A stretch of 63,436 nt of DNA from Alphaproteobacteria bacterium (GTDB lineage: Bacteria > Pseudomonadota > Alphaproteobacteria > JAQWUY01), in NCBI GenBank assembly GCA_049615605.1, contig JBMZFW010000001.1, positions 1 to 63,436 on the forward strand, read 5' to 3'. The notes beneath the pieces are model-generated. The model had not been told where the DNA came from and searched no databases. It was given only the letters and a program-made list of their open reading frames with translations. The position numbers were made by a program, and so were the translations under genes. Positions 1-63,436 of the stretch are shown here, in pieces (positions within the stretch are counted from its first letter, which is position 1; each line of letters opens with the position of its first letter).

Positions 1-1251
1 GAAACAATTCCAAATGAAATTACTTGGAATGCTAGAAACCCTGAAAAAACAGTATCATTTGGTAATGGTAAAGCTGTATTTGGTCCATTTACTGGTGCCC
101 CGTTTATTCAAGACCTTGACGGTGTTCGTCGTTCTGGTTCAATTAAAGATTTAAATGATATGCACAGACTAGCCCACATGTCACAAGGCTTGCAACATGT
201 ATCACATGTGCTTTGTGAACCAATGGATATCCCTGCTTCACACAGACACTTACACATTACATACAGTTCATTGAAAAACAGTGATAAGGCAATTATGGGT
301 ATGTCAACGGGTGCTGAAAGGTCTGATGATGTTCTGGCAATGCTTGATATTGTATTTGGCAAAGAATTTGTTGATAACAACCCTGTTGTTGTTGCCAACT
401 GTAATGGTAACAGCCCGCTTGTATGGGATGATACTATGCTTGGTGCGGTTCGTTCGTATGCTAGCCGTGGACAAGTTTGTTTAATGAGCCCATTTATCTT
501 AGGTGGTGCAAATACCCCTGCTGATGTATTGGCATCTGTTGCACAATTAAATGCCGAAGCACTTGCGGGTCTTGCTTACACTCAAGTTGTTAAGAAAGGT
601 GCCCCTGCTATTTACGGGCATTATACAGCAACGGTTTCAATGAAGTCTGGTGCACCGATGGCCGGCACACCAGAAATTTCATTAATTAACTATGCAGTTG
701 GACAAATGGCAAGGTTTTATGGTGTTCCGTGGCGTACGACTGGTTCACAGTCTGGTTCAAAAGTATTTGATGCACAAATGGGTTATGAAGCCGCAACAGC
801 AATGCATATGGCAGTTAATGCAAACTGTAACTTTGTATGGCATGCTGTTGGCTGGACAGAAGCTGGTATGGTTTGTTCAATGCCAAAAATGGTGGCAGAT
901 GCGGAACAAGTATTAATGGTGCAAAAAATGGGTGCAGGCGTTAAGTGGGATAAATACGACGATGCGGTTGAAAGTGTTTACAATGTTGGTCCTGGCGGGC
1001 ACTACTTAGGTGAGGAATTCACACAAAACAACTTCCAAGACGCATTTATTATGCCAGATATTCCAGATAACAATTCAATTGAACAATGGGAACTGGAAGG
1101 TTCAAAAGATATGTTCCAAAGGTCTTGTGAAAAAGGTAAACAAATATTAAAGGACTTTATTGAACCAGCGATTGACCCAGCAATTGACCAAGCATTGCTT
1201 GATTTTATTGCAAAGCGTGAAAAAGAAATTGATCCAAATACTTATGAATAA
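1..1251 (+). CDS. MttB-superfamily (trimethylamine/quaternary amine) methyltransferase, non-pyrrolysine type; 5' end outside the window
   Basis: Frame 1 is open from base 1 (ETIPNEITWNARNPEK...) and runs into listed ORF 160..1251. The protein is recognisably MttB family. There is no in-frame TAG. Stop TAA at 1249-1251. Confidence 0.85.
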   Translation, partial: ETIPNEITWNARNPEKTVSFGNGKAVFGPFTGAPFIQDLDGVRRSGSIKDLNDMHRLAHMSQGLQHVSHVLCEPMDIPASHRHLHITYSSLKNSDKAIMGMSTGAERSDDVLAMLDIVFGKEFVDNNPVVVANCNGNSPLVWDDTMLGAVRSYASRGQVCLMSPFILGGANTPADVLASVAQLNAEALAGLAYTQVVKKGAPAIYGHYTATVSMKSGAPMAGTPEISLINYAVGQMARFYGVPWRTTGSQSGSKVFDAQMGYEAATAMHMAVNANCNFVWHAVGWTEAGMVCSMPKMVADAEQVLMVQKMGAGVKWDKYDDAVESVYNVGPGGHYLGEEFTQNNFQDAFIMPDIPDNNSIEQWELEGSKDMFQRSCEKGKQILKDFIEPAIDPAIDQALLDFIAKREKEIDPNTYE

Positions 1252-1262
1252 GGAGTTTGAAA

Positions 1263-2024
1263 ATGTTTGAAAATAAAACTGTAATTATAACTGGGGCTTG
1301 TGGCGGTATTGGATTATCGCTGTGTGAAAAGTTTCAAAATCTTGGGGCAAATCTTGTCTTAACTGATATCAACGAAGAATCACTTAATGAATTAGTCGCA
1401 AAAATTAACAATAACAATAATGTTGTTGGTGTTGCGGGTAACATTGCAGAAAAATCAGTTTGTGAAAAAATTATTGATACAGCGGTTAAAACATTTAACC
1501 GTATTGACATATTGGTTAATAACGCAGGCGTAATCCCCCGTGGTTCAATCGAAGAAACAACAGATGAAATGTGGGATTTGGCAATGGGTGTTAATGTAAC
1601 TGCCCTATTTTACCTTTGCCGTGGTGCATTCCCACACTTAAAGAAAAATGAAGGTGCTAATATTATTAACACAAGTTCAATGTGGGGTCTGTATCCAGGT
1701 CCGAACCACATTGCATATATTACAGCAAAAGGTGCAGTTGCCGTATTTACAAAATCATTAGCAAGAGATTTTGCCCCACACGGTATTCGTGTTAATGCGG
1801 TTGCCCCAAATGAGGTTAATACACCGATGCTTCGTTCTGGTTTTGAAAAGCGTGGTTTTGATGCGGAAAATGGTATTAAAGAATTAAATAAAACTGTACC
1901 ACTTGGTCGCATTGCAGAACCAGAAGATATTGCGGATTTAACTATATTCTTGGCTTCAGATAATGCTAGATATGTAACAGGTGAAGTAATTGAATTGTCT
2001 GGATGTAAGCCAGTTTCAGGATAA
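1263..2024 (+). CDS. Short-chain dehydrogenase/reductase (SDR)
   Basis: Listed ORF 1257..2024. N-terminal TGACGGIG Rossmann motif and YxxxK (YITAK). I prefer ATG 1263, 7 nt after AAGGAG (1250-1255), over the TTG at 1257. Confidence 0.85.
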   Translation: MFENKTVIITGACGGIGLSLCEKFQNLGANLVLTDINEESLNELVAKINNNNNVVGVAGNIAEKSVCEKIIDTAVKTFNRIDILVNNAGVIPRGSIEETTDEMWDLAMGVNVTALFYLCRGAFPHLKKNEGANIINTSSMWGLYPGPNHIAYITAKGAVAVFTKSLARDFAPHGIRVNAVAPNEVNTPMLRSGFEKRGFDAENGIKELNKTVPLGRIAEPEDIADLTIFLASDNARYVTGEVIELSGCKPVSG

Positions 2025-2036
2025 GGAATAATAGAT

Positions 2037-2786
2037 ATGTTAGAAAATAAAGTTATATTGGTAACAGGTGGTGGTCGTGGTATCGGTTTGGGCATCACAA
2101 ACACATTATTAAAATACAATGCAAAGGTTATCGTGGCACAACGCAACAATGTGCCTGCCGAATTAGAAGGTAAAGTTGATTTTGTAAAGGCTGATTTTTC
2201 AGATACAAACAGCCCTGCCACAGTGGCTGAATACATATCGGCAAATTATGACCACATTGATGGTATTGTAAATAATGCAGGAATTATGTGGGAAAAACAT
2301 TTGGAAGATATGACGCAACAAGATTACGACCAAATGATGCAAATAAATACATCAACACCAATCTTTTTAACAAAAGCATTATTGCCATTATTAAAAAAAT
2401 CAAAAGCTGGTTCAGTGGTAAACATTGGTTCAATCGAAGGAATCCAATCAAACCCAGAACACATTGCATATGGCACATCAAAAGGTGCTGTCCATAGCGC
2501 AACAATAAATATGGCTGATGACTTGGGTAAATTTAACATCAGGGTGAATTCAATAGCACCAGGTTGGATTACATCGGACTTGGCGGAAAATTACATCAAT
2601 TCCCAACAAGATCCAGAAGCAGCCCTGCAAGCATTAATCAAATTGCATCCAGTTGGTCGTGTCGGTCAACCAGAAGACATCGGCGGTGTAGTAGCATTCC
2701 TGATGAACGAAGATTTATCAGCATTTGTAACTGCGCAAATAATAGTGGTTGATGGCGGAAGAACAAGTAAAATACCACTGTTTTAA
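2037..2786 (+). CDS. Short-chain dehydrogenase/reductase (SDR)
   Basis: Listed ORF. TGGGRGIG motif and YGTSK catalytic motif. Lies 12 nt after the previous SDR. Confidence 0.85.
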   Translation: MLENKVILVTGGGRGIGLGITNTLLKYNAKVIVAQRNNVPAELEGKVDFVKADFSDTNSPATVAEYISANYDHIDGIVNNAGIMWEKHLEDMTQQDYDQMMQINTSTPIFLTKALLPLLKKSKAGSVVNIGSIEGIQSNPEHIAYGTSKGAVHSATINMADDLGKFNIRVNSIAPGWITSDLAENYINSQQDPEAALQALIKLHPVGRVGQPEDIGGVVAFLMNEDLSAFVTAQIIVVDGGRTSKIPLF

Positions 2787-2787
2787 T

Positions 2788-2811
2788 AAAGATTTAAATT
2801 TATAAATCTTT
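2788..2811. terminator. AT-rich hairpin between convergent genes; possible bidirectional terminator
   Basis: AAAGATTTA/TAAATCTTT 9-bp stem with a 6-nt loop. It starts 2 nt after the plus-strand stop and covers the last codons of the minus-strand gene. The stem is weak because it is all A/T except one pair. Confidence 0.3.
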
Positions 2812-4125
2812 ACCAGCCTTCCAAGTTTTATATGCAAGAACTGTTTTTGCACCAATTGACATAAATGGTTCTGGGAATAACTTGCTTGGCTGGTCTTGAT
2901 TTAATAATCCATCAATAAATTCATTTTTATGACCAGATAAGTATTCTGCCATTGTTATACCTTGGGCTGTCCCTTTTGCTAAACCAAGACCATTTTGCAC
3001 CGATGCTGTGTATACATTTTCTGAAACTTCGCCAAATACACTTACATGATTACGCGATAAACAAAGATTACCACCCCAAGTGTATTCAAGTTCCATTCCC
3101 TTAAACATTGGAAACCTTAAATCAAAGGCTTGTCTATGCAATCGTAAATGTTTATCAATTTGATTTTGCTTAACATCAAGGTTTGGGCTGTAAATTGCTT
3201 GGTTGCGAACCAATATGCGACCATCACGGGTTTTTCGCATACTTGAACCCAATGGATCCGCTGGTGTTAACGACCACGCTTCAACCCCACCAAGTGTTTT
3301 TAATTCTTTGTCTGTTAACTGTCTAGTCATTGAACCAGTTAAGACAATATTCATCAATCTGTTCTTTTTATAACCAAATGATTCTAAGTGACCATTCGTT
3401 GTTAATATGATTTTCCCCGCACTTACAGAACCATTTTCTGTTTTTACCATTGGATTTTTACCGTCTTCAAAGGCAACAACAGATGTATTTTCAAATAACT
3501 TAACATTCTTTGGTAAGTTGTCCGCCATTATCATATGATATTTTGCTGGCTGTAATATTGGGCAATGGGGCGTTTTAATTCCCATAGTATAATAATCTAT
3601 ACCAAGGTGCTTTTTCATATCTGTGGCATCAAGCACATCGTATTTTTCACCAATTGCATCAAGACCAGATGTATATGTTTTTAAATCATTTTCCCCGTCA
3701 CTACCTGCGGCGGCGTGGTATTTACCATCAATTGAAAATGCAACCTTATCCATCTTAAATTGTTTTGCCTTTTTTGTGGCAAAGGCAATGGCATAACGAT
3801 TAAATTTTATTTCGGCTAAGTCCGTATCATAACCAGATGAATATGAATCAGATGATAAATTATGTGGTAAATCAATCATAAAGCCAGAATTACGACCACA
3901 AGCCCCAAAACCAATAACCAATGATTCCAATAATACGATGGAAGCTTTTGGATTTAATTCCGCCAATCTGTGTGCGGTTGCAAGCCCCGAAACACCAGCA
4001 CCAACAATTACATAATCAGCGGTAATGTTTGATTTTAAAGCAGGCTTAGGTTTTCGTTTGTATGATGTTTCAAACCAACCAGAACCTGGTAAATCTTTTG
4101 GGAATCTAGATACTTGTTTAATCAT
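2800..4125 (-). CDS. FAD-dependent oxidoreductase (DadA/PuuB-like amine or imino-acid oxidase/dehydrogenase)
   Basis: Listed ORF, 441 aa. N-terminal dinucleotide fold VIVGAGVSGLATA. Overlaps the upstream ALDH stop by 8 nt (ATGATTAA). Confidence 0.8.
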   Translation of the reverse strand: MIKQVSRFPKDLPGSGWFETSYKRKPKPALKSNITADYVIVGAGVSGLATAHRLAELNPKASIVLLESLVIGFGACGRNSGFMIDLPHNLSSDSYSSGYDTDLAEIKFNRYAIAFATKKAKQFKMDKVAFSIDGKYHAAAGSDGENDLKTYTSGLDAIGEKYDVLDATDMKKHLGIDYYTMGIKTPHCPILQPAKYHMIMADNLPKNVKLFENTSVVAFEDGKNPMVKTENGSVSAGKIILTTNGHLESFGYKKNRLMNIVLTGSMTRQLTDKELKTLGGVEAWSLTPADPLGSSMRKTRDGRILVRNQAIYSPNLDVKQNQIDKHLRLHRQAFDLRFPMFKGMELEYTWGGNLCLSRNHVSVFGEVSENVYTASVQNGLGLAKGTAQGITMAEYLSGHKNEFIDGLLNQDQPSKLFPEPFMSIGAKTVLAYKTWKAGKDL

Positions 4126-5620
4126 CGCTCATATCAAGCCAGATTGTTTTGGTGTTTGTGTATCCTTCTAATGCTTCTAGACCTTTATCACGACCACCAA
4201 AGCCAGACATTTTATATCCGCCAAATGGCGTAACAACACTGCCTTCGCCAAAGCAATTTACCGTTACAGTCCCTGCTTTGATTTGCCCTGCAACTTTATG
4301 TGCTTTGCGTAAATCATTTGTAAAGACTGAACCTGCAAGACCATATTCCGTATCATTGGCTAGCTCAACCGCGTGTTCATCGCTGTCTGCGGTAATAATT
4401 GAAAGAACAGGACCAAAAATTTCTTCTTTATAAACTTTCATATTTGGTTTTACATTATCAAATACAACAGGTGATACAAAGTATCCTGTTTTACCAACCT
4501 TTTCACCACCGCATAATAATTTAGCACCCTGTTTTTTACCAGATGCAATATAATCCATTATTCTTTTATAATGAACTTTGCTTACCAATGGACCGTGGTT
4601 TGATTTTGGATCCATATGTGAACCAACTGAAAGCTTCTTAACCTTTTGTACAATACGCTTTGTTAATTCAGCTTTTAGTTTTTTGTGAATAATTACACGG
4701 CTTCCTGCTGAACAGTTTTGCCCCATATTCCAGAAACCAGCTGCAATTGCGTGTTCGGCAATATCGTCAAGGTTTTTAGCATCAGCTAGAACAACAAATG
4801 GTGATTTACCACCAAGTTCAAGAACAACTTCTTTTAAATTTGAATCTGCTGAATATTTTAAGAAGTGCTTACCAACGGCTGTTGAGCCAGTGAAGCTAAT
4901 CATATCAATATCCATATGCATACCCATTGCTTTACCAACATCCGCACCCGCACCCGGTAAAATTTGTAACACACCATCTGGCATTCCTGCTTCTTGGGCA
5001 AGTTCAGCAACGCGTAAAGTTGACATTGCTGTATTTTCAGATGGTTTAACAATAATTGAATTACCCGTTGCAAGGGCTGGACCAACTTTCCACGCAAACA
5101 TAAGTAATGGGAAATTCCATGGCAGAACCGCACCAACAACACCCGCTGGTTCTTTTACAATCATTGATACAGCTGTATCACCAGTTGGTGCAACTTTATC
5201 AAACACCTTATCCACAGTTTCTGCGTACCAAATTAATGTATGGATTGTTTCTGGTAAATCAACATTAACACAATCATTAATTGGTTTACCGCTTTCGTAT
5301 GCTTCAATCGCAGCAATTTCATGGATATGCTTTTTAATTAATTTTGCCCAACGAATTAAGATTTCTTTTCTTTCATCAAGACACATCTTAGACCAAGCAC
5401 CACTTTTAAAAGTTCTTCTTGCTCTTTTAACTGCTAAATCAACATCATCTTTTCCGCAAGATGCTATTTTTGCAATTACTTTTTCTGTTTCTGGGCAAAT
5501 GCTATCATAAGTTTTCTTTGACTTAGCAGATACAAATTTGCCGTCTATCCAAGCCATTTTTGGCAAACGAACATTATCAATAATATTTAAATATTCAGTT
5601 TTTGTTAATAAATCAGTCAT
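4118..5620 (-). CDS. NAD(P)-dependent aldehyde dehydrogenase (PuuC-like / semialdehyde dehydrogenase type)
   Basis: Listed ORF, 500 aa. ALDH hallmarks ELGGKSP and the catalytic Cys context GQNCSAGSR. Confidence 0.88.
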   Translation of the reverse strand: MTDLLTKTEYLNIIDNVRLPKMAWIDGKFVSAKSKKTYDSICPETEKVIAKIASCGKDDVDLAVKRARRTFKSGAWSKMCLDERKEILIRWAKLIKKHIHEIAAIEAYESGKPINDCVNVDLPETIHTLIWYAETVDKVFDKVAPTGDTAVSMIVKEPAGVVGAVLPWNFPLLMFAWKVGPALATGNSIIVKPSENTAMSTLRVAELAQEAGMPDGVLQILPGAGADVGKAMGMHMDIDMISFTGSTAVGKHFLKYSADSNLKEVVLELGGKSPFVVLADAKNLDDIAEHAIAAGFWNMGQNCSAGSRVIIHKKLKAELTKRIVQKVKKLSVGSHMDPKSNHGPLVSKVHYKRIMDYIASGKKQGAKLLCGGEKVGKTGYFVSPVVFDNVKPNMKVYKEEIFGPVLSIITADSDEHAVELANDTEYGLAGSVFTNDLRKAHKVAGQIKAGTVTVNCFGEGSVVTPFGGYKMSGFGGRDKGLEALEGYTNTKTIWLDMSDD

Positions 5621-5631
5621 TTTTTGTATCC

Positions 5632-6567
5632 TTACTTTTTATATTTTTCAATGGCGATTGCCACATTTTCTTCCACACGACCAATAACTTCTGTTAATGT
5701 GCGAATTAAATCTTTTTCTTTGCGTAATTTTCTTAATGGTTTACGAACTTCACCAGCTGGAATGCCTTTTAATTTGTTACCATATTTAATACATTGAACA
5801 AATTTACCGCCCTGTTCCAGTATTTGCATTAATGGCATCATAGCCGACATTATTTCACGACCTTTATCAAAATTCTTTTCTTCCACACAAGCTTTGTATA
5901 ATGCAATGTGTTCTTTTGGTAGGAAGTTTGACGCAGCACAAATCCAACTTGTTGCACCCCAAGCAAAGAATTCCAAGGCTTGGTCGTCCATACCACAACA
6001 TAATTGAATGTGTGGATAATCCCTTGCCACCATATGTAATCTGTTAATATCACCAGAACTTTCCTTAATTGCAATAACATTACCACTTCGGCAAACTGCA
6101 TCAAGAACGGTTTTTGTCATATTAACACCAACCCTGTCAGGGAAGTTATATAAAACAATTGGCATATCAATATTGGCATCAATTGTTGTAAGGTGATAAA
6201 TTAATTCATCTTCATCAGGCATTGCATAATATGGCGAACCAAGTAATACAGCGTCAGCCCCTATTTTCTTAGCCTCTAGCCCAAGTGAAATTGCGTCTTC
6301 TGTACGAAGCGCACCAATACCAAGTGTAAGGAATGCTTTTTTACCAACAACTTCTTTGGCAATTTTCCAAGTAAGAATTCTTTCTTCTTTGCTAAGCGCA
6401 TAATATTCACCAGTTGTACCGCCGATTACAATACCATCAACCCCTGCTTTAAGCAGTTTTTGCAATACTTCTTTAAAGCCGTCTACATCAATTGAATAAT
6501 CATCATTAAATGGGGTAACAGCTGGGGCGTGAATGCCTGTATATTTAATATTTTTCATTATTTTCAT
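5632..6567 (-). CDS. DHDPS/N-acetylneuraminate-lyase family class I aldolase/deaminase (DapA-like)
   Basis: Listed ORF, 311 aa. GTTGE motif and Schiff-base lysine context AIKESSGD. An alternative ATG lies 9 nt downstream. Confidence 0.8.
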   Translation of the reverse strand: MKIMKNIKYTGIHAPAVTPFNDDYSIDVDGFKEVLQKLLKAGVDGIVIGGTTGEYYALSKEERILTWKIAKEVVGKKAFLTLGIGALRTEDAISLGLEAKKIGADAVLLGSPYYAMPDEDELIYHLTTIDANIDMPIVLYNFPDRVGVNMTKTVLDAVCRSGNVIAIKESSGDINRLHMVARDYPHIQLCCGMDDQALEFFAWGATSWICAASNFLPKEHIALYKACVEEKNFDKGREIMSAMMPLMQILEQGGKFVQCIKYGNKLKGIPAGEVRKPLRKLRKEKDLIRTLTEVIGRVEENVAIAIEKYKK

Positions 6568-6592
6568 ATGTCCCTTAATTATTTATATAAAA

Positions 6593-6621
6593 ATGTTATC
6601 GTATGGACTTATCATAGTCAA
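6593..6621 (-). promoter_or_regulatory. Sigma-70-like promoter for the DapA-like/ALDH/FAD-oxidoreductase operon
   Basis: Minus strand reads TTGACT, 17 nt, TAACAT. It lies about 25 nt upstream of the ATG at 6567. Confidence 0.45.
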
Positions 6622-6670
6622 TTAACAAATAACTTTTTTAACTTTTTATTACCCCCATATGACTTTAAAT

Positions 6671-6704
6671 AAAAAAAGCCCCTGTTAATTTAACAAGGGC
6701 TTTT
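6671..6704 (-). terminator. Intrinsic terminator after glnA
   Basis: GCCCCTGTTAA / TTAACAAGGGC stem with 1 mismatch. On the minus strand it is followed by a T7 run. It lies 20 nt after the glnA stop. Confidence 0.7.
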
Positions 6705-6723
6705 AATTAATATTTATTAAATA

Positions 6724-8136
6724 TTAGCAATCGTAATACATTTCGTATTCAATTGGGTGTGGCATTTGTTCATAAGTGTGAACTTCATCCCACTTTAATG
6801 CAAGGTAGCTATCAATAAATTCATTACTGAATACACCACCTTCTGTTAAGAACGAACGATCCGCATCAAGGCTATCAAGTGCTTCGCGTAATGAACCAGC
6901 AACCGTTGGAATTTCTTTTAATTCTTCAGCTGGTAAGTCGTATAAGTCCTTATCCATTGCTTCACCTGGGTGAATTTTGTTTTTAATACCGTCAATACCC
7001 GCCATTAATAATGCAGTGTATGCAAGGTATGGATTTGCAGCTGGGTCTGGGAATCTAACCTCAACACGCTTTGCTTTTGGATTAGATGCGTGTGGGATAC
7101 GACAAGATGCCGAACGGTTAGATGCAGAATATGCAAGTAATACTGGTGCTTCAAAACCTGGTACTAAACGCTTGTAAGAGTTCGTTGATGGGTTTGTGAA
7201 TGCGTTTAATGCTTTGGCGTGCTTAATTACACCACCGATGTAGTATAAACAAGTATCTGATAAATCAGCATAACCATTACCAGCAAATGTATTTTCGCCG
7301 TCTTTCCAGATTGATTGGTGTACGTGCATACCAGTACCATTATCACCAAATACAGGCTTTGGCATAAATGTAGCAGACTTACCAAATTGTTTTGCAACAT
7401 TTTGTACAACGTGCTTGTACTTTTGCATCATATCGCCACATTCAATTAAAGTATCAAATTTTGTACCTAATTCGTGTTGTGCAGATGCAACTTCGTGGTG
7501 GTGCTTTTCCATTGGAATACCAAATTCAAGACCAGTTGTTACCATTTCCGCACGGATATCAACACATTTATCAAGTGGTAATGTTGGGATATAACCGCCT
7601 TTTTTCTTAATGTGGAAACCGTCGTTGCCGTCTGGGTATTCAGTGGCTGTGTTTGTATGTAATTCTTCGTCATCAACAACAAATCCCGTTGCGTGTGGTT
7701 CAACCGACCAACGAACATCATCAAACATAAAGAATTCAGCTTCTGGACCAAAGTATACAGTATCACCGATACCTTGTGCTTCCATATACGAAAGACCACG
7801 CTTTGCAATTGAACGTGGGTCACGGTCATAACCTTGACCAGTTGAAGGTTCAGCAACATTACAAATTAAGATTAATTGTGGGTGACCTGTGAATGGGTCC
7901 ATAACCGCTGTATCTAAATCAGGGATTAATAACATATCTGAATCATCAATAGTCTTCCAACCAGCAATAGATGAACCATCAAACATAATACCTTCTTCTA
8001 ACATATCTTCGTCAACAGTTGACACGTGCTGTGTCATGTGGTGCCAACGACCAAGTGTGTCAGTAAATCGAAAATCAACGAATTCAACGTTGTATTCTTC
8101 ATACATTTTTAAAATATCTTTTACAGTGTTTGCCAT
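6724..8136 (-). CDS. glnA: Glutamine synthetase type I
   Basis: Listed ORF 6724..8142. Classic GSI sequence including the adenylylation-site context KDLYDLP. I prefer ATG 8136, 8 nt after AAGGAG, over the TTG at 8142. Confidence 0.95.
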   Translation of the reverse strand: MANTVKDILKMYEEYNVEFVDFRFTDTLGRWHHMTQHVSTVDEDMLEEGIMFDGSSIAGWKTIDDSDMLLIPDLDTAVMDPFTGHPQLILICNVAEPSTGQGYDRDPRSIAKRGLSYMEAQGIGDTVYFGPEAEFFMFDDVRWSVEPHATGFVVDDEELHTNTATEYPDGNDGFHIKKKGGYIPTLPLDKCVDIRAEMVTTGLEFGIPMEKHHHEVASAQHELGTKFDTLIECGDMMQKYKHVVQNVAKQFGKSATFMPKPVFGDNGTGMHVHQSIWKDGENTFAGNGYADLSDTCLYYIGGVIKHAKALNAFTNPSTNSYKRLVPGFEAPVLLAYSASNRSASCRIPHASNPKAKRVEVRFPDPAANPYLAYTALLMAGIDGIKNKIHPGEAMDKDLYDLPAEELKEIPTVAGSLREALDSLDADRSFLTEGGVFSNEFIDSYLALKWDEVHTYEQMPHPIEYEMYYDC

Positions 8137-8156
8137 TTTCAAGTCTCCTTATTTAA

Positions 8157-8513
<357 letters not shown>

Positions 8514-8518
8514 CTATA

Positions 8519-8534
8519 TGCAAAAAATGTGCCA
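8519..8534 (-). promoter_or_regulatory. Sigma-54 (-24/-12) promoter for glnB-glnA
   Basis: Minus strand reads TGGCAC-ATTTT-TTGCA, an exact fit to TGGCAC-N5-TTGCA. It lies 24 nt upstream of the glnB ATG. Confidence 0.7.
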
Positions 8535-8715
8535 ATTATTATATTTTTTTAATTTTTCATATATTTCCCCAAGAAAACTAGGGAATTTAAAAATATTAAC
8601 AAAGTTGTTTAATTATTGCAATCGTATAATAATGCTTAAAAAATACTCAAAACTTGTTTAATTTGCATAAAAAATAGGCATAAAAAAACCCTGCATACAA
8701 AATACAAGGTTTTTA

Positions 8716-8793
8716 TGGGGTGGCTAAGGGGATTTGAACCCCCGACCTCCGGTACCACAAACCGGCGCTCTAACCAACTGAGCTATAGCCACC
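8716..8793 (-). tRNA. tRNA-His (GTG) with genomically encoded G-1 and CCA
   Basis: Folded by hand. G-1 lies opposite C73. Acceptor GTGGCTA/TAGCCAC, anticodon stem CCGGT/ACCGG with loop TTGTGGT, T-loop TTCAAAT, 3' CCA. Confidence 0.92.
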
Positions 8794-8828
8794 ATCAATT
8801 GATTGTTATCTATTTATATGTTTCTTTG

Positions 8829-9539
8829 TTAAAGGTCAATACTAAAATTTAATTTTAACCAGTCTTTAAATATTTTTTGCGTTTCTTTTGGAAATTCAAT
8901 TGGTGACATATGACCGCACCCTTTAATTTCATGATATTTCGAATTTGGCGAAGTTGCTGAAATCTCTTGCAATAAATGTGGCGGGGTTATTAAATCACCA
9001 TCCCCTGCTATACAAGCAATTGGAATATTTGTATCTTTTAACATTTCCAAGTGGTCAGTTCTTGATATGATCGCTTGCTGTTGACGGATAAACACATCAA
9101 GACCACATTCAACCGCCATCTTTGCCAACAAATCCCTTAACTCTTGGTTATTTCGCTGTTCATCGCCAAGTATACTATCAATAATTGGTTTTGAAACACC
9201 AATAAACCTGCCTTTTTTTGACATTTCAATCTTTTTAAGACGTTCTTCTATGTTCTTTTCAGTGGGCTTCCTTGCACCTGTATTAAACAATACCAAACCC
9301 TTTACCCTGTTTGGTGCTTGGTTTAATAATTCCAAAGCACAATAACCACCCATTGATAAACCAACGGCAATTATATCCCCATTTACATTTTCAAGAATAT
9401 CATTTGCCATGTTAGTTAAATTATCAAAGTGAAATGTATCAGCGTGATAAACAGAAACCTTATTGCCAATAACATTGATAAGGTTGTTGAATATGTTTTG
9501 AGTATTTAAAACACCAGGGATAAAAACTATTGTTGTCAT
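8829..9539 (-). CDS. Alpha/beta-fold hydrolase
   Basis: Listed ORF, 236 aa. Nucleophile elbow GLSMGG. C-terminal His context GCGHM. Confidence 0.75.
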   Translation of the reverse strand: MTTIVFIPGVLNTQNIFNNLINVIGNKVSVYHADTFHFDNLTNMANDILENVNGDIIAVGLSMGGYCALELLNQAPNRVKGLVLFNTGARKPTEKNIEERLKKIEMSKKGRFIGVSKPIIDSILGDEQRNNQELRDLLAKMAVECGLDVFIRQQQAIISRTDHLEMLKDTNIPIACIAGDGDLITPPHLLQEISATSPNSKYHEIKGCGHMSPIEFPKETQKIFKDWLKLNFSIDL

Positions 9540-9637
9540 TATTGTTATGCTTTGTCCAAGATTAATTATTTTATAGCAAAATAAGACTTTTAATAGTAAA
9601 ATGCAATTAAAAATAACAATAATTTTAGAAGGAATTT

Positions 9638-10384
9638 TTGCAAGTGATTGTAAATATACCGTACCTTAATGTATATAACGATAAAGGCAAACTAACAACC
9701 CAACTTATTTACGGGGAAAAGGTTGAAGTTTTGGGCGATGAAACCAACTTTGGCACAAAAGTAAAATCATTATGGGACGGTTATACTGGTTTTATTGATA
9801 CAAAAGACCTTATACCAGATTATAATCAAGATATTAAAATTAATGTTTTATCGGCACCTGTATTTCAAGGTGCGGATTTAAAATCACCGCATATTTGCAA
9901 CCTATCATTAAATTCACAATGTCAAAGCATTGAAATATCTGGCGATTTTATAAACATTGGTATTGGTTGGGTTTATAATAAGCACACCTGCCCTGTGAAT
10001 GAAGTTTATTCTTTTGATAAAATAATTGACCTTGCCGAATTGTTTTTAAATGTCCCGTATGTTTGGGGCGGTAAATCTTCAAATTGGATTGATTGTTCAG
10101 CATTTATTCAAATGATATTTATGGCGTGTGGCATTGATATTCCAAGGGATACATCGGAACAATGTAAGTTAAATTGGGATAAGGTTGATATAAGCAATAT
10201 CAGTAAAGCTGATTTAGTATTCTGGGACGGTCATATTGGTATTATGACAGACGACAAAAACATTATTCACGCCAACGCAACAGATATGATGGTTAAAAAA
10301 GACAGCCTTATCAATGTGGAAAATAATATTAAAACCAAAGAAAACAAAGATATTTCCTTAATATTAAGGTATAAAAATGACTAA
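9638..10384 (+). CDS. NlpC/P60 (C40) family peptidase with an N-terminal SH3-like region
   Basis: Listed ORF. Catalytic Cys context WGGKSSNWIDCSAF and His context GHIGIM. No ATG is available, so the start is TTG 9638 or GTG 9644. Confidence 0.8.
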   Translation: MQVIVNIPYLNVYNDKGKLTTQLIYGEKVEVLGDETNFGTKVKSLWDGYTGFIDTKDLIPDYNQDIKINVLSAPVFQGADLKSPHICNLSLNSQCQSIEISGDFINIGIGWVYNKHTCPVNEVYSFDKIIDLAELFLNVPYVWGGKSSNWIDCSAFIQMIFMACGIDIPRDTSEQCKLNWDKVDISNISKADLVFWDGHIGIMTDDKNIIHANATDMMVKKDSLINVENNIKTKENKDISLILRYKND

Positions 10385-10964
10385 ACAAGCGTGGCAACGA
10401 ATGTTATCAGGTCGCAGGCTTGATATATTAAACCCATCCCCATCGGATATTGAAATGGCGGACATTGCCCACGGGTTATGCCGTGTTGCCCGTTGGAATG
10501 GGCAAACAAAGGGTGATTACACATATTCCGTTGCACAGCATTCATTATTGGTTGAAAAAATAATGAGCGACCTTTACCCAACAATTGAATATGAATATTT
10601 ATTAATGGCACTTATTCACGATGCTAGCGAATATGTTATTGGTGATATGATAAGCCCATTTAAAAAGGCACTGGGTAATGAATTTTATGATATTGAAGAA
10701 AATATCCAACAAACAATTCATATCAGCCTTGGGCTTCCTAGCAAAACACCAGTAAAAATAAAGAAGATAATCAAAGAATGTGATTTATATTCCGCCCATA
10801 TTGAAGCCGTTCAAATCGCAGGTTTTAACGAAGACGAAGCGGTTAAACAAATATCAAAAGCCCCAAAGACCAATAAAAAGTATTCCGCAAAGCCACTTGC
10901 ACCCAATGAAGTGTATGAAAAGTTTATGAAACGCTTTGAATTTTTATTAAAAAAGATTAGCTAG
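10377..10964 (+). CDS. HD-domain phosphohydrolase (YfbR-like)
   Basis: Listed ORF. H...HD motif (ALIHDASEYVIGD). 8-nt ATGACTAA overlap with the upstream gene. Confidence 0.75.
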   Translation: MTKQAWQRMLSGRRLDILNPSPSDIEMADIAHGLCRVARWNGQTKGDYTYSVAQHSLLVEKIMSDLYPTIEYEYLLMALIHDASEYVIGDMISPFKKALGNEFYDIEENIQQTIHISLGLPSKTPVKIKKIIKECDLYSAHIEAVQIAGFNEDEAVKQISKAPKTNKKYSAKPLAPNEVYEKFMKRFEFLLKKIS

Positions 10965-11745
10965 CCGTTATTTCAAGCCCATCATAAGCGGGGCGAACAT
11001 TGGCGGGCAATTTATCACACAACCTATCATAATCCATCGTATTATCCATATGGGTAAGATATGTCATATCTGGATTTAATTCATTAACCCAAGACAACAC
11101 TTTTTCAAGGTGTGCATGGGTTTGGTGTGGTTTTTCCCTTAAGCAATCAACAATTAATGTTTTGACCCCTTTTAATTTTTCAAATTCAGATGGATCAAAA
11201 TCAACCACATCCGTACAATAGGCAAAATCACCATAACGATAACCGCTTGATTCAATAAAACCGTGGTCTTGTTTTATCACTGTAAATACAGAATTATTTA
11301 TTTTAATTTCTTCTTTTATTTCAACAGCTTGTAAAACTGGTTTAAAGTAAAAGTTTGTACCTTCTGGAAGTGGTGTAAAGGCGTATTCAAAGCGTGGAAT
11401 AATGTTATCAAACACCGCCTTTGTTGAATAAGTTTTTACATCTTTATTATTCTTTTTATTAATCCATCTTATTTCATCAATTCCGTGAATATGGTCGGCG
11501 TGTTGGTGGGTAATGAACAAGCCATCAAAATCAAGGTTGTTATTTTGTGAATAATCAAACAGCTGTTCTTTAATATCAGGTCCGCAATCAACCAATATAT
11601 GTGCGTCTTCGGTTTGCATTGTTATTGCACACCTGCGTCTTTTATTCTTTGGATTGGTTGAATCCACAGTTCCCCAGCCATCTTCAAGGCTTGGAACACC
11701 CGCGGAAGTACCGCAACCAAGTACAGTTATTTTTATATTAGACAT
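10957..11745 (-). CDS. MBL-fold metallo-hydrolase (PhnP-like)
   Basis: Listed ORF. HxHxDH motif (THQHADHIHG). Confidence 0.8.
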   Translation of the reverse strand: MSNIKITVLGCGTSAGVPSLEDGWGTVDSTNPKNKRRRCAITMQTEDAHILVDCGPDIKEQLFDYSQNNNLDFDGLFITHQHADHIHGIDEIRWINKKNNKDVKTYSTKAVFDNIIPRFEYAFTPLPEGTNFYFKPVLQAVEIKEEIKINNSVFTVIKQDHGFIESSGYRYGDFAYCTDVVDFDPSEFEKLKGVKTLIVDCLREKPHQTHAHLEKVLSWVNELNPDMTYLTHMDNTMDYDRLCDKLPANVRPAYDGLEITAS

Positions 11746-11749
11746 ATTA

Positions 11750-12538
11750 CTATCTTACCGCTTTTTTAAATAAGGTAAAGAAGTTTTCTGTTGTTTGATT
11801 TGCAATTGTTAAATAATTAACACCCATTACCTCTGCTAGCTTTTCCGCCGTATGCTTTGTATATGCGGGCTGATTAGGTTTCCCACGGTATGGAATTGGG
11901 GCTAAATAAGGGCTATCGGTTTCAACAAGCAATCTGTCAATTGGTAAGTCTTTTACAATATCGCATACTTCTGCCCCCTTTGGGAATGTAATAATACCAG
12001 AAAGCGATATATAAAAGCCCATTGCTATTGATTGTTCGGCTAGCTCATGCCCCGCTGAAAAACAATGGATAAGTGCCGGGAAAGCACCCTTTTCATATTC
12101 ATCTTTTAATATACGAATTGTATCTTCATCCGCATTCCTTGTATGGACAATAACTGGAATCCCCGTATCACGGGCAACTTCAATATGTATTCTGAATGAT
12201 TGTTCTTGTAATTCCAATGTTGTTTTATCGTGGAATAAGTCAATCCCGCTTTCACCAAGACCAATTACTTTGTCGTGTTTTGTTGCTTCTAGTAATTCGT
12301 CGTAGCTTACCAATGGGTGGTCGGTTACATGGCACGGATGAACACCCGTTGAAGCAAATATATTTTTATGATTATTGGCAATTTCCAAAACTTTTGGAAA
12401 AGTTGTCATACTGGTTGATATGGTTTGCATATAATGAACATCATAATCTGGGGCTGATTTTATTGCGTCTTGTAAATCACCCTTTCTATCCAGGTAATCA
12501 AGGTGGCAATGACTGTCAACTAAGATTGGTTTATTCAT
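11750..12538 (-). CDS. tatD: TatD-family metal-dependent hydrolase/DNase
   Basis: Listed ORF. N-terminal DSHCHL motif. 8-nt ATGAATAA overlap with the metG stop. Confidence 0.88.
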   Translation of the reverse strand: MNKPILVDSHCHLDYLDRKGDLQDAIKSAPDYDVHYMQTISTSMTTFPKVLEIANNHKNIFASTGVHPCHVTDHPLVSYDELLEATKHDKVIGLGESGIDLFHDKTTLELQEQSFRIHIEVARDTGIPVIVHTRNADEDTIRILKDEYEKGAFPALIHCFSAGHELAEQSIAMGFYISLSGIITFPKGAEVCDIVKDLPIDRLLVETDSPYLAPIPYRGKPNQPAYTKHTAEKLAEVMGVNYLTIANQTTENFFTLFKKAVR

Positions 12539-14063
12539 TTGTTTCTTCTACATACCTTGGGAATACAACTTCTGGCTTATCAATGTTAATTCCACTTTCC
12601 AAAGTATCATCAATATTGGCAAAGGTACGCTTATCAGATGGAACACTAACTAAATCAAGGATTTTATTGGCACTTTCTGGCATAAATGGTTGTAAGATTA
12701 AACCAAATATACGGGCAAGTTCCGCACAAGTGTAAAGAACCGTACCCATTCGCGCAACATCCGTTGTTTTTAAAGCCCACGGTGCATTGTCATCAACATA
12801 TTTATTAGCATCACCAATAATATTCCAAATTGCTTCTAGGGCTTTGTTAAATTCTTGTTTATCAATATGCGTTCTTGCAATATTTAAGCTTTCCTTAGCA
12901 TTATTAATAATTTTCTTGTCATCATCATTTAAATCAGCGTTTGGCAATACACCTTCACAGTTTTTAAATACCATTGATAATGTCCTTTGACAGAAATTAC
13001 CGATATCATTAGCAAGGTCTGAATTAGTACGGCTTACCATAGCAAGCTTTGAAAAGTCCCCATCATTACCAAATGTTACTTCACGCATAAGGAAATACCT
13101 TGTTGCATCAAGACCATATTCATCAACCAATTCCACTGGATCAATTACATTGCCCAATGATTTTGAAATCTTTTCGCCTTCGTTTGTCCACCAACCGTGG
13201 GCAAAAATTCGTTTTGGTAATGGTAATTCAGCCGCCATAAGTAATGCAGGCCAATAAACCGTATGGAAACGAATAATGTCTTTACCAACCATATGTAAGT
13301 CCGCACCCCAAAAGTCTTGATATTCTTTGCTATCAGTATCTGGATAACCAACCGCAGTCATATAATTTGTAAGGGCATCAATCCAAACATACATAATATG
13401 TTTTTCATTATTTGGCACTGGCACACCCCAGCCGAATGTTGTTCGTGATACAGATAAATCCCTAAGACCACCTTTTACAAAGCTGATTACTTCGTTTCGG
13501 CGTGATTTAGGTGCGATAAAATTAGGGTTATCATCATATAGCTTTAATAATTTATCTTCCCATTTTGATAAGTCAAAGAAATAGCTTTCTTCTTCAACCC
13601 ATTCAACTTCAGCACCAGTTGGGGCAATCTTTTGCCCGTCTTTTTCAATTAATTCTTCTTCGCCATAATATGCTTCGTCACGCACCGAATACCAACCAGA
13701 ATATTTATCAAGGTAAATATGTCCATTTTCAACCAACTTATTCCATAATGCTTGGCAAGCTGTTTTGTGTCTTTCTTCGGTTGTGCGGATAAAGTCATCA
13801 TTTGAAAAATTCATAACTTTTGTTAAATCACGAAAGTTTTGTGAAACCATATCGGTAAAATCTTGTGGTGATACACCTTTGGCAATGGCAGATTTTTCAA
13901 CCTTTTGCCCGTGCTCATCTGTACCAGTTAAGAATTTAACATTAAAACCATCAAGTCTTTTAAAGCGTGCCGTCACATCACAAGCAAGCGAAGTATAAGC
14001 GTGTCCAATGTGCGGTTTATCATTAACATAATAAATTGGCGTTGTTATATAATAATTTTTCAT
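12531..14063 (-). CDS. metG: Methionine--tRNA ligase (short form, no C-terminal appended domain)
   Basis: Listed ORF, 510 aa. HIGH motif (PHIGHAY) and KMSKS-type KISKS. Confidence 0.95.
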   Translation of the reverse strand: MKNYYITTPIYYVNDKPHIGHAYTSLACDVTARFKRLDGFNVKFLTGTDEHGQKVEKSAIAKGVSPQDFTDMVSQNFRDLTKVMNFSNDDFIRTTEERHKTACQALWNKLVENGHIYLDKYSGWYSVRDEAYYGEEELIEKDGQKIAPTGAEVEWVEEESYFFDLSKWEDKLLKLYDDNPNFIAPKSRRNEVISFVKGGLRDLSVSRTTFGWGVPVPNNEKHIMYVWIDALTNYMTAVGYPDTDSKEYQDFWGADLHMVGKDIIRFHTVYWPALLMAAELPLPKRIFAHGWWTNEGEKISKSLGNVIDPVELVDEYGLDATRYFLMREVTFGNDGDFSKLAMVSRTNSDLANDIGNFCQRTLSMVFKNCEGVLPNADLNDDDKKIINNAKESLNIARTHIDKQEFNKALEAIWNIIGDANKYVDDNAPWALKTTDVARMGTVLYTCAELARIFGLILQPFMPESANKILDLVSVPSDKRTFANIDDTLESGINIDKPEVVFPRYVEETNE

Positions 14064-14105
14064 AAAACCTTGTCTTTCTTTTGTATAAGGGTATGTTTTA
14101 CTAGT

Positions 14106-15170
14106 TTAATTAGTTTCGTGCAATGGTAAAAATAAAGTTAATATAACTGATTTTATATCAAGGTACGATGGCGCCGATGTTTGGGCAATTGAATTTTTGC
14201 TGTTTTCAATCCATTCAATCAAGTTTAAACCTTTATACTTTGCTGTTATTTTATCAAATGCAATGTCTTCACCGGCGATTACTTGTTTTACATTTTCACC
14301 TTTGGCGTGGCTAAGTAAAAGCCTGTGTAAAAAGTTATCAAATAATACTTTGAATATATTAAAGTTATGTTCATTTTTCTTTGTTGATATTGCAGTGGCA
14401 AGGCTATATACATCTTCCCCACCATTCTTTAATGCATTAATTACAAGGCTGTATAATGATAAAGCTTCATTGTTGACTAAGTTTATTGCAGTACCGATTG
14501 AACCGCCTGCAAGGTAAGTATATGCACTTGCTTCTTCATCAGCCATATTTGGTTTAATTTCTTTTATTTTATCCTTAATCTTTTCATCACTTATTGGGTT
14601 AAGATTATAAACCGAACACCTTGAACGAATTGTTGGTAATAATGAATTAACCTGACTAGTACACAATATTATAAAACAGTTTGGATTTGGTTCTTCCAAA
14701 GTTTTTAATAACGCGTTTTCCGCCTGTCTGTTCATTGTGTGGGCATCGTCAATTATAATTACCCTGTTTGTTCCAGATGCTGTATGGTTTGTTAAATCAA
14801 TAGCGTTTCGTATATGGTCAACACCAATTACATTCATTGGCTTAAACGGTGATGTTAAAGAATTCATACCCAAATGTAAAAAAGTAAAATCAGGGTGTGA
14901 ACAGTTGGCAATCTGTTGCGCAAGTGGGCTGGTTTCATCAAAATCAAGGTTTTCACCACCAAACATATCTGTACTGTCAATTTGCCCATTACTTAACAAG
15001 AACCTAGCCATACGAACGGCAAGCCCGCATTTACCAATGCCTTGATTACCAGTAATTAAAAAAGCATGGTGTAGGCGATTGTTTTTATATTGATTTAAAA
15101 AATCACTTTCCGCCTTTTCGTGACCAACCAACTTTGGCGTTATGGAAATTGGAACGACAATATCACTCAT
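14106..15170 (-). CDS. holB: DNA polymerase III delta' subunit
   Basis: Listed ORF, 354 aa. AAA+-like GNQGIGK and RSRC motif. Conserved tmk-holB-metG neighbourhood. Confidence 0.85.
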   Translation of the reverse strand: MSDIVVPISITPKLVGHEKAESDFLNQYKNNRLHHAFLITGNQGIGKCGLAVRMARFLLSNGQIDSTDMFGGENLDFDETSPLAQQIANCSHPDFTFLHLGMNSLTSPFKPMNVIGVDHIRNAIDLTNHTASGTNRVIIIDDAHTMNRQAENALLKTLEEPNPNCFIILCTSQVNSLLPTIRSRCSVYNLNPISDEKIKDKIKEIKPNMADEEASAYTYLAGGSIGTAINLVNNEALSLYSLVINALKNGGEDVYSLATAISTKKNEHNFNIFKVLFDNFLHRLLLSHAKGENVKQVIAGEDIAFDKITAKYKGLNLIEWIENSKNSIAQTSAPSYLDIKSVILTLFLPLHETN

Positions 15171-15808
15171 TAAACTAAATCTTTCGCTTTATTTAATATT
15201 TCTTGCTTTACCGTTTCCAAATCACAATTGCCATCAATTTTAATTATTCTGTCCGTGTATTTATTCGCCAGCTCAACAAACCCATTACGAACAGATTGGT
15301 GGAATGATATATCTTTGTTTTCAAACCTGTCTTCGCCCTTAACATCACCTTGTGAACGGGAAAGTCCAGTTTCAACATCAACATCAATAAAGAATGTTTT
15401 TATTGGCATAATAAACTTATCCCCCATTAACGAAGAATGCGCATCGTTAATTTGTTCAAGTGGTAAGCCTTGCGAAAATCCTTGGTATACATATGTTGAA
15501 TCAATATACCTGTCACACAATACATATTTACCACTTTCAAGAGCTGGAATAATTAATTGTTCTAAATGATTAAGTCGTGCCGATGTTAAAATACCCAGTT
15601 CAGTTTCTGGACTTATGTCGTGGTTATGATTTTTAACAATTATATCACGCAACATTTCCGCAATTGGTGTGCCACCTGGTTCGCGGGTAATAACAACTTC
15701 CCTGCCTTGTGATTTTAAAAAATCAGCCAAAGCATTGATTTGCGTGGATTTACCTGCACCTTCCCCGCCTTCAAAAGTAATAAAGTTATTATGTGTTTTT
15801 GATTGCAT
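15170..15808 (-). CDS. tmk: dTMP (thymidylate) kinase
   Basis: Listed ORF. P-loop EGGEGAGKST. 1-nt overlaps at both ends. Confidence 0.93.
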   Translation of the reverse strand: MQSKTHNNFITFEGGEGAGKSTQINALADFLKSQGREVVITREPGGTPIAEMLRDIIVKNHNHDISPETELGILTSARLNHLEQLIIPALESGKYVLCDRYIDSTYVYQGFSQGLPLEQINDAHSSLMGDKFIMPIKTFFIDVDVETGLSRSQGDVKGEDRFENKDISFHQSVRNGFVELANKYTDRIIKIDGNCDLETVKQEILNKAKDLV

Positions 15809-16962
15809 TATTGCCCCAAAATAATTCTTTTGATATTACCAACAGCTCTTTGAACAAAACCTTGCTTGCGAACTTCACCGCCTGCATAAACGGGGATAAC
15901 CTTATCTGTCTTACCAAGTTGTGTTATTTTAACAAAACCAATTTCTTGACCTTTTTTAATTGGTGCAACAAGTGGTGTTTTGTATTGCAATTCAGCTTTA
16001 ACTGGCGCACCTTGTGAAACATTAACTGTCATTAACAAGTCTTTTTTGCTTATGATTGGAATTGATTTTTTTGAACCGTGAACAACCTTTACATCGCCAA
16101 GAACTTGACCAACTTTAAGAATTTTTACATTTTTGTAATTGTATAAATAGTTTTGTGCAACTTCAAAAGATTGAACTCTTCTTTCTTTTTTAGACTTCAT
16201 ACCATTTAATACAAAAATTAAGCGACGATTACCTTGCTTAACAGACGCAACCAGACCATAACCAGATATTTCCGTATGACCAGTTTTTAAACCATCAGCC
16301 CCAAGTGATTTACCAAGTAATGGGTTTCTATTTGGTTGTTTGATTTTGTTATAAGTAAATTCCCTTTTACCCCAAATACCATAATATTCAGGAAAGTTTC
16401 GTATCATTGCGATACTTAACTTAACTAAATCTTTTGCTGTTGTGTAATGGTTTTTATCAGGCCAGCCCGTTGAATTGGTAAAGTGTGTTCCCGTCATACC
16501 AAGTTTTTTTGCATACGAATTCATTATTCTTGCAAAGTTTTCTTCCGTCCCTGCCATACCTTCGGCAATGGCAATTGCCGCATCATTACCAGATTGAACA
16601 ATTACACCGTGTAATAAATCATTCACACTTACCAATGAATTGTACTTTACAAACATTTTTGAACCACCCTTTTTCCAAGACTTCTTAGAAATGCGGAACT
16701 TTGTGTCCATTGTTAAGTTACCTTTTTTCAAAGCATCAAATACCACATACGCGGTCATAATTTTTGTCATTGAAGCTGGATACATTCGGTTTGAAGAATT
16801 TTTATTAAGTAATATTTGTTTACTTTCCATATCGTAAACAATTGCCTGTGGTGCAGTTGTTGTTGCATACGCAAATCCCGCCACATTCATTGTTATAACA
16901 ATTGCCATAACCGTTTTTATTACTTTATTTATTTTATTATAACAGTTTAATAATTGCTTCAT
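15808..16962 (-). CDS. D-alanyl-D-alanine carboxypeptidase (S11, PBP5/6 type)
   Basis: Listed ORF 15808..16968. SxxK (SMTK), SGN and KTG motifs. The second ATG (16962) is better spaced from GGAG. The start is uncertain by 6 nt. Confidence 0.88.
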   Translation of the reverse strand: MKQLLNCYNKINKVIKTVMAIVITMNVAGFAYATTTAPQAIVYDMESKQILLNKNSSNRMYPASMTKIMTAYVVFDALKKGNLTMDTKFRISKKSWKKGGSKMFVKYNSLVSVNDLLHGVIVQSGNDAAIAIAEGMAGTEENFARIMNSYAKKLGMTGTHFTNSTGWPDKNHYTTAKDLVKLSIAMIRNFPEYYGIWGKREFTYNKIKQPNRNPLLGKSLGADGLKTGHTEISGYGLVASVKQGNRRLIFVLNGMKSKKERRVQSFEVAQNYLYNYKNVKILKVGQVLGDVKVVHGSKKSIPIISKKDLLMTVNVSQGAPVKAELQYKTPLVAPIKKGQEIGFVKITQLGKTDKVIPVYAGGEVRKQGFVQRAVGNIKRIILGQ

Positions 16963-17776
16963 AACCATTCTCCATCAGTTTATTTATTGTATTTTTTGCA
17001 ATATTTGAATCTTCCACAGGTCCAATGCGAACCGCGTAAAGAGTATTACCATCTTTTTCCATTTTATGTAATTTTGTTTTACCGTATTTTTTAATATTGT
17101 TGGCAAGTTTAATAGCATTATTATAATCACCAAATACACCCGCTTGGATATAAATACCGCTTGCTATGTTTTTGTTTTTATTACGAAGTTTGTTTAAATC
17201 AACCTTACTTACCATATGGTTAAGGCGTGGTGCTGAATGTCCGCGTGCCATTGCTTGTTTATATTTTTTTGATTCTTTTGGTAATATTTCAACCCTTACA
17301 AATGCAGTACCTTTTTTAATTACCCCAAGTTTTTGTGCCGTTGCACGGCTTAAATCAATAATTCTGTCTTTGGCATAAGGACCGCGGTCGTTAACCTTAA
17401 CAATCATTGATAAGCCATTTTGTAAATTTGTCACCCTTACAACACTTGGGATTGGTAATGTTCTGTGTGCTGCGGTATATTTATTCATATCAAACACACC
17501 ACCATTTGCCGTTGGCTTTGCGTGAAAGTTTGGACCGTACCAAGACGCAACACCTTCTTCTTTGTAATTATAATTTTCTTTTGGATAATATGTTCTGCCT
17601 TCAATTACATATGGATTTCCAATTTTATAATGTGTTCCATTTTCTATTTGAAACTTTGTCTTGCCCATACCCGAAATACTTGGACTTTTAAGGATTGAAC
17701 CGGCAACCCTTGACCCGCAAGCAGTTAAAAGCATTAGCATAAGTATGCAAGTTATTAATTTATTAAAGAATTTCAT
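16937..17776 (-). CDS. rlpA: Septal ring lytic transglycosylase RlpA-family lipoprotein with a C-terminal SPOR-like domain
   Basis: Listed ORF. Lipobox LLTAC. DPBB core (ASWYGPNFHAKPTANG...VNDRGP). Confidence 0.88.
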   Translation of the reverse strand: MKFFNKLITCILMLMLLTACGSRVAGSILKSPSISGMGKTKFQIENGTHYKIGNPYVIEGRTYYPKENYNYKEEGVASWYGPNFHAKPTANGGVFDMNKYTAAHRTLPIPSVVRVTNLQNGLSMIVKVNDRGPYAKDRIIDLSRATAQKLGVIKKGTAFVRVEILPKESKKYKQAMARGHSAPRLNHMVSKVDLNKLRNKNKNIASGIYIQAGVFGDYNNAIKLANNIKKYGKTKLHKMEKDGNTLYAVRIGPVEDSNIAKNTINKLMENGYEAIIKLL

Positions 17777-19023
17777 TATTTATTTTCCTTAACAAATTTA
17801 AGCATTTCATTTGATAAATGCCCATCAGCTGGAAGATTGTGTTTCTGTTGATATAATTTTAATGACGCCCTTGAACCAGAACCAAATACACCGTCAATTG
17901 CACTGTTATAAAAACCGTGCTGTTTTAAAACCGATTGAACAAATTTAAAATCAGCCCTTGATATGGCTTTTTCATTCTTTGGCGGCGTCCAATCCATTCC
18001 ATCAACACCAACAATATCATCGGCTAATAAACCAACAGCCAATGCATAAAAGTCCGAACGATTCCAATTTAAGATACGGCGAAAGTTATTATATACAAGA
18101 AACTTTGGTCCATTTGCACCCGCTGGAATAATAATTGATGCTTTACCCTTAAACGAAGTATCAAGGTTTGACCCGTCATATTTAACCACGCCCAAATCAG
18201 CCCACTGTTTTAAAGTCTTTTTTGTTTTATGACCTGTTAACGCCCAGTCAAAGTTATCGTTATTAATTTTAACTTGTCGCCCCCAAGTTTCATCCCTTTT
18301 CCAACCAACTGATTTTAAAAAGTTTGATGAACTGGCAAAGATATCGTCAAACGACCCCCATAAGTCTTTAACCCCGTCGCCATTACCATCAACGGCATAA
18401 GCGGTAAATGTTGATGGCATAAATTGTGTTTGTCCAAACGCACCCGCCCAAGAACCATAAAATGTTTTACCTTTGATATGCCCATTTTGCATAATTTTTA
18501 ATGCAAGGATAAGTTCATTTTCAAAAAACTTAGCACGGCGAAGATCGTGGCTTAATGTGGCAAGTGAACGAACGATATCCATTTTACCAACATGTCTGCC
18601 GAAGTTTGTTTCCAATCCCCAAAATGCAACTAAGAACCTTGGTTGTACGCCATATTTTTTAGCAATTTTATCAAGAGTCTTTTTGTGTTTTTTATACATA
18701 GCCCTAGCACGCTTTGTCCTTGTTTGTGATAATGCAGATGTTATGTATTGCCCAAATGTGCGTGAAAATTCAGGTTGCCTGCGGTCATATACAATTACCT
18801 TTGGCAAGCGTTTAATATGATAGAATGATTTTTGTAATGTGGCTTCGCTTACACCCTTTGCCTTTGCACGCTTTGCAAAGCCGATTTTCCAATCTTCAAA
18901 AGATACAGGGTTGGCAAAGTTATCTTTAATTTCCGCCATTGAAAATGATGGGATTACAAAGATTAAAAACAGTATGATTTTTATAGTTTTTTTATATCTA
19001 TCAAGCATAGGAATAATATACAT
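17776..19023 (-). CDS. Lytic murein transglycosylase (MltB family) with a C-terminal peptidoglycan-binding domain
   Basis: Listed ORF, 415 aa. GLETNFG and GQTQFMPS motifs. C-terminal PG_binding_1-like repeat. Confidence 0.85.
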   Translation of the reverse strand: MYIIPMLDRYKKTIKIILFLIFVIPSFSMAEIKDNFANPVSFEDWKIGFAKRAKAKGVSEATLQKSFYHIKRLPKVIVYDRRQPEFSRTFGQYITSALSQTRTKRARAMYKKHKKTLDKIAKKYGVQPRFLVAFWGLETNFGRHVGKMDIVRSLATLSHDLRRAKFFENELILALKIMQNGHIKGKTFYGSWAGAFGQTQFMPSTFTAYAVDGNGDGVKDLWGSFDDIFASSSNFLKSVGWKRDETWGRQVKINNDNFDWALTGHKTKKTLKQWADLGVVKYDGSNLDTSFKGKASIIIPAGANGPKFLVYNNFRRILNWNRSDFYALAVGLLADDIVGVDGMDWTPPKNEKAISRADFKFVQSVLKQHGFYNSAIDGVFGSGSRASLKLYQQKHNLPADGHLSNEMLKFVKENK

Positions 19024-19051
19024 TGAAACAAGATGTGGTGCAAGGGCTAGA

Positions 19052-19086
19052 TAATAAAAAACCCCAACTAAAAAGTTGGGGTTAAA
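19052..19086 (-). terminator. Terminator hairpin, copy A of a 35-nt perfect repeat
   Basis: AACCCCAACT-AAAA-AGTTGGGGTT, a 10-bp stem. On the minus strand it is followed by T6. Identical to 19165-19199. Confidence 0.7.
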
Positions 19087-19087
19087 A

Positions 19088-19150
19088 AGCCGTAAGAGAG
19101 TGAGATTGAATTACCTGTCGGTAATCCGCCCACGCCAACGGCATGGGTCT
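19088..19150 (-). pseudogene. Degenerate 3' fragment of a tRNA-Ser gene
   Basis: Shares GAGAGTGAGATT and CCCACGCC blocks, in the same order, with the 3' half of the intact tRNA-Ser at 19202-19289. The T-stem no longer pairs and there is no 5' half. Confidence 0.6.
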
Positions 19151-19164
19151 TTATTTCTTTATGG

Positions 19165-19199
19165 TAATAAAAAACCCCAACTAAAAAGTTGGGGTTAAA
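19165..19199 (-). terminator. Terminator hairpin of tRNA-Ser, copy B of the 35-nt repeat
   Basis: Same 10-bp stem plus T-run on the minus strand. It starts 3 nt after the tRNA-Ser CCA end. Confidence 0.75.
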
Positions 19200-19201
19200 T
19201 A

Positions 19202-19289
19202 TGGCGGAGAGAGTGAGATTCGAACTCACGGTGGTTTGACCCACGCCGGTTTTCAAGACCGGTACCTTAAACCGCTCAGACATCTCTCC
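19202..19289 (-). tRNA. tRNA-Ser (TGA), long variable arm, CCA encoded
   Basis: Folded by hand. Acceptor GGAGAGA/TCTCTCC, anticodon loop CTTGAAA, T-arm GTGAG-TTCGAAT-CTCAC. Confidence 0.92.
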
Positions 19290-19356
19290 TAAACGATATG
19301 TATTGTTTAATAAAAAAAGTTGCTTTTGGCAAGTACTTTTTTTACTTTTTTTAATA

Positions 19357-21225
19357 TTATTCGTCTTCTTCGTAATATCCGCTAATATCACGCACCCCAC
19401 CAACGTCCGCTGATTGGGCAAATACTGAATATGCTTTTAATGCACGGGACACTTTTCTTTGTCTTTTTTCCACTGGTTTCCAAGCTTTTTTACCTTTTGA
19501 TTCCATATGTTTACGACGCATTTCTAATTCTTCATCAGAAATTAAAATATTAATTTTACGATTTGGAATATCAATTTCAATTCCGTCCCCTGCTTCCACA
19601 AGACCAATTGCCCCACCTTGGGCTGCCTCTGGTGAAGCGTGACCAATTGATAACCCCGATGTACCACCAGAAAATCGTCCGTCTGTTAATAACGCACATT
19701 CTTTACCAAGGCCCATAGATTTTAAATATGAAGTTGGATATAACATTTCTTGCATACCAGGTCCGCCTTTTGGACCTTCGTACCTGATTATTACCACATC
19801 GCCAGATTGCACTTCACCACCAAGGATTCCCGCAACTGCCGAATCTTGTGATTCAAAAATTCTAGCCGTACCTTTAAAGTACCAGTTTTCTTCGTCAACA
19901 CCTGCTGTTTTAACAACACAGCCCTTTTCCGCAATGTTTCCGTATAATACGGCAAGACCACCTTCTTGTGTATAAGCGTGTTCTTTGCTACGGATACAGC
20001 CTTCTTTACGATCCGTATCAAGGCTTTCCCATTTAACATTTTGTGAAAATGCTTCGGTTGTTCTTACATTACCTGGACCTGCTTTGTAAAATTCAATTAC
20101 TTCATCGCTTGGGTCATTCATAATGTCCCATTTATCAAGGGCTTCTTGTAAAGTTTTTGTATGTACCGTTGGCACATCATTATTAATTAATCCCGCACGG
20201 TTTAATTCGCCAAGTAATCCCATTACACCACCTGCACGGTGAACGTCTTCCATATGGAATTTTGTTGTTGCAGGGGCAACCTTTGAATAACAACCAACTT
20301 TGCGAGAGATTCGGTCAATATCATCAAGGGTGAAATCTGTTTCCGCTTCGTAAGCTGCGGCCAACAAGTGCAAGATAGTGTTTGTTGAACCACCCATTGC
20401 CACATCAAGAACCATACAGTTTTCAAAACCTTTTGGTGTTGCCATTGACCTTGGAAGAACGCTTTCGTCTTCGTCAATGTAATAACGTTTTGTCATTTCA
20501 ACAATTTTTCTGCCCGCTTCTAGGAATAATTCTTTTCGTTGTGCCGAAGTGGCAAGTAATGAACCATTACCTGGAAGACCAAGACCCAATGCTTCAACCA
20601 AACAATTCATTGAATTGGCGGTAAACATACCAGAACACGAACCACATGTTGGACAAGCCGAAACTTCCACCTTGCGAACTGTTTCATCGGAAACCTGTGG
20701 GTCGGCAGCATCAATCATTGCATCAACCAAATCAAGACGGCGAACAATACCGCTGTCGTCTGTTTCTGTTTTACCCGCTTCCATTGGTCCACCCGATACA
20801 AATATTGTTGGAATATTTAAGCGAAGTGCGGCATTTAACATACCTGGGGTAATTTTATCACAGTTTGAAATGCATACTAAGGCATCGGCACAATGGGCAT
20901 TTGCCATATATTCCACCGCATCAGAGATTACTTCCCTTGACGGTAATGAATAAAGCATTCCATCGTGTCCCATTGCAATACCATCATCAACGGCAATGGT
21001 ATTAAATTCTTTTGCCACACCGCCTGCTTTTTCAATTTCACGGGCAACCAATTGTCCAAGGTCTTTTAAGTGAACGTGACCCGGTACAAATTGCGTAAAG
21101 CTGTTTGCAATGGCAATAATTGGTTTACCAAAGTCTTCATCACACATACCAGTCGCACGCCATAAAGCACGTGCACCCGCCATATTGCGACCATGGGTTG
21201 AGGTTTTTGAACGATAATCTGGCAT
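19357..21225 (-). CDS. ilvD: Dihydroxy-acid dehydratase
   Basis: Listed ORF, 622 aa. Typical N-terminus [26 protein letters not shown] and Fe-S cysteine contexts. Confidence 0.96.
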
Positions 21226-21229
21226 ATTC

Positions 21230-23866
21230 TTATCCTTTTAACTTTGCTATTGCTTGTTTTGTTTTTTCAATAATGTTTTCCGCTTCGGCTAGGCTGGCTT
21301 TATCTTTTTCAATAATATGTTCAGGTGCTTGGTCAAGGTATCCTTGTGAAGATAGCTTACCCCCGAACTTTTTTGCTTCGCCTTCTGCTTTTTTAAGAAC
21401 TTTTTCAAGTCTTGCAACTTCTGCGGTAATATCAATCGCACCATCAAGTGGAATGAATACTGTTGCTTCATCAATTAAGAATTGCGCCGAACCGTCAATA
21501 GCAGTATCAGTTTTATCCATACCACCAACTTTTGCAAGTTTCTTGATTAAGTCTATATTGTTATTTAAGTAATTCCATTTAACTTCATCAATTGATTGGA
21601 ACTTAATTGTTATTTCATTACCCGCAGGAATATTCATTTCTGCACGAGTTTTGCGAATTTCGCTAATCAATCTGCGAACCCAATCCATTTCAGATAAGGC
21701 ACCTGTATCAACTTTTCTTTCATCAATATCAATCCAACCAGAGCTGATTAACATTTTGTCTTTATCGCCAAATTCTTTCCATAATTGTTCTGATACAAAC
21801 GGAATAATTGGGTGAATTAATTTTAAGATATTTTTAAACACATACCCCATAGTTGTGCGTGTTTCATATATTAACTTTTCATCGTCTGACCAATATAATG
21901 GTTTTGAAAATTCCACATACCAATCACAGAATATACCCCTTACAAATTGATAAACAACGCTTGCACATTCAGAAAAACGATAATTGCTTACAGCTTTTTC
22001 AAAATCTTTTGTCGCTTTGTTAAGTTCACCAATAATCCAACGATTGGTTGGGTGTGTTGGGTGTGATATATCAAAGTCTTCCACTGGATATGCAAGGTTC
22101 ATTTCACAGAACTTTGCCGCATTCCATATTTTTGTCATAAGGCTTTTTGTACCTTCAACCCTTGATGTTGAAAATTTAATATCTTTCCCCGGTGTGGCAA
22201 GTGATGCCAATGTAAACCTTAGGGTATCTGCACCATAAGCATCCGCCATAAGTAATGGGTCAATTACATTACCTTTTGATTTTGACATTTTCGCACCGTG
22301 TTCATCAAGCACAAGTGCGTGAACGATTACCGTGTGGAATGGCTCTTTCCCCATAAAGTGGATACCAAACATCATCATTCGGGCAACCCAGAAGAATAAG
22401 ATATCAAAACCAGTTACCAAAATATCGTTTTGATAGAAGTTTTCTAAATCTGGTGTTTTATCAGGCCAACCCAATGTAGAAAACGGCCATAACGCAGATG
22501 AAAACCAAGTGTCAAGAACATCGTCATCGCGTTTTAAAACAACATCATCGCCGTATTTTGCTTTTGCTTGTTCATACGCACCTGCTTCTGTTTCAGAAAC
22601 AAATATACTTCCGTCTTCGTGGAACCAAGCTGGAATTTGATGCCCCCACCAAAGTTGGCGTGAAATACACCAAGGTTGAATATTGTTCATCCATTCGTAA
22701 TAAGTCTTTGTCCAGTTTTCAGGTACAATCTTTGTACGACCAGTTTCAACCGCTTCAATGGCTGGCTTTGCCAATGTCTTTGCATCAACATACCATTGAT
22801 CCGTTAAGTATGGTTCAATTGGAACCCCACCACGATCACCGTATGGAATTGTATGCGGGTAATCTTCGATCTTAACCAGATAACCTTTTTCATCCATATC
22901 TTTTACAACGGCTTCACGGGCGTCAAATCTGTCCATACCAATGTATTTTTCAGGACAGTTTTCATTCATCTTACCTTGCTTAGTCATAATATTTATAACT
23001 TCAAGGTTTTGTCTTTTACCAACTTCAAAGTCATTAAAGTCGTGTGCAGGTGTCATTTTTACCGCACCAGTACCTTGTTCAGGGTCTGGATATTCGTCCG
23101 CAACGATTGGAATTTCTTTACCAGTTAATGGTTGAATACATTTTTTACCAACCAAATCAGTATATCGTTCATCACTTGGGTGAACCGCAACACCAGTATC
23201 ACCAAGCATTGTTTCAGGACGTGTTGTACCAACAGTAATATTTACCCCGTCCATACCAACAACAGGGTAATTGAAATACCACATATGTCCGTCAACTTCT
23301 GTTTGAATTACTTCTAAGTCAGAAATAGCTGTTTCCAGTTTCGGGTCCCAGTTCACCAATCTTTTATCACGGTAAATTAAACCTTCTTCATATAATTGAA
23401 CGAATACTTTTAATACAGCTTTACTTAAACCTTCGTCCATTGTAAAGCGTTCTTTATCCCAATCAGTTGAATTACCAAGGCGTCTTTGTTGATGAACGAT
23501 TTGCCCGCCAGAGTGTTCTTTCCATTCCCATACTTTATCAAGGAATTTTTCACGTCCAAGGTCGTGTCTTTTAACACCGTCTTTATCAAGTAATCTTTCC
23601 ACAACCATTTGCGTGGCAATACCGGCGTGGTCAGTTCCTGGCACCCAAACTGTGTTATTTCCAGTCATTCGTTTATAACGAACAATAATGTCTTGCATTG
23701 TGTTGTTAAGTGCGTGCCCCATATGTAAATTACCAGTTACATTAGGCGGTGGAATTACAACAGAAAAGTTATCACCGCTACCTGTTGGTTTAAAGTGACC
23801 GCCCTTTTCCCATTCTTTGTAAATATCTTGTTCGCATTTTAATGGTTCAAATGTTTTTTCCAACAT
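21230..23866 (-). CDS. valS: Valine--tRNA ligase
   Basis: Listed ORF, 878 aa. HIGH-type motif ([12 protein letters not shown]), KMSKS, C-terminal coiled coil. Confidence 0.96.
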
Positions 23867-23895
23867 AAATCATCTACCTCTTTGTATAATCTGTC

Positions 23896-24693
23896 TTATT
23901 TGTTTTTACGAACGTAATCAAAAATACGAGTAATTTCTTTTTGAACAATCTTTTCCACGATTTGTGGTAAGTGACCATTTAACCATGTTTTAATGAATTC
24001 ATTTTGCTTATCAAAGAATTCTTCTGGTAATTCGTCTTTGTGTTCTTCCAATATTTCAAGGATATCTTTAATAGATTGTTCCGTATTAAACGCTGAACGA
24101 CCGCTTACCATTGGTTTTTCTGCATTTGGATTACCAAGTTCCATAATATCCGAAAGCGGTGTTGGGATATCATCCCTTATCACATCAGGTGTATTTTCCG
24201 TTTGTTGTAAATCTTCTTCTGTTAATGGAACAGCATCTGGTGCATCTTTACCCGCAGAATTAACATGTTCCGTCATCATTGGTTGACCGCTATTGCTTAT
24301 TACAACAGATGCATCGTCAAGTTCGGCAGGTTGTTCAACCTTTTCAGGTACAATATTATTATCGTTTTCCATACCGCCATCTTGGATAGCTTTGCCTTCA
24401 TCAATGTCTTGTTGAATGTTTTTAAATATTTCATCTTCATTAACAACAGAAGAATTATTCATTATTGCCTGTTCAATTTCTTCAATATTGTTTGGTGCGG
24501 ATTGTTGTTGTGGCTGAACATCAGGTTCTGGTGCTGGTTGTTGTACCGGTGCAGGTTCAGGTTCTTTTGCTTGCTTTGGTTGTTTTTTTGCTTCTTCTTC
24601 GCCTTCATCCATAACCACGCTACGGATTGAAGTAAGAATATCGTCCAATGACATATCGTCTTTTTCTTTATCAGCCAATTTTTTATACTCCAC
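23896..24693 (-). CDS. DUF2497 / PopZ-like acidic, Pro/Gln-rich protein
   Basis: Listed ORF, 265 aa. N-terminal MSLDDILTSIRSVV and C-terminal WLNGHLPQIVEKIVQKEITRIF resemble the two conserved ends of PopZ. The middle is acidic low complexity. The ORF opens at GTG 24693. ATG 24654 (MSLDD...) is an alternative start. Confidence 0.7.
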   Translation of the reverse strand: MEYKKLADKEKDDMSLDDILTSIRSVVMDEGEEEAKKQPKQAKEPEPAPVQQPAPEPDVQPQQQSAPNNIEEIEQAIMNNSSVVNEDEIFKNIQQDIDEGKAIQDGGMENDNNIVPEKVEQPAELDDASVVISNSGQPMMTEHVNSAGKDAPDAVPLTEEDLQQTENTPDVIRDDIPTPLSDIMELGNPNAEKPMVSGRSAFNTEQSIKDILEILEEHKDELPEEFFDKQNEFIKTWLNGHLPQIVEKIVQKEITRIFDYVRKNK

Positions 24694-24801
24694 AAAATGA
24701 TAAATATTTTTAAATAACTTTTACTATTTTATAACATACATTTCAAGGGGTTTTCAGCTTAAAAAAACAGCATAATAGTTATAATGCCTATTTTGTGAAA
24801 A

Positions 24802-26085
24802 TTATTTTATTTTTTTAAGGTTTTCAGGGGTTAATTCATTGATAACAATTAACAATTCAAGGATTGATAATGCATGTTTTTCTTGTGCAGAAATATACAT
24901 TTGTTCCATTTGAATTTTCTTATCTTGTGCATCTAGTAAATCAGAACTTGTCGTTAAGCCATTTTTGTATTTAATGTTTTGCGCATCTAGTATTAATTTA
25001 CGCGATTCAAATGATTTTTTATAAGACTTTAATTCCTGTTGTGATGAAAGATATTTTTTCCAAGCATTCATTGCGTTAATTTCCGCCATTTGCAGGGCTT
25101 GATTATAAGCATAAGATGAATTCATTTTATCCGCTTTGCTTTTTGCAACACCACCAATGTCACGACCACCGCTAAATATTGGAACTTTATAATTTACCCC
25201 CATATAAACAGTATTCATTGAATTTGTTATATCCCTTTTAACAGACCCTATTGCATTCAATTCTGGTGAATGTGAAGCCAATGATATTTTGTAATTATAA
25301 TCTGCTATCTTTTTATCAAGTCCTGCAATTTTAACATCCATATTATCTTTTTTTGCTTTTTGAATAAGGCTGTCCATATCGCTTGGTAATTCAATCCCGC
25401 TCAAATCAATACTTGGCAGAACCTTTGGAATATCAACGCCTGTAATGTTTTTAAAATTAATTTTAGCCGAATTAAGTGATGTTTCCATATCAACTAGCTT
25501 TGCTTTATTTGAATAAAAACTTGATTCAGCTTGTAAATATTTTGTTTTTGTACTTGCGCCATTTTTAAATTTGATATTTTCAATATCCATTATTTTTTGG
25601 CTATTTTTCATAGCAACTTCATAAGATTGTTTTAACACCCTTATTTTTTTAACCGTGTAATAAACCTTACCAATTTGTAAAATAAAATTAGATACATTCT
25701 TTTTGTGATTTAATATTGATTTTTCTTTGGCAGTTTTTGCAAGATTAATGCCATTTGCTGTTTTAAGCCCGTTAAATAAGTTTTGATTTACGCTTAAATC
25801 AACGCTGTTGGAAGTAATAGTTTTTTTATCAATCTTTGTTTTACCCGCATTACCCTGTAATGTAACCGTTGGTAAAAATTCAGATTGTTTCATCTTTACA
25901 TCAATAAAAGATTTTTCAACCTGTTTTTCCGACATTTTAATTGCATCAGAATTCTTAATAGCAAGCCCAATTATCTTTGGAAAATCAAGGTTTTCAGTAT
26001 CAATGACAGTACCGCTTGTTTCAGACGCGAAACCGTATGTTGGAAACATAAGTGTTAATGCTGTTATTATTTTTATTTTATTCAT
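24802..26085 (-). CDS. tolC: TolC-family outer-membrane efflux protein
   Basis: Listed ORF, 427 aa. Signal peptide, two-repeat OEP architecture, conserved position next to the DUF2497 gene. Confidence 0.85.
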   Translation of the reverse strand: MNKIKIITALTLMFPTYGFASETSGTVIDTENLDFPKIIGLAIKNSDAIKMSEKQVEKSFIDVKMKQSEFLPTVTLQGNAGKTKIDKKTITSNSVDLSVNQNLFNGLKTANGINLAKTAKEKSILNHKKNVSNFILQIGKVYYTVKKIRVLKQSYEVAMKNSQKIMDIENIKFKNGASTKTKYLQAESSFYSNKAKLVDMETSLNSAKINFKNITGVDIPKVLPSIDLSGIELPSDMDSLIQKAKKDNMDVKIAGLDKKIADYNYKISLASHSPELNAIGSVKRDITNSMNTVYMGVNYKVPIFSGGRDIGGVAKSKADKMNSSYAYNQALQMAEINAMNAWKKYLSSQQELKSYKKSFESRKLILDAQNIKYKNGLTTSSDLLDAQDKKIQMEQMYISAQEKHALSILELLIVINELTPENLKKIK

Positions 26086-26169
26086 TTACCTAGCTATCAT
26101 TTTTTTAGATACTTTATATTAATTTAATACAATACTTTTACCCAATAATCAAAAGTATTTTGTTTTATG

Positions 26170-26198
26170 TTGACTATAATATAACAATACTGTATTAA
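26170..26198 (+). promoter_or_regulatory. Sigma-70-like promoter for tRNA-Cys
   Basis: TTGACT, 17 nt, TATTAA. The -10 ends 11 nt before the tRNA 5' end. Confidence 0.45.
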
Positions 26199-26209
26199 CC
26201 TTATTTGTT

Positions 26210-26283
26210 GGCGCGGTGGCGGAGTGGTTACGCAGAGGACTGCAAATCCTTGTACGCTGGTTCGATTCCAGTCCGCGCCTCCA
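26210..26283 (+). tRNA. tRNA-Cys (GCA), CCA encoded
   Basis: Acceptor GGCGCGG/CCGCGCC, anticodon loop CTGCAAA, T-arm with TTCGATT loop. Confidence 0.92.
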
Positions 26284-26293
26284 TTTTATTTTA

Positions 26294-26311
26294 GGGGCTG
26301 TGCCCCATTCG
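26294..26311. repeat. GGGGCTNTGCCCCATTCG motif, copy 1
   Basis: GGGGCTGTGCCCCATTCG, 10 nt after the tRNA-Cys 3' end. Second copy at 34867-34884 with similar T-rich upstream flank. Confidence 0.6.
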
Positions 26312-26455
26312 TTCCCCAAAATCATTATTTTTTTACCTTTGTATATATTATACGAAGGAATAATAAATTTTCGTCAAAAAAAAGAATATGAATTAAAGCA
26401 ACTTAAATTTATTTTAATTAGGTAATTAACAATAAAGCCGATTGGAGTATGTTGT

Positions 26456-26562
26456 TTAAATAGACTGTAGAGAGTTTAAAATAAAAAAAGGGAATGCGAA
26501 GGACTACAATAAGTAGTTAAGCATTCCCTTTTGAATATTTTAGACCTATACAGTCTATTTAA
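26456..26562. repeat. 107-nt nested palindromic element
   Basis: The outer arms are a 14-bp perfect inverted repeat: TTAAATAGACTGTA (26456-26469) and TACAGTCTATTTAA (26549-26562). They enclose a 12-bp perfect inner stem, and the loop holds a further ACTAC/GTAGT hairpin. The element ends 2 nt from the tRNA-Asn 3' end. Confidence 0.8.
26486..26532 (-). terminator. Intrinsic terminator of the tRNA-Lys/tRNA-Asn operon (inner stem of the palindromic element), possibly bidirectional
   Basis: AAAAGGGAATGC / GCATTCCCTTTT 12-bp stem. On the minus strand it is followed by TTTTTTTATTTT. On the plus strand it is followed by TTTTGAATATTTT. Confidence 0.75.
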
Positions 26563-26564
26563 TA

Positions 26565-26640
26565 TGGCTCCTGTGGCAGGACTCGAACCTGCGACATACG
26601 GATTAACAGTCCGCCGTTCTACCAACTGAACTACACAGGA
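26565..26640 (-). tRNA. tRNA-Asn (GTT), CCA encoded
   Basis: Acceptor TCCTGTG/CACAGGA, anticodon loop CTGTTAA, T-loop TTCGAGT. Confidence 0.92.
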
Positions 26641-26641
26641 A

Positions 26642-26717
26642 TGGTGATCGCGACAGGATTCGAACCTGTGACCTACTGATTAAAAGTCAGTTGCTCTACC
26701 AACTGAGCTACGCGACC
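26642..26717 (-). tRNA. tRNA-Lys (TTT), CCA encoded
   Basis: Acceptor GGTCGCG/CGCGATC, anticodon stem ACTGA/TCAGT with loop CTTTTAA. Lies 1 nt from tRNA-Asn. Confidence 0.92.
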
Positions 26718-26729
26718 GCATTCAAAAGG

Positions 26730-26758
26730 TTTATAACCATATATATAAAAAAGTGCAA
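26730..26758 (-). promoter_or_regulatory. Sigma-70-like promoter for the tRNA-Lys/tRNA-Asn pair
   Basis: Minus strand reads TTGCAC, 17 nt, TATAAA. The -10 ends 12 nt before the tRNA-Lys 5' end. Confidence 0.5.
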
Positions 26759-26788
26759 CCCTAAAATATCATTTTTTTGAAAAAAATT

Positions 26789-28564
26789 TTACACACACAC
26801 ATCTTCAACAATAAAACTAAGGTTTTCCTTGCCATTCCAAGTGTCAATCTTGACTTTTCCAAGCACAGAAACTGTCTTTGAATTGGTATTATCCACTACG
26901 CCTTTACCAAGATTAGAATCAAAACAATTAAAGCATATAGCCTTTATTCCATCACCACTTATGTAATCTTTTAAATAAAATGATACATGTTTATCATTTA
27001 TTACTTTTGCAGAGGTAATTAAAACATCTTTTAAAATGAATTTTGGTTCACTGTTGCCAACACCGAATGGTTCCAACTTTGATAATTTTTTACATAAATC
27101 TATGCTTAATGACTTTACCGATGTTACCTTTTGTGCAACAAGTTGTTTTGTTTCCACATCAACGGTTATTTCGTCTTTTAAATATTCAATGAATTCGTCT
27201 TTTTTATCTTTGGCAATTGATAAGCCCCCTGCCATTTTATGACCGCCACCTTTTTCAACAATACCCATTTGCATTGCCTTTACCAAGATTGTACCAATAT
27301 CAACATTACCAACTGAACGGGCAGAACCTTTTCCCATACCGTCTTTAAAGCTTATTACAATGGCGGGTTTATTATGTTTTTCTTTTAATCGGGACGCACA
27401 TATACCAACGATACCTTCGTTCCAATCGTTGCCAAATACGCAAATAAAGTTGCCATAATCACCATCAATTTCAATCTGGTTATTTATATCAAATAATATT
27501 TGTTCTTCTTCTGATTGGCGTTGTTTATTTAAATCGTTTGCTTTGCCCGCCAATTGGTTTGCAATTGTATCATCATTTGACAACAATATCTTTGTAGCAA
27601 GCCCTGAATCGCCCATACGACCACCTGCATTTAATCTTGGTCCCAATATAAAGCCAAGGTGATAACTTTTTATCTTGCTGTCAATTCCCGCCACATCAGA
27701 TAAATGTTTTAACCCCGTATTAGTGCGACTTGTTATAACCTTTAACCCTTGATTAACAAAAGCACGATTTATACCCGTTAACGGCATTACATCACATACA
27801 GTGCCAAGACCAACCAAATCAAGCCAATTTAATAAATTAGGTTCTTTTGTTTTTTCAAAATGCCCCATATCCCTTAAATGTCGGTTTAATCCAACCAATA
27901 CATAAAAACAAACGCCAACCGCACAAATATATCCCATACCAGATTCATCGTCCAATCTGTTTGGGTTAACCAGTGCCTTTACATCAGGTAATTTAGCTTC
28001 AGCGATATGGTGATCAATTACACACACGGCAATATTCAGTTCTTTTGCTTGTTCCATTACATCAAATGAAGTTGTCCCACAATCAACACAGACAATTAAA
28101 TCAGCCCCCTGTTGTTTAAGGCTTTTAAATGAATCAATATTTGCACCATAACCTTCTTCACGACTTGGAATATGGTATAAAACATTTATACCAAGTGCGG
28201 ATAAGTATTTTATAAAGATAGCCGTTGATGTTGCCCCGTCCACATCATAATCACCAAATATTGCGATAGTTTTATTATTGGTAATTGCATTTGATAATGT
28301 ATCAATCATTAAATCCATATCTTTGAATTTTAATGGATCAATCATTTCATTTTTAATTGATGGATTTAAAAAGTCTTGAACATCACTTACGGGGATATTT
28401 TTACCCGCAAGAATACTTGCAATTTCAATGGGAAGCGAATGATTTACAGATATTTCATTTTCAAGAAAGCCATCAACATTTGCTGTGTACCAAGTGGCAC
28501 CAAGTAAAGATGACCCTGTTTCAAATTTTATCTTATCCGTCATGTTTTCCGACAAATCGTTCAA
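26789..28564 (-). CDS. recJ: Single-stranded-DNA-specific exonuclease RecJ
   Basis: Listed ORF, 591 aa. DHH motifs (GDYDVDGATS, VIDHH) and DHHA1 GGGHKMAGG. The start is uncertain, with a second ATG 21 nt downstream. Confidence 0.93.
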   Translation of the reverse strand: MNDLSENMTDKIKFETGSSLLGATWYTANVDGFLENEISVNHSLPIEIASILAGKNIPVSDVQDFLNPSIKNEMIDPLKFKDMDLMIDTLSNAITNNKTIAIFGDYDVDGATSTAIFIKYLSALGINVLYHIPSREEGYGANIDSFKSLKQQGADLIVCVDCGTTSFDVMEQAKELNIAVCVIDHHIAEAKLPDVKALVNPNRLDDESGMGYICAVGVCFYVLVGLNRHLRDMGHFEKTKEPNLLNWLDLVGLGTVCDVMPLTGINRAFVNQGLKVITSRTNTGLKHLSDVAGIDSKIKSYHLGFILGPRLNAGGRMGDSGLATKILLSNDDTIANQLAGKANDLNKQRQSEEEQILFDINNQIEIDGDYGNFICVFGNDWNEGIVGICASRLKEKHNKPAIVISFKDGMGKGSARSVGNVDIGTILVKAMQMGIVEKGGGHKMAGGLSIAKDKKDEFIEYLKDEITVDVETKQLVAQKVTSVKSLSIDLCKKLSKLEPFGVGNSEPKFILKDVLITSAKVINDKHVSFYLKDYISGDGIKAICFNCFDSNLGKGVVDNTNSKTVSVLGKVKIDTWNGKENLSFIVEDVCV

Positions 28565-29486
28565 CTTTACGATTTAATGAAGATACGATTAAGCTTTCTG
28601 CTGTGAATGTATTGCCGTCTTGTTTAACACCACGACCGAATATCCCGTCAGTAATGCTTGTACCACAGAATAATAATTCACCTTTTGCTAAATCATCAAT
28701 GTTGTATATTTTATCAATATCATTAAGTCCCATTGATTTCATTCGTTCAATTTGTTCATCGTCTTCTGGTGTAAGGGTTGCTTGCATTTGCCCACCAAGA
28801 CACGCAAGTGCAGCCGCAGATACCACGCCTTCTGGTGCGCCACCTTTGCCGATAAAGATATCAACTGCTTCTGGGTCATTTGCATCAAGTGTTGTTGCAA
28901 TAACACCCGCCACATCACCATCACCAAGCAATTTTAATTCACACCCAAGTTCTTTGGCATCATCAATAATATGATTGTGTCTGTCACGCTCAAGCGTACA
29001 TACAACCATTTCCGATAATGGTTTGTTTTTTGCCGTTGCAACAGCAATTATATTTTCTTTTGCTGATTTGGTAATATCAATAACACCATTTGGAAGTCCA
29101 CCACCAACAGCAATTTTATCCATATACATATCAGGTGCGTTAAGCATATTCCCCTTTTCAGATAATGCGATTACAACACAGCTTCCCGGTAATCCTTTGG
29201 CACACGGGGTTGTACCATCAATTGGGTCAACGGCAATATCAATTTCATCGCCATTGCCTGTTCCAACTTCTTCACCAATATAAAGCATTGGTGCTTCGTC
29301 CATTTCGCCTTCACCAATTACAATAACACCACGCATATCAATTTCATTTAAACCTTCACGCAATGTATCGGTTGCCACACCATCGGCACCCATTTTATCG
29401 TTTTTACCAACGAATGGGAAACTAGCAACAGCGGTTTGTTCGCTTATTTTTAATATTTGCTGTATAAGATTTTTATTTTTAAACAT
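28533..29486 (-). CDS. glpX: Fructose-1,6-bisphosphatase class II
   Basis: Listed ORF 28533..29492 opens at TTG. ATG 29486 gives a TAATG 1-nt overlap with the hom stop, the pattern seen elsewhere in this window. Typical GlpX sequence. Confidence 0.92.
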   Translation of the reverse strand: MFKNKNLIQQILKISEQTAVASFPFVGKNDKMGADGVATDTLREGLNEIDMRGVIVIGEGEMDEAPMLYIGEEVGTGNGDEIDIAVDPIDGTTPCAKGLPGSCVVIALSEKGNMLNAPDMYMDKIAVGGGLPNGVIDITKSAKENIIAVATAKNKPLSEMVVCTLERDRHNHIIDDAKELGCELKLLGDGDVAGVIATTLDANDPEAVDIFIGKGGAPEGVVSAAALACLGGQMQATLTPEDDEQIERMKSMGLNDIDKIYNIDDLAKGELLFCGTSITDGIFGRGVKQDGNTFTAESLIVSSLNRKVERFVGKHDG

Positions 29487-30697
29487 TAGCAATCCTCAAC
29501 CCTTATAATATTACAATCAATACCAGATAAAGCATTATTGATTGTTTCTTCTTTTACATCGTTTGTAACAACAGCCTTATCATTTGATTTTTGAATTTCA
29601 ATTCCTGCACCTTCAAGGGCTTTTGTTACATCGGCTGTGTTATTACTTACATAATATCTGCCAATTCGTTCTGTTATTGGTAATATGTTAACAGATTTTA
29701 AATCTTTTGTAATGCCATTAAATGTTTGTGTGTAATTGCCTTTTAACGCATCACTAATATCGGCAATCACTGCACTTGCGGTTGCACCGCCACCTGCACC
29801 TGCACCAATATTTTCAATGGAACCAACCATATCACCAACAACAACGCAAGCATTTGTCACACCATTTATATTACCCATTGTTTTATATTTGCTTACTAAA
29901 CAAGGTGCCATATAAACAATATATCCATCATTCATTGGCTTTGCTGTACCAATTAACCTTGGAGCAAGACCAAGACCATCAGATATTTCAATATCATCAC
30001 CAGAAATAAAACCCATTATCCCTTCAAAATACATTTTATCATAAGGGATTTTAATACCAAAACCAATTGCCGACATAAGGGCTAGCTTTTGCCCCGCATC
30101 ATAACCATCAACATCAAAACTTGGTTCTGCTTCGGCGTATCCAAGTTCTTGTGCCTCTTTCAACACATCTTCAAATGAACGCCCTGTTTCTTTAACCGTT
30201 GTAAGGATATAATTACAAGTACCATTTAAAATACCATAGATTGCTTCAATTTTATTACCAATCATACCTTCGCGTAATGTTTTTACAATCGGTATACCAC
30301 CAGCAATTGATGCTTCAAATAAAATGTTGCTATTATTGTCTTCGGCTAGTTGCGATAATTCTTCGCCAAATGATGCAAGCATTGCTTTGTTTGCCGTAAT
30401 AACTGTTTTGCCTTTTTTAAGCGCACCCTTAACCGTATCAAGAATAAGATCAGATGTTCCGCCCATTACTTCAACCAAAATATCATAATCAGCCGTTTGC
30501 GCCATATCAACAGGGTTGTCATAGAATTGATAGTTTGATAAATCAATCCCGCGGTCTTTGTTTGACCTAGCCGAAACACCAATAATTTCATAATCGGCAT
30601 TAGTACGAGATTTAATAAGTTTGTGGTTATTAACAAGACCATTAATAACACTTATACCAACTGTACCAAGACCAGCAATTACAATTTTTTTATTCAC
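29486..30697 (-). CDS. hom: Homoserine dehydrogenase
   Basis: Listed ORF, 403 aa. N-terminal GLGTVG fold and the catalytic-domain signature around LNGTCNYILT. Confidence 0.93.
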   Translation of the reverse strand: MNKKIVIAGLGTVGISVINGLVNNHKLIKSRTNADYEIIGVSARSNKDRGIDLSNYQFYDNPVDMAQTADYDILVEVMGGTSDLILDTVKGALKKGKTVITANKAMLASFGEELSQLAEDNNSNILFEASIAGGIPIVKTLREGMIGNKIEAIYGILNGTCNYILTTVKETGRSFEDVLKEAQELGYAEAEPSFDVDGYDAGQKLALMSAIGFGIKIPYDKMYFEGIMGFISGDDIEISDGLGLAPRLIGTAKPMNDGYIVYMAPCLVSKYKTMGNINGVTNACVVVGDMVGSIENIGAGAGGGATASAVIADISDALKGNYTQTFNGITKDLKSVNILPITERIGRYYVSNNTADVTKALEGAGIEIQKSNDKAVVTNDVKEETINNALSGIDCNIIRVEDC

Positions 30698-30728
30698 TTT
30701 ATTTTTCCATGTATTTTATAATAGATAT

Positions 30729-31940
30729 TTAGTTGCGGATTATATTATTTTTGATGCTTTTTGGCAAGAATATATGATAGCTTCCTTTTGAATTCATACG
30801 CCCTGCATACTTTAAGGCTTCGTTTCCATAACCCCAGAAGAAATCACCCCTTATCCAGCCAACAATTGCCGAGCCAGTATCTTGTGTATTCATAAGCCTT
30901 TGTATGCGTGAATCTTTATCCCAATCCGCATCAAGCCATATATTTAACCCCATTGGAATTTTTTTGTAATCAACGGCTAATGACCTTTTTGCCGTTAAGC
31001 CAATTCCCATTTTACCAATTGGACCATCAGATGAACCAATATATTTAAAGAAAATATATCTTGAATTAACGGCTAATATTTTATCCGCCTTGTCTGTATT
31101 TGTGTTTAACCAGTTGCGAATACCATCCCAACTAGCCTGTGCCAATGTTAAGTGCCCTTGTTTAATTAATTCTTTGCCCATTGATTGGTATTTATGCCCA
31201 TTATTACCCGCATAGCCAAGTCTTACAACCTTGCCATTATCAAGTTTTATACGCCCCGATCCTTGAACATGTAATAAGAATATATCTGTTTTATCCGCAC
31301 CATAGGCAAGGATTGGTGCATTCATTTTCATTGCATCAATATTTCCCCTTTTGTAATAAGGGATAAATTTGTTGCCTTTTACCATTCCAACAAAGCTTTC
31401 TTTTACACCGATATCCGCCCAGTCTTTGGCATTCATAAATATCATATCTTTTGGCAAGCCATAAATTGGATATTTATATTTGTCTGTTTTTTCAAGGGAA
31501 CCGTTAAGTTCCGCCTCAAAATATCCAGTGAATTTACCAGTGTTATTGCCATCATCATCACGGACTTCATACACATCAAAGTTATTTTTTAACCAATCAA
31601 CAAAAGCTTTTTTATCATTAATACCTGTAAGTTCATTACAAGGTTTGTGCATATCACCGGCTGTCATTGGAATATGTTTTGTGCCGACTTTTTTATTTGC
31701 AGGTAATCTTAAAAATACCGAACAAGATTTTTTATTAACGGAAATAGCCCCCGCCATATCATCAGTATCAAAATTTGTTAACTTATCCATTGTTGTTGGA
31801 ACAAGGTTTGATTTAACATCAGGTTGTTTTGGTAATTCTTTTATTACTGTATCTGGTTTAAAGTATCTGTATAAAACCACCCCAGAAATAGATAAGATTA
31901 TAATTATTAATATTATTTTTTTTATTGGGGTTAATTTCAT
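30729..31940 (-). CDS. mltA: Murein transglycosylase A
   Basis: Listed ORF, 403 aa. MltA core (HVQGSGRIKL) and 3D domain (DTGSAI...GDFFWGYG). Confidence 0.9.
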   Translation of the reverse strand: MKLTPIKKIILIIIILSISGVVLYRYFKPDTVIKELPKQPDVKSNLVPTTMDKLTNFDTDDMAGAISVNKKSCSVFLRLPANKKVGTKHIPMTAGDMHKPCNELTGINDKKAFVDWLKNNFDVYEVRDDDGNNTGKFTGYFEAELNGSLEKTDKYKYPIYGLPKDMIFMNAKDWADIGVKESFVGMVKGNKFIPYYKRGNIDAMKMNAPILAYGADKTDIFLLHVQGSGRIKLDNGKVVRLGYAGNNGHKYQSMGKELIKQGHLTLAQASWDGIRNWLNTNTDKADKILAVNSRYIFFKYIGSSDGPIGKMGIGLTAKRSLAVDYKKIPMGLNIWLDADWDKDSRIQRLMNTQDTGSAIVGWIRGDFFWGYGNEALKYAGRMNSKGSYHIFLPKSIKNNIIRN

Positions 31941-32576
31941 TTAAGATGTTTCTTTCACATACCAGTTTGGTTCAGTTGATTTTTTATCACGACTAAATAC
32001 CCAATTATCAGTAATTCGCACTACATCACCTGGGTGACCTTCAATAACACGGTTTTCACTGTCAAACAGTGCGTTTATTTGGTCAGTTGTGAATTCAACT
32101 TCTACTTCAATTTTTTGTGCTGTTGTTTTTACATCAACAACTTTAATGTCAATAAACGCAACAACTTCGTCTTTTGCGGTTATACCTTTTTTATTACGGG
32201 CATCAATTTCTTTGGCAAATACTTTGTAAGTACTTGAGGTTAACAATTCTTCTAATGCTTGTTTATTACCGCTTGCAAAATTTTCCACAGTATTTTTAAA
32301 ACAGTGTGAAGCACCATTGATAAAGTTATCAATACTTAATTCAGGCATAGCCTTTTGCAATTGATTAATTGCTTTATTACCAGTTTTTTTAATTTTTACT
32401 GGTTCAATATCAATTACTTCTTCTTTTTTTGGCTCTTCTTTTGCTTGTGGTTGTTTTTTTGCATCGCGAGACATTTCGCTGAATGCATCCGTATTACCAC
32501 CTAAATCTTGCCCTATTACAGAAAACAGACGAAAGATTAAGAAAACAGCGACTAAACCTAAAAAAATTAAATCCAT
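31941..32576 (-). CDS. Tim44-like domain membrane protein
   Basis: Listed ORF 31941..32597 opens at TTG. ATG 32576 (MDLIFLGLVAVF...) is better placed after AAGGG. N-terminal TM segment plus C-terminal Tim44-like fold. Directly abuts mltA. Confidence 0.75.
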   Translation of the reverse strand: MDLIFLGLVAVFLIFRLFSVIGQDLGGNTDAFSEMSRDAKKQPQAKEEPKKEEVIDIEPVKIKKTGNKAINQLQKAMPELSIDNFINGASHCFKNTVENFASGNKQALEELLTSSTYKVFAKEIDARNKKGITAKDEVVAFIDIKVVDVKTTAQKIEVEVEFTTDQINALFDSENRVIEGHPGDVVRITDNWVFSRDKKSTEPNWYVKETS

Positions 32577-32702
32577 AACAAACCCTTGTAAAATCAAAAT
32601 TTATAATTATATGTAGTATAAAGTTTTTTAACGAAAATTATTGTTTTTTATCGTATAATAAAGTTAATATAACATAATTTAACTATTTTAAAAGGGATAA
32701 AA

Positions 32703-33308
32703 ATGCCAATATTACTATTATTTTTCATTTGGTTCATCGCTGAAATCGCTGGTTTTATATACATTGGCGGATACTTTGGTATCGGTGAAACAATCGTTGA
32801 AATAATCTTGTCGATTATAATCGGTTCTTGGATTATACGAAGGTCAATTGCTTCTGTGGGTAACATTGCATTAATTGCCAGTGTTGGTATTGGTTCGGTA
32901 ATAAGTAATGTTCTTGGCGGTATTTTACTTGTTATCCCTGGATTCCTTAGTGACTTTATGGGATTGTTATTATTACTTAACTTCCCTATTAATGTAATCT
33001 TATTAATTCTTGGTCTTGGTCGTAAACCAGACATCAATTCATTTATGCGCAACCGTATGGGTGGTATGGCTGGAATGGGCGGAATGGGGCAAAACCCATT
33101 TGGCGGTGGTCAAAACCCGTTTGCAGATATGCACAAACAACAAAACAATCAAGCGGGCGGGCAACCGAAAAACCCATTTGAAGGCAATCCAATTTTTGAA
33201 GAAATGCTTAAAAAGCAACAGCAAAACCAACAAATGAATAATGATACATCAGCCAAAGATACAATTATCGAAGGCGAAGTAATCAACAAAGACGATAAAG
33301 ATAAATAA
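32703..33308 (+). CDS. fxsA: FxsA-family membrane protein with a long Gly/Met/Gln/Asn-rich C-terminal tail
   Basis: Listed ORF, 201 aa. N-terminal FIAEIAGFIYIGGYFG signature. AAAGGGA RBS. Confidence 0.8.
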   Translation: MPILLLFFIWFIAEIAGFIYIGGYFGIGETIVEIILSIIIGSWIIRRSIASVGNIALIASVGIGSVISNVLGGILLVIPGFLSDFMGLLLLLNFPINVILLILGLGRKPDINSFMRNRMGGMAGMGGMGQNPFGGGQNPFADMHKQQNNQAGGQPKNPFEGNPIFEEMLKKQQQNQQMNNDTSAKDTIIEGEVINKDDKDK

Positions 33309-33312
33309 TCTT

Positions 33313-34350
33313 TTATGGGAAGTTTGGTTGTTGTTCTAAACCAGTTGTTTCTTCAAGTTCAAACATAATATTCATATTTTGAATTGCTTGACCAGACGAA
33401 CCTTTAACCAAGTTATCAATCGCACACATAACGATTGAACGGTTTGGAATACGATCTTCTTTCGCACCAATTACCGCAAGGTTTGAACCCTTTACCATAG
33501 AAGTCTTTGGCAGACCATCAATAAACCTTACAAATTTTTCACCTTTGTATGTATCAATCAATGCCTTTTCTAAGTCAGCGTGGCTTACGCCATCGTTTCT
33601 TTTGACATAGATTGTCACAAGTTCCCCACGGTTTAATGGGACAAGGTGTGGTGTAAAGTTTACAATAACATTACTACCAAATCTTTTTGATAATTCTTGT
33701 TCAATTTCTGGGGCGTGTCTATGACTTGCAACACCATAAGGGTTCATTTGTTCAGAAAGTTCACAGAATAAAGTACCCTGTTTTACCCCACGACCCGCAC
33801 CTGACACACCAGATTTTGCGTCAATAATAATATCTTCGCCAGAAATGATATTGTTTTTTGCAAGCGGAATTAATGATAATAATGTAGCCGTTGGATAACA
33901 ACCAGGACAAGCAACAACCCTTGCACCTTTTACATTATCCCTTGCGTGTTCAGTTAAACCATATACAGCTTCAGCTTGTACATCGGTTGCTGTATGAGCT
34001 CTGTCATACCATTGTTCATAAGTTTTTGTATCTTCAATACGAAAATCAGCCGATAAATCAACAACCTTAACATTGGTTGGGATTTGTTTAACCAAGTCTT
34101 GGCTATGCCCGTGTGGTAAACCACAGAACACAACATCACACTTTGAAAAGTCTGCATCTTCGTTGCTTGTTGTCTTTGGCAGGTTTAAATGAGAAAGGTG
34201 TGGATAAATATCCCCGTATTCCTTACCCGCATTTGAACCAGCCGTTAATACAGTGATTTCAGTGTTTGGGTGAACACTTAATAAACGAACCAAGTCCGCA
34301 CCTGTATAACCAGATGCACCCAAGATACCAACTTTAATCTTTTTAGACAT
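33313..34350 (-). CDS. argC: N-acetyl-gamma-glutamyl-phosphate reductase
   Basis: Listed ORF, 345 aa. GASGYTG fold and catalytic Cys context ACPGCYPT. Confidence 0.95.
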   Translation of the reverse strand: MSKKIKVGILGASGYTGADLVRLLSVHPNTEITVLTAGSNAGKEYGDIYPHLSHLNLPKTTSNEDADFSKCDVVFCGLPHGHSQDLVKQIPTNVKVVDLSADFRIEDTKTYEQWYDRAHTATDVQAEAVYGLTEHARDNVKGARVVACPGCYPTATLLSLIPLAKNNIISGEDIIIDAKSGVSGAGRGVKQGTLFCELSEQMNPYGVASHRHAPEIEQELSKRFGSNVIVNFTPHLVPLNRGELVTIYVKRNDGVSHADLEKALIDTYKGEKFVRFIDGLPKTSMVKGSNLAVIGAKEDRIPNRSIVMCAIDNLVKGSSGQAIQNMNIMFELEETTGLEQQPNFP

Positions 34351-34421
34351 AATATTTCCCTTAATCTTTTGTTAATTAAATTTAACACACAAATAAAAAA
34401 ATACAATTATTAAAAAAGTGC

Positions 34422-34476
34422 TTGACTTATAAATAGAACAGATGTAGAACATAGTATATAGAACAAAAACAGAACA
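34422..34476 (+). promoter_or_regulatory. Promoter overlaid by four phased (T/C)AGAACA direct repeats, i.e. two GAAC-N7-GAAC boxes
   Basis: The -35 is TTGACT at 34422-34427. After 17 nt comes TAGAAC at 34445-34450 as a putative -10. GAAC-N7-GAAC occurs at 34436-34450 and 34461-34475. The repeats start at 34434, 34445, 34459 and 34470. Confidence 0.55.
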
Positions 34477-34500
34477 TTAATATTTGAAAGGTAAGTTAAT

Positions 34501-34671
34501 ATGAAAATACGATATGAAGTAATTGGTCTAGTAATAATGTTTATTGCGGTGTTTTTAGCATCTGTGTCAATTGGTGTAATCATTGATGATATGGTTGTTG
34601 CCAGTATGCCTATTTTATTATTCTGGCTTTATGTAATGAACAATACTTTTAAAAATATGGAAGAGTTTTAA
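34501..34671 (+). CDS. Unannotated micro-ORF: 56-aa hydrophobic peptide with two predicted membrane segments
   Basis: ATG is 9 nt after GAAAGG. Translation: MKIRYEVIGLVIMFIAVFLASVSIGVIIDDMVVASMPILLFWLYVMNNTFKNMEEF. It falls below the ORF-track length cutoff. No family recognised. Confidence 0.45.
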   Translation: MKIRYEVIGLVIMFIAVFLASVSIGVIIDDMVVASMPILLFWLYVMNNTFKNMEEF

Positions 34672-34694
34672 TTTAAATAAAGGAGTCTATGGAT

Positions 34695-34784
34695 ATGAGT
34701 AAAATTTTCACAACACAAAATATTCACGAATTTAATACAGAACAAGGTGTGGTTATCCACTGTCCTTGGGTATTTGATGAATAA
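34695..34784 (+). CDS. Unannotated micro-ORF: 29-aa peptide (31 aa if started at ATG 34689)
   Basis: AAGGAG at 34680-34685 lies 9 nt before ATG 34695. Translation: MSKIFTTQNIHEFNTEQGVVIHCPWVFDE. No family recognised. Confidence 0.35.
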   Translation: MSKIFTTQNIHEFNTEQGVVIHCPWVFDE

Positions 34785-34824
34785 GGTTTTATTGCTATTA
34801 CCTTCAACAGCCCTTAATGGCAAT

Positions 34825-34864
34825 AAAAAAGGCGGTGTGTTTTAAAACACCCGCCTATTTATTT
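34825..34864. terminator. Bidirectional intrinsic terminator
   Basis: GGCGGTGTGTTTT / AAAACACCCGCC stem with one bulge. It is flanked by A6 upstream and TATTTATTT downstream, so a T-run follows on both strands. Confidence 0.7.
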
Positions 34865-34866
34865 AA

Positions 34867-34884
34867 GGGGCTTTGCCCCATTCG
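34867..34884. repeat. GGGGCTNTGCCCCATTCG motif, copy 2
   Basis: GGGGCTTTGCCCCATTCG. As at 26294, it is preceded by CGCCT plus a T-rich stretch. Confidence 0.6.
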
Positions 34885-34912
34885 CCCTGCCCTTAGCATA
34901 AAAATAATATTT

Positions 34913-34943
34913 GTTTTAATTCGGTTAGAATCAAAAAAGCCAA
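34913..34943. repeat. 31-nt terminator-associated module, copy 1
   Basis: GTTTTAATTCGGTTAGAATCAAAAAAGCCAA matches 41214-41244 at 28 of 31 positions. The three mismatches are contiguous. Confidence 0.7.
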
Positions 34944-34960
34944 CCCATTCGGGTTGGCTT
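34933..34960 (-). terminator. Intrinsic terminator after rpsI
   Basis: AGCCAACCC-ATTC-GGGTTGGCT stem. On the minus strand it is followed by T6. It lies 33 nt after the rpsI stop. Confidence 0.8.
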
Positions 34961-34992
34961 TTCTTTTTGGTGTAAACCAGTTAAAACGAATA

Positions 34993-35472
34993 TTAACGTT
35001 TTGAGAACTGGAATGAACGACGAGCTTTCGCGCGACCGTATTTCTTTCTTTCAACCACACGGGCGTCACGTGTAAGGAAACCACCTGATTTCAATACTGG
35101 ACGAAGTGTTGGTTCAAAGTTTACTAATGCTCTTGAAATACCGTGTTGGATTGCACCGGCTTGACCTGAAAGACCACCACCTTTTGCTGTACATACAACA
35201 TCAAATTGACCCGCTCTGTCAGATTTTTCAAATGGTTGGTTAAGAACCATTCTTAATACTGGGCGACCAAAGTATTTTTCAATTTCTTTGCCGTTTACGA
35301 TTACTTTACCAGAACCTGGCTTAATCCATACACGCGCAACAGATTCTTTACGACGACCCGTTGCATACGCACGACCCTGTTCGTCAAGTTTCTGTACCGC
35401 AGGAGTAGCAGTTTCAACAGCTTCTGATTTTACTTCGTTTAAGTCCGCTAATGTTTTTTTATCTTCTGTCAT
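34993..35472 (-). CDS. rpsI: 30S ribosomal protein S9
   Basis: Listed ORF, 159 aa. C-terminal ...[17 protein letters not shown]. Confidence 0.97.
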
Positions 35473-35474
35473 AA

Positions 35475-35939
35475 TTAGCCTCTTTTCACATTCTTAGGAT
35501 TTTGTTTTGCAAGGTCAAGCACAGTTGGTTTTTGTGCTTCATAAGGGTGCTCAGAACCAACAACAACACGAAGGTTGCGTAATTGCTGACGACCTAATGG
35601 ACCATTCGGGATCATTCTTTCAATCGCTTTCTTGATTACGCGATCTGGGTGATCACCGTCAAGTAATTGACCTGCTGTACGAGATTTAATACCACCTGGG
35701 TGACCAGTGTGCCAGTAATAAACTTTATCTTTTAATTTATTACCAGTTAAATATACTTTTTCAGCATTGATAATGATTACATTGTCACCACAATCAACGT
35801 GTGGTGTGTAAGTTGCTTTGTTCTTACCGCGTAAGATTTTTGCAACTTCTGTTGCCATACGACCTAGTACAAGATCAGTAGCATCAACAATGTACCAAGT
35901 TTTTTGTACTTCACTTGGTTTGATAGAAATTGTTTTCAT
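35475..35939 (-). CDS. rplM: 50S ribosomal protein L13
   Basis: Listed ORF 35475..35954. The internal ATG ([11 protein letters not shown]...) gives the usual L13 N-terminus and about 154 aa. The start is uncertain by 15 nt. Confidence 0.95.
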
Positions 35940-35995
35940 TGTATTTTCTTTCATTGTTTAAGTGTTAAAACATATACTTTTATTAAGTAGATGTA

Positions 35996-36024
35996 TTTAT
36001 ATTACCTTAAACATACAAAGTCAA
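35996..36024 (-). promoter_or_regulatory. Sigma-70-like promoter for rplM-rpsI
   Basis: Minus strand reads TTGACT, 17 nt, TATAAA. Confidence 0.5.
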
Positions 36025-36112
36025 CACAAATTAATAACAAATAACCCTTATAAAACAAGGGCTTAAATATACAGGTATTATAATACCTATGTTTTTAGGG
36101 GTGTTTTTTCGG

Positions 36113-37303
36113 TTATTTTAACGCTTGGACGAAGTCTTCTTTTAAATCTTCAACATCTTCAAGACCAACGCTCATACGAACGAAGTTTTCCGTAATACCA
36201 ACAGATTGACGTTCTTCTTCCGTTAGTTTTGAATGCGTTGTTGAACCTGTGTGGATAATTAAGCTTTTTGCATCGCCTAAGTTATTTGATAAATCAATAA
36301 TGTTTAATTTATCAAGAATTTCATAAGTGCGTTTTTTATCACCTTTGAAATATATACCTAGCAATGTGCCAAAGTTATTCATTTGTTTCTTCGCAAGTTC
36401 GTGTTGTGGGTGTGATGTTAAACCTGGATAGATAACCTTTTCCACACCGTCCAGTGTTTCAAGGAATTTAGCAAGTTCAATAGCATTTTCACATTGTTTG
36501 TTAATACGAAGTGATAATGTTTCCAATCCTTTAATCATATTCCACGCATTAAATGGTGATAACGATGGACCAGTATTCCTTATATATGGGAATAATACTT
36601 CATCAAACCATTCCGTGTTGTTGGTAAGAACCGCACCTGCAAGGCAACGACCCTGTCCATCAATGTGTTTAGTTGTTGAATAAATCACAACATCAGCCCC
36701 TTGTTCCAGAACCTTTTGACCAATTGGTGTGGCAAATACATTATCAGCAAATACAAATGCACCCGCTTTTTTTGCAAGTTTACAAACCGCAACAACATCA
36801 ATTAATTGTAATGTTGGATTACTTGGCGTTTCAAACACAACCGCATCTGTTGGTTTTGATAAAGCTTGTTCCCAAGCGGACAAATCAGTCCCCTCAACCA
36901 GTTCAACTTCTACACCTAATCTAGGAAGCAAAGTATTTACAACCCAAAAACAATTGCCAAACAATGCTTTTGATGCAACCAATCTGTCCCCTGGTGATAA
37001 ATGTGATTGAAGTGCCGATGAAAATGCCGCCATACCAGATGACACACCCGCACAGTGTTTTGCACCTTCAACTGCACACATTCTTTCTTCAAACATTGTG
37101 TTTGTTGGATTTGAATAACGACCATACATATAACGATTTAAATCACCATTAAATGCGTCTTCTGCGTCTTGTGATTTGTCATATACGAAACCAGATGTAA
37201 GGTATAACGCCTCACTTGTTTCATCAAACTGTGATCGTTCTTGACCTGCACGGACTTGTAGTGTTGCTGGTCTTGCTTTTGATAAATCTTTTTTCTTTGC
37301 CAT
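36113..37303 (-). CDS. metZ: O-succinylhomoserine sulfhydrylase (Cys/Met-metabolism PLP enzyme)
   Basis: Listed ORF 36113..37354. PLP-lysine context STTKHIDGQGR is typical of MetZ. ATG 37303 (MAKKKDLSKARP...) lies 4 nt after the upstream rhodanese stop and removes the overlap. Confidence 0.82.
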   Translation of the reverse strand: MAKKKDLSKARPATLQVRAGQERSQFDETSEALYLTSGFVYDKSQDAEDAFNGDLNRYMYGRYSNPTNTMFEERMCAVEGAKHCAGVSSGMAAFSSALQSHLSPGDRLVASKALFGNCFWVVNTLLPRLGVEVELVEGTDLSAWEQALSKPTDAVVFETPSNPTLQLIDVVAVCKLAKKAGAFVFADNVFATPIGQKVLEQGADVVIYSTTKHIDGQGRCLAGAVLTNNTEWFDEVLFPYIRNTGPSLSPFNAWNMIKGLETLSLRINKQCENAIELAKFLETLDGVEKVIYPGLTSHPQHELAKKQMNNFGTLLGIYFKGDKKRTYEILDKLNIIDLSNNLGDAKSLIIHTGSTTHSKLTEEERQSVGITENFVRMSVGLEDVEDLKEDFVQALK

Positions 37304-37307
37304 TTTT

Positions 37308-37673
37308 TTAACTTTCATAATCCATTGTTGGGTGACCTGATTCAATCCAATCAATCATTCCACCTAATACATTATAACATTTATAACCTTTTTCATCAGC
37401 CATCGTTGAACTTATTTGCGACCTTCTGCCTGAACGACAAACAAAGTAAACCGTTGTATCTTTGTCAACGGAAGCTTCAAAATCCGCCAAAAAGTTTTCA
37501 TTTGGTAACATTTCTGGTGGATAAACAATCGTATTTGCCAATGTTTCCGTATCGGCAACGCTTGGAATACCAGTCCCACGCCATTCGGCTTCTGTCCTTA
37601 CATCAACAATAACAGATTTTTCATCAGATTTTATATTTTTCAACATATCGTCAATTGTTATATCAGTCCACAT
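37308..37673 (-). CDS. Single-domain rhodanese-like sulfurtransferase
   Basis: Listed ORF, 121 aa. Active-site loop CRSGRRS. Confidence 0.8.
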   Translation of the reverse strand: MWTDITIDDMLKNIKSDEKSVIVDVRTEAEWRGTGIPSVADTETLANTIVYPPEMLPNENFLADFEASVDKDTTVYFVCRSGRRSQISSTMADEKGYKCYNVLGGMIDWIESGHPTMDYES

Positions 37674-37679
37674 AGGTTC

Positions 37680-38168
37680 TTACCCCCTTTTATCATCCAT
37701 TGCCTTTACCACAACTGGTGAAAGGAATTGGTCAACATTACCGCCAAGTCTGTGAATTTCTTTTACAAATCTTGACGATACGAATTGCTGTGTATCAGAT
37801 GCCATTAAGAATAATGTTTCCACATCATCGGCAATTTTATAATTCATAACCGCCAATTGGAATTCAAATTCAAAATCAGCAACGGCACGCAAGCCCCTGA
37901 TAATTACAGAGGCATTGTTTTTATGTGCCATATTAACAAGCAGTCCAGAAAAGCCCTGTACTTCAACCTTATCAGCCAATCCAAGTTCATTAATAACCGA
38001 TTTTATTAATTCAACCCTTTCGCTAACATTAAAAGTACTTTGCTTTGCATTATCTTCGGCAACACCAATAATTAACTTATCAAATATCTTTATTGACCTT
38101 TTAATAATGTCAATATGCCCATTTGTTATTGGATCAAAACTGCCGGGATAAACTGCTGTCTTAGTCAT
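37680..38168 (-). CDS. coaD: Phosphopantetheine adenylyltransferase
   Basis: The listed ORF extends to 38288, but the canonical N-terminus [18 protein letters not shown] starts at 38168. 8-nt ATGACTAA overlap with the gyrA stop. Confidence 0.93.
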
Positions 38169-41025
38169 CTTTGCCTTCTTCAACTGTTTCTTCAGATGTT
38201 TCTTCTGATTCAGATGGCGTTTCTTCCGCTTCAGCAGGTGCTTCAGATGTTTCCGCAGATGTGTTTTCACCTGTTTCTTCGCCTTCAACTTCCGTTACTT
38301 CAATTGGATTTCCATCTTCATCATATTCAACTTCATCATCACTTGAACCAAGGTCGTGTAAGTGTGCAACAGATACAACTGAACTGTCATCGCCACCTTC
38401 AACATTAAACAGTCTTACACCTTTTGAATTTCTAGATGTAAATCTGATTGAATTAGTTGGGGTTCTGATGATTTGACCACCTGTTGTTACAAGGATGATT
38501 TCATCTTCTTCTGGGAATATGCAATATGACGCGGTAATTGTTGCCTTGTCATCACGCATTTCCATATTGGCAATACCTTTACCACCACGATTTGTCACGC
38601 GGTAATCATAAGACGATGCCAATTGACCGTAACCATTACTAGATACCGTTAAAATGAAGTTTTCATTTTCAAGCATTGCCTGATAGATTGGATCTTCTAA
38701 TAACTTAGCTTTTTCCATATCTTCAACCGCATTATTAGTTTCTGGGTTATCCAGTCTTAATTTGGCACGAACCGCACCAATGTAATCGCTTCGTTGTTCC
38801 GATGTGGCATCAGAATGGTTAAGGATAGTCATTGATACAACATGGTCTTTGTCTTTTAATTTAATACCACGAACACCCACACTGTTACGACCCGCGAAAA
38901 TACGGATTGCTGTTACTGGGAATCTGATTGCCATACCCATATTAGAAGCAAGCATTACATCATCATCTTCCGAACATGTAAGTACATTGATTAAGCTGTC
39001 ACCTTCTTCTAGTTTCATTGCAATTTTACCATTTGCACGGATATTTACGAAATCAGATAATCTGTTACGACGCACTGTACCTTTTGATGTGGCAAACATT
39101 GCGAATAAGTTTTCCCAAGTATCTTCATCTTCTGGTAATGGCATAATTGCCGTGATTGTTTCGTTTTGTTCAAGTGGTAATAAGTTAATCAAAGCCTTAC
39201 CTTTTGATTGTGTATTACCAAGTGGCAAGCTGTATACTTTCATTTTGTAACAGATACCACGGCTTGAGAATAATAATAATGGTGTGTGTGTATTTTCTGC
39301 AAATACCTTAACAACGAAATCTTCGTCTTTGGTTTGCATACCAATACGACCTTTACCACCACGGCGTTGTGCACGGTATGTATCAAGTGGTACACGCTTA
39401 ATATAACCACTGTGTGTTACCGTTACAACCATATCTTCACGCTGGATTAAGTCTTCCATATCGTGTTCAAATTCACCTTCTTCAATATCCGTTTTACGCG
39501 GTGTTGCGAACTTGTCACGAATTTCAACCAATTCATTTTCCATAACAGTTAATCGTGTTTCACGCGAATAAAGAATATCCAATAATTCAGCAATTCGTTT
39601 TGAAACTTCTTCTGTTTCTTCTTCTAGCTTATCGCGTTCCATACCCGTTAAGCGTTGCAGTCTTAATTCAAGAATTGCTTTTGCTTGTGTTTCAGATAAG
39701 TTGTATTTACCGTCAACAACTTTGTGGTCTTCATCATCAATTAATTCAATGAATTTTGCTACTTCACCAGCAGCCCACTTTGTTTCCATTAATTGTGTGC
39801 GGGCAACCACTGGGTCTTTCGCATTACGAATTAATTCAATAACCGCATCAATATTGGTAATTGCAACCAATAAGCCGGCTAAGATATGGGCACGGTCGCG
39901 TGATTTACCAAGTTGGTACGAAGTTCTTCTTATTACAACTTCTTCACGGAATTCAACGAATGCTTTAATTACATCACGCAGGTTCATTAATTCTGGACGA
40001 CCTTTATTAATCGCCAGCATATTAACACCAAAGCTTGTTTGTAATGGTGTGTGTTTGAATAAGTTTGAAAGAACTACTTCAAATACAGCATCACGCTTAA
40101 TTTCAATTACAACACGAACACCATCGCGGTCAGATTCATCACGTAAGTCGGCAATGCCTTCTACGATACCTTCTTTTACCACTTCGGCAATTCGTTCAAT
40201 TAATCTTGATTTGTTAACTTGGTATGGGATTTCAGTTACAATGATTGCTTCCCTTTGACCAATTTCTTCACGGTGCGTTTTTGAACGCATTAACACCGAA
40301 CCACGACCCGTTGTTGATGCTGAATAACGACCCTTTGTACCAACGATAACACCACCAGTTGGGAAATCAGGTCCCGGTACAATGCTGTATAATTCATCAG
40401 GTGTAATATCGTGGTTATTTAAGTATGCGATACACGCATTTAATACTTCGCCTAAGTTGTGTGATGGAATGTTTGTTGCCATACCAACGGCGATACCGCC
40501 TGCACCGTTTACAAGTAAGTTAGGGAACTTGGCTGGAAGTACAGATGGTTCATTTAATGTTTCATCATAGTTTGGTACGAAATCAACAGTGTCTTTGTCA
40601 ATATCATCAAGTAATGTTTCAGATACCTTTTCAAGACGGGCTTCCGTATAACGCATAGCGGCTGGATTATCACCATCCATAGAACCGAAGTTACCTTGAC
40701 CAGATACCAGTGGTAAACGAAGTGAGAAATCCTGTGCCATACGTGCCATAGCATCGTAAATTGCGCTGTCACCGTGTGGGTGATATTTACCCATTACATC
40801 GCCGACGATACGGGCTGACTTACGGAATGGCTTTGTTGAATCATAACCATTTTCTTTCATTGTATATAAAATACGACGGTGTACTGGTTTCATACCATCA
40901 CGAACATCTGGTAATGCCCTTGATACAATTACGCTCATCGCGTAATCAAGGTATGATTTTTGCATTTCCGATTCAATTGCAATTGGCTCAATGCCTAATT
41001 CATCAGTTGTGTTAATTTCACTCAC
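38161..41025 (-). CDS. gyrA: DNA gyrase subunit A with a long acidic C-terminal tail
   Basis: Listed ORF, 954 aa. GTG start 9 nt after AGGA. QRDR context [12 protein letters not shown]. The last ~60 residues are Glu/Asp/Ser/Thr-rich. Confidence 0.96.
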
Positions 41026-41213
41026 TTTATTTTATCCTAACTATCAATATATTGTTATTATTTGTTTAACTTTAAAAGTTTAAGTCAAAATATAGGACTT
41101 TACAAGCAAAAAACATAGCAACTTTTAAAATACCCCCTTTAAAATCGATTTTTGGGCTATTTTATTATTCTACACAAAAATATATGTTTAATTATTGAAA
41201 AAAATAAAAACAG

Positions 41214-41244
41214 GTTTTAATTGACTTAGAATCAAAAAAGCCAA
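41214..41244. repeat. 31-nt terminator-associated module, copy 2
   Basis: GTTTTAATTGACTTAGAATCAAAAAAGCCAA. See copy 1 at 34913-34943. Confidence 0.7.
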
Positions 41245-41280
41245 TGAGAATTTTACATTAAGTAAATGATACCATTGGCT
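41234..41280 (-). terminator. Intrinsic terminator after ssb (long loop)
   Basis: AGCCAATG / CATTGGCT 8-bp stem with a 26-nt loop. On the minus strand it is followed by T6. Confidence 0.55.
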
Positions 41281-41310
41281 TTTGAAGATAATTAACAATT
41301 AAAATCTATT

Positions 41311-41823
41311 TTAGAATGGGATTTCATCGTCCAAATCGCTTATCGCATTATTATCGGCTGAACCCGCTGATGAAAATGCATTATCGCTTGTTTGGTTATT
41401 TGATGCGAACGAAGTACCGCCCGATTGTGCCTGTGATTGTGAATTATCATAACCACCGCCAACACTTTGTCTGCCACCTGCGCTATCAAGCATAGTAAGG
41501 CTTCCTTCAAAGTTTGTAAGGACAACTTCTGTTGTGTAAACATCTTGCCCTTGGTTATTTTGCCATTTGCGTGTTCTTAGTTGACCTTCAAGGTAAAGTT
41601 TTGAACCTTTATCAATATAACTTTCAATGATTTTAGTTAAACCACCGAATACAACAACACGGTGCCATTCAGTGCGTGTTTGGCGTTCGCCATTTTGGTC
41701 TTTCCAGCTGTCTGATGTTGCAACAGAAAAGCTTGCAACTTTATCCCCGCTTTGCGTGTTGCGGATTTCTGGCTTTGCACCAACGTTACCAACTAAAATT
41801 ACTTTATTTACACTGCCTGACAT
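41311..41823 (-). CDS. ssb: Single-stranded DNA-binding protein
   Basis: Listed ORF, 170 aa. OB-fold N-terminus, Gly/Gln/Ser-rich linker, C-terminal DDEIPF. Confidence 0.96.
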   Translation of the reverse strand: MSGSVNKVILVGNVGAKPEIRNTQSGDKVASFSVATSDSWKDQNGERQTRTEWHRVVVFGGLTKIIESYIDKGSKLYLEGQLRTRKWQNNQGQDVYTTEVVLTNFEGSLTMLDSAGGRQSVGGGYDNSQSQAQSGGTSFASNNQTSDNAFSSAGSADNNAISDLDDEIPF

Positions 41824-41996
41824 TATTTTTTCCTTACTTTCAAACTGTTATTATTAATATTATTTTTTGCAAATAAAACTTTAACAGGTTTTAACAAAAC
41901 TTTAAACAAAAAAATATATTTATTTTATCTTAACAACGACACATATATGTGGTACAATTTCCAATTCGTAATAATAAAAATAAAAGGCAAATAATA

Positions 41997-44819
41997 ATGA
42001 AAAACGATAAAATAGTAGTAACAGGCGCCAGAGAACACAATCTTAAAAATGTAAATGTCACAATTCCGCGTGATAAACTTGTTGTAATTACGGGACTTTC
42101 AGGTTCAGGTAAGTCATCACTTGCATTTGATACTATTTATGCGGATGGTCAACGCCGTTATGTGGAAAGCTTATCTGCATACGCGCGTCAATTCCTTGAA
42201 ATGATGGCAAAACCAGATGTGGACAGCATCGAAGGTTTATCCCCTGCTATTTCCATTGAACAAAAGACAACATCAAAAAATCCAAGATCAACCGTTGGTA
42301 CTGTTACGGAAATTTATGATTACTTACGCCTATTATTTGCCCGTGTTGGTATCCCATACAGCCCAACCACTGGTCAACCAATTGAAAGCATGTCAATTTC
42401 AAGTATCGTTGATAACATTCTTAACCTTGGCGAAGAAACAAAGTTAATGTTATTATCGCCAATTGTGCGTGGTCGCAAAGGCGAATACAAAAAAGAATTT
42501 GTTACATTACAACGCAAAGGCTTTGCCCGTGTAAAAATTGATGGCAATATTCACGAAATTGACGAAGTACCAGAACTGGATAAAAACATCAAACACACTA
42601 TTGAAGTTGTCGTTGACAGAATCATTGTTAAAGAAGAAGCAAAACAAAGAATTGCATCATCGGTTGAAACCGCACTTAATTTATCAGATGGTATTATAGT
42701 CGTTGAAGAAGCAAGTAATTCAAATCGTCGCCATATTTTTTCTTCAAAGTTTTCTTGCCCTGAAAGTGGATTTTCTATTGAAGAGATTGAACCAAGAATA
42801 TTTTCATTCAATTCACCATTTGGTGCGTGTACAGTTTGTGATGGCTTGGGTAAAAGCAAAGCATTCAGCCAAGATTTAATTGTGGAAGACGAAAACCTTT
42901 CATTATCAGAAGGTGCAATTACCCCATGGGAAAGAAGTCAAAATAAATTATATCACCAAACATTGGTTTCAATTGCCAATCATTATGATGTTGATATGAC
43001 AACACCGTGGGAATTTCTTGATGATAAATTTAAATCAACAATTCTGTATGGTACAAAGGACACTATTAAGTTTGATTATGACGATGGGATTAAATCATTT
43101 TCAACGGAAAAACCTTTTGAAGGTGTAATTCCAAATATGGAAAGAAAATACCGTGAAGCCAACCAAGCAACAAAAGAAGACCTTGAAAAATATCAAGACG
43201 AAGTTAAATGTAGTGAATGTTCTGGTCACCGCTTAAAACTGGAATCTTTAAGTGTTAAGATTGCCAGTTTACATATTGGTGAAGTAAGTTCAATGTCAAT
43301 TTCAAAAGCTTTAAAATGGTTCAAAGAATTACCAGAAAACCTTAGCAAGCAACAAAACCTTATTGGTGAAAAAATTATTAAAGAAATAAGCGACAGATTA
43401 CAATTCCTTGACAATGTGGGGTTAAGTTATCTTTCACTTTCAAGGAAATCAGGGACATTATCTGGTGGTGAAAGCCAACGAATAAGGCTTGCCAGTCAAA
43501 TTGGTTCTGGCTTAACCGGTGTGTTATATGTACTTGATGAACCAAGCATTGGTCTGCACCAAAGGGATAATGACAAATTACTTGATACATTAAAGACATT
43601 GCGTGACCAAGGAAACACTGTCCTAGTCGTGGAACACGATGAAGATGCAATTAAATCAGCCGACTATGTTATTGATATTGGTCCAGGTGCTGGTGTTAAT
43701 GGTGGTAAAGTTATTGCCCAAGGTTCACTTGATAAAATAATGAAAGCCAAAGACAGTATCACCGCACAATACTTATCAGGTGAAAAGAAAATTGAAGTAC
43801 CAAAGAAACGCCGTAAAGGTAATGGTAAATTTATTGAATTAAAAGGTGCAAGACAAAACAACTTAAAAAATGTTGATTTAAAAATTCCACTTGGAACATT
43901 TACTTGTATCACGGGGGTTTCTGGTTCGGGTAAATCAACATTAACCCTTGATACATTAAAATCAATCCTTAGCCGTGATTTAATGGGGGCAAAAACAACC
44001 CCTGGTGAATACGATTCAATTTCGGGCGTGCATCACCTTGATAAGATTATTGATATTGACCAATCACCAATTGGACGAACACCAAGATCAAACCCAGCAA
44101 CATATACGGGTGCATTTACACATATTCGTGATTGGTTTACCGCCCTGCCTGAATCAAAGGCACGCGGTTATCAATCGGGACGATTTTCATTCAACGCCAA
44201 AGGTGGTCGTTGTGAAGGTTGCCAAGGTGATGGTGTAATTAAAATTGAAATGCACTTTTTACCAGATGTGTATGTGGAATGCGACCAATGTAAAGGTAAA
44301 CGATATAACCGTGAAACATTGGAAATTCTAAACAAAGGTAAAAATATTTCTGATGTACTAGATATGACAATTGATGAGGCAGAAGAATTCTTTAACGCAA
44401 TTCCAACAATTAATGAAAAGATGAAAACTTTACAAGAAGTTGGTCTTGGTTATATTAAAGTTGGGCAAAAGGCAACAACCCTTTCCGGTGGTGAAGCACA
44501 AAGAATTAAGCTATCCAAAGAATTATCAAGACGCGCAACTGGTCGTACAATGTATATTCTTGATGAACCAACAACTGGTTTACACTTTGAAGATGTAAAG
44601 AATTTATTAAAAGTACTTCACGCATTGGTTGAAAACGGAAATACTGTTGTGGTTATTGAACACAACCTTGATGTTATTAAAACCGCTGACTGGATTGTTG
44701 ATATTGGTCCAGATGGTGGCGATAAAGGTGGCGAAATAATGGGAAGCGGTGTTCCAGAAGATATAGTTAAAATTGACAAATCATTTACCGCTAAGTATTT
44801 GAAAGAGTATTTAAAATAA
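41997..44819 (+). CDS. uvrA: Excinuclease ABC subunit A
   Basis: Listed ORF 41949..44819. ATG 41997 ([19 protein letters not shown]...) is the canonical N-terminus and lies 9 nt after AAGG. Two ABC ATPase modules and zinc-finger cysteines. Confidence 0.96.
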
Positions 44820-46207
44820 TGACTAAGACAGTTCATATCATTGGTGGTGGTCTTGCCGGAAGCGAAGCAACTTGGCAATTAATAAACCGTGGTATACCCG
44901 TTGTATTATATGAAATGCGTGGCGATAAAAATGTGGCTGGTACAAAAGAAACATTTGCCCATCAAACAACAAATTTTGCCGAACTAGTTTGTTCCAATTC
45001 ATTCCGCAGTGATGACCACACAAATTCAGGTGTGGGCGTATTACACGAAGAAATGCGCCGAATGGGAAGCTTAATTATGCAATCAGCGGAAAAACACAGA
45101 TTACCCGCTGGCGGTGCGTTGGCGGTTGACCGTGAACCATTTGCAGAAACAATCACAAATAAATTAGAAAAACATCCACTTGTGACAATAAAGCGTGGGG
45201 AAATTGAATCAATACCAGATGAAGATTTTGTTTTAATTGCCACAGGTCCATTAACAAGTGAAAAGCTTACCGCTGATATATTGGATAAAACCAATTCAAC
45301 AAGCTTACATTTCTTTGATGCCATTGCCCCTATTGTCCATTTTGAAAGCATTAATATGGAAAAAGCGTGGTATCAATCCCGCTATGATAAAGGCGATGGT
45401 AAAGATTACATCAATTGCCCAATGGAAGAAGACGAATACAACAATTTCATTACCGCTTTAACAACGGCGGAATATACGGAATTTAAAGACTGGGAAAAAG
45501 ATACTCCATATTTTGAAGGTTGTCTGCCGATTGAAGTAATGGCATCACGCGGGGTTGAAACTTTGCGATATGGACCAATGAAACCAGTTGGCTTAACTTC
45601 CCCACATACGGGCAAAGGTGCGTATGCGGTGGTACAGCTTCGCCGTGATAATGCGTCTGGTACATTATGGAATATTGTTGGTTTCCAAACAAAAATGAAA
45701 TATGCAGACCAATTAAGGGTATTTAAAACCATTGGTGGATTGGAAAATGCGGACTTTGCCCGATTGGGTGGGATTCACAGAAATACTTTTATTAACAGCC
45801 CAAGCTTGCTTGAAAGAACAATGAATTTAAAATCGCATAAAAACATTTACTTTGCGGGACAAATAACGGGCGTGGAAGGATATGTTGAATCCACATCAAT
45901 GGGTTTACTTGCGGGCAGATTTATTGCCAGTAAGATTTTAGGTATGGAAATTGATATGCCACCAAAGGAGACAGCAATTGGTTCATTGCTTGCCCATATT
46001 ACTGGTGATGCGGTTGCAGAAACATTCCAACCAATGAATATTAACTTTGGTCTTATGCCAGAAGTACCAGTTGAAATTACCCCAAATGGTAAAAAGCGAA
46101 AATTAAAAGGCAAAGAACGAAAAGAATTCCAAGCAAAAAGAGCATTAGATGCCTTTGATGAATGGATTGCAAAAGCCAACCTTGGTAAAGTCAAAGAAGT
46201 TATTTAA
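44819..46207 (+). CDS. trmFO: Folate/FAD-dependent tRNA (uracil54-C5)-methyltransferase
   Basis: Listed ORF, 462 aa. N-terminal [20 protein letters not shown] 1-nt overlap with the uvrA stop. Confidence 0.92.
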
Positions 46208-46408
46208 TTATTTATAAAAATTTTCAAAATACTTTTCTCTATCAGCCTTTAACATACCAATTGTATCGTCCATAAATTTATTTCTGTCTTCTCTGGACTT
46301 AAAAATCCAAATACATACACTATCTTTTCCGTGGTATATGGCTTTTAATTCATCATCTATTTGACATAATTCTTCAGGCATATCTACTTTTATACAAATA
46401 TTACTCAT
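46208..46408 (-). CDS. Hypothetical 66-aa protein, no family recognised
   Basis: Listed ORF. AAAGAGA lies 6 nt before the ATG. It lies 11 nt downstream of the LysE-family gene, and its stop abuts the trmFO stop. Confidence 0.5.
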   Translation of the reverse strand: MSNICIKVDMPEELCQIDDELKAIYHGKDSVCIWIFKSREDRNKFMDDTIGMLKADREKYFENFYK

Positions 46409-46419
46409 TGTTATTCTCT

Positions 46420-47049
46420 TTAATTAATAATGTTATAAACATCAATTAATGATGTATAAAATGGCGGTAATGTTTCATACAACAACCACCCACCAAGAAC
46501 AATATTTAACATTCGCAAGCGTTTTGGTGTTGATAAGAAACCTTTGAAATAATAAGGAACTGCATTCCATATTAAACAAGGGATAGTTGACACAACATAA
46601 AGCCACCAAAATGCGGTTGCCTGTGGCAATAATGGTTCATTCGGTATAAGAAACGCACTTGCAACGCCGATGGAAATTGCCCACGCCTTACCATTTATAA
46701 TTTGCAATCCAACCGCACCCCAAAAACCAATATATTTTAATTTTTTATCTGAATTAATATCTGGTTTACTTAATAATATTTTAACCCCAATATATACCAA
46801 CAACAAGCCACCAAACAGACGGAAGTATGGTTCAAAACCATATTCCATTATTGGCTTTAACAAGAACACAACCCCCGCACCCATTAATGGCCAACCAACC
46901 AATACACCAAGACGGTATATTAATGCTTTTTTAAGACCATAATTAAGTGTAAATAAAAATGATAAGATATTATTAAGACCAGGTGTAATATGCATAATTA
47001 ATGAAAACATTAATGCAGAATAAAATACATTCCAGTTAATTAATTCCAT
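46420..47049 (-). CDS. LysE/RhtB-family amino-acid exporter
   Basis: Listed ORF, 209 aa. Multi-pass membrane protein with the N-terminal ITPGLNN-type motif. Confidence 0.8.
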   Translation of the reverse strand: MELINWNVFYSALMFSLIMHITPGLNNILSFLFTLNYGLKKALIYRLGVLVGWPLMGAGVVFLLKPIMEYGFEPYFRLFGGLLLVYIGVKILLSKPDINSDKKLKYIGFWGAVGLQIINGKAWAISIGVASAFLIPNEPLLPQATAFWWLYVVSTIPCLIWNAVPYYFKGFLSTPKRLRMLNIVLGGWLLYETLPPFYTSLIDVYNIIN

Positions 47050-47190
47050 CTTTGCCCCCCTGCTAGCTTTAAATACATATATTTAAATGGATACCTTAGC
47101 GTCCAAAATGTCCACATAACAACAATGTATAATATTTGTATTAAAACAACAAGGATTTCAAATATAAAAACAGATACTTGTAATAAAGTA

Positions 47191-48132
47191 TTAATCATTT
47201 TCTTGATTTTGTTCCAATTTAAACTTTGCTTTAATTGGGTCAACAAATTCGTCTGTTGTACCACGGTTTGGTTTAAAGGCTAGTAAAATTGGAATAGCAA
47301 GGAAGTTTGATGAATAAGTACCAATAACAACACCTATAATCATTGCAAAAGTAAATCCAGCAATTACTTCGCCACCAAAGATATATAACGCCATCAATGC
47401 AATCAATGTTGTAACCGATGTCATAATAGTACGGTTTAATGATTGGTTAATAGACATATTAAATATTTCTTTGTATTCCTTATTCGTGTGTTTAATAAAG
47501 TTTTCACGCACACGGTCAAAAATTACCACCGTATCGTTAATTGAATAACCAGCAATTGTTAATATGGCTGCCAGTACAGGTAAGCCAAATTCAATATTAA
47601 ATAATGCAACAACACCCATTGTAATTAATACATCGTGGAATAATGCCACAAGTGCGGCTAAACTGTATTGCCACTCAAATCTGAACCAAATATATAACAT
47701 CATTGCTAGTAATGAATAAAATACCGCCCACATTGCATCTTGTTTTAATTCGTCCCCCACAACTGGACCAACCAATTCAACACGGCGGAATTCAATTACA
47801 TCATAGTTAATTGTTTCTTTGATTAATTTAATACCATCATTTAAATCCATATTATCAACCGATGAACGGATTAAGATATCATCTGGATTACCAAATTCTT
47901 GTAATGAAGAATCAATATTATCAAGCTTTGAAATCTTTGACCTTAAATCAGAAATTGTAACGCCTTGTTTAACCTTAACTTCAATTAATAAACCGCCTGA
48001 AAAATCAATGCCGTAATTGATACCTTTAACACCGATTAAAGCAAGACTAGATACGATAAACACCAATGAAGCAATAACAAATAGCTTCACCCTTTTCATA
48101 AAATTAAAATTAGCGTTTGATAAAAACTTCAT
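47191..48132 (-). CDS. secF: Protein translocase subunit SecF
   Basis: The listed ORF extends to 48216. ATG 48132 (MKFLSNANFNFMK...) lies 2 nt after the secD stop. Confidence 0.93.
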   Translation of the reverse strand: MKFLSNANFNFMKRVKLFVIASLVFIVSSLALIGVKGINYGIDFSGGLLIEVKVKQGVTISDLRSKISKLDNIDSSLQEFGNPDDILIRSSVDNMDLNDGIKLIKETINYDVIEFRRVELVGPVVGDELKQDAMWAVFYSLLAMMLYIWFRFEWQYSLAALVALFHDVLITMGVVALFNIEFGLPVLAAILTIAGYSINDTVVIFDRVRENFIKHTNKEYKEIFNMSINQSLNRTIMTSVTTLIALMALYIFGGEVIAGFTFAMIIGVVIGTYSSNFLAIPILLAFKPNRGTTDEFVDPIKAKFKLEQNQEND

Positions 48133-48134
48133 AA

Positions 48135-49652
48135 TTAAAACCCTTTTGGTAAAGCACTTGGCATTTTTCTTCGTACCCAAGTGATAAGCAACCACTTTGT
48201 AATCATAATTGCACAAAACATACTAGTAATAATACCAATTGATAATGTCACAGCAAAGCCTTGTACTGGACCAGTACCGAATACATAAAGGATAACGCCC
48301 GCAATAAGACCCGTTGTATTTGCATCAACAATTGTAACAAATGCAGAAGAAAATCCGCGTTCAAGTGCCGTGTCTACTTTTGCACCATTATTGTATTCTT
48401 CACGGATGCGTTCAAATATTAATACATTGGCATCAACCGCCATACCGATTGTAAGTACGATACCTGCAATCCCTGGTAATGTTAAGGTTGCTTGTAATAA
48501 TGTTAATACTGCTAAGATTAAAACAACATTTACCGTAAGTGAAACAACCGCATAAAATCCAAATCTTCTGTATGCAATAATCATAAATATTACAACAAAT
48601 ACAAGTGCAAGGATAATTGCGATTTTACCCGCATTGATACTGTCGGCACCAAGCCCCGCACCAACGGTACGTTCTTCCACCACATCAAGCGGTGCAGGTA
48701 ATGCACCCGCACGAAGTAAAATTGATAATTCATTTACTTCTTCAACTTCAAAATTCCCAGAAATAATACCAGAACCACCCATAATTGGTTCATTTACAAC
48801 TGGTGAAGAAATTACTTTACCATCAAGTAAGATAGCAATTCTTTTACCCACATTCTTTGATGTAAGGCGACCAAACTTTCTTGCCCCTGCTGTGTCAAAG
48901 CGGAATGAAACAACTGGTCTGTTTTCGCTGTATGATGCTTGGGCATCAGTTAAGTTTTCACCCGTCACATACGCACGGCTTTTAAGAACAATGTCATTAC
49001 CACTTTCATCTTCGGTTAAGAATGAATTTGCACCAACAACACCGCTTGTATCTTCCACATGGAAAGAAAGCTTAGCTGTTTTGCCAAGTAATGATTTAAT
49101 TTTTTCTGGATTCTTTTCACCCGGTAATTGGACAACAATTCTGTCCACACCTTGTCTTTGAATAAGCGGTTCTTGTGTACCCGTTGCATCAATACGACGA
49201 CGGATAATTTCAATTGTTTGGGCAACAACATCAATTAATTTCTTATCAACACCACCATCGGTAAGGCTGTATTCAATAGTATTACCATTTGTTGTGGCAT
49301 TAATATTTGCAACTAAGAACCTAGTAAATTTTCTTGCTTGTTCGGATTTTGATGAATCCCTTAATACAACAACTAGCTTGTCATCTTCGCCTTTGATAGT
49401 TTTGTATTTAATTTTTTCTTTTCTTAATGTTTGACGAACAGTATCACCAAGATCAGCATAAAAATCTTTAAGTACAGATTTTCTGTCCACTTGTAATAAC
49501 AAGTGGGCACCACCTTGTAAATCAAGTCCCAGCTTAACAGTTTGGCTAGGCATTGGTTCAGGTAATTTAATAGCATTAGGCAGTGCTGTTATAAAACCCA
49601 GCACCACCACTAATGCGATAATAATTTTCTTTGGTAAAGAATATTCGTTCAT
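48135..49652 (-). CDS. secD: Protein translocase subunit SecD
   Basis: Listed ORF, 505 aa. Typical SecD periplasmic and TM architecture (LGLDLQGG...). Confidence 0.95.
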   Translation of the reverse strand: MNEYSLPKKIIIALVVVLGFITALPNAIKLPEPMPSQTVKLGLDLQGGAHLLLQVDRKSVLKDFYADLGDTVRQTLRKEKIKYKTIKGEDDKLVVVLRDSSKSEQARKFTRFLVANINATTNGNTIEYSLTDGGVDKKLIDVVAQTIEIIRRRIDATGTQEPLIQRQGVDRIVVQLPGEKNPEKIKSLLGKTAKLSFHVEDTSGVVGANSFLTEDESGNDIVLKSRAYVTGENLTDAQASYSENRPVVSFRFDTAGARKFGRLTSKNVGKRIAILLDGKVISSPVVNEPIMGGSGIISGNFEVEEVNELSILLRAGALPAPLDVVEERTVGAGLGADSINAGKIAIILALVFVVIFMIIAYRRFGFYAVVSLTVNVVLILAVLTLLQATLTLPGIAGIVLTIGMAVDANVLIFERIREEYNNGAKVDTALERGFSSAFVTIVDANTTGLIAGVILYVFGTGPVQGFAVTLSIGIITSMFCAIMITKWLLITWVRRKMPSALPKGF

Positions 49653-49664
49653 TGTTAAAATAAA

Positions 49665-49967
49665 TTATTTTTTTTCAACATCAAGTAATGTTGACTTAAT
49701 AACAACCACTTCAACTTTTGGAGCAATCTCAACAGAAACATTTTCTTCGTCAACTTTTGTTACTTTGGCTTTGATACCACCGCTTGTGATAACAGTATCG
49801 CCCTTAACAACCGCGTTTAATTTTGCACGGTGTTCTTTTTGTCTTTTTTGTTGTGGACGGATAAGTAAGAAGTAAAAGATTACAAAGATAATAATCAATG
49901 GTAAAAATTGTGCCAAGATACTTGGTTGACCAGCTGTTGATGCAGCAAATGCAGGTGTAATAAACAT
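49665..49967 (-). CDS. yajC: Preprotein translocase subunit YajC
   Basis: Listed ORF, 100 aa. Motif FYFLLIRPQQKRQKEH. Confidence 0.93.
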   Translation of the reverse strand: MFITPAFAASTAGQPSILAQFLPLIIIFVIFYFLLIRPQQKRQKEHRAKLNAVVKGDTVITSGGIKAKVTKVDEENVSVEIAPKVEVVVIKSTLLDVEKK

Positions 49968-50009
49968 TTAAAAATCCTTTTCGTTGTTTAATTAAATTTA
50001 AGTTGCTTC

Positions 50010-50037
50010 ATTATAACAAATAAACGCCTTTATTCAA
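50010..50037 (-). promoter_or_regulatory. Sigma-70-like promoter for yajC-secD-secF
   Basis: Minus strand reads TTGAAT, 16 nt, TATAAT (consensus -10). Confidence 0.55.
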
Positions 50038-50040
50038 GGG

Positions 50041-51018
50041 TTATCTTAAATATTTTCTTGGGTTAAGAACTTGGCGTTTTTTTCTGATTTGAAAGTGTAA
50101 TTGGGCTTTCTTTACACGACCTGTACTTCCCACACGACCAATTACTTGGCGTTGTTTTACCACATCACCCCTTTTAACATGAATCTTATCAAGGTGGGCA
50201 TAAACGGTTACAAACTTTTTATCATGCTTAATTAACACCATATTACCGAATGCACGAAGTCCAGAACCAATATAAACAACAACACCATTATCTGATGCAA
50301 CAACTTTTGTGCCTTTTTTCGCCGATATGTTAATACCGTCATTAAATACACCAGTTTCTTTTTTGCCAAATCCAGAAATAAGCTTACCCCTTACAGGATA
50401 AATAAATTTACCATTTGATTTTGGTGTTTGCTTTGAAATCTTTTTAAGGCGTCTTTGTTGTGCCTTTTTCTTAGGGCTAGCACTTGCTGTCTTGGTTGGT
50501 CTTGGCTTATTACCAACTTTTCTAAGTTCAACTTTCTTACGACTGAATGCACCTTCTTTTTTTGTTTTAACTGCAGTTTTTGTAGGTGATGGTGCCTTTA
50601 CCATATTTTTTTTATCAAACGATATGTTTGGAATATTAATATAATTTCCCGCCTGTAGTTTTGTGTTTTTTGTAATATTGTTAAGGCTTGCTAAATCACG
50701 CACCGATACATTAAATTTTCGTGACAATGAATACAGTGTGTCTTTTTTCTTAATAAAATAACGCTTTGCCGATGGTAATTTTAAAACTTGCCCTGCTTCA
50801 ATATAATATGGGGCTTTTAAGTTATTTTTCTTAATTAATGAAGATGTTGATACTTTGTATTTTTTTGCAATGGCATAAACATTATCACCCGCCATTACTT
50901 TATGTGATTTTGCCAAAGGCTTTGCCGGTTCAGTGCGTGCTTCATAAGTTGTTATTTCAAGTGCAAATGCATTGACATTAAAAACAAAAGCAATAATGAA
51001 TGTAATAAGCTTTTTCAT
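50041..51018 (-). CDS. LysM-domain M23 metallopeptidase (NlpD-like)
   Basis: Listed ORF, 325 aa. Signal peptide, LysM repeats, Lys-rich linker, C-terminal M23 domain (HLDKIHV..GSTG..LHFQIR). Confidence 0.88.
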   Translation of the reverse strand: MKKLITFIIAFVFNVNAFALEITTYEARTEPAKPLAKSHKVMAGDNVYAIAKKYKVSTSSLIKKNNLKAPYYIEAGQVLKLPSAKRYFIKKKDTLYSLSRKFNVSVRDLASLNNITKNTKLQAGNYINIPNISFDKKNMVKAPSPTKTAVKTKKEGAFSRKKVELRKVGNKPRPTKTASASPKKKAQQRRLKKISKQTPKSNGKFIYPVRGKLISGFGKKETGVFNDGINISAKKGTKVVASDNGVVVYIGSGLRAFGNMVLIKHDKKFVTVYAHLDKIHVKRGDVVKQRQVIGRVGSTGRVKKAQLHFQIRKKRQVLNPRKYLR

Positions 51019-51644
51019 TAGAAACCCAGACCTTCCAACATTGGTACAAAATCAACTTTGCCCAATTCTTCAATATCAATACCGTCTTCTAGTTTGGTAA
51101 TTTTTAACAAGTCCTGTTCTTCACCCTGTTCACCAACTGGAACAATCATAATCCCACCAAGCTTTAATTGTTCTGTTAAATCAGTTGGAATATCAATTGC
51201 CGAACAAGTTAAAATTATTTTATCAAATGGTGCTTGGTTTTTAAAGCCGTGACCACCATCATCAACCATTGTAATAACATTGTATATTTTCATATTATCA
51301 AATCGTTGCTTTGCCATTTTTGATAAACTTGGGTGGCGTTCAACCGTATATATTTGCCCCGCCAGTTTTGAAAGAATTGATGTTTGATAACCACATCCAG
51401 TACCAATTTCAAGTACCTTGTCTGATTTTTTAAGTTCCAATGATTGCGTCATTTTTGCCACAACTGATGGCAGGGAAATTGTTTGTTCATTACCAATTGG
51501 CAATGTTTGGTCAAGCCAAGCATATTGATGTAATGCAGTTTCAACAAAACTTGTTCTGTCAATATTTACCATTGCGGAAATAACTGCATCGCAAGTAATT
51601 CCTGAACCTTTTAATAAATCAATAAAGCTTTGTGGTGCAATCAT
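51018..51644 (-). CDS. pcm: Protein-L-isoaspartate O-methyltransferase
   Basis: Listed ORF, 208 aa. SAM-binding VLEIGTGCGYQT. Confidence 0.92.
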   Translation of the reverse strand: MIAPQSFIDLLKGSGITCDAVISAMVNIDRTSFVETALHQYAWLDQTLPIGNEQTISLPSVVAKMTQSLELKKSDKVLEIGTGCGYQTSILSKLAGQIYTVERHPSLSKMAKQRFDNMKIYNVITMVDDGGHGFKNQAPFDKIILTCSAIDIPTDLTEQLKLGGIMIVPVGEQGEEQDLLKITKLEDGIDIEELGKVDFVPMLEGLGF

Positions 51645-51647
51645 AAA

Positions 51648-52928
51648 TTAATCTTTCTTGATTACAGTTTTACCACCCATATATGGTTGTAATGCGTCTG
51701 GAACTGTAATTGAACCATCGGCATTTTGATAATTTTCCATTACTGCAATTAATGTACGACCAACCGCAAGACCAGAACCATTTAACGTGTGAACGAATTC
51801 CGTTCCTTTTTCGCCTTTTTTACGGTATCTGCCCTTCATACGACGGGCTTGGAAATCACCACAAGTTGAACAAGATGAAATTTCACGATATGTGTCTTGT
51901 CCTGGAACCCATACTTCAATATCATAAGTGCGTCTTGCACCGAAACCAGTATCGCCTGTACATAATTTAACCACACGGTATGGAAGTTTTAATTTTTTAA
52001 GGATATTTTCCGCACAACCAGTCATTCTTTCCAATTCTTCGTCTGATTTATCAGGTTCAACAATTGAAACCATTTCAACCTTATAAAACTGGTGTTGTCT
52101 TAACATACCCCTTGTATCACGACCCGCTGAACCAGCTTCACTGCGGAAACATAATGTCCACGCCGTCATTCGCTTTGGTAATTCAGATTGTTCAAAGATA
52201 GTATCATTTGCAAAATTCGTTAATGTTACTTCCGATGTTGGAATAAGGTAATGGTCAGCCGTTGTTTTAAATAAATCTTCTTCAAACTTTGGTAATTGAC
52301 CTGTTCCCATTAAAGCGTCTTGCTTAACAAGAACTGGTGTTTGATATTCCGTTAAACCGTGTTCTGTTGTATGGGTATCAAGCATTAATGTTGCAAGCGC
52401 CCTTTCCATTTGTGCAAGTTCTTTGTTTAATGTAACAAACCTTGAACCAGAAAGTTTTGCCGAATATTCAAAATCCATCATACCAAGATTTTCACCCAGT
52501 TCCCAATGTTCCTTTGCTTCAAAATCAAAGCTTGGAATATCGCCCACTGTACGAAGAAGTTCATTATCTTCTTCATCTGCACCTTCTGGAATATCAGGAT
52601 ACATAATGTTTGGCAGTGTTGATAATTGATATGTTAATTTTTCAGATAATTCACGCTCTTTATTTTCAAGACCTTGTAATTCATCTTTCATATCGGCAAC
52701 TTCTTGCATAATTTTTTCTGCATCAGCGTCTTGACCATTTGCCTTCATTACACCAATTTCTTTTGACTTGGCATTACGGGTTGCTTGTAATTCTTGCATT
52801 TCCGTTTGCGTATCACGGCGTTCTTTATCCAATTCCAAGATGGCTGGGCTTTGCTTATCAAGACCACGGCGTGCCATTTCATTGTCAAATTGTTCAGGGT
52901 TTTCACGAATAAACTTCAAGTCGTGCAT
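51648..52928 (-). CDS. serS: Serine--tRNA ligase
   Basis: Listed ORF, 426 aa. N-terminal coiled coil and class II motifs. Confidence 0.96.
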
Positions 52929-52929
52929 T

Positions 52930-53706
52930 TTACTTTCCTTTTAATTTCTTTTTATTGTTTTTCTTTTTATCTGATTTCATAAAACCAGCAATAATAATAG
53001 ATATTTCATAAAGCAATATCATTGGTACAGCAAGTCCAATTTGCGATAACGGATCAGGTGGTGTTAAAACAGCCGCAACCACAAATGAAATTAATATGGC
53101 ATATCTGCGTTTTTGTTTTAAACCTTGGGATGATGTAATACCAACTTGTACCAATAACAATAACAATACTGGTAATTCAAAAGCCAAACCAAATGCAAAA
53201 ATAAGTCGCATTACCAAGCTAAGGTATTCATCAACTTTTGATTCAAGTTGAATTGATAAAGTATTGTCCCCGCCCATTTGTTCAAAACCAACAAAGAATT
53301 CCCATGCAACAGGAAGAACAAAGTAATACACAAATGCAGAACCAATAAAGAATAATATTGGTGTCATAATTAAAAATGGTAAAAATACCTTCTTTTCATT
53401 TTTATATAAACCTGGTGCAACAAACCCCCATATTTGTGTTGATATGATTGGAAACACAAACATAAACGATGCAAAGAATGCTAGCTTTACATTGGTAAAG
53501 AATTTTTCAGCAAGTCCAGTATAAATTAATCTGCGGTCTGATATATCGCCGAACACATCAACCAATGGTGCTGTTAAAAAGTTAAATATAAAGTCCGCAT
53601 AATAAAAACAAATAAAGAAACCAACCAGCAACGTGCCAAAGCTTATCATAAGCCTTGTGCGAAGCTCTTTTAAATGTGAAATAAATGTATCGTTAGTATT
53701 TTCCAT
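52930..53706 (-). CDS. tatC: Twin-arginine translocase subunit TatC
   Basis: Listed ORF, 258 aa. N-terminal HLKELRTRL and a six-TM profile. Confidence 0.94.
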
Positions 53707-54059
53707 TATTTCTTAGACTTCTTTGTTTTTGATTTTTTAGACTTTGCTTTTTTAGATTTTGCTTTTTTCTTTGGCTTAACTTCATCATCAAATGCGTTGT
53801 TTTGGGCAAGCCTACGATTTGCTTCTTCTATGTTTTTTTCAAGATCAGCATTATTGCGTTTAAGCTCATCCATAATTTCAACATAATCTTCTTGGTCTGC
53901 GATATCATTCATAGTGCGGCTAAATTCGCTAGTCATATTGCGAATTTTTGATAAAATATTGCTAATGCCACGAATAACTTTTGGCATTTCCTTTGGTCCA
54001 ACCACAACAACAGCGATTGCACCAATCACAAGGATTTCAGACCAACCTAAATCAAGCAT
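53706..54059 (-). CDS. tatB: Twin-arginine translocase subunit TatB
   Basis: Listed ORF, 117 aa. N-terminal MLDLGWSEILVIGAIAVVVVGPKEMP. Lys-rich tail. Confidence 0.9.
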   Translation of the reverse strand: MLDLGWSEILVIGAIAVVVVGPKEMPKVIRGISNILSKIRNMTSEFSRTMNDIADQEDYVEIMDELKRNNADLEKNIEEANRRLAQNNAFDDEVKPKKKAKSKKAKSKKSKTKKSKK

Positions 54060-54067
54060 AATTTACC

Positions 54068-54232
54068 TTAATCTTTTTTAGATTTTTTAGAGTCGTCTTT
54101 TACGTTCTTTTTGAATTCTTTTAAGCCTTTGCCAAAATCACCCATAATGCGTGATAATTTACCGCCACCGCCAAATAAAACTAAAACGATAACTGCAACG
54201 ATTAACCAGTGCCAAATACTAAATGCGCCCAT
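54068..54232 (-). CDS. tatA: Twin-arginine translocase subunit TatA (54 aa, below the ORF-track cutoff)
   Basis: Translated by hand: [58 protein letters not shown] lies 7 nt upstream. Stop is 8 nt before the tatB ATG. Confidence 0.9.
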
Positions 54233-54270
54233 GATGAAGCTCCTTATTTTTATTATTTAATTCAATGTAA

Positions 54271-54299
54271 AATATAACTTAAAAATCAAGCATAGACAA
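54271..54299 (-). promoter_or_regulatory. Sigma-70-like promoter for tatA-tatB-tatC
   Basis: Minus strand reads TTGTCT, 17 nt, TATATT. Confidence 0.45.
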
Positions 54300-54303
54300 C
54301 GAT

Positions 54304-54975
54304 TTATTTTATTTTAGTAATCTTTTTGTTTTTTAATGAGTAAATTTTATCAGTCTTTTTTGCTAAATCCATATCATGGGTAACACAAAGCAATGAAAAA
54401 CCCTTTTTCTTTACAAGACCAATAAGCAAATCCCAAATCTTTTTTGTATTTTCATCGTCTAGATTTCCCGTTGGTTCATCAGCCAATATAATATTTGGAT
54501 TGTTTGCAATCCCCCTTGCAATGGCAACCCTTTGGGCTTCACCGCCTGATAATTTTAATGAAGATGAATTTGCCTTATCAGCAAGCCCCACTTCTTTTAA
54601 CAATTCAATTGCCCTTGCCTTTGATTCATTGCGTGAAACACCCGCAACCCACATTGGATAAGCAACATTTTCCCAAACATTAAATTCAGGTAATAAATTA
54701 TGGAATTGATAAATAAAACCAATATCATTTAAACGAATTTTTGTTTTTTTAGCTTCTGATAATTTATTAACATTTGTCCCTTTAACAACAACATCGCCAT
54801 CGTCATAACCATCCAATAATCCAGCAATATGTAGCAATGTTGATTTACCCGAACCACTTGACCCAACAAGGCTTACCGCTTCGCCAGACATTAATTTTAA
54901 ATCAATCCCGCTAAGTATTTCATCAACACCGTATGATTTTTTAATGTTTTTAATTTCAAGTAATGTATTAGTCAT
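54304..54975 (-). CDS. lolD: Lipoprotein-releasing system ATP-binding protein
   Basis: Listed ORF, 223 aa. Walker A GSSGSGKST and signature LSGGEAQR. 8-nt ATGACTAA overlap with the upstream permease. Confidence 0.88.
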   Translation of the reverse strand: MTNTLLEIKNIKKSYGVDEILSGIDLKLMSGEAVSLVGSSGSGKSTLLHIAGLLDGYDDGDVVVKGTNVNKLSEAKKTKIRLNDIGFIYQFHNLLPEFNVWENVAYPMWVAGVSRNESKARAIELLKEVGLADKANSSSLKLSGGEAQRVAIARGIANNPNIILADEPTGNLDDENTKKIWDLLIGLVKKKGFSLLCVTHDMDLAKKTDKIYSLKNKKITKIK

Positions 54976-56206
54976 TGCGAAGCCCTTGTACTGGGTTCAT
55001 ACGCCCCGCCCTTATGGCTGGGTAAAGCCCCGCCAGTAATGATAATGCAATACTGTATATAACAATTAATGTTAATTCATTTTCATTATAAACAATTGGA
55101 ATTTGGTTTAAGTGATATATTTCTGGATTAAATATTTCCACGCCAAAGTTGTTTTTTAAATATATACGAATTGTTTCAAGGTTATCAGCAACCAACACCC
55201 CAAGACCAAGTCCCAAGAATGTACCAATAAGCCCAATAAATGAACCAACGATAAAGAATATCTTAATTATTGAAAACCTGCTTACACCAAGTGTTCTTAG
55301 GATTGCGATTGATTTTTTATGGTCTTTTACAATCATAATCTGCCCAGTGATAATATTAAACACGGCGATTAAAATCATTACAGATAAAATAATAAACATT
55401 GTGTTTCGTTCCACTTCCAGTGCATTAAAGAACGAACTGTTTACCCTTGCCCATGCATCAACATATTTCACTTTAAATTTATTTTCGTGTTTTGCCACCC
55501 AATCATTTGCCTTATCCGCATCATCAAGGGTTGCCTCAATTTGTGTCACACCTTTTATACCAAAGAATTTTTGTGCCTTATGAAGTGGCATAAATATCAT
55601 ACCGTTATCATAACGATACATTCCAACTTCAAAGTAACCAACAACTTTGTATTTTTTAACCTTTGCCTTTGGAATTAACGCATTAACATCACCATCTGGT
55701 ATCATAAGGGCAATGCTGTCGCCTTTATAAATTCCATAGTTACGGGATAATCTTTTGCCAATTAATACACCTTGCCCTGTTTCAAAGTTTCTTAAATCAT
55801 TCTTTGAAATTGCTGTTTTGAAAATTTCACGATCTTTTAAAGACCGTACCCTTACCCCACGCACAATAATACCACGGGAATTTGACCCCGCACTTAACAA
55901 TGCACTTTTCTGCAGGTACCCAGTTGCGGAACGGATATCTTTGTACCCTTGTAATTGTTTTTCAATTACTTTGTAATTTGTGATACTGTTTGCACCGTTG
56001 CTAAGGGTAACGTGTCCATTAATACCAAGGACTTTCATTAATAATTCTTGGCGGAAACCACCCATTACTGACATTACAAGGACAAGGGCACAAACCCCAA
56101 GTATAATGCCAACAAGGGCGAACCAACTTACAACCGATATAAAGTTATCGTCCTTTTTTGAACGAACATATCGCCACGCAGTTAACAGTTCAAATCGTGA
56201 AAACAT
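54968..56206 (-). CDS. Lipoprotein-releasing system permease (LolC/E family)
   Basis: Listed ORF, 412 aa. MacB-like FtsX-fold permease with a large periplasmic loop. Confidence 0.88.
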   Translation of the reverse strand: MFSRFELLTAWRYVRSKKDDNFISVVSWFALVGIILGVCALVLVMSVMGGFRQELLMKVLGINGHVTLSNGANSITNYKVIEKQLQGYKDIRSATGYLQKSALLSAGSNSRGIIVRGVRVRSLKDREIFKTAISKNDLRNFETGQGVLIGKRLSRNYGIYKGDSIALMIPDGDVNALIPKAKVKKYKVVGYFEVGMYRYDNGMIFMPLHKAQKFFGIKGVTQIEATLDDADKANDWVAKHENKFKVKYVDAWARVNSSFFNALEVERNTMFIILSVMILIAVFNIITGQIMIVKDHKKSIAILRTLGVSRFSIIKIFFIVGSFIGLIGTFLGLGLGVLVADNLETIRIYLKNNFGVEIFNPEIYHLNQIPIVYNENELTLIVIYSIALSLLAGLYPAIRAGRMNPVQGLRND

Positions 56207-57552
56207 TAATTACCTTTTACTTTTTCCATTGCTTGGGCAAATGTCATTTCTTCTGATGAACCATCTTTTCTATTTTTAAGTTCAACTAAGCCTTTTTCCA
56301 ATGACTTTTTACCAACAACAATAAACCACGGAAGACCAATTAATTCCATATCCGCAAATTTTGCACCTGCCCCCATATCGCGGTCATCGTATGCAACCTC
56401 AATACCAGCATCTTGTAATTGTTCGTAATATTCTTCACAAGCATTTACACAATTTTCATCTTTGCCCGATACATTAATTAAGGCAACATCAAATGGTGCA
56501 ACAGATTGCGGGAATAAAATACCTTTATCATCGTGGAATGCTTCAATAATTGCGGCAAATACACGGCTTACCCCAATACCATATGAACCCATGTGTACTG
56601 GTGTTAATTTACCATCACTATCGGCAACCTTTAAGCCCATTGGTTCTGAATACTTTGTACCAAAGTAAAAAATATGACCAACTTCAATACCGCGGGTTGC
56701 AACTTTTTTACTTTCGTCAACTTTGTTCCATTCATCTTCAACAAACATTTCATCAGTTGAAGCATACTTTTCAGTCCATTTATCAACAAGCGGTTGTAAA
56801 TCACCACGATAATCAACTTTTTCATCTAGGATATTATAATCAAGAACATCTTTATCACAGAATACTTCACTTTCACCTGTATCAGCTAAAATAATAAATT
56901 CGTGGCTTAATTTTCCACCAATTGGACCAGTATCAGCCTGCATTGGAATTGCTTTAACCCCAAGGCGTGCAAATGTGCGTAAATATGAAATAAATATCTT
57001 GTTATATATTTTTTGGTGTTCTTCTTCACTTATTGCAAAGCCATAACCATCTTTCATTAAGAATTCACGCCCACGCATAACGCCGAACCTTGGACGAATT
57101 TCATCACGGAATTTCCATTGAATTTGGAAAATATTTTTCGGTAAATCTTTGTACGATTGTGCAAAGTTTGAAAAGATGTCCGTTATCATTTCTTCATTTG
57201 TTGGACCAAATAACATTTCTTGTTCGTGACGATCTGTAATTCGTAACATTTCTTGACCATAATCGTCATAACGACCAGACTTCTTCCATAAATCAGCTGA
57301 TTGGATTGTTGGCATTAACATTTCACAAGCACCAATTTTGTTTTGTTCCTGTGAAATAATTTCAGAAATTTTTGTAAGAATACGATAACCAAGTGGCAAC
57401 CAAGAATAAATACCAGAACTTTCCTGTCTTATCATACCGCTACGCAACATTAATTGATGGCTTACAATTTGTGCATCAGATGGTGCATTTCTTAGCGTTG
57501 GCATAAAAAATTCAGTAAGACGAACGCCTTTACAAAGTTTAGTTGTTTGCAT
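56206..57552 (-). CDS. proS: Proline--tRNA ligase, short form without the large insertion (editing) domain
   Basis: Listed ORF, 448 aa. Class II motifs and a C-terminal anticodon-binding domain. The N-terminal start is uncertain (ATG 57552 or ATG 57504). Confidence 0.93.
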
Positions 57553-57627
57553 TTATTATTATTCCTTAAATCGCAATGTTAGTTTGTTTTTTAATAAACT
57601 ACTAAAAAATTGGGATAAAGTATAGTT

Positions 57628-59265
57628 TTATTTTACTTTACGGTTTGTAAAATATGACAAAATAATCACTGGTATCATACCAAGGGCTACCATTATTAAC
57701 GCCCCTATTGATGCTTGTTCAATTAAATCATCACTGGCAAATTGGTATACATATGTTGCAAGGGTTTCGTAATTAAATGGTCTTAACAACAATGTTGCGG
57801 GCAATTCCTTAACAATATCAACAAATACAATAATTGCCCCCGATATAAGCCCTGTCTTAATTAATGGAAAATGAATCTTTGAAATAATATTAAGTTTTGA
57901 ATGCCCCATAAGTTTGGCAACATCGTCCATAGTATAACTTACCCTTTGCAATGAATTTTCCACAGAACCAACACCAACATTAATAAATTTAGCCACATAA
58001 GCATAAATAAGAAGCATTGTTCCGCCTGATAATAATAATCCCGTACTTATATTAAAGTATTCAATCATAATTCCATCAATCAAATTGTCAAAGTTTGCAA
58101 ATGGAATGAATACCCCAATTGCAAATACCCCGCCTGGAACCGCATACCCCGAACGGGCAAAAGCAATTAAAGCATTATTGATTTTTAAATGACCTTTGGC
58201 ACGACTGTAATAACCAAGCAATATACTGAAAAACATGACAATTACCACGCCAAGGCTAGCAAGCGATAATGAATTAAGTAAGTATTCAGTGTATTTGCTA
58301 GTATATGCTTGTTCAAAAAACCTTATTGAATAATCAAGCAATATCCCCGCAGGGATTACAAACCCCATAAATACCAAGCCCCAACAAAAAACAACACTTA
58401 ATATTTTTTTATATTTACTTAATTCAATTAATTTATATGGTTTTACCAAGCTGTTTGTTGATAAATATATACTTTGCTTATTGCGGTAAAACTTATCCAT
58501 ATACAGCAGTAAAAATACAAATATTAACATTACCAATGCAATTTGTGATGCAAAGCCCACATCATTCATTTCAAGCCATACATCGTATATGGCAAATGTA
58601 AGTGTGTGAATGCCAAACAATGAAACCACGCCAAAATCACCCATTGTTTCCATTAATACCAATATTGAACCAACAAATATTGAAGGAAGTGCAATTGGTA
58701 ATGATACTTTAAAGAAACTGCTTGTTGCGGAATGCCCCATCACCTTTGTAATTTCAAGAACATATCCCGATTGCTGAATAAACGAAGCCCTTGCCATTAA
58801 ATAAACATACGGATACATAACAATGGCACTTACAAATACTGCACCCCACATTGTACGGAAATCAAAGAATGAATATTCAGTGTATGAAGTATATCCAAAT
58901 ATTGCCCTGTATATGGTTTGAACAAGACCAGAATATTCAAAAAATTCTGCATAAACAAATGCAACTACATAAGCGGGAATTGCAAATGGGAATAATAATG
59001 CCCATTGTAATATTTTTCTTGATGGAATGTTAATTACACTTACAATCCACGCACTTAATGTGCCAAGCACAGTTGCCAATATACAAGTGCCAAAAGTGTA
59101 AATTAAAGTATTAACTAAATAACCAGGAAATACCGTTGATAAGTAATGTTTCCACATTGATTCTTCGGGGAATAATGCCAAAACGAAAATAGCAATAAGG
59201 GGAATTGCAATTATTAATGCAATCCCCCCTATTGTAAATTGTAAGTACTTAGTATTTTGAATCAT
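57628..59265 (-). CDS. ABC transporter permease, duplicated (two-module) ferric/thiamine-type
   Basis: Listed ORF, 545 aa, about 12 TM segments in two repeated halves. Confidence 0.85.
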   Translation of the reverse strand: MIQNTKYLQFTIGGIALIIAIPLIAIFVLALFPEESMWKHYLSTVFPGYLVNTLIYTFGTCILATVLGTLSAWIVSVINIPSRKILQWALLFPFAIPAYVVAFVYAEFFEYSGLVQTIYRAIFGYTSYTEYSFFDFRTMWGAVFVSAIVMYPYVYLMARASFIQQSGYVLEITKVMGHSATSSFFKVSLPIALPSIFVGSILVLMETMGDFGVVSLFGIHTLTFAIYDVWLEMNDVGFASQIALVMLIFVFLLLYMDKFYRNKQSIYLSTNSLVKPYKLIELSKYKKILSVVFCWGLVFMGFVIPAGILLDYSIRFFEQAYTSKYTEYLLNSLSLASLGVVIVMFFSILLGYYSRAKGHLKINNALIAFARSGYAVPGGVFAIGVFIPFANFDNLIDGIMIEYFNISTGLLLSGGTMLLIYAYVAKFINVGVGSVENSLQRVSYTMDDVAKLMGHSKLNIISKIHFPLIKTGLISGAIIVFVDIVKELPATLLLRPFNYETLATYVYQFASDDLIEQASIGALIMVALGMIPVIILSYFTNRKVK

Positions 59266-59283
59266 ACCTTATACTAATTTATC

Positions 59284-60306
59284 TTAGTCGTTAAAACCAG
59301 TTTTATTTACTAGCTTCACCGCATCTTTTGCTTCATCAGCAATGTCTGATAAGCTTACAGATGTATCAATTTTAAGTTTACCACCTGCACTTTTGTGCCA
59401 AGATTTAACTTTGTCTGATACAGAAACCCTTGAGTTCACAGGCATTTCATTGTTACCTTCTGCATAAAGTTTTTGTGCGTAATCAGATGTTAAGAATTCA
59501 ATTAATTCAATCGCAACATCTTTGTTTTTCGCATACTTTGTTAAGGCGATACCAGCAAGGTTCGTGTGAACACCTTTGCCTGCTTGGTCTGGCCATACTA
59601 AGTTAACTGAATTAGCCCAAGCAATCTGGTCTTTATTCTTAAGCATTTTACCATAGTAGTAATCATTACCAACTGCGATATCACAAACACCTTCGTATAC
59701 AGCTTTAACCTGTGCACGGTCATTACCTTTTGGTTTGCGTGCTAAGTTTGCTTTTAAGCCTTCTAACCACTGTTTAGCTTTCGCTTCACCGTGACGGTTA
59801 ATCATATAAGAGATTAAACCAATATTGTATTTGTTAGTACCAGAACGGATACAGATTTTACCTTTCCATTTTGGATCAGCTAAGTCCATATAAGTTTTGA
59901 TAGCACCTTTTTTTACACGATCTTTTGAAGTGTAAATAATTCTTGCGCGTTGTGATAAACCAATCCATTCACCATCTTCATCACGGAAGTTAGCAGGAAC
60001 ATTTTTATTTACAACAGAAGAATCAACTTCTTGTGAAAGATCCATCTTTTTGATTTTGTGTAAATTAGAAATATCAACAGTCATAATCACATCAGCTTTT
60101 GTGTTTTTGCCTTCTGATTTTACTTTTTGTAATAAACCTTTTTTCGCAACAAGAACATTTACTTTGTGACCTGTTTTCTTTTCAAATTCAGCGAATAACT
60201 GTTTTGTTAAGAATGCTTGGCGGTATGAATAAACATTCACTTCACCAGCCATTGCACTAGTTGCAACGAAAGCCGTTGCCAATGAACCTAGTAATATTTT
60301 TTTCAT
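59284..60306 (-). CDS. Periplasmic substrate-binding protein of ferric-iron (FbpA/AfuA/FutA) type
   Basis: Listed ORF, 340 aa. Signal peptide followed by EVNVYSYRQ, typical of this SBP family. Substrate not proven. Confidence 0.78.
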   Translation of the reverse strand: MKKILLGSLATAFVATSAMAGEVNVYSYRQAFLTKQLFAEFEKKTGHKVNVLVAKKGLLQKVKSEGKNTKADVIMTVDISNLHKIKKMDLSQEVDSSVVNKNVPANFRDEDGEWIGLSQRARIIYTSKDRVKKGAIKTYMDLADPKWKGKICIRSGTNKYNIGLISYMINRHGEAKAKQWLEGLKANLARKPKGNDRAQVKAVYEGVCDIAVGNDYYYGKMLKNKDQIAWANSVNLVWPDQAGKGVHTNLAGIALTKYAKNKDVAIELIEFLTSDYAQKLYAEGNNEMPVNSRVSVSDKVKSWHKSAGGKLKIDTSVSLSDIADEAKDAVKLVNKTGFND

Positions 60307-60331
60307 TATTTTTACTCTTTAAAATTAAATG

Positions 60332-60381
60332 GTACGAATTTTGTACGAATATAATTTAACAAAAGCGACACCCTATGTCAA
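60332..60381 (-). promoter_or_regulatory. Internal promoter plus phased direct repeat (2 x GTACGAAT) upstream of the SBP gene
   Basis: On the minus strand the -35 TTGACA is at 60376-60381. After 17 nt comes the -10 TAAATT at 60353-60358. ATTCGTAC-AAA-ATTCGTAC follows at 60332-60350 with an 11-nt period, around the expected transcription start. Confidence 0.5.
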
Positions 60382-60393
60382 TACAATACTGTA

Positions 60394-61434
60394 TTAGTCC
60401 TTAAAGACAAAAACTAGCTTCTGATTATAAGAAATATCAACGCTTTCACCTTCTTTAAAATCGTGCATATTATCAATGCGACAATGCAGGTGAATATCAT
60501 TCGGGCAATCAATGTGAATTAAATCCATTGCCCCAAGGTTTTTAATTTGTTGAATTTTATTTTTTGTATTTGTTTTTTTGGATAATTTTATCGCCTCTGA
60601 CCTTATAATAACTTTTGCATTATCAGTATCAGATAAATTTGTTTTAAATTCGCCAATATCCGTTATCGCCACATTATTTTTAATTTTTGCGGGGATAACA
60701 TTAACTTCACCAAAGAAATTAGATATAAATTCATTCTTTGGATTGAAATATAGATCTTTTGGGCTTCCGTGTTGTAAAACCTTGCCATTATTAATAAGAA
60801 CAATTTTATCGGACATAAACATTGCTTCTTGTGGGCAATGTGTCACAATTAATGCAGAACAGCCAATTTGTTTAATAATGTGTAATGTTTCGTCCCTTAA
60901 CTTATCACGCAACTTTGCATCAAGGTGTGAAAATGGTTCATCCATTAAAATAAGTTTTGGATTTGGTGCAATTGCCCTAGCAAGTGATACCCTTTGCTGT
61001 TGCCCGCCTGATAATTCATAAGGGTATTTATCTTTGTAATCAGACATACCAACCAGTTTCAATGTTTTTTCAACTATTTTTTCTTTGGATTCTTTGCTTT
61101 CATTAATCAAACAAAATGCAACATTCTGGCAAACTGTTAAATGTGGAAACAACGCAAATTCTTGAAACATTACACTTACATTGCGATTTTCAGGTGGGAT
61201 AATAATTTTATTTGCCCCACTTGCCAGCTTTGAATGAATTTTAATTTCACCTGTATTTGGGGTTTCCGTACCAGAAATCAATCTTAACAATGTTGTTTTA
61301 CCAGAACCAGATTCACCAAGTAATGAAACAATATCACCTTCGCCAATTGAAAAGTTAAAATCATCAAATATATTTTTCCCACCCTTTTCATAAAAATAAA
61401 AAAGATTTGATATTTCCAAAATATTTTGTTGCAT
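60394..61434 (-). CDS. ABC transporter ATP-binding protein (FbpC/PotA-like, with a C-terminal regulatory/TOBE-like domain)
   Basis: Listed ORF, 346 aa. Walker A GESGSGKTT and signature LSGGQQQR. Confidence 0.88.
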   Translation of the reverse strand: MQQNILEISNLFYFYEKGGKNIFDDFNFSIGEGDIVSLLGESGSGKTTLLRLISGTETPNTGEIKIHSKLASGANKIIIPPENRNVSVMFQEFALFPHLTVCQNVAFCLINESKESKEKIVEKTLKLVGMSDYKDKYPYELSGGQQQRVSLARAIAPNPKLILMDEPFSHLDAKLRDKLRDETLHIIKQIGCSALIVTHCPQEAMFMSDKIVLINNGKVLQHGSPKDLYFNPKNEFISNFFGEVNVIPAKIKNNVAITDIGEFKTNLSDTDNAKVIIRSEAIKLSKKTNTKNKIQQIKNLGAMDLIHIDCPNDIHLHCRIDNMHDFKEGESVDISYNQKLVFVFKD

Positions 61435-61489
61435 TATTTGTCCTTAAAAAATAATATTGTTTAATACAAAGTATAATAATCATTAATTA

Positions 61490-62476
61490 ATGTCTAGTTC
61501 AAACAAAATGAATAATATTTTAAATCAAGTGGGTAACACACCTATTGTTAAGTTAAATAAAGCTTCTGAAATTTCAGGGGCTAATATCTATGCCAAATGT
61601 GAATTCTTAAATCCGGGTGGGTCAATCAAAGACCGTGCGGCAAAGCAAATCCTTATCAAAGCAATGGAAAATGGCGACCTTAAAAAAGGTGATACTTTTA
61701 TTGAAGCAACAGCTGGTAATACAGGCATATCATTAACATTGTTTGCAAATGCACTTGGGTTAAAATCAATTATTGTTATGCCCGAAAACCAAGCACAAGC
61801 AAAAAAAGACGCCCTTAAAAACTTAGGTGCTGAATTAATACTTGCCCCTGCGGTGCCACTTGCGGATGAAAATAATTTTCGCAATATGGCAAAAAGATTA
61901 TCACAAGAAAATGGTTATTTCCTAGCCGACCAATTTAACAACTTGGAAAACCGTAATGCCCACGCTGAAAATACAGCCACTGAAATCGCCAAACAATTAC
62001 CAGAAATAAATGGGTTTATTTGTTCTGCTGGTACAGGCGGAACAATTGGCGGGTGTGAAATTGGTTTAAGAAAATTAATCAAAGATATCAAAATCGGACT
62101 TGCTGACCCAGATGGGGCAAACCTTTATAATTATTATACAACTGGCGAATTATCAAATAATGGTAAATCATCAATTATGGAAGGTATTGGACAAAGTGCA
62201 ATTACACCAAACCTTGCTGATTTAAAAATTGATTACGCTTATAATATTTCAGATACAGACGCAGTTGCTTGTGCATTTGAGGCAATAAGCGAAGGTATAA
62301 ATGCTGGTTTATCAAGCGGTATGAATATTGCAGGAAGCATCGCTATGGGCAAAGAACTAGGGAAAGATTCAAATATTTTAACTTTTATTTGTGATACATC
62401 TGACAAATATAAAGAAAAAATGTTTAATAAAGATTTTTTAAATGAAAAAGGCATAACGCCACCAAATTGGATATAA
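61490..62476 (+). CDS. PLP-dependent cysteine synthase / cystathionine beta-synthase family protein (CysK-like, no CBS domains)
   Basis: Listed ORF, 328 aa. PLP-lysine context NPGGSIKDRAA and GNTG loop. Confidence 0.85.
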   Translation: MSSSNKMNNILNQVGNTPIVKLNKASEISGANIYAKCEFLNPGGSIKDRAAKQILIKAMENGDLKKGDTFIEATAGNTGISLTLFANALGLKSIIVMPENQAQAKKDALKNLGAELILAPAVPLADENNFRNMAKRLSQENGYFLADQFNNLENRNAHAENTATEIAKQLPEINGFICSAGTGGTIGGCEIGLRKLIKDIKIGLADPDGANLYNYYTTGELSNNGKSSIMEGIGQSAITPNLADLKIDYAYNISDTDAVACAFEAISEGINAGLSSGMNIAGSIAMGKELGKDSNILTFICDTSDKYKEKMFNKDFLNEKGITPPNWI

Positions 62477-62492
62477 ATATAAAGAAAATAGT

Positions 62493-63436
62493 ATGAAAAA
62501 AGAAACAAAAATTATTCACCCATCAAATTACAAGGGCTGTAAAAGTCAATATGGTTCGGTTAACCCACCTATTGTTCGTGCTTCAACTGTTGCACACAAG
62601 GATTTCAATGAAATTCAAAATCCAGGCGAAGATAGGGTTATATATGGTCGTTATGGTCTTGAACCTGCTGGCACATTAAAAAGGGCTATTGCTGAATTGG
62701 AAGGTGCATATAATACAATCTTAACATCTTGTGGTTTACAAGCTGTTACATTAGGTGTTTTTTCAGCTGTTAAAGCTGGTGACCATGTTATTATTGCCGA
62801 TGGTGTATATGTTCCATCACAAAAACTAGGTAAAGAATTATTACCTGACTTTGGTGTGGAAGTTTCATTCTTTGATGCAATGAAGCCTGAAAGCCTAAAT
62901 GATTTAATCAAAGACAATACAGTTGCTGTATTCTTTGAAGTACCATCATCTGGTACTATGGAATTTCCAAACATTGAAGAAATTATTAACATTACCAAGA
63001 AGCACAATATTTTATCAATCGTTGATAATACTTGGGGTGCTGGCGGTTATTTAGTTAAACCAATGGATTATGGCGTTGATATTTCAATTCAATCATTAAC
63101 AAAGTACCCTTGCGGACATTCAGATGTGTTAATGGGTGCAATATCTGTGCGTGAAAAAGAATTATGGGAAAAAGTTAATCATAAGGCATCATTATTTGGT
63201 TCAGCCGTATCACCTGATGATATTTATCTGCTACTGCGTGGATTAAAGACTATGCCAACGCGACTTAACCAACACCACGATAATGCGATCAAAGTTGCCA
63301 AATTCTTAAAAGACCACGACAAAGTTGATGAAGTATTCTGTCCCGCACTTGAAACTTCACCAGGTCATGAAAACTGGAAAAAATATTGCACCAAAACAAA
63401 TGGATTATTTTCATTCACTTTCAAAGAAAACTATGG
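62493..63436 (+). CDS. Cystathionine beta-lyase-like Cys/Met-metabolism PLP enzyme; 3' end outside the window
   Basis: Not in the ORF track because there is no stop in the window. Frame is open from ATG 62493 (MKKETKIIHPSNYKG...) to the window end. PLP-lysine context SLTKYPCGHSDVLMG resembles MetC. Confidence 0.82.
   Translation, partial: MKKETKIIHPSNYKGCKSQYGSVNPPIVRASTVAHKDFNEIQNPGEDRVIYGRYGLEPAGTLKRAIAELEGAYNTILTSCGLQAVTLGVFSAVKAGDHVIIADGVYVPSQKLGKELLPDFGVEVSFFDAMKPESLNDLIKDNTVAVFFEVPSSGTMEFPNIEEIINITKKHNILSIVDNTWGAGGYLVKPMDYGVDISIQSLTKYPCGHSDVLMGAISVREKELWEKVNHKASLFGSAVSPDDIYLLLRGLKTMPTRLNQHHDNAIKVAKFLKDHDKVDEVFCPALETSPGHENWKKYCTKTNGLFSFTFKENY

Follow-up and report, generated by a model that had tools for sequence, protein, structure and literature searches.

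A conserved pair of LexA-type operator sequences on the predicted promoter of a micro-protein operon between rpsI and argC in marine Alphaproteobacteria

Between the genes rpsI and argC of an uncultured alphaproteobacterium, a predicted promoter that drives two previously unannotated micro-protein genes carries a real pair of repressor-type operators that is conserved across related lineages. Each operator is an exact match to the direct repeat that is bound by LexA in this bacterial class, and the pair is probably LexA-controlled, forming an SOS promoter analogous to that of Caulobacter sidA. From these correspondences we infer LexA as the binder, expression that would be inducible by DNA damage, and the roles suggested below for the two micro-proteins. 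While the type of operator is a textbook one, the target genes are new.

The promoter and its gene neighbourhood

The stretch of DNA that was analysed (‘the window’, 63,436 nucleotides in length) is a contig of an NCBI MAG that carries the name Alphaproteobacteria bacterium. It has a G+C content of ~36%, bears locus tags of the series ACPG8V_, and displays a gene content typical of its class, including TimA/Tim44, FxsA, gyrA, ssb and uvrA in divergent orientation, and argC behind rplM-rpsI. The NCBI name and this content, in particular TimA and the ssb-uvrA-gyrA and rplM-rpsI-argC synteny, place the window in the class whose LexA binds GTTC-N7-GTTC. At its far left end, a 363-residue open reading frame (160-1251) aligns with the trimethylamine-corrinoid methyltransferase model over the C-terminal two-thirds of that model only, at 218 bits versus a cutoff of 525, and probably encodes a related enzyme of the MttB superfamily, members of which are common in marine alphaproteobacteria.

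The interval between argC and rpsI contains, on its plus strand, a promoter, two short open reading frames (ORF1 and ORF2) and two hairpin terminators, arranged as follows:

33313-34350, minus strand: argC
34422-34427, plus strand: -35 hexamer TTGACT, inside a conserved CTTGnnTT, read from the sequence
34436-34450: box 1, GAACAGATGTAGAAC, an exact GAAC-N7-GAAC (GTTCTACATCTGTTC on the minus strand), overlapping the promoter spacer and the -10
34445-34450, plus strand: putative -10 hexamer TAGAAC, doubling as the second half of box 1
34461-34475: box 2, GAACAAAAACAGAAC, an exact GAAC-N7-GAAC (GTTCTGTTTTTGTTC on the minus strand), the top matrix match of the 63-kb window
34501-34671, plus strand: ORF1, 56 amino acids, ACPG8V_00180, annotated as hypothetical at NCBI
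34695-34784, plus strand: ORF2, a soluble micro-protein of 29 amino acids, with an alternative start at 34689, preceded by AAGGAG at 34680-34685
34831-34864, plus strand: hairpin GGCGGTGTG...CACCCGCC followed by a T-rich tract, read from the sequence
34935-34972: strong hairpin terminator of 12 pairs, separating the cassette from the convergent rpsI, from a terminator scan
34993-35472, minus strand: rpsI

The first of the two hairpins likely ends the micro-ORF transcript; the terminator scan assigns it to the opposite strand.

Both boxes are built from copies of a short repeat, with TAGAACA starting at 34434, 34445 and 34459 and CAGAACA at 34470, which corresponds to start-to-start distances of 11, 14 and 11 nt. 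The original prediction had described four such (T/C)AGAACA repeats, their spacings, the TTGACT hexamer and both GAAC-N7-GAAC boxes, and this description is correct to the base; the 17 nt that it placed between TTGACT and TAGAAC are likewise exact (34428-34444). The CTTG and the TT of the -35 region are unchanged in eight of eight related promoters. The assignment of TAGAAC as the -10 hexamer of the ORF1 promoter is less direct: by E. coli standards it is a weak match, a simple sigma-70 scan did not report it as a -10, and the equivalent hexamer in two related contigs (L196 and L200) is TATAGA. Both forms resemble the -10 of the TANAWC type that has been described in Caulobacter. Two further promoter readings were rejected by eye, in each case because the second element is missing: one by EcfG/sigma-E (GGAAC-N16-CGTT) and one by RpoH (CTTG-N17-CYTAT).

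Relative to this promoter, which is predicted rather than mapped and from which the relative positions of the boxes follow, box 2 spans roughly +4 to +18 of the transcript, and the start codon of ORF1 lies 25 nt past its end. Both boxes are thus situated downstream of a conserved -35 and over the -10 and predicted start, which is the geometry of a repressor; with box 1 over the spacer and -10 and box 2 over the transcript start, two bound repressor dimers would shut the promoter.

The repeat cluster far exceeds chance. AGAACA occurs 52 times in the window, both strands counted, and the Poisson expectation is ~3e-5 per window for four copies inside 41 nt of one strand and ~8e-4 for two GAAC-N7-GAAC boxes inside 40 nt; across 60 first-order Markov simulations, the largest cluster was never above two. 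The sole further exact GAAC-N7-GAAC of the window, at 51701, is inside a coding region, and intergenic matches with one mismatch are found only at or beside tRNA genes, plus one at 54104. The earlier claim that the motif is missing from the other intergenic spacers therefore holds, the extra exact match being coding and the others being near-matches.

Conservation of the operators among marine relatives

A scan of GTDB species genomes with argC gave a best match only 54% identical, indicating that no close relative is present among those genomes. A large protein collection contained argC homologues 68-82% identical, from marine metagenomes that include Tara Oceans, and the corresponding contigs were fetched. 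The cassette of promoter and micro-ORFs is found between rpsI and argC in L193 and L203 (argC in the 82% class), L196 (72%), L200 (73%), L201/L202 (71%), and L194 and L204 (73%). Three contigs lack it: in L195 and L197, argC follows directly upon rpsI, and in L198 the gene ahead of argC is hemB. Among the long contigs of the clade, ENA ERZ25073830 contig_1 (1.84 Mb) carries the boxes and ENA ERZ26858540 ctg224779 (2.97 Mb) is without the cassette; contigs of 1.79 and 1.56 Mb encode close argC homologues, and the 1.79-Mb one also encodes an ORF1 homologue (P0124). The promoter sequences of five representatives are:

window: cTTGACTtataaatAGAACAgatgtAGAACAtagtatatAGAACAaaaacAGAACA
L193: cTTGACTttacaatAGAACAtatgtAGAACAttatatatAGAACAaaattAGAACA
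L196: cTTGCGTttacttttgAGAACAtatatAGAACAtatataAGAACAaaaatAGAACA
L200: cTTGCCTtttcttttcAGAACAtatatAGAACAtacataAGAACAaaaatGGAACG
L201: cTTGCTTtttaataAGAACAtatgtAGAACAtatacatAGGAACAaaaaaAGAACG

All four GAAC cores are unchanged in six lineages (the window, L193, L203, L196, L200 and L201/L202), the argC genes of which are 71-82% identical, so that the check proposed in the original prediction, conservation of the repeats in the argC-rpsI spacer of relatives, comes out positive. The bases beside and between the cores vary, with AGAACA replaced by GGAACG, GAGAACA or AAGAACA, and the AT-rich stretch towards argC is not alignable across the relatives. The combination of unchanged cores and drifting flanks points to sites that are under selection, with selection acting on the GAAC cores themselves. 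In ~110 kb of sequence from the clade, exact GAAC-N7-GAAC occurrences correspond to these box pairs only, bar one coding match.

The spacing of the repeats is informative in its own right. Within each box the spacer is N7 throughout, and the offset from box to box is either 25 or 23 nt, corresponding to repeat spacings of 11/14/11 nt in the window versus 11/12/11 nt in L196 and L200. Counted from the first base of the -35, box 2 starts at a distance of 39 nt in six of six lineages, and it is box 1 that shifts, by 2 nt: where box 1 is moved away from the -35 by 2 nt, the space between the boxes shrinks by as much, and box 2 stays fixed. This pattern (constant N7, an offset of 25 or 23 nt, and a box 2 anchored to the -35) argues for two dimer sites and not for one phased array.

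Since the repeats also lie 84-126 nt upstream of the argC ATG in the window, and adjoin a minus-strand sequence that weakly resembles a promoter (TTTATA at 34433-34428 and AATAAT at 34411-34406), they might instead be activator or repressor sites of the divergent argC, serving arginine control, with the micro-ORFs incidental. How far the boxes lie from the argC ATG, however, varies widely across the lineages (~84 to ~130 nt), in contrast to the fixed distance to the -35 of ORF1, and no box is found 5' of argC in L195, L197 and L198, where argC directly follows rpsI or hemB. These two observations indicate that the boxes are anchored to the promoter of ORF1 and not to argC; in addition, the GAAC repeat motif does not, to our knowledge, resemble an ARG box. 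Arginine control is accordingly a very improbable explanation.

We regard it as similarly far-fetched that the repeats bind no protein at all, and represent either the relic of a local 25-nt duplication or elements that act at the level of RNA. When metagenome contigs were scanned for the four-repeat pattern, nearly all of the matches listed were simple 11-nt tandem repeats, which indicates that such patterns can come from slippage; a relic of this kind would nonetheless have to be reconciled with cores that are strictly kept in six diverged lineages, in which the sequence between them changes. The same conservation bears upon an action in RNA, for which box 2 would be suitably placed in the predicted 5' UTR and AGAACA would provide two A-R-N triplets, an Hfq-type motif. 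Box 1, however, is upstream of the predicted transcript start and so cannot act as RNA, and a search of the rpsI-argC spacer against Rfam gave nothing above threshold and no known sRNA family.

Among the remaining matches listed in the metagenome scan, the one non-repetitive four-repeat match (L110) adjoins an integrase-like gene in an unrelated element. A few non-satellite (A/T)AGAACA arrays with 11-nt spacing (in L082, L161, L184 and L186; for example L184:2325-2400) were observed near promoter-like TTGACT or TTGACA sequences.

In the sub-lineage formed by L194 and L204, the operator pair is replaced by a single imperfect site (GACA-N6-GAAC in L194 and GAAC-N6-GAAC in L204), situated between a TTGCAT -35 and a near-consensus -10, TATAAT or TATTGT (L194:3843-3930 and L204:1300-1389). 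This single site could reflect decay of the operator or a change of regulation.

The rplM-rpsI-argC neighbourhood is an insertion hotspot in this clade, with the micro-ORF cassette itself present or absent between close relatives. A GmrSD-type restriction gene is found upstream of rplM in L195 (676-2754) and L197 (756-2840), a PDDEXK/YhcG-like protein is encoded between rpsI and ORF1 in L196 (2586-3395), and a DUF2971 protein is encoded upstream of ORF1 in L201 (1-978). In L193, two 55-nt inverted repeats that are 89% complementary (3409-3463 and 3801-3855) flank the ORF1-ORF2 coding block, one of them in the 5' UTR right after box 2 and the other right after ORF2. The same 5' UTR insertion is found in L203 and not in the window, and a core similar to these repeats, GCGGTTGCAACCGC, is present in the rpsI-argC spacer of L195. 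The inverted repeats of L193 could be REP- or MITE-like elements, or could form a long-range stem in the mRNA.

Correspondence to LexA operators

In Caulobacter and its alphaproteobacterial relatives, the operator recognised by LexA is the direct repeat GTTC-N7-GTTC (PMC9578287; PMC12700426), which is the motif that both boxes present on the minus strand. For a quantitative comparison, a weight matrix was built from 32 boxes in Caulobacter promoters that are LexA-bound and LexA- and RecA-dependent, as validated by ChIP-seq and RNA-seq (PMC12700426, S6 Table), with the base composition of the window as background. By this measure, box 2 scores 17.8 bits and ranks first in the 63 kb, and box 1 scores 15.4 bits and ranks third, the second-ranked site being located just downstream of tRNA-Cys. 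Both values fall within the range of the training sites themselves (12.7-20.1 bits). In every relative, the two boxes rank first and second, at 15.5-19.2 bits, with the next site at 10 bits or less. All of the boxes also follow Caulobacter in the bases next to the repeats, the first GTTC being followed by T or C and the second being preceded by T.

The boxes therefore share with the SOS boxes described in Rhodobacter, Rhizobium/Sinorhizobium and Caulobacter (i) the tetranucleotide direct repeat GTTC-N7-GTTC; (ii) its 7-nt spacer; (iii) the flanking bases; and (iv) the range of scores, and they overlap a predicted promoter. They differ from the general alphaproteobacterial set in the genes that carry them, uvrA and ssb being without a box here, a feature that would be expected of such a regulon and is not strictly defining. 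The spacer between ssb and uvrA (41824-41990), the only canonical SOS promoter region of the window, contains neither GAAC nor GTTC, its best matrix score being -0.7, and the regions upstream of gyrA and recJ in the window are also without sites. Since uvrA is LexA-regulated in Caulobacter (PMC12700426), the regulon would be narrower than in Caulobacter if LexA acts here. The ssb-uvrA spacer does contain TTAAC at 41881 and 41891 and TTAA at 41902, with a TTAA-N7-TTAA at 41891-41905 that corresponds to a CtrA-type box; with 12 occurrences in the window versus 9 expected, this motif is not enriched, and its occurrence in the spacer may thus be due to chance.

The seven spacer positions of the boxes add little to their scores, as random AT-rich spacers do equally well in 2% to 23% of cases, and the fit to the LexA matrix thus rests mainly on the eight core bases and their spacing. 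Both this property and the boxless ssb-uvrA spacer would also be accommodated if the pair were a genuine operator of ORF1 that is bound by some other protein, either a head-to-tail dimer of the OmpR/PhoB type or a lineage-specific repressor, in response to a signal other than DNA damage. Winged-helix response regulators bind direct repeats 11 nt apart, and the periodicity inside each pair, with its 7-nt repeats, is like that of Pho boxes and other OmpR-type arrays. The original prediction had offered this phasing as its alternative, which the comparison with relatives disfavours: the two pairs are set 14 or 12 nt apart, out of phase with the 11 nt that are constant within them, so that the continuous 10-11-nt phase of such arrays is absent. 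Moreover, the sites are downstream of a good and conserved -35 and over the -10 and start, where activator-type regulators are normally not found, instead of being at or upstream of the -35 or replacing it, and the conserved bases are not TGTCA or GTTACA. For any binder other than LexA, it would also need to be explained why the bases that do not vary coincide exactly with the GTTC/GAAC tetranucleotides in the LexA consensus of the class. The open reading frames scanned in the 63-kb window include no transcription factor gene from which a local regulator might come, and include neither lexA nor recA. We judge a binder of this other kind to be unlikely, and LexA to be the better candidate.

Micro-proteins, known SOS systems and a proposed mechanism

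The original prediction had called the promoter an orphan, with only two micro-ORFs behind it, and it is this label that does not survive the comparison with relatives; its reading of LexA-type boxes is otherwise strengthened by the two operators, the repressor geometry, the sigma-70-like promoter, the relatives and the matrix scores. ORF1 has syntenic homologues of similar length in L193, L203, L196, L200, L201, L194 and L204, which have a Shine-Dalgarno sequence in common, display conservative substitutions, and leave F14, P37, F41 and W42 invariant; in the L194/L204 sub-lineage the variant is longer, at 72-83 amino acids. ORF2 is called as a 29-amino-acid gene on a Logan contig, and its core, I(F/Y)T(T/A)QNIHE..N...GV..H.PWVF, is common to the window, L193 and L203 and missing from the other sub-lineages compared. 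By these patterns of conservation, ORF1 and ORF2 qualify as real, previously unrecognised protein-coding genes, and the promoter is thus not an orphan.

The family of ORF1 is small. It comprises nine proteins in a collection of 5.8e9, eight of them on rpsI-argC loci or on contigs with close argC homologues, and seven representatives in a collection of 1.84e9, of which three are additional to the nine. In both collections the homologues are short (53-92 amino acids) and are named only hypothetical or are unnamed. A single-sequence homology search with ORF1 found only itself, the relatives having come through synteny; a Pfam search with ORF1 and ORF2 gave no significant family, and a tblastn search of ORF1 against phages returned nothing significant. 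An AlphaFold2 model of ORF1, calculated with a nine-sequence alignment, is a helical hairpin (pLDDT 90) with helices at residues 2-28, 31-34 and 36-54, and the hydropathy of the sequence agrees with a membrane hairpin. On the strength of this model, ORF1 is predicted to be a two-helix membrane hairpin protein.

In Alphaproteobacteria, there is precedent for an SOS promoter at which two operators precede the gene of a very small membrane protein. Small membrane proteins are typical SOS targets, as exemplified by Caulobacter sidA, and a defining trait of SidA-like inhibitors is that their expression blocks division through FtsW/FtsI/FtsN. The sidA gene (ccna_02004) encodes an inner-membrane division inhibitor of 29 amino acids, and its promoter is the only one with two LexA boxes in the S6 Table (49 and 15 nt from the coding sequence), produces one of the highest LexA ChIP peaks, and is an early and strongly induced SOS promoter (PMC12700426). 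The promoter described here resembles it in bacterial class, in operator type, in the presence of two boxes near the start codon and in a tiny product predicted for the inner membrane; as modelled, ORF1 is a very small membrane protein located directly behind an SOS-type operator. The two systems also differ in several respects: (i) the boxes are 34 nt apart in Caulobacter and 23-25 nt apart here; (ii) SidA has 29 amino acids and one transmembrane segment, in contrast to the 56 amino acids and predicted two-helix hairpin of ORF1; (iii) a second micro-ORF follows ORF1; and (iv) LexA binding and induction by damage are proven for sidA and are predicted by analogy for ORF1. Neither the Pfam search nor the homologue searches of the two protein collections revealed homology of ORF1 to SidA, DidA or other known inhibitors.

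Small membrane proteins under SOS control, lineage-restricted and poorly conserved, also occur outside of this class, as TisB and DinQ in E. coli and YneA and SosA in Gram-positive bacteria. ORF1 shares with them a small hydrophobic protein situated directly under a LexA-type operator, which in the present case is predicted, and differs from them in that the cassette is not beside lexA and no sequence similarity was found. With regard to type I toxin-antitoxin systems of the TisB/IstR kind, a hydrophobic micro-protein is present; the RNA search recovered no known sRNA family, and a novel antisense RNA is possible.

These comparisons suggest a mechanism in which the four repeats would constitute two independent operators of the alphaproteobacterial LexA type, read as GTTC-N7-GTTC on the opposite strand, and in which a sigma-70-type promoter would drive a transcript of two genes, one for an inner-membrane hairpin (ORF1) and the other for a peptide of ~29 amino acids (ORF2). 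Following DNA damage, RecA-stimulated self-cleavage of the presumed LexA would free the promoter and allow the micro-proteins to be made, whereupon ORF1, by analogy with characterised systems, might either block cell division in the manner of SidA or act on the membrane in the manner of TisB and DinQ. More tentatively, and with considerable reservation, ORF1 and ORF2 may be envisaged as a lineage-restricted, damage-induced module, a small insert in the rpsI-argC interval, in which the hairpin arrests division or depolarises the membrane and the 29-amino-acid soluble partner modulates it; the module would then constitute a new SOS effector family that has no sequence relationship to SidA, SulA, YneA or TisB.

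SOS division inhibitors and membrane toxins are notorious for their lack of conservation, and are known from only a handful of cultured models. A double SOS-type operator in front of an unannotated pair of micro-proteins therefore provides a concrete candidate for such an effector in uncultured marine alphaproteobacteria. If the binder should be a protein other than LexA, the site would still be a well-defined operator under strong selection, for which a regulator is needed. In either case, the locus illustrates that seemingly orphan promoters, with only micro-ORFs behind them, can mark real genes that are missed by homology.

Follow-up and report, generated by a model that had tools for sequence, protein, structure and literature searches.

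SOS-controlled small membrane proteins are a known theme in bacteria. SidA of Caulobacter crescentus is a 29 aa, SOS-induced membrane protein that inhibits division, and a further small membrane protein, DidA (71 aa), likewise inhibits division (PMC4211646). DidA, YneA, SosA, DivS, and ChiZ are all small, membrane-anchored and damage-induced, and they target the late divisome and not FtsZ (PMC4211646, PMC13396833, bioRxiv 10.1101/364299). In Escherichia coli, TisB and DinQ are LexA-controlled, very small, hydrophobic type I toxins of the inner membrane, and of these DinQ is a toxic membrane peptide under SOS regulation (PMC3567139). For Caulobacter and the alphaproteobacteria, the LexA box has been published as the direct repeat GTTC-N7-GTTC, which reads GAAC-N7-GAAC on the other strand (PMC9578287, PMC12700426, PMC3323433). 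In the present work, we describe a locus in which this repeat precedes a pair of very small genes (ORF1 and ORF2), and we compare it with these systems. To our knowledge, DidA, YneA, SosA, DivS, and ChiZ are all single-pass proteins, several of them with extracytoplasmic domains (e.g. LysM), and SOS division inhibitors in general are not homologous between bacterial groups, are too small for similarity searches and are known from few models. DidA is not controlled by LexA.

The locus lies in a stretch of DNA of 63,436 nt (hereafter the window; GC content ~36%), all of whose tested proteins are singletons when clustered at 90% identity. ORF1 and ORF2 occupy a 642-bp gap between two housekeeping genes, argC and rpsI, with rplM next after rpsI. 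The best named relatives of the argC product are ~60% identical and belong to Alphaproteobacteria (e.g. Coralliovum, Sneathiella, and Curvivirga); in a scan of genome contigs, the argC relatives among the matches listed reached at most 54% identity. Reading from argC, the gap comprises an A/T-rich spacer, a -35 hexamer, box 1, box 2, ORF1 and ORF2, each behind its own Shine-Dalgarno sequence, and a set of hairpins (Table 1). The original prediction, which was made from the letters of the window, had described the two micro-ORFs as the sole cargo of the repeat-controlled promoter, and this stands, as the interval from that promoter to the terminators holds no other cargo; the coordinates, 56 aa translation and GAAAGG motif at 9-nt spacing that it gave for ORF1 are all present in the sequence, and the perfect AAGGAG at 9-nt spacing that it gave for ORF2 is correct for the ATG at 34695. 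Its description of both ORFs as unannotated is true of the ORF track from which it was made, but public gene calls already include the two of them. It had also placed both ORFs ahead of a strong terminator, and this is borne out by the two hairpins that follow ORF2, after which comes UAUUUAUUU, and whose fold of -37.4 kcal/mol is well below that of shuffled sequences (z = -5.1). The second of these hairpins (34830-34856) is flagged on the minus strand by a simple terminator scan.

Table 1. Features of the ORF1-ORF2 locus and its flanks, in positions of the window.
Feature	Position	Strand	Basis and remarks
argC (N-acetyl-gamma-glutamyl-phosphate reductase)	33313..34350	-	ORF list and Pfam domains on homologues; divergent left neighbour, outside the module
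Promoter/operator block (-35, box 1, box 2)	34421..34476	+	48/56 identical to L073 and L083
-35 hexamer TTGACT	34422..34427	+	Read from the sequence; TTGACT/TTGCGT in L073, L083, L080, L076, L084
LexA-type box 1, GAACAGATGTAGAAC	34436..34450	+	Exact match; conserved in all dual-box sub-lineages
LexA-type box 2, GAACAAAAACAGAAC	34461..34475	+	Exact match; conserved; just 3' of the predicted transcription start
ORF1 Shine-Dalgarno GAAAGG	34486..34491	+	9 nt 5' of the ATG; leader unstructured
ORF1	34501..34671	+	56 aa; homologues, dN/dS, AlphaFold hairpin; founds the 11-member family
ORF2 Shine-Dalgarno AAGGAG	34680..34685	+	9 nt before ATG 34695; 3 nt before ATG 34689
ORF2	34695..34784	+	29 aa, soluble; homologues in L073/L083 only; alternative ATG 34689 gives 31 aa
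Two hairpins (34787-34828, 34830-34856) and U-rich tail	34787..34866	+	Terminator region ending the ORF1-ORF2 transcript
12-bp GC-rich hairpin between two T-runs	34935..34962	.	Terminator scan; bidirectional terminator, mainly for rpsI
rpsI	34993..35472	-	Pfam Ribosomal_S9; convergent right neighbour, outside the module

Short open frames are plentiful in the ORF list of the window, and at the local base composition the chance of 56 codons staying open is ~0.017 and that of 29 codons ~0.12. An open frame is by itself insufficient, and the two ORFs stand above chance because they are conserved in relatives. When ORF1 served as the single query in a word-indexed search across 5.8 billion proteins, only ORF1 itself was recovered, and two Logan contigs (L071 and L072) that carry ORF1 provide no independent evidence because they are 100% identical to the window. 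Independent relatives were reached via argC homologues and the contigs on which these lie. The closest of them is a TARA scaffold (L073) with an argC 82% identical to that of the window, whose rpsI–argC gap contains the same two small genes, encoding a 58 aa ORF1 and a 34 aa ORF2; the ORF1 proteins of the window and L073 share 51% identity by BLASTP (53% across 55 aligned codons). A second TARA contig (L083) also has both genes, with a single nucleotide between the ORF1 stop and the ORF2 start. Searching 1.84 billion representative proteins at full sensitivity added a 69 aa homologue (P0123), and a profile search, with 5.8 billion proteins searched, gives an ORF1 family of 11 members, all of which are found on related low-GC marine alphaproteobacterial contigs at the same locus.

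The family splits into four sub-lineages. One is formed by the window, L073, and L083; a second (L080-82), whose type of contig abounds in JGI samples from estuaries, has ORF1 downstream of fxsA, with argC absent there; a third (L076 and L084) has ORF1 proteins of 53 aa; and the fourth (L074 and L085) has proteins of 75-83 aa that probably belong to the family, as indicated by their shared adjacency to argC, by the motif IP(V/I)IIFW and by pairwise scores that are weak. The neighbours of the family genes are argC, rpsI or nusG, with no conserved membrane complex adjoining, and the syntenic position is stable across lineages whose argC identity is only 72-82%. These sequences place ORF1 in a small family restricted to a single clade of marine alphaproteobacteria with low GC content.

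Different lines of evidence bear on the coding status of ORF1. Its frame is open in all of the eight DNA sequences compared, which represent the four sub-lineages, while the other sense frames contain 1-9 stops. Between the window and L073 the substitutions are distributed 23/11/28 over the three codon positions, with second positions changing least. The dN/dS values for ORF1 are 0.19-0.37 (Nei-Gojobori), as compared with 0.08-0.11 for argC, the synonymous sites being saturated between the window and its relatives (dS ~1.6), and the synonymous excess is significant in three comparisons (Fisher p 5e-5 to 3e-4); in the close pair L076/L084 dN/dS exceeds 1, on only 7 substitutions. The search for relatives and for purifying selection that the original prediction had proposed has thus come out in favour of ORF1, whose frame and Shine-Dalgarno sequence are conserved in relatives and whose family has 11 members, and by these comparative measures ORF1 is established as a real protein-coding gene under purifying selection.

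The ORF1 family has a size range of 53-75 aa, with 75-83 aa in the probable members of L074 and L085, and its proteins share a two-helix layout. A short and often basic N-terminus leads into a hydrophobic helix of ~22 residues, a turn of 2-3 polar residues (DD, DN, KN or GT) follows, and the second hydrophobic stretch contains the invariant residues F41 and W42 and a nearly invariant P37 (P-x3-F-W) ahead of a polar, mostly acidic C-terminal tail of 8-12 residues. In ORF1 itself the N-terminus is short and basic, the turn is acidic (DD/DN), and the C-terminal tail is short and acidic. With an alignment of the 11 sequences, AlphaFold2 models ORF1 as a helical hairpin (H2-28, H31-34, H36-54) with a mean pLDDT of 87, and ORF1 is accordingly modelled as a two-helix inner-membrane hairpin protein, in keeping with the double-hydrophobic character that had been read from its sequence; from the charge distribution we infer an N-in, C-in topology. 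The earlier statement that neither peptide belongs to a recognised family also holds, as there was no family match for ORF1 or ORF2 in Pfam, NCBIfam, PHROGs, PADLOC, PDB sequences, Foldseek against the PDB, or Rfam. In Pfam and NCBIfam ORF1 had no match of any kind, and no toxin family appeared there at E <= 10; PHROGs gave no hit at E < 0.02, and the sole hit in PADLOC was a 4TM effector (E = 0.029). As judged from these searches, ORF1 founds a family of tiny membrane proteins that had not been described.

Of the described systems, SidA offers the closest likeness, in that both would be tiny inner-membrane proteins of an alphaproteobacterium with a LexA-type box of the GTTC/GAAC-N7 form and a simple leader, and for both of them tight repression is expected to be necessary (PMC4211646, PMC12700426, PMC9578287). 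The two are set apart by architecture, SidA having 29 aa and one transmembrane helix and ORF1 a two-helix hairpin with its own P-x3-F-W motif, and by the presence in some ORF1 lineages of a second co-transcribed peptide. By analogy, DidA, YneA, SosA, DivS, and ChiZ resemble ORF1 as small membrane proteins that are, in the case of ORF1 putatively, damage-induced, but no Pfam or NCBIfam match links ORF1 to any of these proteins. We know of no characterised SOS division inhibitor that has the two-helix form of ORF1. TisB and DinQ are single-helix peptides of 27-29 aa with antisense sRNAs and inert, structured primary transcripts, whereas the ORF1 leader is unstructured (-0.3 kcal/mol, no better than shuffles) and has no sRNA signature; the search of Rfam gave nothing above threshold, with sub-threshold matches only over the hairpins 3' of ORF2. 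By both architecture and model matches, ORF1 is not a member of the SidA, TisB or DinQ families.

For ORF2, a product of 29-31 aa had been proposed. The 29 aa form is the likely product, since the homologues align from the start at 34695, and the ATG of the 31 aa form is too close to the AAGGAG, only 3 nt away, to share in the 9-nt spacing. The three available sequences have a conserved core, I[FY]T[TA]QNIHE.N...GV..H.PWVF., with 16 invariant columns; they differ in length by a clean in-frame block of five codons, and the Shine-Dalgarno sequence is kept in all three. The dN/dS values, from these 3 sequences only, are 0.26-0.60 (p = 0.013-0.28), a statistically weak signal. The antisense frame is open too, although the changes by codon position (7/4/10) speak for the sense frame. 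ORF2 is on this evidence a probable coding gene, and a model of ORF2 alone has three short strands at a pLDDT of 70, which is a weak model. No ORF2 was found by tblastn in the other three ORF1 sub-lineages, and searches with the ORF2 alignment recovered no relatives from JGI metagenome contigs and neither relatives nor viral contigs from IMG/VR. Because three of the four ORF1 sub-lineages are without it and these collections hold no relatives, ORF2 is, as far as sequence searches can tell, an accessory gene and not an obligatory partner of ORF1, which weakens the earlier suggestion that it serves as a partner or modulator. The arrangement as a whole is best explained as a genuine two-gene micro-protein operon. 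In L073 and L083, inverted repeats that are absent in the window bracket the gene pair; they lie within the operator-to-gene interval and look like REP insertions.

Upstream of ORF1, the block containing the -35 hexamer and the two boxes is 86% identical between the window and either L073 or L083, whereas the adjacent 70-nt spacer toward argC is identical at only 41/70 positions, which is the level of shuffled sequences (38.7 +/- 2.9). These alignments show this block to be the only conserved non-coding sequence of the intergenic region. The four sub-lineages share one intergenic block of the form CTTGACTT...AGAACA....TAGAACAT...AGAACAAAA..AGAACA, and in the window boxes 1 and 2 are part of a 23-nt unit that is directly repeated at a 25-nt spacing, with the GAAC-N7-GAAC repeats in 11-bp phasing. 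The 3' half of box 1, TAGAAC (34445-34450), lies 17 nt after TTGACT and is likely the -10 element; it was not flagged by a simple sigma-70 scan, and it fits the Caulobacter-type -10 consensus. If this assignment holds, box 1 would lie over the -10 element and box 2 over the first transcribed bases, which is a classical repressor arrangement. Two exact GAAC-N7-GAAC repeats are found in the ORF1 promoter, as compared with 1.1 expected in the whole 63-kb window, and in the 107 kb of DNA from relatives exact repeats are found at ORF1 promoters only. The spacing is N6 and not N7 in box 2 of L080 and in the single box of L074/L085. All other matches in the window, whether exact or near, fall within the coding sequences of serS (51701) and tatA (54104), and as operators they were set aside as chance occurrences.

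The GAAC-N7-GAAC repeats are read as putative LexA operators because they are identical to the published alphaproteobacterial LexA box: the tetranucleotides are exact, the spacing is N7, and the repeat occurs twice in apparent overlap with the core promoter. Two observations depart from the published LexA operator, namely the N6 spacing of some family members and the state of the divergent pair ssb (41311-41823) and uvrA (41949-44819) in the same window, whose intergenic region (41824-41948) contains no GAAC-N7-GAAC within 1 mismatch. Both ssb and uvrA are SOS genes in the alphaproteobacteria that have been studied. Neither lexA nor recA lies within the window. The SOS-type control that had been proposed is hence supported by the conserved repeats and not by the ssb-uvrA pair; on account of these last three observations, we regard SOS control of the ORF1-ORF2 operon as only moderately probable.

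Taking these results together, we lean slightly towards a LexA-repressed micro-protein operon whose ORF1 membrane hairpin would be a damage-induced effector, most likely a SidA-like inhibitor of division. LexA bound at the two operators would keep the operon tightly off in undamaged cells, and DNA damage, through RecA-stimulated cleavage of LexA, would turn it on. The unstructured leader and the good Shine-Dalgarno sequence would permit immediate translation of ORF1, which in the membrane may, like SidA, hold back division by binding to a late component of the divisome, with ORF2 as a lineage-specific, translationally linked accessory. A role for ORF1 as either division inhibitor or toxin is proposed purely by analogy. 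The former is favoured because the conserved motif of helix 2 suggests a specific protein contact, which speaks for a partner protein and against the generic formation of pores, and because the transcript is without the sRNA or structured-leader control that is typical of TisB/DinQ (PMC3567139). A broader proposal, which we offer tentatively and with some doubt, would make ORF1 the first example of a novel class of SOS effectors, in which a hairpin arrests division or reprograms the envelope, ORF2 acts as a soluble modulator in some lineages, and dual boxes with a hydrophobic micro-ORF form a recurrent alphaproteobacterial syntax.

Several other explanations of the locus have to be weighed against SidA-like inhibition under LexA. 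The regulator could be other than LexA, with the GAAC repeats binding a different protein or serving as promoter elements and ORF1 being a membrane protein unrelated to damage, e.g. an accessory subunit or regulator of a complex. Many bacterial small membrane proteins regulate transporters or kinases, and the N6 spacings and the ssb-uvrA pair without a box would fit such a role; we nonetheless consider it rather unlikely, as the LexA repeat is matched exactly twice, in 11-bp phasing and over the presumed -10/+1 region, with randomised flanks, as no conserved membrane complex adjoins genes whose neighbours are argC, rpsI or nusG, and as high-GC contigs, of which one has an alphaproteobacteria-like rpsB, show small hydrophobic ORFs behind the same dual-box syntax. 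If LexA is the regulator, ORF1 might still be a TisB/DinQ-like toxin that depolarises the membrane and leads to growth arrest or persistence, perhaps moderated by ORF2. Its small size, hydrophobicity and SOS-type control are those of such a toxin, and the presence of two operators implies harm from leaky expression. The short, unstructured leader with its open Shine-Dalgarno sequence, the lack of sRNA, Rfam, Pfam or NCBIfam toxin matches, and a P-x3-F-W motif in a two-helix hairpin that is unlike single amphipathic-helix toxins all speak against this possibility, and ORF2, being missing in most lineages, cannot be a required antidote, so that we judge a toxin to be distinctly unlikely.

A mobile or phage remnant, with ORF1 as a class II holin-like protein or as an immunity protein to an ORF2 bacteriocin, is suggested by the small two-helix protein with its charged C-terminus and by the inverted repeats around the gene pair in L073 and L083, and paired LexA boxes occur in some bacteriocin operons under SOS control. 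This origin appears very improbable in view of the empty PHROGs and PADLOC family searches and IMG/VR scan with ORF2, the housekeeping neighbourhood, in which genes for a lysin, export or an integrase are absent, the stable synteny across lineages with 72-82% argC identity, and the occurrence of ORF1 without ORF2 in most lineages; the inverted repeats, for their part, are missing from the window and resemble REP insertions. Models of a microcin with its immunity protein, of a holin and of a type I toxin-antitoxin pair were rejected for their lack of family matches, the absence of ORF2 from most lineages and the unstructured leader. That the ORFs are chance frames in AT-rich intergenic DNA, whose function resides solely in the promoter or a non-coding RNA, might be expected where short ORFs are plentiful at 36% GC, the more so for an ORF2 of 29 codons with an open antisense frame. 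For ORF1 this explanation is largely refuted by the conserved frame, motif and Shine-Dalgarno sequence and by a dN/dS significantly below 1, and for ORF2 it is opposed by the 16 invariant columns, the in-frame indels and the conserved Shine-Dalgarno sequence; as, in addition, Rfam yields no family and the leader does not fold stably, we find it scarcely credible.

To look beyond this clade, metagenome contigs were scanned for pairs of GAACA-N6-GAACA boxes separated by 6-12 nt. The matches listed were mostly 11-bp tandem repeats, and three among them (L097, L140, and L151; 60-65% GC) were promoter-like, with a CTTGAC motif, two boxes, a Shine-Dalgarno sequence and a small hydrophobic ORF of 28, 65 or 101 aa. 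None of these three ORFs had a Pfam match, and L151 carries the rpsB mentioned above. These contigs suggest that dual LexA-type boxes before membrane micro-ORFs recur in alphaproteobacteria, and such recurrence would fit a repeated evolution of SidA-like functions.

What is new here, as far as the sequences indicate, is a lineage-restricted micro-protein family with a conserved LexA-type dual operator. The same observations suggest a rule for searches, namely to look for dual LexA boxes followed by a hydrophobic micro-ORF; this rule gave the three further candidates in unrelated contigs and, if the SOS reading is true, could reveal across the class non-homologous SOS division inhibitors that are otherwise unfindable. 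If the operator is not that of LexA, the locus would still define a new and tightly regulated family of membrane micro-proteins. In either event, a conserved operator flags a conserved micro-protein family in abundant, uncultured marine alphaproteobacteria, and ORF1 is a candidate for heterologous expression.

In L083, one of the two TARA contigs most closely related to the window, the ORF2 Shine-Dalgarno sequence GGAGGA is formed by the terminal ORF1 codons ATG GAG GAA TTT (MEEF), and a single nucleotide separates the ORF1 stop from the ORF2 start. The 1 nt gap implies that the two reading frames, which in the window encode a predicted two-helix membrane protein of 56 aa and a 29-aa peptide, would be translationally coupled in this contig. 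An inverted repeat is found in L083 and in the other TARA contig, L073; its first copy has been inserted downstream of the GAAC operator, ahead of the Shine-Dalgarno sequence, and its second lies 3' of ORF2. This repeat, which is not present in the window, appears to be a REP/MITE-type element belonging to that lineage, and through it the two mRNA ends could base-pair. Its core GCGGTTGCAACCGC is also found between rpsI and argC in L075, a related contig without ORF1.

Coordinates of features in the window, its relatives and the high-GC contigs
Feature	Location	Description
ORF1-ORF2 junction	L083:1249-1267	final ORF1 codons double as ORF2 Shine-Dalgarno
Inverted repeat	L073:4409-4463 and 4801-4855	55 nt, 89% complementary; flanks ORF1-ORF2 pair on both sides
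Inverted repeat	L083:1024-1056 and 1357-1389	33 nt, 85% complementary; flanks ORF1-ORF2 pair on both sides
Inserted genes near rpsI-argC	L076:3586-4395; L084:4233-4736; L074:310-4601; L075 and L077 upstream of rplM	
FxsA	window 32703-33308; L075:6156-6584; L077:6685-7131	
CTTGAC, two GAAC-N7-GAAC boxes, Shine-Dalgarno sequence and small hydrophobic ORF	L097:2111-2254; L140:670-940; L151:1963-2329 (minus strand)	high-GC metagenome contigs

In the relatives, the region around rpsI and argC is a hot spot for insertions. The inserts comprise an ORF of 269 aa that matches a PDDEXK nuclease domain below threshold (L076), an unrelated 167-aa ORF (L084) and several genes, among them one for a 549-aa protein (L074); a GmrSD-type restriction gene adjoins rplM in L075 and L077. 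FxsA is 186–207 aa long in the ORF1-bearing window, L073 and L080, and 142–148 aa long, with faint Pfam matches, in L075 and L077, both of which lack ORF1. The correlation is imperfect because L074 has ORF1 yet a short FxsA (137 aa), and the association may be a coincidence.

The GAAC-N7-GAAC box (≤1 mismatch) was not found in the divergent ssb-uvrA promoter region of the window (41824-41948), where three TTTAAC-like repeats lie about 10–12 nt apart; the source organism has either a reduced SOS regulon or a different mode of control for ssb-uvrA. Pfam gave no match for two window ORFs (46420-47049, 209 aa; 62651-63007, 118 aa), nor for any of the three small hydrophobic ORFs (28 aa, MRIMRQILEGAAFGTLMAIILVGQHLLQ; 65 aa; 101 aa) which, preceded by a Shine-Dalgarno sequence, follow the dual boxes in L097, L140 and L151. 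These three hydrophobic ORFs are candidate SOS micro-proteins of other Alphaproteobacteria.
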